From assembly GCA_041611735.1 (NCBI GenBank), contig JBFIML010000050.1:1-28031 (forward strand): a DNA stretch of 28,031 nt. The letters run 5' to 3'. Each line of letters begins with the position of its first letter. Position 1 is the stretch's first letter. Under the pieces are notes generated by a model. It saw only the letters and a list, made by a program, of their open reading frames with translations, ran no database searches and had not been told where the DNA came from. Origin of the DNA: Myxococcota bacterium (GTDB lineage: Bacteria; Myxococcota_A; UBA9160; PR03). This document shows, piece after piece, positions 1 through 28,031 of the stretch. A program made the translations under genes and the position numbers.

Positions 1-1
1 C

Positions 2-1000
2 ATCACCGCCTGGAACTTCCCCATCTACCTGAACCTGTGCAAGCTCGGACCGGCGCTGGCGGCGGGCAACACGCTGGTGCTCAAGCCCGCCCCCGAGACG
101 CCCTGGTGCGCCACGGTCCTCGGGCGCCTGATGCTCGAGAAGACCGACCTGCCGCCGGGCGTGGTGAACGTGGTGGCCGCCTCGGACCCGGTCCTGGGCG
201 AGGTCCTGACCACCGACCCGCGCGTGGACCTCGTCACCTTCACGGGCTCGACGGCCACCGGGCGGCGGGTCATGGCCGCCGCCGCCGGCACGGTGAAGAA
301 GGTCTTCCTGGAGCTCGGCGGGAAGTCCGCCCACGTGGTGCTCGACGACGCGGATCTCGCCGCGGTGGCGCCGGCCGCCGCCGTGGCCTGCACCCACGGC
401 GGCCAGGGCTGCGCCCTGGCCACCCGGCTGCTGCTGCCGCGCTCGCGCTACGAGGAGGGAGTGGAGCGCGTCCGGGCCGCGATCGAGCGCTTCCCGTACG
501 GGGACCCGCGGGACCCGAGCCGGCTCCAGGGTCCGCAGATCAGCGCGCGGCAGCGGGAGCGCGTGCTCCGCTACGTGGAGACCGCCCGGCGCGAGGGCGC
601 GCGGCTCGTCACCGGGGGCGGCATTCCCGCGCACCTGCCGCGGGGCTTCTACGTGGAGCCCACCCTGTTCGCCGACGTGGACCCGGACTCGACCCTGGCC
701 CAGGAGGAGGTGTTCGGCCCCGTGCTGGCCATCCTCGCCTACGAGGACGAGGACGACGCCGTGCGCATCGCCAACCGTTCCCGGTACGGGCTCTCGGGCG
801 CCGTCACCAGCGCCTCCGAGGAGCGCGCCCTGGCGGTGGCGCGCCGCATCCACACCGGCACGCTCTCGGTGAACGGCGGCCAGTGGTTCGACGTGGACAC
901 GCCCTTCGGCGGCTACCGCCAGAGCGGTCTGGGACGAGAGAACGGACGCCTCGGCTTCGAGGAGTATCTGGAGACCCAGGTGATCGCGCTGCCGGGCTGA
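2..1000 (+). CDS. NAD(P)-dependent aldehyde dehydrogenase, 5'-truncated by window edge
   Basis: Frame is open from base 2 (ITAWNFP...LAAGNTLVLKP). Contains FTGST, catalytic Glu in LELGGKS, catalytic Cys in GQGCAL, EEVFGPV and PFGGYRQSGLGRE. Stop TGA at 998-1000. Confidence 0.96.
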   Translation: MTAWNFPIYLNLCKLGPALAAGNTLVLKPAPETPWCATVLGRLMLEKTDLPPGVVNVVAASDPVLGEVLTTDPRVDLVTFTGSTATGRRVMAAAAGTVKKVFLELGGKSAHVVLDDADLAAVAPAAAVACTHGGQGCALATRLLLPRSRYEEGVERVRAAIERFPYGDPRDPSRLQGPQISARQRERVLRYVETARREGARLVTGGGIPAHLPRGFYVEPTLFADVDPDSTLAQEEVFGPVLAILAYEDEDDAVRIANRSRYGLSGAVTSASEERALAVARRIHTGTLSVNGGQWFDVDTPFGGYRQSGLGRENGRLGFEEYLETQVIALPG

Positions 1001-1003
1001 GAC

Positions 1004-1399
1004 GTGTCCGAACGCGCCAGCCGCCGCATCCTGTGGGTCGCCTTCGCGGCGACGGTTCCCCTGCCCTTCTTCCTGGTGGAGACGGGCTGGGTGCCGGCGG
1101 TGCGGCTGCTGCTGCTGGCGGGGGTGCACGGGGCGGTGATCGCCGTGGAGGGAACGCAGGGGACGGTGGCGATCGCCGCGGCCCTGCTGCTGGCCCAGGC
1201 CGCCCTCGGCCTGGCTGCGCTCTGGGTGCTGGCTTGGGGGCTGGCGCAGGGGCTCTCGCGCGGCTCGCCACGCCGCGCCGCCGCCGCGACCTGGGCCGTG
1301 GTGGCCCTCGCCCTCTTCGTGACCACGGCCTTCGACCTCTACCGCACGCCATTCCGCACCCCCGCCCTGCGCGGCAACCTGCTGGTGCTCCTGGAGTGA
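1004..1399 (+). CDS. Hypothetical integral membrane protein (131 aa, about 4 TM segments)
   Basis: GTG start 3 nt after the ALDH stop. Long hydrophobic stretches. Its TGA overlaps the next start (GTGA at 1396-1399). Confidence 0.75.
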   Translation: MSERASRRILWVAFAATVPLPFFLVETGWVPAVRLLLLAGVHGAVIAVEGTQGTVAIAAALLLAQAALGLAALWVLAWGLAQGLSRGSPRRAAAATWAVVALALFVTTAFDLYRTPFRTPALRGNLLVLLE

Positions 1400-3333
1400 G
1401 CGGGCTGCGCCGGTCGGTCGGGCTCGCCCTGCTCGCCGCGGCTCCGCTCCTGGCGACGGCGGCGCCCTTCGAACGCAGCGAGGAGCGCGAGCCCTGCGCG
1501 CGCTTCGACCCGCTGCGCGCGCCCTTCTTCGGCGATACCCACGTGCACACCGCCTTCTCCTTCGACGCGAACGCCCTCGGCGTGCGCGCCACGCCCCGGG
1601 ACGCCTACCGCTTCGCCCGGGGCGAGCCCCTCGGCCTGCGGCCCTTCGACCGGGACGGCACGCCCCGGCGCGAGACCCGCCTGGAACGCCCCCTCGACTT
1701 CGCCATCGTGACCGATCACGCCGAGCTGCTGGGCGAGACGCGCATCTGCCGCACGCCGGGGCTGCCGGGTCACGACTCCCTGGTGTGCCGGGTCCTGCGG
1801 CGCTGGCCGCTGCTGGCCTACTACATGGTGAACGGACGCATCTTCAACGTGCGCGACCCGGTCCGCTACCGCTTCTGCGGCGAGGAGGGCGGCCGCTGCC
1901 TGGAGGCGGCCGCCTCGCCCTGGCGCGAGATCCAGGCCGCCGCCGAGGCCTTCTACGACCGCAGCGCCGCCTGCCGCTTCACCAGCTTCGTGGGCTGGGA
2001 GTGGAGCGGGAACCCCGGCTCCCACATGATCCACCGCAACGTGATCTTCCGGAACGCCACGGTGCCGGCGCTCCCCACCAGCTACGTGGAGGAGCCCACG
2101 CCGGAGGGCCTGTGGCGGCGCCTCGAGGAGGACTGCCTCGCGGCGGGCAACGGCTGCGACGTGCTCACCATTCCCCACAACCCGAACCTGAGCGGCGGCC
2201 GGATCTTCCTGCCCGAGACCTCTGCCGGGCTGCCCCTGGACGCCGAGGCGACGCGCCGGCGCGCCGCCCTCGAGCCGCTGCTGGAGGTGATGCAGCACAA
2301 GGGGGATTCGGAGTGCCGGCTCGGGGCCGCCGGGCGGATCGGCGCCGACGAGCTCTGCGCCTTCGAGAAGCTGCCCTACGCGCGCATGGACCGGCGCAAC
2401 CTGCCCTTCCTGTGGGCGCCGCCGCCGCCCGGGAGCTTCGTGCGCGAGGGCCTGGCCGAGGGCCTGCGCCAGCAGGCGCGGCTCGGGGTGAACCCCTTCC
2501 GCTTCGGCCTGGTGGCCTCCACCGACACCCACGAGGGGGCGGCGGGCGCGGTGGCGGAGCCGGACTTCCCGGGGCATGCGGCGGGGGGCGACACCTCTGC
2601 GGTGGAGGTGCCGCGCGTGCCGGACGCCTTCGAGTTCAACCCCGGCGGCCTGGCCGTGCTGTGGGCCGAGGAGAACGCCCGGGACGCGCTGTTCGCGGCC
2701 ATGCGCCGGCGCGAGGCCTACGGGACCAGCGGACCGCGCATCGTGGTGCGCTGGTTCGCGGGCTGGGAGCATCCCGACGACCTGTGCCGCCGGCCGGACT
2801 TCGTGGCGCGCGGCTATGCGGACGGCGTGCCCATGGGCGGCGTGCTGCCGCCGCCCCCGGAGGCGGCCAGGGCGCCGGCCTTCGCCGTGGCGGCCCTGCG
2901 CGACCTGGGCACAGCGGACCGGCCGGGCACCCCGCTCCAGCGCATCCAGATCGTGAAGATCTGGCTCGCGGCCGACGGGCCCCGGGAGCGGGTCTTCGAG
3001 GTGGCGGGCGATCCCGGCAACGGCGCCAGCGTGGACCCGGCCACCTGCCAGCGGCGCGGCGCCGGCTTCGACGGCCTGTGCAGCGTGTGGCGCGACCCGG
3101 AGTTCGACCGCGAGCAGCCAGCGCTCTGGTATGCGCGCGTGGTGGAGAACCCGACCTGCCGCTGGTCGACGTGGGTGTGCATCGCCCAGGGTGTCGACTG
3201 CGCGCGGCCCGGTTCCGTGCCGCGGGAGCTGCGCCCGTGCTGCGATCCCGGGCGGGCACGCACGGTCCAGGAGCGCGCCTGGACGTCGCCGATCTGGTAC
3301 GTGCCCGGACGGGCGCGGCGAGCCACCCGCTGA
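1396..3333 (+). CDS. DUF3604 family exported protein (PHP-like metal-dependent hydrolase fold)
   Basis: Start reassigned to GTG 1396, coupled to the upstream stop. Signal peptide MSGLRRSVGLALLAAAPLLATAA. Motifs FFGDTHVHTAFSFDA, DFAIVTDHAE, HRNVIFR, IPHNPNLSGG, STDTH and QERAWTSPIWY. Confidence 0.88.
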   Translation: MSGLRRSVGLALLAAAPLLATAAPFERSEEREPCARFDPLRAPFFGDTHVHTAFSFDANALGVRATPRDAYRFARGEPLGLRPFDRDGTPRRETRLERPLDFAIVTDHAELLGETRICRTPGLPGHDSLVCRVLRRWPLLAYYMVNGRIFNVRDPVRYRFCGEEGGRCLEAAASPWREIQAAAEAFYDRSAACRFTSFVGWEWSGNPGSHMIHRNVIFRNATVPALPTSYVEEPTPEGLWRRLEEDCLAAGNGCDVLTIPHNPNLSGGRIFLPETSAGLPLDAEATRRRAALEPLLEVMQHKGDSECRLGAAGRIGADELCAFEKLPYARMDRRNLPFLWAPPPPGSFVREGLAEGLRQQARLGVNPFRFGLVASTDTHEGAAGAVAEPDFPGHAAGGDTSAVEVPRVPDAFEFNPGGLAVLWAEENARDALFAAMRRREAYGTSGPRIVVRWFAGWEHPDDLCRRPDFVARGYADGVPMGGVLPPPPEAARAPAFAVAALRDLGTADRPGTPLQRIQIVKIWLAADGPRERVFEVAGDPGNGASVDPATCQRRGAGFDGLCSVWRDPEFDREQPALWYARVVENPTCRWSTWVCIAQGVDCARPGSVPRELRPCCDPGRARTVQERAWTSPIWYVPGRARRATR

Positions 3334-3388
3334 GGCAGTCCGGGCGGGGCGCCTGGCGACCCACCCGAACTCGTTCTTGCGCAGCGGG

Positions 3389-4723
3389 CTAGCAGCCCGT
3401 GCTGCGGGCGCGCTCCCGGAAGCGGTCGGCCAGGGCCTCCGCCTCGGCGATGCCGAGGGCGCGGGCATAGGCGATCACCTGGCCGCGCAGGTAGGGCTCC
3501 GGCGGGAGCCGGTCGAAGCGCTCCGCCTCGAGCTCCGCCAGGTGGCGGATGCGGGTCCGGGCTTCCAGGGCGGCGAGGGCGAGGCCGAGCGCCTCGCGCC
3601 TCTGGCGCAGGCTCACGCCGGGCGCATCGAGATCCAGCGGCGGAAGCGGGGCGTCGGGGACGCTTGCCGGAGCCGTCTCGACGGCGGTCGCGAGGCCATC
3701 ATGGTCGCCCACGCGAAGGCGGCGGACCGGGAAGGCGCTCGTCGCCTGCTCCGGCTCCAAGGCGCCCTCCAGCAGGCGCCCGGTCAGCACGTCCACGCCC
3801 CGGGCGAAGGCGCAGCCCGGGAAGCGCTCCAGCACCGGGCGCCCCTCGCGCACCGCGGCGCGCACGCACTCGTCGCGCTCCAGGACGCCCAGGAACCCGA
3901 CCCGGGCGCCCAGCTGCTCGCGGCAGGCGTCGCGCATGCGGCGGCCGATCTCCCGGTGCTGCACGTTGGTGGCCTGGTTCAGCAGCAGGGCCGGGGCGAA
4001 GGACTGCGCCTGCAGGGCGAGCACGCGGCCCGCCTCGGCGTCCCGCTCCGCCACGGCCGCCAGCAGCGCCCGGGGCGAACGCAGGGCCGCCCGGTGCTCG
4101 GCCAGGGCCGCCTGGAGGGCTCGGCGCACCGCCGGACGCTTCGTGGCGGGACGCAGGGAGCGGTAGAAGGCGGCCTTCAGGAAGTGATAGGCGTTCTCGA
4201 CGGAGGTGGGCTCGGGCGTGACCACGAGCAGACCGCGCTCGGCCGCCAGGAAGAAGTCGAGCACGTTGAAGGCGCTGCCCGCGGAGAGGTCTAGCAGCAC
4301 CTCGTCGGCGGGGAGCGCGCGCAGGTGGCGCAGCAGCTTGTCCTTGCGGGCGCGGTGGGGGTTGGCCATCTCCAGCAGGGCCCGGGAGCCGCTCACCAGC
4401 CAGAGGTTGCGATGCGGTGTGCCGCACAGCAGGTCGCTCAGCTTCGTCACCTCGCCGCTCAGGAAGTGGGACAGGGTGAGCGCCGGGCTGCGCAGCCCGA
4501 GCAGGGTGTGGAGGTTGGCGGCGCCGAGGTCCGCGTCCACCACGACGCAGCGCCGGCCGCGCTGGGCCAGGGACATGGCCAGGGCGGCCGTCACCACCGA
4601 CTTGCCGACGCCCCCCTTGCCGCCCCCCACGGCCCAGACGCGCGGCCCCGAGCCGGCCTGGGCCTGCGGGGGCGACGGCTCGGGCAGGGCCTTGGGCGCG
4701 GGCGCTTCGAGTGTGGCTTCCAC
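3389..4723 (-). CDS. MinD/FlhG(FleN)-like P-loop ATPase fused to C-terminal RodZ-like (HTH_25) helix-turn-helix
   Basis: GTG 4723 follows a GGAGG SD. Deviant Walker A KGGVGKS, DADLGAANLHTLLG, DLSAG and TPEPTSVENAY. C-terminus GVSLRQRREALGL...LEAERFDRLPPEPYLRGQVIAYARALG. Confidence 0.85.
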   Translation of the reverse strand: MEATLEAPAPKALPEPSPPQAQAGSGPRVWAVGGGKGGVGKSVVTAALAMSLAQRGRRCVVVDADLGAANLHTLLGLRSPALTLSHFLSGEVTKLSDLLCGTPHRNLWLVSGSRALLEMANPHRARKDKLLRHLRALPADEVLLDLSAGSAFNVLDFFLAAERGLLVVTPEPTSVENAYHFLKAAFYRSLRPATKRPAVRRALQAALAEHRAALRSPRALLAAVAERDAEAGRVLALQAQSFAPALLLNQATNVQHREIGRRMRDACREQLGARVGFLGVLERDECVRAAVREGRPVLERFPGCAFARGVDVLTGRLLEGALEPEQATSAFPVRRLRVGDHDGLATAVETAPASVPDAPLPPLDLDAPGVSLRQRREALGLALAALEARTRIRHLAELEAERFDRLPPEPYLRGQVIAYARALGIAEAEALADRFRERARSTGC

Positions 4724-5058
4724 GGATGCAACCTCCCGCTCGAGGCCCGCCGCGGGAGGGACGGCGGACCGCGGTGCGTCGACACGGGTCCTCCCGTGGG
4801 TGCCGGCGCGGGCGGGCCGGGTGACGCCGCCCGGGGTCCAGGAGCGTGACCCAGGATTGGCGTGGGAAGGGCCGGGCGACGAGACGCGCCGCTGGCAAGG
4901 CGGCATGCCGCCGCGCAGCCAGGCGTAGCCGAGCGCAGGCGGCCCCCCGCTGGTCGGCGCGCCACCGAGCCCTGGCGGCGCTACGGGGCAGGGAGCGCAA
5001 CGCGGGTAGCGGCGATGGATCGGCGTCCGGACGTCGCGCCCAGTCTCGGGTCAGGCTG

Positions 5059-5868
5059 CTAGCCGAAGCGGCCGGTGATGTAGTCCTGGGTGCGCCCGTC
5101 GCGGGGGTTCGTGAAGATGCGGACGGTCTCGCCCTCCTCCACCAGCACGCCCAGGTGGAAGAAGGCGGTGCGCTGCGAGACGCGCGCCGCCTGCTGCATG
5201 TTGTGGGTCACGATCACGATGGTGTAGTTGGCGCGCAGCTCGTCGATCAGCTCTTCGATCTTCGCGGTGGCCACGGGGTCCAGGGCCGAGCAGGGCTCGT
5301 CCATGAGGATCACCTCCGGGCTCACGGCGATGGCCCGGGCGATGCACAGGCGCTGCTGCTGCCCGCCCGAGAGGCTGGTGCCCGGATCGCCGAGCCGGTC
5401 CTTCACCTCCGCCAGCAGCCCCGCGCGCTCCAGGCTCCCGAGCACGATCTGGTCCAGCTCGGCCCGGTTGCGGGCCAGGCCGTGGATGCGGGGGCCATAG
5501 GCCACGTTCTCGTAGACGCTCTTCGGAAAGGGATTCGGCTTCTGGAACACCATGCCGACCCGGGCGCGCAGCTTGACCACGTCGAGACGCCGGTCGTACA
5601 CGTCCTCGCCGTCGAGGGTGATCTTGCCCTCGACCCGGCAGCCCCCGATGAGGTCGTTCATGCGGTTGATGCAGCGCAGGAAGGTGGATTTGCCGCAGCC
5701 CGACGGCCCGATCAGGGCCGAGACCTGATGGGCGGGAACGTCCAGGTTCACCGCGAAGAGCGCCTGCTTCTCGCCGTAGAAGACCGAGAGGTCGCGGGTC
5801 GCGACCTTGGCCACGCCGGTCACGGCCGGCCCGCCCGCCGCCAAGTTGCCCGGGCGCACCCCTACCAT
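5059..5868 (-). CDS. pstB: Phosphate ABC transporter ATP-binding protein
   Basis: [60 protein letters not shown]. Start is either ATG 5868 (overlapping the pstA stop) or GTG 5823. Confidence 0.97.
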
Positions 5869-7166
5869 CGCCGCTCGAATCGGTTGCGCAGCAGGATGGC
5901 TGCCAGGTTCATGAGCACCAGGAAGGCGAGCAGCACCAGGATGGCCGCCGACGTCTTCTCCAGGAAGCCCCGCTCCGGGCTGTCCGCCCACAGGAAGATC
6001 TGCACCGGCAGGACGGTGGCCGGGTCGGTGAAGCCCTGGGGAACGTCCACGATGAAGGCCACCATGCCGATCATGAGCAGCGGCGCGGTCTCCCCCAGGG
6101 CCCGGGCCATGCCGATGATGGTGCCGGTCAGGATGCCCGGGAGCGCCAGCGGGAGCACGTGCTGGAACACGGTCTGGACCGGCGAGGCCCCGACGCCCAG
6201 GGCCGCCTCGCGGATCGAGGGCGGCACCGCCAGCAGCGCGGAGCGCGCCGCGATGATGAGGGTGGGCAGCGTCATGAGCGCGAGCACCATGCCACCCACC
6301 AGCGGCGCCGAGCGCGGCAACCCGAAGAAGTTCAGGAAGACCGCGAGGCCCAGCAGGCCGAAGACGATGGACGGCACCGCCGCCAGGTTGTTGATGTTGA
6401 CTTCGATCCAGTCGGTCCAGCGGTTCTTCGGCGCGAACTCCTCCAGGTAGATCGCGGAAGCGAGCCCGATCGGGAAGGAGAGGCCGAGGGTCACCGCCAG
6501 GGTGAGGAGCGAGCCGACCAGGGCGCCCCACACGCCGGCCAGCTCGGGCTCCCGGCTGTCCCCGGAGCGGAGAAACTGCGTGTTGAAGCGGGAGACCACG
6601 AGGCCACGGGCCTGGAGCGCGTCGAGCCAGGCCAGCTGCGCATCGTCCAGGGGCCGCTCGCCCTCCGGCACGTCCCGCGGCATGCGGCCCTTCAACAGCA
6701 GGTCCACCTCGTCCGAGAGCGGAAGCTCCACCACCAGGCGCGTCCCGATCCGCGTGGGGTCCGCCAGGACGCGGCTCCTCAGCTCGAAGTCCGCCCCGGA
6801 GCTCACCAGGGCCCGGAGCCGACGCCGCTCGCGCCGCTCCGTCACGTTCGGAAACAGCTCGCCCAGGGCGTCGCGCACCAGGGCCGCGTAGTCGGCCTGG
6901 CCGAGGATGCCGGGATCCCGGCTGCCGTCGGGATCGAGCTGCGCGGCATCCAGCCGGATCTCCATCCGCAGCGCGTGTTGCCGGAAGGCGGTATAGCCGC
7001 GGCTCGCGATGCTGCCGAGCAGCGTCGCCAGGGCCGCCACCGCGACGGCGATGGCGAGCGCCCCGTAGAGACGGAAGCGCCGCTCGGCGGCGTAGCGCCG
7101 GCGCAGACGCCGCTCGGTGCGGACCGGGTCGGGAGCCCGCCGCGCTGCACCGGGCGACTCAGTCAT
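5862..7166 (-). CDS. pstA: Phosphate ABC transporter permease PstA (with DUF3333-type periplasmic insert)
   Basis: [29 protein letters not shown] loop [20 protein letters not shown]. Overlaps the pstC stop. Confidence 0.96.
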
Positions 7167-8538
7167 ACTTCTCCCGGTAGCGGCGCACCACGCCCAGGGC
7201 GACCACGTTCAGGCCGAGGGTCACCCCGAACAGCACGAGCCCCAGGGCGAAGGCGGCCAGCGTCTTGGCGCTGTCGAACTCCTGGTCGCCGACCAGCAGC
7301 GTCACGATCTGCACCGTCACGGTGGTGACCGCCTCCAGGGGGTTCGCGGTCAGGTTGGCCGCCAGGCCCGCCGCCATCACCACGATCATCGTCTCGCCCA
7401 CCGCCCGGGACACCGCGAGCAGCACCGCGGCCACGATGCCCGGCAGGGCCGCCGGCAGCACCACGCGCTTGAGGGTCTCGGAGCGGGTGGCGCCGAGGCC
7501 CAGGGAGCCCTCCCGCAGCGACTGGGGCACGGCGTTGATCACGTCGTCCGAGAGGGACGACACGAAGGGGATGATCATGACGCCCATCACGAGCCCCGCG
7601 GCCAGGGCGCTCTCCGAGGCCACGTCGAGCCCGAGGCGCTCCCCGAAGCCGCGCACCCGAGGCGCCACCAGGAGCGCCGCGAAGAAGCCGTAGACCACGG
7701 TGGGGATGCCGGCCAGGATCTCGAGCAGCGGCTTGGCGACGCTGCGCACCCGCTGCGAGGCGTAGTCGGACAGGTAGACCGCCGCCATCAGCCCCACGGG
7801 CACCGCCACCGCCATGGCGAGCAGGGTGATGAGCAGGGTGCCTGCGAAGACGGGCACGGCGCCGAACGCGCCCGAGGCGCCCACCTGGTCGGCACGCAGC
7901 GCCGTCTGCGGGCTCCAGCGCAGGCCGAACAGGAACTCGAACGGCGAGACCAGGGCGAAGAAGCGTAGGGCCTCGAAGAGGAGCGAGAGCACGATCCCGA
8001 TGGTGGTGAGGATCGCCACCAGGGAGCACGCCAGCAGCGCGGCGGTGAGCGCGCGCTCCACGCTGGGGCGGGCCCGCAGCTCGGGCCGCACGCGGCGACG
8101 GGCCCCGGCGAGACCCACCCCACCCAGGGCCAGCAGCGCCCCGCCGAGCGCCAGGCTGGTGGTCTGGCGCAGGCTCCGGTAGCGGACCGCTGCGCTCCGC
8201 ACCTCCGGCGTGGGAGCGCGCAGCGGCACGTCGCCGCGCGCCAGCCGACGCGCGTCGTCGAGCAGGAGATCGAGACGCTCGGGCGGGAGGCTGCGGACCT
8301 CGGCCGGTAGCGACGCCAGCACCCGGGCGTCCATCACGCGGGGCGCCAGCAGGAGCCCGAGCACCAGGGCGGCCGCGGCGGGCAGCCCGCACCCGAGCGC
8401 CACGTAGGCGCCGTAGTAGCCGGGCCGGGAGTGCAGCGCCCGCACGTCCCCGGCCACCAGCGCCACGGCCCGGCGTCGCCCCAGGACCCAGGCCGTGGCG
8501 GTGAGACCGAGGAGCATCGCCGCGAGGATCAGCGCCAC
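7159..8538 (-). CDS. pstC: Phosphate ABC transporter permease PstC (with N-terminal DUF3708-type extension)
   Basis: KPLLEILAGIPTVVYGFF, REGSLGLGATRSET, SRAVGETMIV, GDQEFDSAKT. Exact start uncertain. Confidence 0.95.
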   Translation of the reverse strand: MALILAAMLLGLTATAWVLGRRRAVALVAGDVRALHSRPGYYGAYVALGCGLPAAAALVLGLLLAPRVMDARVLASLPAEVRSLPPERLDLLLDDARRLARGDVPLRAPTPEVRSAAVRYRSLRQTTSLALGGALLALGGVGLAGARRRVRPELRARPSVERALTAALLACSLVAILTTIGIVLSLLFEALRFFALVSPFEFLFGLRWSPQTALRADQVGASGAFGAVPVFAGTLLITLLAMAVAVPVGLMAAVYLSDYASQRVRSVAKPLLEILAGIPTVVYGFFAALLVAPRVRGFGERLGLDVASESALAAGLVMGVMIIPFVSSLSDDVINAVPQSLREGSLGLGATRSETLKRVVLPAALPGIVAAVLLAVSRAVGETMIVVMAAGLAANLTANPLEAVTTVTVQIVTLLVGDQEFDSAKTLAAFALGLVLFGVTLGLNVVALGVVRRYREKYD

Positions 8539-8557
8539 GGTGCGCCGCCGCGCCGGC

Positions 8558-9616
8558 CTACGGGCCCGGCGGACGCGCCGCCACGCCGGCCGTCATCGGC
8601 TCCAGCGCCAGGGCGCGCTGGCGCACGGTTCGGCGCTCCGCCTCGGGCAGCGGGATCAGGCCCTTGTCCGTCAGGTAGCCCTCCTCGCCCGCCGCGCGCT
8701 CGCTGGTGAACTCCGCCACGTACTCCGCGATGCCCGGGATCGAGCCCACGTGGGCCTTCTTCAGGTAGAAGTAGAGCGAACGCGAGACGCCGTACTCGCC
8801 GCTCGCGATGTGGTCGAAGCTCGGAGCCACGCCGTCCACCAGGCTGCCCTGGATCTTGTCGCTGTTCTGGTCCAGGAACGAGAAGCCGAAGATGCCCAGG
8901 GCGTTCGGGTTGGCCTGGAGCTTCTGGACGATCAGGTTGTCGTTCTCCCCGGCCTCCACGTAGGCGCCGTCCTCGCGCAGGGCATGGGCCGCGGCCTGGA
9001 ACGCCTTCGGGTCCTTCTCCTTGAGCGCCGCCAGCATCGGGAAGGCCTCGGCGCCCCCCTCCATGGCCAGCTCCACGAAGGCGTCGCGGGTGCCCGAGGT
9101 GGGCGGCGGGCCCAACACCTCGATCTTCGCGGCCGGAAGCGAGGGATCGATGTCACTCCATCTCCGATGGGGGTTCGCCACCAGCTTGCCGCCGACCGGC
9201 ACCTGCTTGGCCAGGGCCTGGAAGATCTGCGGCTGGGTGAGGCCCAGGCGCGGGGCGCTCCTGGCGTTGGCGATCACGATGCCGTCGTAGCCGATCTTGA
9301 CCTCGACGATCTCCTCGACCCCGTTCTTCCGACACAGGTCGATCTCCGACGCCTTGATGCGCCGGGAGGAGTTCGTGATGTCGGGGGTGTCGAGGCCCAC
9401 GCCGTCGCAGAAGAGCTTGAGGCCACCGCCGGACCCGGTGCTCTCCACCACCGGGGTCTTGAAGCGGGTGGTCTTGCCGAACTGCTCGGCCACGGCAGTG
9501 GAGAAGGGGAACACCGTCGAGGAGCCGACGATGCGGATCTGGTCGCGTGCCTGGACTTCGGGAGCGCCACAGCTCAGCACGGCGAGCGAGACGAGAGCGA
9601 GGGTCTTGATCTTCAC
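8558..9616 (-). CDS. pstS: Phosphate ABC transporter substrate-binding protein
   Basis: GTG 9616 follows an AGGAGGAG SD. Signal peptide, then RDQIRIVGSSTVFPF, VESTGSGGG, GPPPTSGTRDAF and SRSLYFY. Confidence 0.96.
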   Translation of the reverse strand: MKIKTLALVSLAVLSCGAPEVQARDQIRIVGSSTVFPFSTAVAEQFGKTTRFKTPVVESTGSGGGLKLFCDGVGLDTPDITNSSRRIKASEIDLCRKNGVEEIVEVKIGYDGIVIANARSAPRLGLTQPQIFQALAKQVPVGGKLVANPHRRWSDIDPSLPAAKIEVLGPPPTSGTRDAFVELAMEGGAEAFPMLAALKEKDPKAFQAAAHALREDGAYVEAGENDNLIVQKLQANPNALGIFGFSFLDQNSDKIQGSLVDGVAPSFDHIASGEYGVSRSLYFYLKKAHVGSIPGIAEYVAEFTSERAAGEEGYLTDKGLIPLPEAERRTVRQRALALEPMTAGVAARPPGP

Positions 9617-9691
9617 GATGGAACGCTCCTCCTGGTCGAGGCCTCGGAAAGCTCTCCCGGCTGGCGCGCTTCCCGGTCGGTTCGATGGCGC

Positions 9692-9747
9692 AACGTAACC
9701 ACGCGCGGGGAGCGACCCGTGACCCTTGCGTGACGAACTCGTGACAC
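9692..9747 (-). promoter_or_regulatory. Pho box (three 11-bp-period GTCAC direct repeats) and candidate -10 TACGTT for pstSCAB
   Basis: Minus strand reads GTGTCAC-GAGT-TCGTCAC-GCAA-GGGTCAC (GTGAC on + at 9719, 9730, 9741). This matches the PhoB/PhoP 11-bp direct-repeat architecture directly upstream of pstS. TACGTT at 9692-9697. Confidence 0.8.
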
Positions 9748-9780
9748 GAAGGCCGGCGTCCACCCCGGGGGCGGGTCGGC

Positions 9781-9786
9781 TAGCCT
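9781..9786 (+). promoter_or_regulatory. Candidate -10 element (TAGCCT) of a leaderless transcript
   Basis: TANNNT hexamer 8 nt before GTG 9795, with no SD in between. Confidence 0.5.
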
Positions 9787-9794
9787 CCCGGCCC

Positions 9795-11279
9795 GTGGGC
9801 CTCGCCATCGATCGGGAGCAGTTCCGCGAGGAGGAGTACGTCCGCTTCCGGGAGCGGCTCGAGGGGAGCTTGCTGGCGCTCCGGGAGCTGCTCGCGCGCC
9901 CGGGCTTCGGCGTGGGCCCCGCCTCCCTGGGCGCCGAGCTCGAGCTGTTCCTGATCGACGCCGCGGGCCGTCCCCTGCCCCGCAACGAGGCGGTGCTGGC
10001 GGCCACCTTGGATCCGCGCGTCACCGTGGAGCTCGACCGCTTCAACCTGGAGTGCAACCTGCGCCCGGCGCGCCTGGCGGGGCGCCCCTTCGCGGCGCTC
10101 GAGCGCGAGATCCGCGAGGCCCTGGCCGAGGTGGAGCGCGCCGCCCGCACCCAGGAGGGCCGGCTGGCGGTGATCGGGATCCTGCCGACCCTGCGCCCCG
10201 AGGACCTGCAGTCCGGAAACATGAGCGACTTCCCCCGCTACCGGGCCCTCTCGGCGGCGCTCCAGCGCCTGCGGCTCGAGCCCTTCCGCATGCGCATCCA
10301 CGGGGCCGAGCCCCTGGACGTGACCTGCGACGACGTCACCTTCGAAGGCGCCAATACCTCGCTCCAGCTGCATCTGCGGGTGGATCCGCAGGCCTTCGCG
10401 CGCACCTTCAACGCGGTCCAGATGGCCACCGCCCCGGCCCTCGCCGTGGCGGGCAACTCGCCCACCTTCCTGGGCCACCAGCTCTGGGAGGAGACGCGCG
10501 TCGCGCTCTTCAAGCAGGCCGTGGACCCGCGCGCCGAGGCAGGAGGGCCGCGGCGCGAGCCTCGCGTCTCCTTCGGCACGGACTGGGTGGCGGAAGGCGC
10601 CTTCGAGCTGTTTGCGGAGAACGTGGCGCTCCACGAGCCGCTGCTCCCGGTACTGAGCGACGAGGAGCCGCTGGTCCGCCTGCGGGCCGGCGCGGTGCCG
10701 CGCCTGGAGGAGCTGCGCCTGCACCAGGGCACGGTCTGGCGCTGGAACCGCGCCATCTACGACTGGGCCGAGGGGGGTCACCTGCGCATCGAGATGCGGG
10801 CGCTTCCGGCCGGGCCCTCGGTGGTGGACATGCTGGCGAACGCTGCCTTCCTGGTGGGGCTGGCCCTGGGCCTCGCCCCGGAGGCGGACGCCTGGACGCG
10901 CGGCTTCGACTTCGAGTGCGCGCACCGCAACTTCTACCGGGCGGCCCAGGAGGGGCTCGAGGCGGAGCTGCTCTGGCCGCCGGCTCCCGGCCAGGCGCCG
11001 GTGCGCGCCACGGCCCGGGAGCTGGTACTGCGGCACGTGCCCCTGGCGCGCGAGGGCCTGGCCCGGGCCGGCGTGGCCCGCGAGGAGCACGAGCCGCTGC
11101 TGGCGGTGATCGAGGCCCGCGCCGCGTCGGGTCAGACGGGCGCCGCCTGGCAGCGCAGCGTGCTCGCGGCGCTCGAGCCGCGCCTCGGCCGTAGCGGGGC
11201 GCTCGCCGCCATGCTGGAGCGCTACCTGGCCGGCACCGCCTCGGAGGCGCCGGTGCACCGCTGGCCCGTGGCGCCGTGA
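9795..11279 (+). CDS. Glutamate--cysteine ligase family (GCS2-like) carboxylate-amine ligase
   Basis: Start reassigned to GTG 9795 (MGLAIDREQF). Motifs GAELELFLID, ELDRFNLECN, FEGANTSLQLH, WRWNRAIYD and HLRIEMRALPAGP. Confidence 0.82.
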   Translation: MGLAIDREQFREEEYVRFRERLEGSLLALRELLARPGFGVGPASLGAELELFLIDAAGRPLPRNEAVLAATLDPRVTVELDRFNLECNLRPARLAGRPFAALEREIREALAEVERAARTQEGRLAVIGILPTLRPEDLQSGNMSDFPRYRALSAALQRLRLEPFRMRIHGAEPLDVTCDDVTFEGANTSLQLHLRVDPQAFARTFNAVQMATAPALAVAGNSPTFLGHQLWEETRVALFKQAVDPRAEAGGPRREPRVSFGTDWVAEGAFELFAENVALHEPLLPVLSDEEPLVRLRAGAVPRLEELRLHQGTVWRWNRAIYDWAEGGHLRIEMRALPAGPSVVDMLANAAFLVGLALGLAPEADAWTRGFDFECAHRNFYRAAQEGLEAELLWPPAPGQAPVRATARELVLRHVPLAREGLARAGVAREEHEPLLAVIEARAASGQTGAAWQRSVLAALEPRLGRSGALAAMLERYLAGTASEAPVHRWPVAP

Positions 11280-12322
11280 GCGGGACGATCCGGCGGCTCG
11301 AGCTGGCGGGTCCGGCCGACGTGGCGCCGGACGTGGAGGGCTTTCTGCGCGCGCTGGGCGGAGCGGCCTGGCTTCGCGTGCCGGGCCGCGACCGCTCGCG
11401 AGCCCGCATGGTGGCGACGCTCCTGCACGGCAATGAGCCCTCGGGCGTGCGGGCCGTGCACGCCTGGCTGCAGACCGCGGTGCGGCCCGCCGTGGACGTA
11501 CACTTCTTCCTGGGCGCGGTGGAGGCGGCGCTGGCTCCCCCCGGCTTCGCCTACCGGTCGCTCCCGGGCCGCGCCGATCTGAACCGCTGCTTCCGCGCCC
11601 CCTTCCGGGGAGCCGAGGGCGCCGTGGCCCGGGAGGCGCTCGCCCTGCTGGACGCCGCCGGCCCGGAGGCCGTGGTGGACCTGCACAACAACACCGGCCA
11701 CAACCCGCCCTACGGGGTGACCCCGGTCCTCGACGTGGCGGCGCGGCGGCTGGTGGGGCTGTTCGCCGAGCGGCTCGTGCACAGCCGCCTGCGCCTCGGC
11801 GCGCTCACCGAGGCCGCCCGGGAGCGCTGCCCGAGCGTGACCGTGGAGTGCGGGCGCGTGGGCGACCCGGCCGCCGACGCGGTGGCGCATCGCGGGCTCG
11901 CACGCTTCCTGGAAGCGGAGCGGCTCGAGCTCGAGCGTGACCCCGCGCAAGCACTCCAGATCCTGGCCGACCCGGTGCGCGTGCGGGCCCGGGACGGGGT
12001 CCGGCTCGCCTTCGCGGACCGGCCGGCGGCCGGGGCCGACTTGACCGTGCGCCAGGACATCGATCGGCACAACTTCGAACGGCTCGGCCCCGGGGCGCCC
12101 ATCGGCTGGGCGGAGCGCAACACCTGGCCCCTGGAGGCCAACGACGAGGCAGGCCGCGACGTCTCCCGGGAGCTCTTCGGTTGGATCGACGGCATGCTGC
12201 GCACCCGGCGCGACCTGATCCCCATCATGATGACCACGGATCCGAGCGCGGCGCTCCAGGACTGCCTGTTCTACGTGGTGCGGGAGCTGGAGGAGGCCGA
12301 GCCCGGCCCCGTGGACGGCTAG
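11276..12322 (+). CDS. Succinylglutamate desuccinylase/aspartoacylase (M14-like Zn deacylase) family protein
   Basis: HGNE zinc motif (LLHGNEPSG), DLNRCF, DLHN and VTVECG. GTGA overlap with the upstream ligase stop. Confidence 0.85.
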   Translation: MSGTIRRLELAGPADVAPDVEGFLRALGGAAWLRVPGRDRSRARMVATLLHGNEPSGVRAVHAWLQTAVRPAVDVHFFLGAVEAALAPPGFAYRSLPGRADLNRCFRAPFRGAEGAVAREALALLDAAGPEAVVDLHNNTGHNPPYGVTPVLDVAARRLVGLFAERLVHSRLRLGALTEAARERCPSVTVECGRVGDPAADAVAHRGLARFLEAERLELERDPAQALQILADPVRVRARDGVRLAFADRPAAGADLTVRQDIDRHNFERLGPGAPIGWAERNTWPLEANDEAGRDVSRELFGWIDGMLRTRRDLIPIMMTTDPSAALQDCLFYVVRELEEAEPGPVDG

Positions 12323-12362
12323 ACTCCAGCCCGGGAGGAGCGCTGCCACGAGGCCGCACCGC

Positions 12363-12842
12363 GTGCCGCCGGGGCCCGGCCAGGAGTCGGTCTGGGACTA
12401 CCCGCGCCCGCCGCGCCTGGAGCCCAGCGGGCGCCGCATCCAGCTGGAGTTCGGCGGCGTGCGGATCGCCGACACGCGCGCGGCCCAGCGCGTGCTGGAG
12501 ACCAGCCATCCGCCGGTCTACTACGTCCCGCCCGAGGACGTGCGCATGGATCTCCTGGAGGCGAGCCCGCGCACCTCCTACTGCGAGTGGAAGGGCGTGG
12601 CCCGCTACTGGACGATCCGGGTGGGCAGCGCGCGGTCCGAGGACGCGGCTTGGTCGTATCCGAGCCCGACGCCGGGCTTCGAGGCGATCCGCGATCACCT
12701 GGCCTTCTATCCGAGCCGCGTGGACGCGTGCTTCGTGGACGGCGAGCGGGTCGCCGCCCAGCCCGGGGACTTCTACGGCGGCTGGATCACCGCCGACGTG
12801 GTGGGACCCTTCAAGGGCGATCCCGGCAGCGGGGGCTGGTGA
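12363..12842 (+). CDS. DUF427 domain protein
   Basis: QESVWDYPRPPRLE, RVLETSHPPVYYVP, SYCEWKGVARY, FYGGWIT, GPFKG. The true start may be ACG 12348 (see findings). Confidence 0.9.
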   Translation: MPPGPGQESVWDYPRPPRLEPSGRRIQLEFGGVRIADTRAAQRVLETSHPPVYYVPPEDVRMDLLEASPRTSYCEWKGVARYWTIRVGSARSEDAAWSYPSPTPGFEAIRDHLAFYPSRVDACFVDGERVAAQPGDFYGGWITADVVGPFKGDPGSGGW

Positions 12843-12851
12843 GCCCGGGCG

Positions 12852-14087
12852 TCAGGCCTCGGGCCGGAAGCGCAGCGGGAGCCGGCCCGGAACCCGGAAC
12901 AGCGAGGGGCCCCACTCCACCTTGCGGGACACCAGCTCGAGCGCCTCGAAGCGCCGCGCCAGGCTGCCCATGGCGATCTGCCCCTCCAGGCGCGCCAGGT
13001 GCGCACCCAGACACAGGTGCGCTCCGCCCCCGAAGGCCAGGTGCGCGTTGTCGGTGCGATCGATGTCGAAGCGGTCGGGATCCGGGAAGCGCTCCGGGTC
13101 GCGGTTGGCCGCCCCGAGCAGAGCCAGCACCTGGCTGTTCTTCGGGATGGTCTTGCCGCCGAACTCGGCGTCCTCGTGCAAAGTGCGCATCGTCACCAGG
13201 ATGGGCCCGTCCCAGCGCAGACACTCCTCCACGGCGCTCGCCACCCGCTCGGGACGCGCCCGCAGCTTCGCCAGCTGGTCGGGATGCAGGAGCAGGGCGC
13301 GCACGCCGTTTCCGATCAGACCGATGGTGGTCTCGAAGCCGGCGATCAGCAGGCCCATGGCCTGGGAGACCAGCTCCGTGGGGGTCAGGCGGTCGCCCTC
13401 CGCCTCGGCGCGCAGCAGGCCGCTCAGGAGGTCGTCGCGGAGCTGCGTGCGGCGCTCGGCGATCAGCCGCTGGAAGTAGTCGCTCAGGGCGAGCCCGGCC
13501 TGGCGGGCCCGGGCCAGGACGTCCGGCGGCTGGATCGCCGCGGCGAGGCCGTGGGTGGCCTGGGCGGTCCAGACCGCGAAGCGCTCGTGGTCCTCGGCGG
13601 GGACACCCAGCATCTCGCAGATCACCGTGGCCGGGACCGGCAAGGCCAGGTCGGCGATCAGGTCCATCTCGCCGCGGGACGCCACCCGGTCGAGCCGCTC
13701 GTCCACGATGGCCTGCACGCGCGGCCGCATGGCCTCCACCGCCCGGGGCGTGAAGGCCCGGCTCACCAGCCTGCGCAGGCGCGTGTGGGCGGGCGGATCC
13801 TGCTGGAGCATGAACTCGCGCTGGTACTCCAGCTGCGACTCGTCGACGCCGGGCAGGCGACCGTCCGTGGTGCGGACCCCGCAACGCACGTCCTTGAGCA
13901 GGCGCACCACGTCGGCGTAGCGGCCGAGGCGCCAGATGCCGACGGGGGTGTGGTTGACCGGGTCGAGCGCGCGCAGGCGCGCGAGCGCCGGGTAGGGATC
14001 GTCGCGGAACGCCGGATCGAGAGGGTTCGCGCCGAACCAGGGATCGTCGGCCGGCGGGCCGGCGGCGGGCTCACTCGGGATGGACAT
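12852..14087 (-). CDS. Cytochrome P450
   Basis: DPPAHTRLRRLV, I-helix AGFETT, ExxR (EECLR), heme ligand FGGGAHLCLG. GGAGG SD and TATGCT upstream. Confidence 0.97.
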   Translation of the reverse strand: MSIPSEPAAGPPADDPWFGANPLDPAFRDDPYPALARLRALDPVNHTPVGIWRLGRYADVVRLLKDVRCGVRTTDGRLPGVDESQLEYQREFMLQQDPPAHTRLRRLVSRAFTPRAVEAMRPRVQAIVDERLDRVASRGEMDLIADLALPVPATVICEMLGVPAEDHERFAVWTAQATHGLAAAIQPPDVLARARQAGLALSDYFQRLIAERRTQLRDDLLSGLLRAEAEGDRLTPTELVSQAMGLLIAGFETTIGLIGNGVRALLLHPDQLAKLRARPERVASAVEECLRWDGPILVTMRTLHEDAEFGGKTIPKNSQVLALLGAANRDPERFPDPDRFDIDRTDNAHLAFGGGAHLCLGAHLARLEGQIAMGSLARRFEALELVSRKVEWGPSLFRVPGRLPLRFRPEA

Positions 14088-14142
14088 GGAAACCTCCGGG
14101 GCGCCGGACCAGCATACCCGACCGGGGGCCGGGCGCGGGTGC

Positions 14143-14148
14143 TAGCCT
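14143..14148 (+). promoter_or_regulatory. Candidate -10 element (TAGCCT) of a leaderless transcript
   Basis: GCTAGCCTC context identical to 9779-9787. ATG 14157 lies 8 nt downstream with no SD. Confidence 0.5.
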
Positions 14149-14156
14149 CGGACCCG

Positions 14157-14840
14157 ATGCGTGGGCGCGCAGCGGCCGTTCTCGGGGCAGTGGCGTTGCT
14201 CGGCTGCAGCCGGGACGTGCTGCCGAGCGGGCGCCAGCTGGTGTGGGGCGCCTCCGTGCCGGGCTCGACCACGCCGGCCCGCGTCACCTCGGTGGCCGTG
14301 CGGGGCGACTACCTGGACGCGGTGCTCGAGAGCGAGGTGTTCCGGCTGCGCTTCCTGCTGCCGGACACCGAGCGCTGCCGCGGCGTGGTGGAGCGCGACG
14401 CGCAGGTGGACTTCGTGCGCCTGCGCCTCTTCGGCGTGGTGAAGCGCGGCCAGGAGCGCTGCGAGCCGGTCGGCATCGCCGACCTGGCCGCCTGGCGCGA
14501 CCAGCGCACGCGTCCCCGCCGCTTCGATCCGCTGCCGCGGGCCCAGGCCACCTTTTACGTGACCTACTCGGACGAGGAGGTCGTGCTGGTGCGCGGCCGC
14601 TTCCCGCTGGCGACGGAGATCGGCCTGACCGGGAGCTCCGACCTGGTGGCCATGCTGCCCAACGCGCCGGAGTGCCTCGGTCCCCTGGAAGAGGGCGTGG
14701 CCTCCATGGAGTTCCGGGACGCGGGGGCCCCGGCCTACGTGCTGGTGGCCAGCGAAGGCCTCTGCCCGCTGCTCGGCTTCGCGCTGCCGATCCGGCTCCG
14801 GGGCGACCCGACGCGGCCGGCCGAGCCGGACGCCTCGTAG
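14157..14840 (+). CDS. Putative lipoprotein, unknown function
   Basis: ATG 14157. MRGRAAAVLGAVALLG-C lipobox. Divergent from the P450. Confidence 0.75.
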   Translation: MRGRAAAVLGAVALLGCSRDVLPSGRQLVWGASVPGSTTPARVTSVAVRGDYLDAVLESEVFRLRFLLPDTERCRGVVERDAQVDFVRLRLFGVVKRGQERCEPVGIADLAAWRDQRTRPRRFDPLPRAQATFYVTYSDEEVVLVRGRFPLATEIGLTGSSDLVAMLPNAPECLGPLEEGVASMEFRDAGAPAYVLVASEGLCPLLGFALPIRLRGDPTRPAEPDAS

Positions 14841-14853
14841 GAGGGGCGCGGCG

Positions 14854-15141
14854 GTGACCACGATCCGCGTCGAAGCCGTGGGCGAGCGCGTCTTCCGGGT
14901 GCGCGTCTCGGACGCGGGTGGCACCACCACCCACCAGGTCACCGTGGCCCCCGGCGACCTGGAGCGCTACGGCGCCGACGCGGCGGAGGCGCTGGTGGAG
15001 GAGTCGTTCCGCTTCCTGCTGGAGCGGGAGCCCAAGGAGTCGATCCTGCGCGGCTTCGCGCTCGCGGTGATCGAACGCTACTTCCCGCAGTATCCGGGCG
15101 AGATCCGCCGGCGTCTGGCGGAGCGTCGCGGCTCGGCGTAG
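14854..15141 (+). CDS. Small hypothetical protein (95 aa)
   Basis: AGGAGG SD before GTG. Protein-like composition (ESFRFLLEREPKESIL...IERYFP). Confidence 0.8.
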   Translation: MTTIRVEAVGERVFRVRVSDAGGTTTHQVTVAPGDLERYGADAAEALVEESFRFLLEREPKESILRGFALAVIERYFPQYPGEIRRRLAERRGSA

Positions 15142-15153
15142 ACGCTGCGGGGC

Positions 15154-15585
15154 TCAGGCGCCCTGGATGTAGCGCTTGAGCTGCTCGATCTCCGAATCGC
15201 GCTCCTGGATCTCGTCGAAGAGCAGGTCGCGGATCGAAACCGTGTCCACCACCTGCCCTTCCATCAGGATCGGCAGGTGCCGGCAGCCGATCGTCTGCAT
15301 CTTGACGATCGCGCTCATGCGGGTGTCGATCGGGGTGGCGGTGATCGGGTCGGGCGTCATCACCTCGCGGAGCGGGGTCTGCTCGAGCGGGCGACCCTTG
15401 CCGAGCACCCGGTGCAGCAGGTCCCGCTCGCTGAAGATCCCGATCAGGCGCCCGTGCTCCACCACGAGCACCGCCCCCACCTTGCGGGTGACCATGGTGC
15501 GTAGCGCGGCGGCCACGGGCTGGTCCGGGGCGAACACGTTCACGACCGGAGAGCGCTTCTGGAGGATCTCGGCGAGGTGCGCCAT
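15154..15585 (-). CDS. Tandem CBS-domain protein
   Basis: VGAVLVVEHGRLIGIFSERDLL, VMTPDPIT, RHLPILMEGQVVDTVSIRDLL. GGAGG SD. Confidence 0.93.
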   Translation of the reverse strand: MAHLAEILQKRSPVVNVFAPDQPVAAALRTMVTRKVGAVLVVEHGRLIGIFSERDLLHRVLGKGRPLEQTPLREVMTPDPITATPIDTRMSAIVKMQTIGCRHLPILMEGQVVDTVSIRDLLFDEIQERDSEIEQLKRYIQGA

Positions 15586-15603
15586 GGGGACCTCCCGGCC
15601 ATC

Positions 15604-15632
15604 ATTGTGCGCCAGCGCCGGCCGGGAGACAA
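15604..15632 (-). promoter_or_regulatory. Candidate sigma70-type promoter for the CBS gene
   Basis: TTGTCT-N17-CACAAT on the minus strand, 18 nt upstream of the ATG. Confidence 0.45.
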
Positions 15633-15735
15633 GCGCAACCCGTCGGTCGCCTCGGGTGATGCGCGCCTGCGGGGTGCACGCATGCGATCGGAGGGCGTTG
15701 CGGGTCGAAGGCGTCGGAGCCCGGCACGCCGGGGC

Positions 15736-16251
15736 TCAGTGAAGGCGGGCCTTGACCCGCCGCAGCACCCAGCCAAGCACCGGCACCTGTTCGTAGGCAG
15801 CCTCGCCGAGGTCGAAGTAGTCGCGCTGGCGCTGGATGCGCCCGTCCCGGAAGCGCAGGTGGCTCACTCCCGCAAAGCTGCGCCCCGGGTCGCCGTCGCG
15901 GCCCGGCAGGCGCATGGTCCAGAAGAGCACCGCCTCCGCGTCGCCCACCAGCTCGTGGTCCACCTGGAAGCTCGCCCCCTCGGCGTAGGCCACGAACTCG
16001 CCCAGGTAGGCCTCGAGCGCCGGGAGGCCGTTCACCTGGGTGATCGGGTCCTGGAAGTGCACGTCCTCGGCGTACAGGCTGCCCAGGTCTTCGGCGACGG
16101 CCGGGGTGATGGTCGCGAAGCGGCGCTTGTACGCCTCCACCGGCTCCTGGGCCCAGGCTGCCGCCGGCCCCAGCAGGAGCGCGGCCACCAGTCCCGCCCG
16201 CAACGCGGCCCGGTGGCGGGCCGAGCCCGGCACGGCGGCCCGCGTGCTCAC
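15736..16251 (-). CDS. NTF2/SnoaL-like domain protein with signal peptide
   Basis: GTG 16251 overlaps the dps TGA. Signal peptide ending AAAWA-Q. Motifs LYAEDVHFQDP, GVSHLRFRDGRI and QRDYFD. Confidence 0.85.
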   Translation of the reverse strand: MSTRAAVPGSARHRAALRAGLVAALLLGPAAAWAQEPVEAYKRRFATITPAVAEDLGSLYAEDVHFQDPITQVNGLPALEAYLGEFVAYAEGASFQVDHELVGDAEAVLFWTMRLPGRDGDPGRSFAGVSHLRFRDGRIQRQRDYFDLGEAAYEQVPVLGWVLRRVKARLH

Positions 16252-16706
16252 TCGAGATGGCTGCGCAGCATCCAGGCGTTCTTCTCGTGCACCCGCATGC
16301 GCTGCACCGCCAGGTCGACGGTCCCCTCGTCGCCGGCCTTCTCCGCCGCCTGGAGCACCTGGCGCGCCGTGGCCACCACGGTGTGCTGGTCCACCGTGAG
16401 ACGCCGCAGCATCTCGCTGGCGTCCGGCGACTCCTGCTCCTCCTTCACCCGGGCGAGCTTCGCGAACTCCGTGTAGCTGCCCGGGGCCCGCTGGCCCAGG
16501 GCGCGGATGCGCTCCGCGATCTCGTCCACGGCCAGGGCCAGCTCCTGATACTCCTGCTCGAAGAGGGTGTGCAGGGTGGAGAACATGGGGCCCGTCACGT
16601 TCCAATGGTAGTTGTGGGTCTTCAGATACAGCGTGTAGCTGTCGGCGAGCAGGCGCGAGAGGGGTTTGGCGATCTCGCGCCGCGCCGCGTCGTCGAGCTT
16701 GGGCAT
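16248..16706 (-). CDS. dps: DNA-binding ferritin-like protein Dps
   Basis: LYLKTHNYHWNVTGPMFSTLHTLFE, DEIAERIRALG and HEKNAWML ferroxidase signatures. GGAGGA SD. Confidence 0.96.
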   Translation of the reverse strand: MPKLDDAARREIAKPLSRLLADSYTLYLKTHNYHWNVTGPMFSTLHTLFEQEYQELALAVDEIAERIRALGQRAPGSYTEFAKLARVKEEQESPDASEMLRRLTVDQHTVVATARQVLQAAEKAGDEGTVDLAVQRMRVHEKNAWMLRSHLE

Positions 16707-18259
16707 GGCGGTTCCTCCGGGAGAGGTTGCGTCTTCGCTTCCAAGGTAGGCAGTCCCGACGTGCCGTCAAACCGCGCGCCCTCCCGGCGCGCCGCCGCGG
16801 CGATGCCGGCCAGCATGCCGCGGAAGACCAGCGCGTGGAGCGGATAGATCCCGTACCAATAGAGCAGGCCCGAGAGCCCCACGGGATCGAAGGTCGCGGT
16901 CTGCCGGATGCAGGCCCCCGCACCCTCCGGGGTCACTTCGAACTCGAGCCAGGCGCGACCCGGAAGCTTCATCTCGGCGGCGAGCCGCAGGCGGCGATCC
17001 GCCTCGAAGGCCTCCACCCGCCAGCAGTCCAAAGCGTCGCCCACGCGCAGCCGCTCCGGGTGGCTGCGCCGCCGGCGCATGCCGACTCCGCCCACCAGCA
17101 GGTCCAGGAAGCCGCGCAGCTGCCACAGGAAGTCGTAGGCGTACCAGCCGGTGGCTCCGCCGATGCGCCGGATCGGGGCGAAGGCCGCGCGGGGCGGGAC
17201 CGGAACGCGGGCGGTGCGCGAGTCCAGCAGCCGGCGCCCGAAGCGCACGCCGCCGTAGGAGCGGGGCGCGGACGCCGCGGACGAGAGGGCGTCCGACCAG
17301 CGCGTCTCCGCGAACTCGCGATCCTCGTTGCGCAGGGCGCTGGCCACGGCCTCCCGCACGCCCTGGGGCTCGATGCGGAAGTCGCGCCGGGCCCGCTCGT
17401 CGTGGACGACGGTGGGGTGACGCACGCTCTCGATCAGCTTGCGGCCCACCCGGGCATAGAGCGGGGTCACCAGGCCGAGCCAGCGGCTGCTCAAGCGCGG
17501 CGTGAGCACCGGAACCGGGATCATGAGCCGACGCAGTCCCCGCTGCCTTGCGTACTCGCGCATCAGGTCCTGGTAGGACACCACGTCCGCTCCGCCGATC
17601 TCGTAGACCGGGTTTCCCCGGGGATCTGCATCGAGGGCCTCCACCAGGTAGTCCAGCAGGTCCTCGATGCCGATGGGCTGGGCGCGCACCTTGACCCAGC
17701 GCGGCGTCACCATGACCGGCAGGCGCTCCACCAGGGCACGCACCATCTCGAAGGAGAGGCTTCCGGATCCGATCACGATCGAGGCCCGGAACTCGATCAC
17801 CGGCACGCCCGAGTCCCGCAGCATGCGGCCCACCTCGTGGCGGCTGCGCAGGTGGGCGGAGAGCGCCCCGTCCTCGTCGCCGAGGCCGCCCAGGTACACG
17901 ATCCGGCCCACGCCGGCCTGGCGCGCGGCCGTTCCGAAGTGGCGTGCGGCCTCGCGGTCGCGCGCCTCGAAGCCGCCCGCGGCGCCCATGGAGTGCACCA
18001 GGTAGTAGGCGGTCTCGATCCCGGCCAGGGCCGGCGGGAGGCTCGCGGGATCCAGGAGATCGCCGCGCACGCTCTCCGCCTGGGGGCCGAGGCGGCCGCG
18101 CAGGTGCTCCGGCCGACGCGCCAGGCAGCGCAGGGGGACCCCGCGCTCCTGGAGCCGGCGCAGCAGCCGACCTCCCACGTAGCCGCTGGCCCCGGTGAGG
18201 AGCACGCGCCCCGGCGGGCGGGGGCGTGCCCCGGGCGTCGCGTCGGGCGAGAGCTCCAT
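16622..18259 (-). CDS. NAD(P)-binding SDR/epimerase-family oxidoreductase with C-terminal DUF2867 (YbjT-like)
   Basis: VLLTGASGYVGGRL, AYYLVHSM, IVYLGGLG, HLRSRHEVG. DUF2867-like part IGGATGWY...AEMKLPGRAWLEF...GLLYWY. The C-terminal ~55 aa run over the dps promoter and start. Confidence 0.88.
   Translation of the reverse strand: MELSPDATPGARPRPPGRVLLTGASGYVGGRLLRRLQERGVPLRCLARRPEHLRGRLGPQAESVRGDLLDPASLPPALAGIETAYYLVHSMGAAGGFEARDREAARHFGTAARQAGVGRIVYLGGLGDEDGALSAHLRSRHEVGRMLRDSGVPVIEFRASIVIGSGSLSFEMVRALVERLPVMVTPRWVKVRAQPIGIEDLLDYLVEALDADPRGNPVYEIGGADVVSYQDLMREYARQRGLRRLMIPVPVLTPRLSSRWLGLVTPLYARVGRKLIESVRHPTVVHDERARRDFRIEPQGVREAVASALRNEDREFAETRWSDALSSAASAPRSYGGVRFGRRLLDSRTARVPVPPRAAFAPIRRIGGATGWYAYDFLWQLRGFLDLLVGGVGMRRRRSHPERLRVGDALDCWRVEAFEADRRLRLAAEMKLPGRAWLEFEVTPEGAGACIRQTATFDPVGLSGLLYWYGIYPLHALVFRGMLAGIAAAARREGARFDGTSGLPTLEAKTQPLPEEPPCPSSTTRRGARSPNPSRACSPTATRCI
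16743..16770 (-). promoter_or_regulatory. Candidate sigma70-type promoter of dps
   Basis: TTGACG-N16-TACCTT on the minus strand, 36 nt upstream of the dps ATG. Confidence 0.55.
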
Positions 18260-18356
18260 GCCCGATGGATAGCCCGTCGGGCGGCGGATGGGTTCGGATC
18301 GAAGGCCCGCCTCCCCCCCCCAACCCCCAGGGGGACAGACCGGGCCGGACGCCGGC

Positions 18357-19349
18357 TCACGCGACGGTCGCGCCCGGCACCGGGGCGGGCCGGTAGAGCG
18401 CCGCGGCGCCCGCCCGGCGCAGGACCCCCTCGAGGGGCGCCGGGTCGGCGTAGGGCCAGAGCGCGACGATCGTCCCGCCCTGCCCGGCGCCGGCGAGCTT
18501 GGCGCCGGGAGCGCCGGCCGCCCGGGCCGCCTCGATGAGCCGCTCGTTGGCGGGGCCCGAGCCGCCGAGCCCGCGCTGGACGGCGTGGTTCTCGTCCATG
18601 AGACGGCCGAGCCGCTCCCAGTCGCCCGCCTCGAAGGCGCCGCGTCCCTCGCCGGCCAGGGCGCGCAGGCGTGCGTACGCCTCCAACACCTCGGGATCGC
18701 CCCGCTCCCAGCGGGCCCGGATCGGAGCGTGCACGTGGCCCGAGTGGTGCGACACCCCGGTCACCGCCAGCACGAAGGGCAGCGCGCCGCCGGGCGCGCT
18801 CACCTCCTCGACGCCGGCCCGGGGCGACACGCCCGGCGGCTCGTCGCGCTCCTTGCCGCGCAGGTCCACGAAGCGAAGCCCGCCGAAGCTGCACAGGTAG
18901 TGGTCCACCCAGCCGCAGGTCACGCCGAGCAGCTTGCGTTCGATCCAGCGCGCGCGCTCCGCCAGCTCGAAGGCGTCGAGGGGTCTCCCCTGCCAGGTCT
19001 CGAGGGCCTGGAGCAGCGCCACCAGCAGCGCCGTGGAGCCGGCCAGGCCGCTCTGCCGGGGGATCTCGCTCTGCCAGCGGATCCGCAGCGGCGGCAGCCG
19101 CTCGATACCGCGCAGCACGGCGCGGGCCAGATCGAACTCGTCGCCGCCCGGCGCGAGGTCGGCGGAGCGGCGAAGCGCGCGGCTGCGTCCGCCGGTCTCC
19201 ACCCGGCAGACGGGAGCGGGCTCGAGGACCACCCGGGCCCGCAGCGGCACCGAGCAGGCCAGCACGGCGCCGCCGTAGAGGTCCGAGGGATTGCCGAGCA
19301 GGTTGGCGCGCGCGGGAGCGGAGGCTCGCAGGCGCCGGGTAGCCGGCAC
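18357..19349 (-). CDS. GHMP-family sugar kinase, glucuronokinase-like
   Basis: GTG 19349, 2 nt after the upstream stop. Motif I ARANLLGNPSDLYGG, motif II IPRQSGLAGSTA, motif III GAKLAGAGQGG. Confidence 0.88.
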   Translation of the reverse strand: MPATRRLRASAPARANLLGNPSDLYGGAVLACSVPLRARVVLEPAPVCRVETGGRSRALRRSADLAPGGDEFDLARAVLRGIERLPPLRIRWQSEIPRQSGLAGSTALLVALLQALETWQGRPLDAFELAERARWIERKLLGVTCGWVDHYLCSFGGLRFVDLRGKERDEPPGVSPRAGVEEVSAPGGALPFVLAVTGVSHHSGHVHAPIRARWERGDPEVLEAYARLRALAGEGRGAFEAGDWERLGRLMDENHAVQRGLGGSGPANERLIEAARAAGAPGAKLAGAGQGGTIVALWPYADPAPLEGVLRRAGAAALYRPAPVPGATVA

Positions 19350-19351
19350 GC

Positions 19352-21697
19352 TCAGCCGGGGACGAGGCGCAGCGGTACCCAGCCCCGCGCCTCCACCCGC
19401 AGGCGGACCCGCCAGGGACCGCCCGCGGCCGCCTGGGTCCAGCCCGGCAGGGCGTCGCCGCGCGGGAGCGCCCGGGCGGTGGCGGCGTCGAGCCGGGCGA
19501 CCTCCGCCAGCGGGCGCGCCGCCCAGCCCCGGATCTCCACGGGCTCGTCCGGCGCCCCGAGGACGTCGAGGGTGACCGCGCCCGCGGCCTCCAGACGGAT
19601 CTCCCGCACGCGGCGGTCCCCCACGCTGGCGTAGCGGGACACGTCGCCGAAGACCGCGAGCTCGCCGGGCAGCAGCGGGCACAGGACGCGCAGGTCCCAG
19701 TCGCCGGGGGCCAGGGAGAGCTCGAGGGCGTCCCCGGGTGCCAGGCGTTCGAAGGCGTCCCGGCGCCAGTCGTAGCCGAGCACCGGGCCCAGCGGGCGGA
19801 GCTCGCCGAGGTCCGCCAGCGGCAGGCGGAAGCGCAGCGTCTCGCCGCCGCGCCAGGCGTTGAAGCTCGCCAGGTAGACCCAGCGCCCGGCCGGGTGCGT
19901 CGAGTAGGTCTCGCCGATCAGGGGCTCGGGCTCGAAGAAGGCATCGCGGCGGAAGCAGCGCTCCAGGGCCGCGATGGGCACGTCGGGCTTGACCAGCAGC
20001 CCGTCCGCGCGGCAGGTGCGCAGCACGAGCTCGCGGTCGGTGCGACCGAGGCGGTCTCCGATCCCGACGGGCCCGGCGGAGAGGGCCGCCAGCAGGGCCT
20101 CCGCCTCGGCGTGGGGATCGCCGTCCCAGCCGCTGCCCTGGCGCTGGGAGAGGAAGACGTCCTTGAAGGGCAGCAGGCCCAGGGCCCGGGCCAGGGCGTT
20201 CGTGTAGAGGAAGCGCACCCAGTGGGCGGGGTTGTCGGCCAGGTAGCGATAGTCGCCGCCGGTGCGGATCGCCACCACCCGCTCGAGGCCCAGGGTGGTG
20301 AGGAAGTCGGCAGGCGTCGCCATGCACCAGATCAGCGAGAGCCCGTGCTCCCCGGCCGCCCGGTCCAGGGCCTCCTGCCAGGCCCGGGCCCGGCCCGGAC
20401 GCTCGCGCAGGGCGCGCACGCCCAGGAACGACTCCACCAGCCAGTCCTGCTCGTAGGCCACGGCGCCCCAGCTGGCCGCCTGGCCCATCCAGTCCTGGAA
20501 GAGCTCCGGGCCCTGGGGATGGGCGCGGTCGCCGTCCAGCCACATGGGGTGGCGGCGCGCGTAGGGAGAGCGGCTCGAGATGTGGCGGCCGTGGAGGATG
20601 AGGGGGGCGTTGCCCAGGCGCCGCCGCAGGCCGTGCACGCCCTCCGGCAGCACGTCCGGGCGTGGCTCCCAGAGGTGCAGCCCGGTGGGCGGCACGGGAC
20701 CGGGCTGCCCGGGTCCCACGGGCCGGGTCGTCTCGTGGGGGTAGAACCAGGAGTCGAGCTCCACCGCCGCCACCGGCACCTGCTGCTCCCGCAGGCCGGC
20801 GAGGGTGTGCTCCAGGGTGGTGGACAGGTCGAGCCCGGGCTCCGTGCGGTACCAGTAGGCGGCTCCGTTGTCGGTCCAGTAGGAGAGGCATCCGACGGCG
20901 GCGTCCGCGTAGCGCGACGGACGCCGGGTCGCGTGCCGGCGGCGCAGCCGGCCGGCCCAGGCCTCCAGGACGCGACGCGGGCCGGGCCCCGCCCAGAGCG
21001 CGAGCTCCGTGGCGAAGCCGCGCGGCACCCGATCGAGGTCGCCCTGCCAGCCGCAGCGCACGCCCTCGGCCGCGCGCTCGCGGGCCGAGGGAACCGCGAT
21101 CACCTGCTCGTGGAAGGCGTCGAGGGGCGCCAGCAGGAGACAGCGACCGTCGGGCGCCAGCCAGGCCAGCGGCTCCACCACCGCGGGGCGGTGCGGAAAC
21201 AGCAGCAAGTCCGCCGCCTCCGCACCCCCGAAGGTGGGGAAGGCGAACTCCGTGAACTGGTGGCCGAAGCTGCGCGTTGCCTCGGGTACGCCGCCCGGCT
21301 GGCGCAGGGCCGGCCGCAGCCAGGGCCACACCACGCTCGGCTCGCCGAAGGCGCCGGTGGCGAGGCCCACCAGGTCGTCCGCCGCCTCGGTGCGGAACAC
21401 GAGGACGGGCTCCCGCGTGTAGGCCCGCACGCTGGTGCGCAGGGCGAGGGGCAGCGGCTCCCAGACCAGCTCCGCGCCCTGGTAGGGCCCGAGATCGTCC
21501 TCGCCCTGGAAGGGACGCAGCGTCACGCCGAGAGCCTTGGCCCGGGGTCCGGCGGGCTCCGCTCCCGACCAGCTCTCGCCCGCGTGCCGCACCGCGAAGG
21601 CCACGGGGCCGAGCCAGTCGGGCTCGCCCCAGGCGAGCCGCCACGGCCCCGCATCCTCGAGCCCCAGCACCAGCCCCTGCGCCGCTGCGATGCGCAC
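19352..21697 (-). CDS. Cytoplasmic glycoside hydrolase-like protein, clan GH-D / GH36 (Sip1/raffinose synthase-like)
   Basis: GTG 21697 follows GGGGAG (alternative start ATG 21727). TIM-barrel motifs in GH36 order: YWTDNG, ELDSWFY, YEQDWL, LIWCM, IRTGGDY, PFKDVF, ALSAGPVGIGD and ADGLLVKPD. Confidence 0.7.
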   Translation of the reverse strand: MRIAAAQGLVLGLEDAGPWRLAWGEPDWLGPVAFAVRHAGESWSGAEPAGPRAKALGVTLRPFQGEDDLGPYQGAELVWEPLPLALRTSVRAYTREPVLVFRTEAADDLVGLATGAFGEPSVVWPWLRPALRQPGGVPEATRSFGHQFTEFAFPTFGGAEAADLLLFPHRPAVVEPLAWLAPDGRCLLLAPLDAFHEQVIAVPSARERAAEGVRCGWQGDLDRVPRGFATELALWAGPGPRRVLEAWAGRLRRRHATRRPSRYADAAVGCLSYWTDNGAAYWYRTEPGLDLSTTLEHTLAGLREQQVPVAAVELDSWFYPHETTRPVGPGQPGPVPPTGLHLWEPRPDVLPEGVHGLRRRLGNAPLILHGRHISSRSPYARRHPMWLDGDRAHPQGPELFQDWMGQAASWGAVAYEQDWLVESFLGVRALRERPGRARAWQEALDRAAGEHGLSLIWCMATPADFLTTLGLERVVAIRTGGDYRYLADNPAHWVRFLYTNALARALGLLPFKDVFLSQRQGSGWDGDPHAEAEALLAALSAGPVGIGDRLGRTDRELVLRTCRADGLLVKPDVPIAALERCFRRDAFFEPEPLIGETYSTHPAGRWVYLASFNAWRGGETLRFRLPLADLGELRPLGPVLGYDWRRDAFERLAPGDALELSLAPGDWDLRVLCPLLPGELAVFGDVSRYASVGDRRVREIRLEAAGAVTLDVLGAPDEPVEIRGWAARPLAEVARLDAATARALPRGDALPGWTQAAAGGPWRVRLRVEARGWVPLRLVPG

Positions 21698-21858
21698 CGC
21701 GCTCCCCGTTCGCGAGCCCCGGGCCATTCTGGGCTGGGGGGCTCCCGGCGGCAAGCGAGCGCGTCGCGGCCGGCAGCGGTCGTCGCGAGCCCCGAGTGAC
21801 GGCGGTCACGGGCCGGCGACCCGTTGCGGCCGAGAACCGGGCCGGGGAGGGAACGCGC

Positions 21859-22587
21859 GTGACGCGAGGACGCGATCTGCTGCTGGTGGACACGGGGAGC
21901 TGCATGGAGCTCCTGGCGGGACGCCTGCGCCGGCTCGGCTACCGGACGCTGTGGGCCAAGACCAGCATGGAGGCCTACGCGGCGCTCGAGGACCCCCTCT
22001 ACGACGTGGGCGCGGTGGTGATGCGACCGGATCTCGCGGCGACGGACCTGCGTCGGGCGCTCGAGGCGTTCCGCAGCCACGCCCGGGACGCGGCGCTCGC
22101 CTATCTGGTGACGGGCCAGCGCCCCGAACTCGGGGAGCGCCGCCGCCTGCGGGACGCGGGCGTGACCGCGGCCCTGTGGGAGCCCATCGACCAGCATGCG
22201 CTGCGCTTCCAGGTGAACCGCGCCCTCGCCCAGCCGGGCGTCGTGCGCGGCCGGCGCGGCGCCCTGCGCGCGCCGGCCGTGTGGCCCGCGCGGGTCTGGG
22301 CGGACGGGCGCGAGAAGCAGGCCCGCGTCTACAGCGCCTCGGCGGCCGGCGTCTTCCTGGCCACGCCGCGCCCCTCGCCCCGCAACGTGCCGCTTCGCAT
22401 CGAGCTCCCGCTCCCGTCGGGCCGGGTGGCCCTGGCGGGGCGGGTGGTGATGACGAACGTGCCGGGGAACCTGATGCGGCGCACCCTGCCGGTGGGCATG
22501 GGCGTGCGCTTTGAGCAGCCGCCGGTCGAGGTCCAGGCGACCCTGGAGCTGTGGGCCACGAAGCGCTTCCGCAGCCTGGTGGTGTGA
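21859..22587 (+). CDS. Pseudo-receiver domain plus PilZ domain protein
   Basis: GTG 21859 follows GGGGAGG. REC-like LLLVD...LGYRT...AALWEPID. PilZ-like RGALR, SASAAGVFL, GRVVMTN and GMGVRF. Confidence 0.8.
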   Translation: MTRGRDLLLVDTGSCMELLAGRLRRLGYRTLWAKTSMEAYAALEDPLYDVGAVVMRPDLAATDLRRALEAFRSHARDAALAYLVTGQRPELGERRRLRDAGVTAALWEPIDQHALRFQVNRALAQPGVVRGRRGALRAPAVWPARVWADGREKQARVYSASAAGVFLATPRPSPRNVPLRIELPLPSGRVALAGRVVMTNVPGNLMRRTLPVGMGVRFEQPPVEVQATLELWATKRFRSLVV

Positions 22588-22602
22588 GCGGAACCCGGCT
22601 CC

Positions 22603-24738
22603 CTAGTCCGGAAGCACCGCGGGCGGCCGGTCCTCCACCTCGCGCCGGCGACGCATGAGCACGAGCTGCGCGCGTACGCCGCCCGCGGCCGTGGGGGGCC
22701 GGTGGGAGCCGTCGGGCAGGATCTCGCGGGCCTTCACGTCGTCGCGCAGGTAGACGTCGAGGATCTCCTCCAGGCGCTCGCGCACCGCCCGCGTGCGGGC
22801 GCGGCACATCACCTCGACGCGCCCGTCCAGGTTGCGGGGCATCCAGTCGGCGCTGCCGAACCAGAGCTCCGGCTCGCCGCCGTTCTCGAAGCGGATGATG
22901 CGCGAGTGCTCCAGGAAGCGGTCCACGATGGAGCGCACGCGGATCGTCTCCGAGAGGCCGGGAACGCCGGGGCGCAGGCAGCAGATGCCCCGCACCACGA
23001 GATCGATCCGCACGCCCGCCTGGGAGGCCTCGTAGAGGGCCCGGATCACGCCCTCGTCCTGCAGGGCATTCAGCTTGGCCAGGATCGAGCCCGGGTGTCC
23101 CGCGCGGGCGTGGGCCGCCTCCCGGGCGATGCGCTCCAGGATGCCGCGACGCAGGGTGAGGGGAGCCACCAGCAGGTGCTCCCAGCGTTCGTTGGTGGTC
23201 AGGCTCGTCAGCAGGTTGAAGACGCTCGCCACCTCGGCGGTCACGCCGGGATCGGCGGTGAACAGGCCGAGGTCGGTGTAGAGGCGCGCGGTGGTGGGAT
23301 TGTAGTTGCCGGTCCCGATGTGGGCATAGCGGCGCAGCTGGTCCTCCTCGCGTCGCACCACCAGCATGAGCTTGCAGTGGGTCTTCAGGCCGAGCTGGCC
23401 GTAGACGATCTGGACACCCGCCTCCTCCATGCGTCGGGCCCAGCGGATGTTCTTCTCCTCGTCGAAGCGGGCCTGCAGCTCCACCACGCAGGTGACCTGC
23501 TTGCCGCGCTCGGCCGCGCCGAGCAGGGCGCGAGCGATCGGCGAGTCCTCGTTGGTCCGATACAGGGTCTGCTTGATGGCGAGCACGCGGGGATCGTCCG
23601 CCGCCTGCTCCACGAAGTCGATCACGCTGTCGAAGGAGTCGTAGGGATGGTGCAGGAGCACGTCCGCGGCGCGGATCGCCGTGAAGATCTTGGCCGGCTC
23701 CCGCAGGGCGTGATGGACCGGCGCCACGTAGGGGGGATCCTTCAGGCGCGCATCGTCCTCGAGCGCGAGCAGCTGCATGAGGCGCGAGAGGTTCACGGGG
23801 CCGTCGCACTCGTAGAGGTCGCCCGCCTCGAGATCGAACACTTCGAAAAGCTCCTGCTTGAGGCGCTCGCCCACCGGCGCGCGGGCCTCCAGACGCACCG
23901 CCTCGCCCCGGCGCCGGCGCCGCAGCTCCTGCTCGATGGCGGTGAGCAGGTTCTCCGCCTCCTCCTCGTCCACGTACAGGTTGCTGTTGCGGGTCACCCG
24001 GAAGGCGGTGTGATCCAGGATGGCCACGCGCGGAAAGAGGTCCGGCAGGCGCCAGCGGACCACGTCGGCCAGGAAGACGTAGCGGCTGACGCGCCCGTGC
24101 CGCGGCAGGCGCAGCAGGCGCGGCAGCATGACCGGCACCTGCACCACGCCGAGACGGTCGGGCTCCTCCGGGTCGTCGGTCTCGAGCAGCGCCGCGATGC
24201 TCAGGCGGCCGCTCGCCAGGTGGGGAAACGGATGGGCGGGATCCACGGCAATGGGCGTGAGCACGGGAAAGATCTCGCGCTCGAAGACCTGACCCAGCCA
24301 CGCGGCCTCGTCGGGCGCCAGGGCATCGGGCGCCACGAACTGGACGCCCTCCTTCTCCAGGGCCGGGCGCAGGACCTGGTTCCAGCAGCGGTACTGGTCC
24401 GCCACCTGCTCGCGGACCGTGGCCGCGATGGCGGCAAGCTGCTCGGTGGGCGTCATCCCGTCCGGAGGCCGTGAAGCGACGCCCGCCTCCGCCTGCTGGC
24501 GCAGGCCCGCCACCCGCACCTCGAAGAACTCGGTCAGGTTCGAGTCCACGATGGCCAGGAACTTGACCCGCTCCAGCAGCGGATTGGCCGCGTCCTGGGC
24601 CTCCTCGAGCACCCGGCGGTTGAAGCCGAGCCAGGAGAGCTCCCGGTTCGTGAAGAGCGCCGCCCCCTGGTCTCCCCGCACCATCTCCCACACCGGATCG
24701 GCCAACCTCCCGCTCCCCAGGAGCGCCTTCGCCCCCAC
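22603..24738 (-). CDS. ppk1: Polyphosphate kinase 1
   Basis: FTNRELSWLGFNRRVL, EFFEVRVAGL, HHPYDSF, KQTLYRT, ELQARFDEEKNI, autophosphorylated His in KTHCK, IVDRFLEHSR, SADWMPRN. Start uncertain within about 60 nt. Confidence 0.98.
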   Translation of the reverse strand: MGAKALLGSGRLADPVWEMVRGDQGAALFTNRELSWLGFNRRVLEEAQDAANPLLERVKFLAIVDSNLTEFFEVRVAGLRQQAEAGVASRPPDGMTPTEQLAAIAATVREQVADQYRCWNQVLRPALEKEGVQFVAPDALAPDEAAWLGQVFEREIFPVLTPIAVDPAHPFPHLASGRLSIAALLETDDPEEPDRLGVVQVPVMLPRLLRLPRHGRVSRYVFLADVVRWRLPDLFPRVAILDHTAFRVTRNSNLYVDEEEAENLLTAIEQELRRRRRGEAVRLEARAPVGERLKQELFEVFDLEAGDLYECDGPVNLSRLMQLLALEDDARLKDPPYVAPVHHALREPAKIFTAIRAADVLLHHPYDSFDSVIDFVEQAADDPRVLAIKQTLYRTNEDSPIARALLGAAERGKQVTCVVELQARFDEEKNIRWARRMEEAGVQIVYGQLGLKTHCKLMLVVRREEDQLRRYAHIGTGNYNPTTARLYTDLGLFTADPGVTAEVASVFNLLTSLTTNERWEHLLVAPLTLRRGILERIAREAAHARAGHPGSILAKLNALQDEGVIRALYEASQAGVRIDLVVRGICCLRPGVPGLSETIRVRSIVDRFLEHSRIIRFENGGEPELWFGSADWMPRNLDGRVEVMCRARTRAVRERLEEILDVYLRDDVKAREILPDGSHRPPTAAGGVRAQLVLMRRRREVEDRPPAVLPD

Positions 24739-24790
24739 GGGGGGTCACTCCGGGAGCATATCCCGCTTGACGCCGGGGTCGCGAGCTACT

Positions 24791-24807
24791 ACTTGTATGC
24801 TACAAGT
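24791..24807. promoter_or_regulatory. Perfect 7-3-7 inverted repeat ACTTGTA-TGC-TACAAGT, probable MarR operator
   Basis: AT-rich palindrome in a GC-rich background, between TTGACG (24767-24772) and the SD of the marR gene. Confidence 0.75.
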
Positions 24808-24822
24808 TTATGGGAGGTCCGC

Positions 24823-25287
24823 GTGCCCGACGCCGCCAAGTTCCGCCAGACCCTGAGCGTCCTGTACCGGCGCTTCAACGCCCTGCAGCGTGACGAGAAG
24901 CGCTGCTTCGGCGTAACCCTCTCCCAGTGCGTGACGGTCGAGGTGCTGCACGAGGCGGGGCCCCAGCCCATGCGCGAGCTGGCGGCGCGGCTCGGCGTCG
25001 ACACGAGCACCGTCACCCGGGTGGTGGACGTGCTCGAGCGCGACGGCCTCGTGCGCCGGACCCGTGACGCGCAACGCGATAGCCGGCGCGTGTTCGTCTC
25101 CCTGACGGAGGCCGGCCGCCGCCTGGCCCGGCGTCTGGAGGCGTGCGCGGATGCCTACTGCGAGCGCATCCTGGCGCGCATTCCCGGCGAGCGGCGCGAG
25201 GACGTCCTGCACGCCCTCGGCGTGCTGTGCGAAGCCATCGAGCAGTGGCCTGCGGCCTGCGGGCCGGGGTTCCAGGAGGAGTCATGA
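24823..25287 (+). CDS. MarR-family transcriptional regulator, Cys-rich
   Basis: GTG 24823 follows GGGAGG. wHTH MRELAARLGVDTSTVTRVVDVLERDGLVRR...DSRRVFVSLTEAG. Six Cys. Confidence 0.92.
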   Translation: MPDAAKFRQTLSVLYRRFNALQRDEKRCFGVTLSQCVTVEVLHEAGPQPMRELAARLGVDTSTVTRVVDVLERDGLVRRTRDAQRDSRRVFVSLTEAGRRLARRLEACADAYCERILARIPGERREDVLHALGVLCEAIEQWPAACGPGFQEES

Positions 25288-26117
25288 GCACGAACCAACG
25301 GCTGGGCGACGCGGAAACGATCCGCCAACACGTGCGCCAGGGCTACGGCCGCCTGGCGGAGGGCAGCGGGAGCTGTTGCGGAGCGAGCAACGCCGCGGAC
25401 GCCATGGCGCGTCGCGTCGGATACACGGAGGAGGAGCTCCGCGCCGTGCCCGAAGGCGCCAACCTGGGAGTGGGCTGCGGCAACCCGACCGCCCTGGCGG
25501 AGCTGCGCCCGGGCGAGGTGGTGCTCGACCTCGGCTCGGGAGCGGGCTTCGACGCCCTGCTCGCCGCTCGCCGCGTGGGTCCGGCCGGACGGGTGATCGG
25601 AGTGGACATGACCGAGGCGATGCTCGCCCGGGCGCGCGCCAACGCCGCGCGGACCGGGCTCGCGAACGTGGACTTCCGCCACGGCACGATCGAGGCGCTT
25701 CCCGTGGAGGACGCCAGCGTGGACGTGATCCTCTCCAACTGCGTGGTGAACCTCTCGCCGGAGAAGCAGCGCGTGTTCCAGGAGGCCTTCCGGGTGCTGC
25801 GGCCGGGCGGTCGGCTGCTGGTCTCGGACCTCGTGCTCGAGCGGGCCCTGCCGGAGCCGGTGGCGCAGCAGCTCGACGCCTGGGTGGGCTGCATCGGCGG
25901 CGCGTCCCTGCGCGGGGAGTATCTGGAGGCCTTGCGCAAGGCCGGCTTCGAGAGCGTCGCGGTGGTGCGCGAGGCGCGCTGGGCCGACTCCCTCGCCGCG
26001 GACGACGACCAGCTCGCCGAGCTCGCCCGCGGCTACGGGATGGCGCCGGAGCTGGCCCGGGAGGTGCTCGACACGGTGACCAGCATCCACCTGCGGGCCC
26101 GCAAGCCCGAGGCTTGA
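25284..26117 (+). CDS. arsM: Arsenite S-adenosylmethionine methyltransferase
   Basis: ATGA overlap with the marR stop, AGGAGGAG SD. Motifs SCCG, NLGVGCGNP, VLDLGSGAGFD, SNCVVNL and WVGCIGGA (the conserved ArsM cysteines). Confidence 0.88.
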   Translation: MSTNQRLGDAETIRQHVRQGYGRLAEGSGSCCGASNAADAMARRVGYTEEELRAVPEGANLGVGCGNPTALAELRPGEVVLDLGSGAGFDALLAARRVGPAGRVIGVDMTEAMLARARANAARTGLANVDFRHGTIEALPVEDASVDVILSNCVVNLSPEKQRVFQEAFRVLRPGGRLLVSDLVLERALPEPVAQQLDAWVGCIGGASLRGEYLEALRKAGFESVAVVREARWADSLAADDDQLAELARGYGMAPELAREVLDTVTSIHLRARKPEA

Positions 26118-26124
26118 GGTCCGT

Positions 26125-27177
26125 CTAGGCGGAGCCGGATTCCGGGCGCTCGTGCACCAGCAGGCGCGTGTCGCCGTCGAAGCGCACCTTGATCTTCCGG
26201 GGTCCGGCGGCGCCCTGCACCACGCCCGTGCCCAGGGTCGGGTGCGCAAGGCGGTCTCCTGCCTGGTAGCTCCCGGTGAGCTCGTAGGACTGCACCGGCC
26301 GGGAGAGATCCGCCTCCACGATCGTCTCGGTGGGGGTCTGCCGCGGCTTGGGGCGCGGCTTCGGGCGCACACGCCCGGCGCCGGCCTCCCAGGCCGGCGC
26401 GAGCTTCGGGACGTCGGTCAGCACGAGACGCTCCTCGCGCTCCTCCCAGGCGGGCTCGCTCGCCAGCTCGAGCGAGAGGTAGTGGACCGGGATGGAGAGG
26501 GTCTGCTCGATCTCGCGGGCCAGGCGCTCCATCTCGGCGATCCAGGCCGCCCCCTTCTGGGCCTCCCGCTTGCGGCACAGCTCCCAGTAGCGGGGGCTGC
26601 CGAGCAGCACGAGGAGCGGCGGCTCCTCGGCCGGCGCGCGACCCGGCCCCTCGGCAAGCTCCTGTTGGAAGGCCTCCCGATTGGCGGAGACCACGGCGCA
26701 GGCCGCGAGGGTCTCGAGCAACGCCCGCAGCGGCGTATCGCCGGTGGTGCCGCGCCCTGCGGACGGCGGCAGGTACTTGAGCCGGACCACCGCCAGGCGT
26801 TCGCCCGGCGTGATCCCCAGCAGGTCGATGCGCCCGGGGTCCGGACCCTGCGTCTCGGCCTTGAGCGGCACCTGGTAGGCCACGAACTCGAGGCTGCCGT
26901 CCTCGGGCAGGGCGAGACCGCCGTTGGAGTCGCGGCAGTGGTTCACGAGGGCGGTGGAGAGGGCGGGCTCCGGCCGCGCCGTCCGGCGCCCGCGCCGGCC
27001 CGTCTGGCCGGTGAGATACTTCTTGCCGGCCTCGTGGCGGCGCGGCGCGTGCTGGCCTTCCACCCGGTACTTCTCGGCGAGGGCCGCACCGTTGAGCTGG
27101 GCGGCGGCCTGCCGGAACCCGCGCGCCTGCCGGACCTCGCGCTCGCCCGCCAGATCGATCAAGGGATGCTGACTCAC
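26125..27177 (-). CDS. Hypothetical protein: degenerate PD-(D/E)XK (NucS-like) fold plus C-terminal Tudor-like domain
   Basis: GTG follows a GAGGAG SD, TAGAAT at 27226-27231. YQVPLK...GRIDLLG...LAVVRLK. Tail YQAGDRLAHPTLGTGVV...KIKVRFDGDTRLLVH. Confidence 0.7.
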   Translation of the reverse strand: MSQHPLIDLAGEREVRQARGFRQAAAQLNGAALAEKYRVEGQHAPRRHEAGKKYLTGQTGRRGRRTARPEPALSTALVNHCRDSNGGLALPEDGSLEFVAYQVPLKAETQGPDPGRIDLLGITPGERLAVVRLKYLPPSAGRGTTGDTPLRALLETLAACAVVSANREAFQQELAEGPGRAPAEEPPLLVLLGSPRYWELCRKREAQKGAAWIAEMERLAREIEQTLSIPVHYLSLELASEPAWEEREERLVLTDVPKLAPAWEAGAGRVRPKPRPKPRQTPTETIVEADLSRPVQSYELTGSYQAGDRLAHPTLGTGVVQGAAGPRKIKVRFDGDTRLLVHERPESGSA

Positions 27178-27323
27178 CCGTGCTCCTCGCGGGCCGGCCG
27201 CCGCGGCCCGGCCCCATGGCTCCCAATTCTACGCGAGTCCTCGGCAACCCGCATTCGAGGCGCAGGCAGGCGGGTCAAGCGACCGGCCCTGAGCGACGAA
27301 GAGCCCGAGGGGGGCCTGCAGCC

Positions 27324-28016
27324 ATGGACGCGGGGGTCTGGATCCTGGGGAGCGCCTTCGGGGGCGCCGCCCTCCTGGTGGGCGGGTGCCTGGGGCGCCG
27401 GCGCGCCGCCGAAGCGCGCCTGCGGGCGCTCGGCTTCGAGCCGTGCCCCGGGGAGGCCGGCCGCCTGCGGCGCGCCTGGACGGAGCTGGCCGGGGGGCGC
27501 GGCGACGCCCGCGTTCGCCACTACCACGTGGGCCGTTGCTTCGTGCGCCGGGACGCCGTCGCCACCGTGCACCGCTTCACGGCCACGGACCTGGCCGAGG
27601 CGGACCGCGAGCGGCGCGGCCTCGGCGGACCCGTGGACGTCTTCCTGGTGGCGCCCCCCAACCCGGCGGGCCTGCCCGCGCAGCCGGTCTGCGTCGTTCT
27701 CGCCCCGCGCGGGCCCCGCTTCCTGCGCGCGTGGCTCGAACGCCGCGTGCAGGCGGACCCCTACGGACCGGCGCTCGCCCTGTCCTCGGACCGCAACGAG
27801 GCGCGGGCCTTCCTGGCCGCCTTCGGCGCCGCCCCAGGGCGCCTGGAGGAAGCCCTGTCGCCGGCGTTGCGCCAGCGGCTGGTGCGTGCCGCCGCGGCGG
27901 GCTTCCTGGTCGCCCACCTGGGAGGAGCAGGCGTCGCCCTGGCGACGCGGCCGGAGCGGGCCGACCTGGCCCGCCAGTGGCGTCACGTGGCCGAGTGGCT
28001 GCCGGCGCCCGCCTAG
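27324..28016 (+). CDS. Hypothetical protein with N-terminal membrane anchor
   Basis: ATG 27324 follows a purine-rich GAGGGGGG. Hydrophobic N-terminus AGVWILGSAFGGAALLVGG followed by RRR. Stop TAG ends at 28016. Confidence 0.65.
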   Translation: MDAGVWILGSAFGGAALLVGGCLGRRRAAEARLRALGFEPCPGEAGRLRRAWTELAGGRGDARVRHYHVGRCFVRRDAVATVHRFTATDLAEADRERRGLGGPVDVFLVAPPNPAGLPAQPVCVVLAPRGPRFLRAWLERRVQADPYGPALALSSDRNEARAFLAAFGAAPGRLEEALSPALRQRLVRAAAAGFLVAHLGGAGVALATRPERADLARQWRHVAEWLPAPA

Positions 28017-28031
28017 CCCTCCTCCAGCTCG

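Follow-up and report, generated by a model that had tools for sequence, protein, structure and literature searches.

Two genes on the minus strand of the window, by which we mean the whole 28,031-nt stretch of DNA analysed here, encode a 781-aa glycosidase-like protein and a 330-aa GHMP-superfamily kinase (Table 1). The first-pass annotation had described the two genes as lying 2 nt apart, which proved correct, and every motif string that it quoted was found in the two proteins. Both reading frames are backed by GC3 frame analysis. A 1182-aa ORF that runs across the whole region was rejected as a high-GC artefact, being protein-like only in its last 330 codons, which are those of the kinase. 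The junction between the two genes reads ...GGC TGA gc GTG CCG..., and the 2-nt spacer suggests that they may be co-transcribed and translationally coupled. No promoter-like or terminator-like sites were detected in positions 18000-22700.

Table 1. Genes and sequence features of the glycosidase-kinase pair (residue numbers refer to the respective protein).
Feature	Position	Strand	Remark
781-aa clan GH-D glycosidase-like gene	19352..21697	minus	GTG start, TGA stop
LDSW, residues 314-317; putative counterpart of the DDGW sugar-binding motif	20747..20758	minus	position only
YEQD, residues 415-418; D418 predicted catalytic nucleophile	20444..20455	minus	offset from 7exf alignment
RTGGDY, residues 478-483; RxxxD motif, D482 predicted acid/base	20249..20266	minus	aligned to 7exf
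PFKDVF, residues 510-515, and LSAGPVGIGD, residues 539-548; barrel beta7/beta8 motifs	20054..20170	minus	aligned to 7exf
Spacer, glycosidase TGA stop to kinase GTG start	19350..19351	minus	2 nt
330-aa GHMP-superfamily kinase gene	18357..19349	minus	GTG start
LGNPSD, residues 18-23; N-terminal substrate-binding signature	19281..19298	minus	within GalKase_gal_bdg match (residues 9-43)
IPRQSGLAGS, residues 96-105; GHMP phosphate-binding loop	19035..19064	minus	GHMP_kinases_N

The 781-aa protein is a predicted clan GH-D enzyme

The AlphaFold (AF2) model of the 781-aa protein (pLDDT 92.8, pTM 0.93) comprises an N-terminal beta-sandwich, a (beta/alpha)8 barrel and C-terminal beta-sandwiches. Its best Foldseek matches are 7exj, 7exg, 7exh and 7exf (E 1.5e-29 to 3.1e-28, with 7exj and 7exf at 1.5e-29), followed by the next family at E 2e-18. 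VIA superposition on 7exg gave a Z of 27.7 and an rmsd of 3.3 A for 628 aligned residues spanning positions 4-780, and 50 of 50 entries among the VIA matches listed are GH27, GH36 or GH31 enzymes. In addition, a diverse family profile of 55 sequences (A2) matches PDB 7exf (Arabidopsis RS6/AkaGal3) by sequence with E 4.1e-10. Model and profile support a three-domain clan GH-D (beta/alpha)8 enzyme that has its closest kin in the plant raffinose-synthase/alkaline alpha-galactosidase group, and the GH-D barrel proposed earlier is borne out by these matches.

No Pfam or NCBIfam model matched the protein at E<=0.01, and the Melibiase-family and GH36 Pfam models gave no match to it. PF05691 reached 11.2 bits (E 0.078, residues 437-574), below its gathering threshold of 20 bits; it was the sole recurring weak Pfam match in the family (10 of 43 members at E<=0.5), and its threshold was passed by two of the 43 members scanned, P0263 with 23.7 bits and P0386 with 52.3 bits. 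By sequence comparison, the protein belongs to a family that is without a Pfam model and distantly homologous to the GH36 plant raffinose synthase/alkaline alpha-galactosidase. This family amounts to 3784 clusters at 50% identity (E<=1e-3), and its language-model neighbours include rotifer clusters. Some of the distant members are secreted proteins of several domains that carry SASA esterase, CBM96 or Por_Secre_tail modules and have a degradative look. The N-terminus of the 781-aa protein itself, modelled with confidence as a beta-strand that belongs to the N-domain, has no twin-Arg motif; the protein is probably cytoplasmic.

Predicted catalytic residues are kept in a divergent sugar pocket

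The alignment of the profile with 7exf pairs CM with C425-M426, RtsgD with R443ASDD447, PfkD with PDWD479 and GpVgiGD with GGPLYVSD. In the 781-aa protein, IWCM occupies residues 456-459, R478-T-G-G-D482 matches R443-A-S-D-D447 residue for residue, and PFKDVF and LSAGPVGIGD align with PDWD479MF and ISGGPLYVSD. The nucleophile region lies outside the HMMER alignment; here a constant 35-residue offset to 7exf puts D418, which stands at the end of predicted strand 412-417, on the nucleophile D383 and E416 on K381, and the spacing between nucleophile and acid/base (D418-D482, 64 residues) is the same as that of D383-D447. LDSW stands at the end of predicted strand beta2 (311-314), and this strand position together with its invariant Asp suggests that it is the equivalent of D243-D244 in the DDGW motif; the pocket equivalences other than R478, D482, D513 and D548 are likewise probable assignments. 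D315, D418, R478, D482, D513 and D548 are invariant in all 55 family sequences, with identity down to 22%. The collinearity with raffinose synthase that had been noted from the motifs therefore goes beyond chance in the profile alignment for CM, RxxxD, PxxD and GGPxxxxD and extends to D418 by offset, while the pairing of LDSW with DDGW is one of position. The two aspartates named earlier as catalytic, D418 and D482, are retained as such.

The sugar-binding residues bear on whether the protein could be an ordinary alpha-galactosidase that, with a second galactokinase, makes the galactose of alpha-galactosides (raffinose, melibiose, galactinol-like) available to metabolism. In favour of such a reading, the nearest solved structures are mostly alpha-galactosidases or close kin, and the protein retains the RxxxD motif, the predicted nucleophile Asp and, judged by position, the second Asp of DDGW. 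For the roles of the clan GH-D RxxxD and KxD residues we follow the available text of PMC9912918, according to which the KxD lysine touches galactose O3/O4 in 7exf. Against galactose, this lysine position is held by Glu (E416) in 53 of 55 family members, so that the motif reads E-Q-D, and at position 314, the presumed place of the first DDGW Asp, the four commonest residues listed (L/F/I/V) account for 53 of 55 sequences, with Asp not among the residues listed. The missing Melibiase and GH36 Pfam matches count in the same direction. Judged by its residues, the 781-aa protein is probably not an ordinary alpha-galactosidase, because the KxD lysine is replaced by Glu and, by position, the first DDGW Asp by a hydrophobic residue; the former change would also make the -1 site more acidic. 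The divergent pocket residues remarked on in the first-pass annotation are supported, and since the -1 pocket differs from that of alpha-galactosidases, the sugar released is probably other than plain galactose.

The kinase is predicted to act on the anomeric position of a sugar

Three Pfam models matched the kinase above their cut-offs, namely PF00288 (GHMP_kinases_N, 60.7 bits; cut-off 22.3), PF08544 (GHMP_kinases_C, 44.6 bits; 21) and PF10509 (25.6 bits; 23.1). It remained below every NCBIfam equivalog cut-off: the best curated model was mevalonate kinase TIGR00549 (105.1 bits vs 163.05), and galactokinase TIGR00131 (54.5 bits vs 226.65) and the D-glycero-D-manno-heptose 7-phosphate kinase HddA NF049969 (53 bits vs 600) were missed as well. 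In the source genome, at 95% completeness, the GHMP_N genes number only three, which are this kinase, a true GalK (TIGR00131 285 bits vs 226.65) and IspE. We rejected an assignment as GalK on its TIGR00131 score and the presence of the separate true GalK, in keeping with the first-pass annotation, which had set the kinase apart from galactokinase. The galactose-binding signature of galactokinases, which the kinase carries (25.6 bits vs a cut-off of 23.1), would fit the pairing of an alpha-galactosidase with a second galactokinase; however, a bona fide GalK is already at hand, and a search of the 95%-complete genome for GalT (PF01087) found none. Together with the altered pocket, this makes the galactose reading quite unlikely.

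The assignment as a mevalonate kinase was also rejected, on the TIGR00549 score and on the genome's use of the MEP pathway. DXS and IspE are over their cut-offs, and no HMG-CoA reductase turned up in the 95%-complete genome, so that there appears to be no mevalonate pathway. The best PDB sequence match of the kinase is mevalonate kinase 8teb (1.1e-19), and heptose kinase 3k85 scores equal to it. The nearest longer relatives of the kinase are the kinase-NTP_transferase fusions P0397-P0399 (31-33% identity), in which the kinase precedes the NTase. The same order is seen in L096, L100 and L101, where the genes of the nearest paralogues are immediately followed by NTP_transferase genes. From its sequence relationships we predict that the kinase is an anomeric sugar-1-kinase ('type 1').

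The motifs LGNPSD and IPRQSGLAGS of the kinase presumably resemble those of glucuronokinases. In ESM-Atlas, a Streptophyta 'glucuronokinase' cluster took rank 2 (score 0.96, 205 of 256 shared features), and we treat the resemblance to the plant enzyme as a lead only. It nevertheless raises the question of whether an alpha-linked uronic acid is what the glycosidase frees, with a kinase of the glucuronokinase type serving UDP-uronate salvage, as the first-pass annotation had considered. Glucuronokinase relatives are reported in 'a few bacteria' in the available part of the Arabidopsis paper (PMC2823444), and animal glucuronokinases are fused to a nucleotidyltransferase according to the text available from PMC3938481, as are the nearest longer relatives of our kinase. 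The conserved pocket motifs, in contrast, have gained no new Arg or Lys, the change from Lys to Glu makes the -1 site more acidic, and uronate-metabolism genes were found near none of the loci examined. A uronic acid is thus not supported, and we regard this reading as very unlikely.

The gene pair is partially conserved

An orthologous kinase lies downstream of the glycosidase and on the same strand in 25 of 80 related loci, at a distance of <=150 nt in 21 of them, and in 7 of the 80 a kinase of a different GHMP lineage lies upstream. A GHMP kinase thus adjoins the glycosidase in 32 of 80 loci, and at least two kinase lineages are involved. The upstream kinases of L006 and L031 fall in a 99/99-supported NTase-linked clade, and a three-gene module of glycosidase, kinase and NTP_transferase is present in L002, L006, L007, L031 and L046. 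Of the 7 genomes in the phylum sample that have an orthologous glycosidase, 5 carry the two genes side by side. The available flanks of the remaining 48 of 80 loci have no GHMP kinase, and in 35 of these loci the flank on either side is 1.1 kb or longer. Where the glycosidase identity is <53%, which applies to 24 loci, many of them labelled Acidimicrobiia or Actinomycetota, a neighbouring GHMP kinase is always lacking. Conservation of the pair, which the first-pass annotation had put forward as a check, is accordingly real but partial. Genome G123 has kept a 63%-identical kinase and has no glycosidase match at E<=1e-20, and G033 and G057 have the glycosidase and kinase paralogues of only 39-43%, located on other contigs. 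The kinase in the window has no adjacent NTase gene, and no close homologue of the module NTase was found in its genome, where the best match is 28% identical.

These neighbourhoods allow two further readings to be weighed. First, the kinase may not act on a sugar at all. It may instead resemble mevalonate kinase or phosphorylate another small acid in connection with acyl-CoA metabolism, its place beside the glycosidase being inherited synteny without functional coupling. This would fit the best curated and PDB matches, both of which are mevalonate kinases, the enoyl-CoA hydratase gene that comes after the kinase gene in at least 10 loci, one database protein (P0395) being a fusion of the two, and the kinase without a glycosidase in G123. 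The score under the curated cut-off, the MEP-pathway genome with only three GHMP genes and the equal score of the heptose kinase speak against it, and synteny alone hardly explains why at least two GHMP lineages, one with an NTP_transferase, occur beside the glycosidase. We consider a non-sugar kinase highly improbable.

Second, the large protein may mainly be a transglycosidase or synthase that builds or remodels a cytoplasmic oligosaccharide or glycoside, for example a compatible solute, with the kinase, with or without the NTase, supplying or recycling the donor sugar. According to the available text of PMC9912918, the closest relative, AtAkaGal3/RS6, acts both as a hydrolase and as a synthase; moreover, the glycosidase appears to be cytoplasmic, often stands alone and is very strongly conserved, with a mean column identity of 62% across phyla, as would be expected in endogenous metabolism, and no uptake genes were found near it in the neighbourhoods examined. 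However, a free-sugar kinase directly downstream suits hydrolysis better, no galactinol-synthase-like or other glycosyltransferase gene recurs in the neighbourhoods examined, and the SASA esterase, CBM96 and Por_Secre_tail modules of the secreted distant members have a degradative look. A main role in synthesis therefore seems unlikely. The neighbourhoods examined also have no recurring sugar transporter, isomerase or other carbohydrate gene beside the pair.

Proposed function

We favour the reading, with a probability of roughly 0.6, that the pair consists of an unannotated GH-D alpha-glycosidase and a C1 sugar kinase that salvage the sugar released. The 781-aa protein would be a retaining alpha-glycosidase of the cytoplasm, perhaps with transglycosidase activity as well, from a deep branch of clan GH-D. 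It would work by double displacement, D418 serving as nucleophile and D482 as acid/base, in a -1 sugar pocket altered with respect to alpha-galactosidases by the Glu in place of the KxD lysine and the hydrophobic residue in place of the first DDGW Asp. The sugar would be freed from a cell-internal compound, phosphorylated at C1 by the coupled GHMP kinase and returned to metabolism as the sugar-1-phosphate, most likely via a nucleotidyltransferase. That the enzyme acts by hydrolysis rather than transfer, that phosphorylation is anomeric and that the two proteins are functionally coupled is what we infer from the combined evidence. The salvage of a nucleotide sugar that had been suggested from the gene pair gains support from the NTP_transferase that completes the module in five loci, and the data support a route in which a sugar is released, 1-phosphorylated and activated.

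More tentatively, the protein may belong to the founding set of a large GH family, marked by E-Q-D and hydrophobic-D-S-W, that acts on a non-galactose sugar (e.g. amino, 6-deoxy or pentopyranose) and is joined by a kinase of new anomeric specificity and, in some lineages, by a dedicated nucleotidyltransferase, in an undescribed nucleotide-sugar salvage on an endogenous cytoplasmic glycoside. We found no published description. If true, this would be an undescribed bacterial nucleotide-sugar salvage pathway in uncultured Myxococcota and Binatia.

Comparison with known systems

AtAkaGal3/RS6 (7exf, 7exg, 7exh and 7exj; GH36, PF05691 Raffinose_syn) shares its three-domain architecture with the 781-aa protein over the full length; the predicted nucleophile Asp, RxxxD, CM, PxxD and GGPxxxxD are collinear, and the 64-residue catalytic spacing is identical. 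The two differ in that identity is 14-15%, the PF05691 score is 11.2 vs 20 bits, and KVD and, judged by position, DDGW are replaced by EQD and (L/F/I/V)DSW in the family of the 781-aa protein, which, unlike the plant enzyme, is bacterial, probably cytoplasmic and paired with a kinase. Bacterial/archaeal GH36/GH27 alpha-galactosidases, alpha-N-acetylgalactosaminidases and beta-L-arabinopyranosidases have the clan GH-D barrel and the catalytic positions in common with it (Z 19-21; e.g. T. maritima GalA 5m1i, rice 1uas and S. avermitilis 3a21), but they align over the barrel only, some with one flanking domain in addition (328-477 residues), and according to the available text of PMC9912918 they all keep the KxD lysine.

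The kinase has the GHMP fold and ATP loop in common with GalK (TIGR00131) and mevalonate kinase (TIGR00549), and its N-terminal signature is related to that of GalK, whereas its scores fall below both curated cut-offs. Plant glucuronokinase, animal GKUP and Bacteroides/plant FKP resemble the proposed system in coupling or fusing a GHMP anomeric kinase to a sugar-1-P nucleotidyltransferase for nucleotide-sugar salvage. The available sources describe no glycosidase partner for these systems, unlike the pair reported here, and the domain order of zebrafish GKUP, as given in the accessible text of PMC3938481, is the reverse of the kinase-then-NTase order in P0397-P0399; as in GKUP and FKP, however, paralogues of our kinase are fused or adjacent to an NTP_transferase.

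Results

The gene pair in the window

Both genes, called from third-position GC and translation, lie on the minus strand, which the first-pass annotation had not stated; the motif strings that it quoted were all found, in the same order, in the translated window. The genes are separated by 2 nt (TGA-gc-GTG), and a GGGGAG lies 4 nt ahead of the first GTG. With a G+C content of about 75%, the window abounds in long spurious open frames. One of these, an 1182-aa frame spanning both genes (18357-21905, minus strand), was rejected as a high-GC artefact: only its final 330 codons are protein-like, and the first ~850, rich in Arg, Pro, Gly and Ala, are unlike protein and read in a different frame from the glycosidase gene. 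It could mislead automatic gene callers. No promoter or terminator was found in a scan of 18000-22700. The neighbours, among them a CBS protein, show no obvious relation to the pair. In the stretch separating ppk1 from the glycosidase gene, GC3 marks a plus-strand coding frame that has no Pfam family and, near its C-terminus, a weak PilZ-like TIGR02266 match (30.2 bits against a cut-off of 68.7). The Dps and DUF2867 frames as called overlap by 85 nt, and one of the two probably starts later.

Coordinates of the gene pair, its neighbours and related features in other loci
Feature	Sequence	Position	Strand	Remarks
Glycosidase gene	window	19352..21697	minus	GTG start, 781 aa
Kinase gene	window	18357..19349	minus	GTG start, 330 aa
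ppk1 (polyphosphate kinase 1)	window	22603..24738	minus	
Coding frame by GC3	window	21806-22587	plus	ORF 21277..22587
DUF2867/NAD-binding protein	window	16622..18259	minus	
Dps	window	16248-16706	minus	
Cytochrome P450	window	12852-14087	minus	
Arsenite methyltransferase ArsM	window	25143-26117	plus	NF008823, 330.8 bits
PF01704 UDPGP-family gene	G000:C11 (window's genome)	83014-83925	minus	
EgtB/EgtD-like genes	L036	3202-5420	plus	also L004, L016, L019, L023, L026, L049, L055
EgtD-like gene	L094	4709-5674	minus	near kinase in G123
Enoyl-CoA hydratase	L036	9238-10092	plus	284 aa; NF006109, 439.6 bits
Enoyl-CoA hydratase	L012	7323-8144	plus	directly after glycosidase
PEP_mutase/isocitrate-lyase family	L015	8349-9191	plus	between glycosidase and kinase
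PEP_mutase/isocitrate-lyase family	L076 (Ilumatobacteraceae)	8847-9641	plus	downstream of glycosidase
Distant-paralogue locus	L103	8192-9988		
Distant-paralogue locus	L106	4067-5851		
Distant-paralogue locus	L108	571-2367		
Distant-paralogue locus	L110	3939-5699		

Fold and active site of the glycosidase

AlphaFold2, run on a 37-sequence alignment, returned a model of the 781-aa protein (pLDDT 92.8, pTM 0.93) with an N-terminal beta domain, an eight-stranded alpha/beta barrel (residues ~270-560) and C-terminal beta-sandwiches. Against the PDB, Foldseek ranked Arabidopsis alkaline alpha-galactosidase 3 / raffinose synthase 6 (AtAkaGal3; 7exj, 7exg, 7exh, 7exf) first, at E 1.5e-29 to 3.1e-28 and TM 0.64-0.72, followed by a group of GH36 galactosaminidase and GH97 entries at E ~2e-18. 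The best VIA-align match (Z 27.7, rmsd 3.3 A) covered 628 aligned residues across model positions 4-780; GH27 and GH36 alpha-galactosidases came next at Z ~20, and all 50 entries shown belonged to GH27, GH36 or GH31. The single sequence reached 7exf with E 0.46 at best, and a PDB sequence match depends on a diverse profile of 55 family members (down to 22% identity; E 4.1e-10, 7exf residues 399-733), because a profile of 37 close orthologues found none. Structure and profile searches thus bear out the clan GH-D barrel that had been proposed.

The structure paper on AtAkaGal3 gives the nucleophile as D383 in 381-KVD-383, the acid/base as D447 in 443-RASDD-447 and the -1 subsite residues as D243, D244, W307, K381 and R443 (PMC9912918), in the same numbering as the 7exf chain. 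HMMER paired R478-T-G-G-D482 of the window protein with R443-A-S-D-D447, C458-M459 with C425-M426, D513 with D479 and GPVGIGD548 with GGPLYVSD. The numbering of the two proteins differs by 35 at either end of the barrel stretch that aligns, so that a 16-residue extension puts D418 on D383, E416 on K381 and Q417 on V382; nucleophile and acid/base are 64 residues apart in both proteins. In the model, D418 closes predicted strand 412-417 and D482 comes after strand 474-478, in agreement with the beta4 and beta6 positions of clan GH-D. D315, D418, R478, D482, D513 and D548 are invariant in the 55 diverse sequences, which, as judged from these alignments, indicates that the retaining clan GH-D catalytic machinery is intact.

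The sugar pocket appears to differ. Position 416 is Glu in 53 of 55 sequences (one Lys, one Leu). At position 314, 53 of 55 have L, F, I or V, and Asp is absent from the residues listed. Two galactose-contacting residues would thus be changed family-wide, which argues against an ordinary alpha-galactosidase. Such an enzyme, working beside a second galactokinase, has the top structural matches in its favour, and we hold it to be quite unlikely. A raffinose-synthase-like transglycosidase we consider unlikely as well.

An unannotated protein family

No Pfam or NCBIfam family matched the 781-aa protein at E<=0.01. Of 8000 candidates scored in a word-indexed search, 1054 were relatives at E<=1e-3; none of the 120 relatives listed carries a precomputed Pfam domain, the named ones are 'hypothetical protein', and MAGs of Myxococcota, Binatia and 'Deltaproteobacteria' are the main source. 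When 1.84 billion representatives were searched exhaustively with a profile, 3784 clusters matched at E<=1e-3, of which 835 reached E<=1e-30. The family is strongly conserved, and its distant members also lack Pfam domains save for stray PF05691 matches; a few of them are long proteins with SASA esterase, CBM96, PATR or Por_Secre_tail modules. PF05691 was the sole recurrent weak Pfam match (10 of 43 members at E<=0.5), scoring 11.2 bits for the window protein and 52.3 bits for database protein P0386. A search for authentic PF05691 sequences found none in the window's own genome, and 7 of 201 genomes of the phylum gave merely local matches of 18-23.5 bits to profile positions 201-252.

In the ESM Atlas, two of the three nearest clusters are eukaryotic, mostly Rotifera, one with PF05691 on 13% of its members; as a lead, the family may be present in bdelloid rotifers, possibly through gene transfer. 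Distant paralogues (33-42% identity) from another family of the phylum adjoin Pfam-less proteins of ~590-600 aa in L103, L106, L108 and L110, and in the first two also DUF4956 and HlyD-like genes, in what looks like a different, unexplained module. The contexts of 13 such paralogues in the phylum held no consistent sugar-catabolic genes.

The kinase

The 330-aa kinase matched GHMP_kinases_N and GHMP_kinases_C in Pfam and barely exceeded the GalKase_gal_bdg cut-off. Every NCBIfam equivalog model scored below its threshold, including mevalonate kinase (105.1 of 163 bits), galactokinase (54.5 of 226.65) and HddA (53 of 600). Mevalonate and heptose kinases were the best PDB sequence matches (~1e-19), and the names of its 120 top-scoring database relatives (55-72% identity) go no further than 'galactokinase/mevalonate kinase-like predicted kinase' or 'galactokinase family protein'. 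Three GHMP_N matches occur in the window's genome (4.09 Mb, 95% complete): this kinase, IspE and a true galactokinase (TIGR00131, 285 bits, above cut-off). We rejected a galactokinase reading, given the low score and a role already taken. DXS is present (806 bits) and HMG-CoA reductase was not found in this genome, and the organism therefore uses the MEP pathway; a mevalonate kinase, whose model also scored below cut-off, would have no pathway there.

The ESM Atlas ranked a Streptophyta 'glucuronokinase' cluster second (score 0.96), a lead that may favour the glucuronokinase-like placement made earlier; according to an Arabidopsis paper, relatives of glucuronokinase occur in 'a few bacteria' (PMC2823444). 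The uronic-acid substrate suggested with that placement gains no support from the predicted pocket, where Lys is replaced by Glu and no new conserved basic residue occurs at the motif positions; we judge this version very unlikely. Among longer proteins, the kinase search gave seven matches, including three kinase-NTP_transferase fusions (P0397-P0399, 31-33% identity), a fucokinase-type protein, a kinase-enoyl-CoA hydratase fusion (P0395) and a kinase-EEP fusion (P0396), the last joining the kinase to an endonuclease/exonuclease/phosphatase domain.

Conservation of the pair and its nucleotidyltransferase

A scan of one genome per species yielded 80 glycosidase loci, in which the kinase was sought by tblastn. 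An orthologue of the window's kinase (type 1, 52-72% identity) lies downstream on the same strand in 25, within 150 nt in 21 and at 0.86-1.9 kb in 4; in 7 others, a GHMP kinase of 34-38% identity (type 2) lies just upstream. The flanks examined contained no GHMP kinase in the remaining 48, of which 35 have flanks of 1.1 kb or more on each side. The 32 kinase-positive loci all fall among the 56 in which the glycosidase shares 53% identity or more with that of the window; none of the 24 more distant loci, many labelled Acidimicrobiia or Actinomycetota, has a neighbouring GHMP kinase. The proposed conservation of the pair thus holds for a part of the family.

In the phylum sample of 201 genomes, the orthologous glycosidase (at least 52% identity) occurs in 7 and the orthologous kinase (at least 61%) in 6; they are adjacent in five, namely the window's genome and all four genomes sampled from its family. 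In G123 the kinase occurs with no glycosidase match at E<=1e-20, and G033 and G057 have the glycosidase with kinase paralogues of just 39-43% on other contigs. A genome-wide kinase search in ten genomes whose glycosidase has no neighbouring kinase found a 59% orthologue in one (G207, apparently ~6 kb downstream on the same contig), only 31-41% paralogues in seven and none at E<=1e-15 in two.

In L096, L100 and L101, kinase paralogues of 35-41% identity from the same order stand immediately ahead of an NTP_transferase gene. By Pfam, L002 has type-2 kinase, nucleotidyltransferase and glycosidase on one strand, and in L006, L007, L031 and L046 a kinase-nucleotidyltransferase pair is divergent from the glycosidase. 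In a maximum-likelihood GHMP tree of 27 rows, the nucleotidyltransferase-linked kinases, the fusions and the type-2 kinases of L006 and L031 form one clade (99/99) with all type-1 rows outside; the L005 kinase groups with that of G033 (99/94). Support in this tree is confined to that clade and small groups, with no supported grouping among type-1 kinases, GalK and fucokinase. The position beside the glycosidase has therefore been taken up independently by at least two GHMP lineages, one of them together with a putative nucleotide-sugar-forming enzyme. This is the strongest argument for a functional link and for a sugar as the kinase substrate. A non-sugar kinase whose linkage is purely syntenic is in our estimate most improbable.

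Typing six module or paralogue nucleotidyltransferases with NCBIfam gave scores far short of all equivalog cut-offs and hence no clue to the sugar. The module enzyme is without a close homologue in the window's genome (best match 28% identical), and GalT (PF01087) was not found there, though GalK is present. This genome does carry a PF01704 gene, of a eukaryote-type UDPGP pyrophosphorylase family; PF01704 occurs in 127 of 201 phylum genomes and in none of 14 well-known control prokaryotes, and was rejected as a co-occurrence marker for the pair, being non-discriminating.

Other neighbours

No recurring transporter or catabolic sugar gene was found beside the pair at the loci examined, and 86 downstream ORFs of kinase-less loci were heterogeneous by Pfam, with no recurring carbohydrate gene. 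A subset of loci shares the order EamA transporter, ceramidase-like, EgtB-like, EgtD-like, glycosidase, kinase and enoyl-CoA hydratase (Pfam on L036 representatives, BLAST clustering elsewhere). The EgtB-like (FGE-sulfatase and DinB_2) and EgtD-like (histidine-specific methyltransferase) genes, an ergothioneine-synthesis pair, immediately precede the glycosidase in 8 of 80 loci by the same methods. An EgtD-like gene is also near the kinase of G123, where the glycosidase is missing, and the adjacency may reflect either synteny within a clade or a genuine link. The enoyl-CoA hydratase comes after the kinase in at least 10 loci and immediately after the glycosidase in L012, and is fused in frame to the kinase in P0395 (624 aa, contig of L023). 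A PEP_mutase/isocitrate-lyase-family gene separates glycosidase and kinase in L015, and one lies downstream of the glycosidase in L076.

Discussion

We propose, with a probability of about 0.6, that the 781-aa protein, from an unannotated family related to GH36, is a retaining alpha-glycosidase, which would free a sugar from an endogenous or imported small glycoside in the cytoplasm, and that a coupled anomeric kinase would salvage this sugar. Plain galactose is disfavoured as the released sugar, and uronic acid is unsupported. If the substrate were plain galactose, the finding would be an ordinary one. Neither the bacterial family nor the gene pair turned up in our search of the open-access literature; in CAZy, the proteins may already be filed under GH36.

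Both lineages, the clan GH-D enzyme and the GHMP kinase, are uncharacterised, and they come with a defined active-site difference and a partly conserved module. The clan GH-D placement, the named catalytic residues and the Lys-to-Glu pocket change turn metagenomic dark matter into an enzyme that can be assayed directly, and the module could provide a glycosidase of new specificity, along with a new anomeric kinase for the chemo-enzymatic synthesis of sugar-1-phosphates and nucleotide sugars. The recurrence of glycosidase and GHMP kinase, in some loci with a nucleotidyltransferase, points to a plant-like salvage route, 'sugar-1-kinase then pyrophosphorylase', in poorly studied soil and sediment bacteria.
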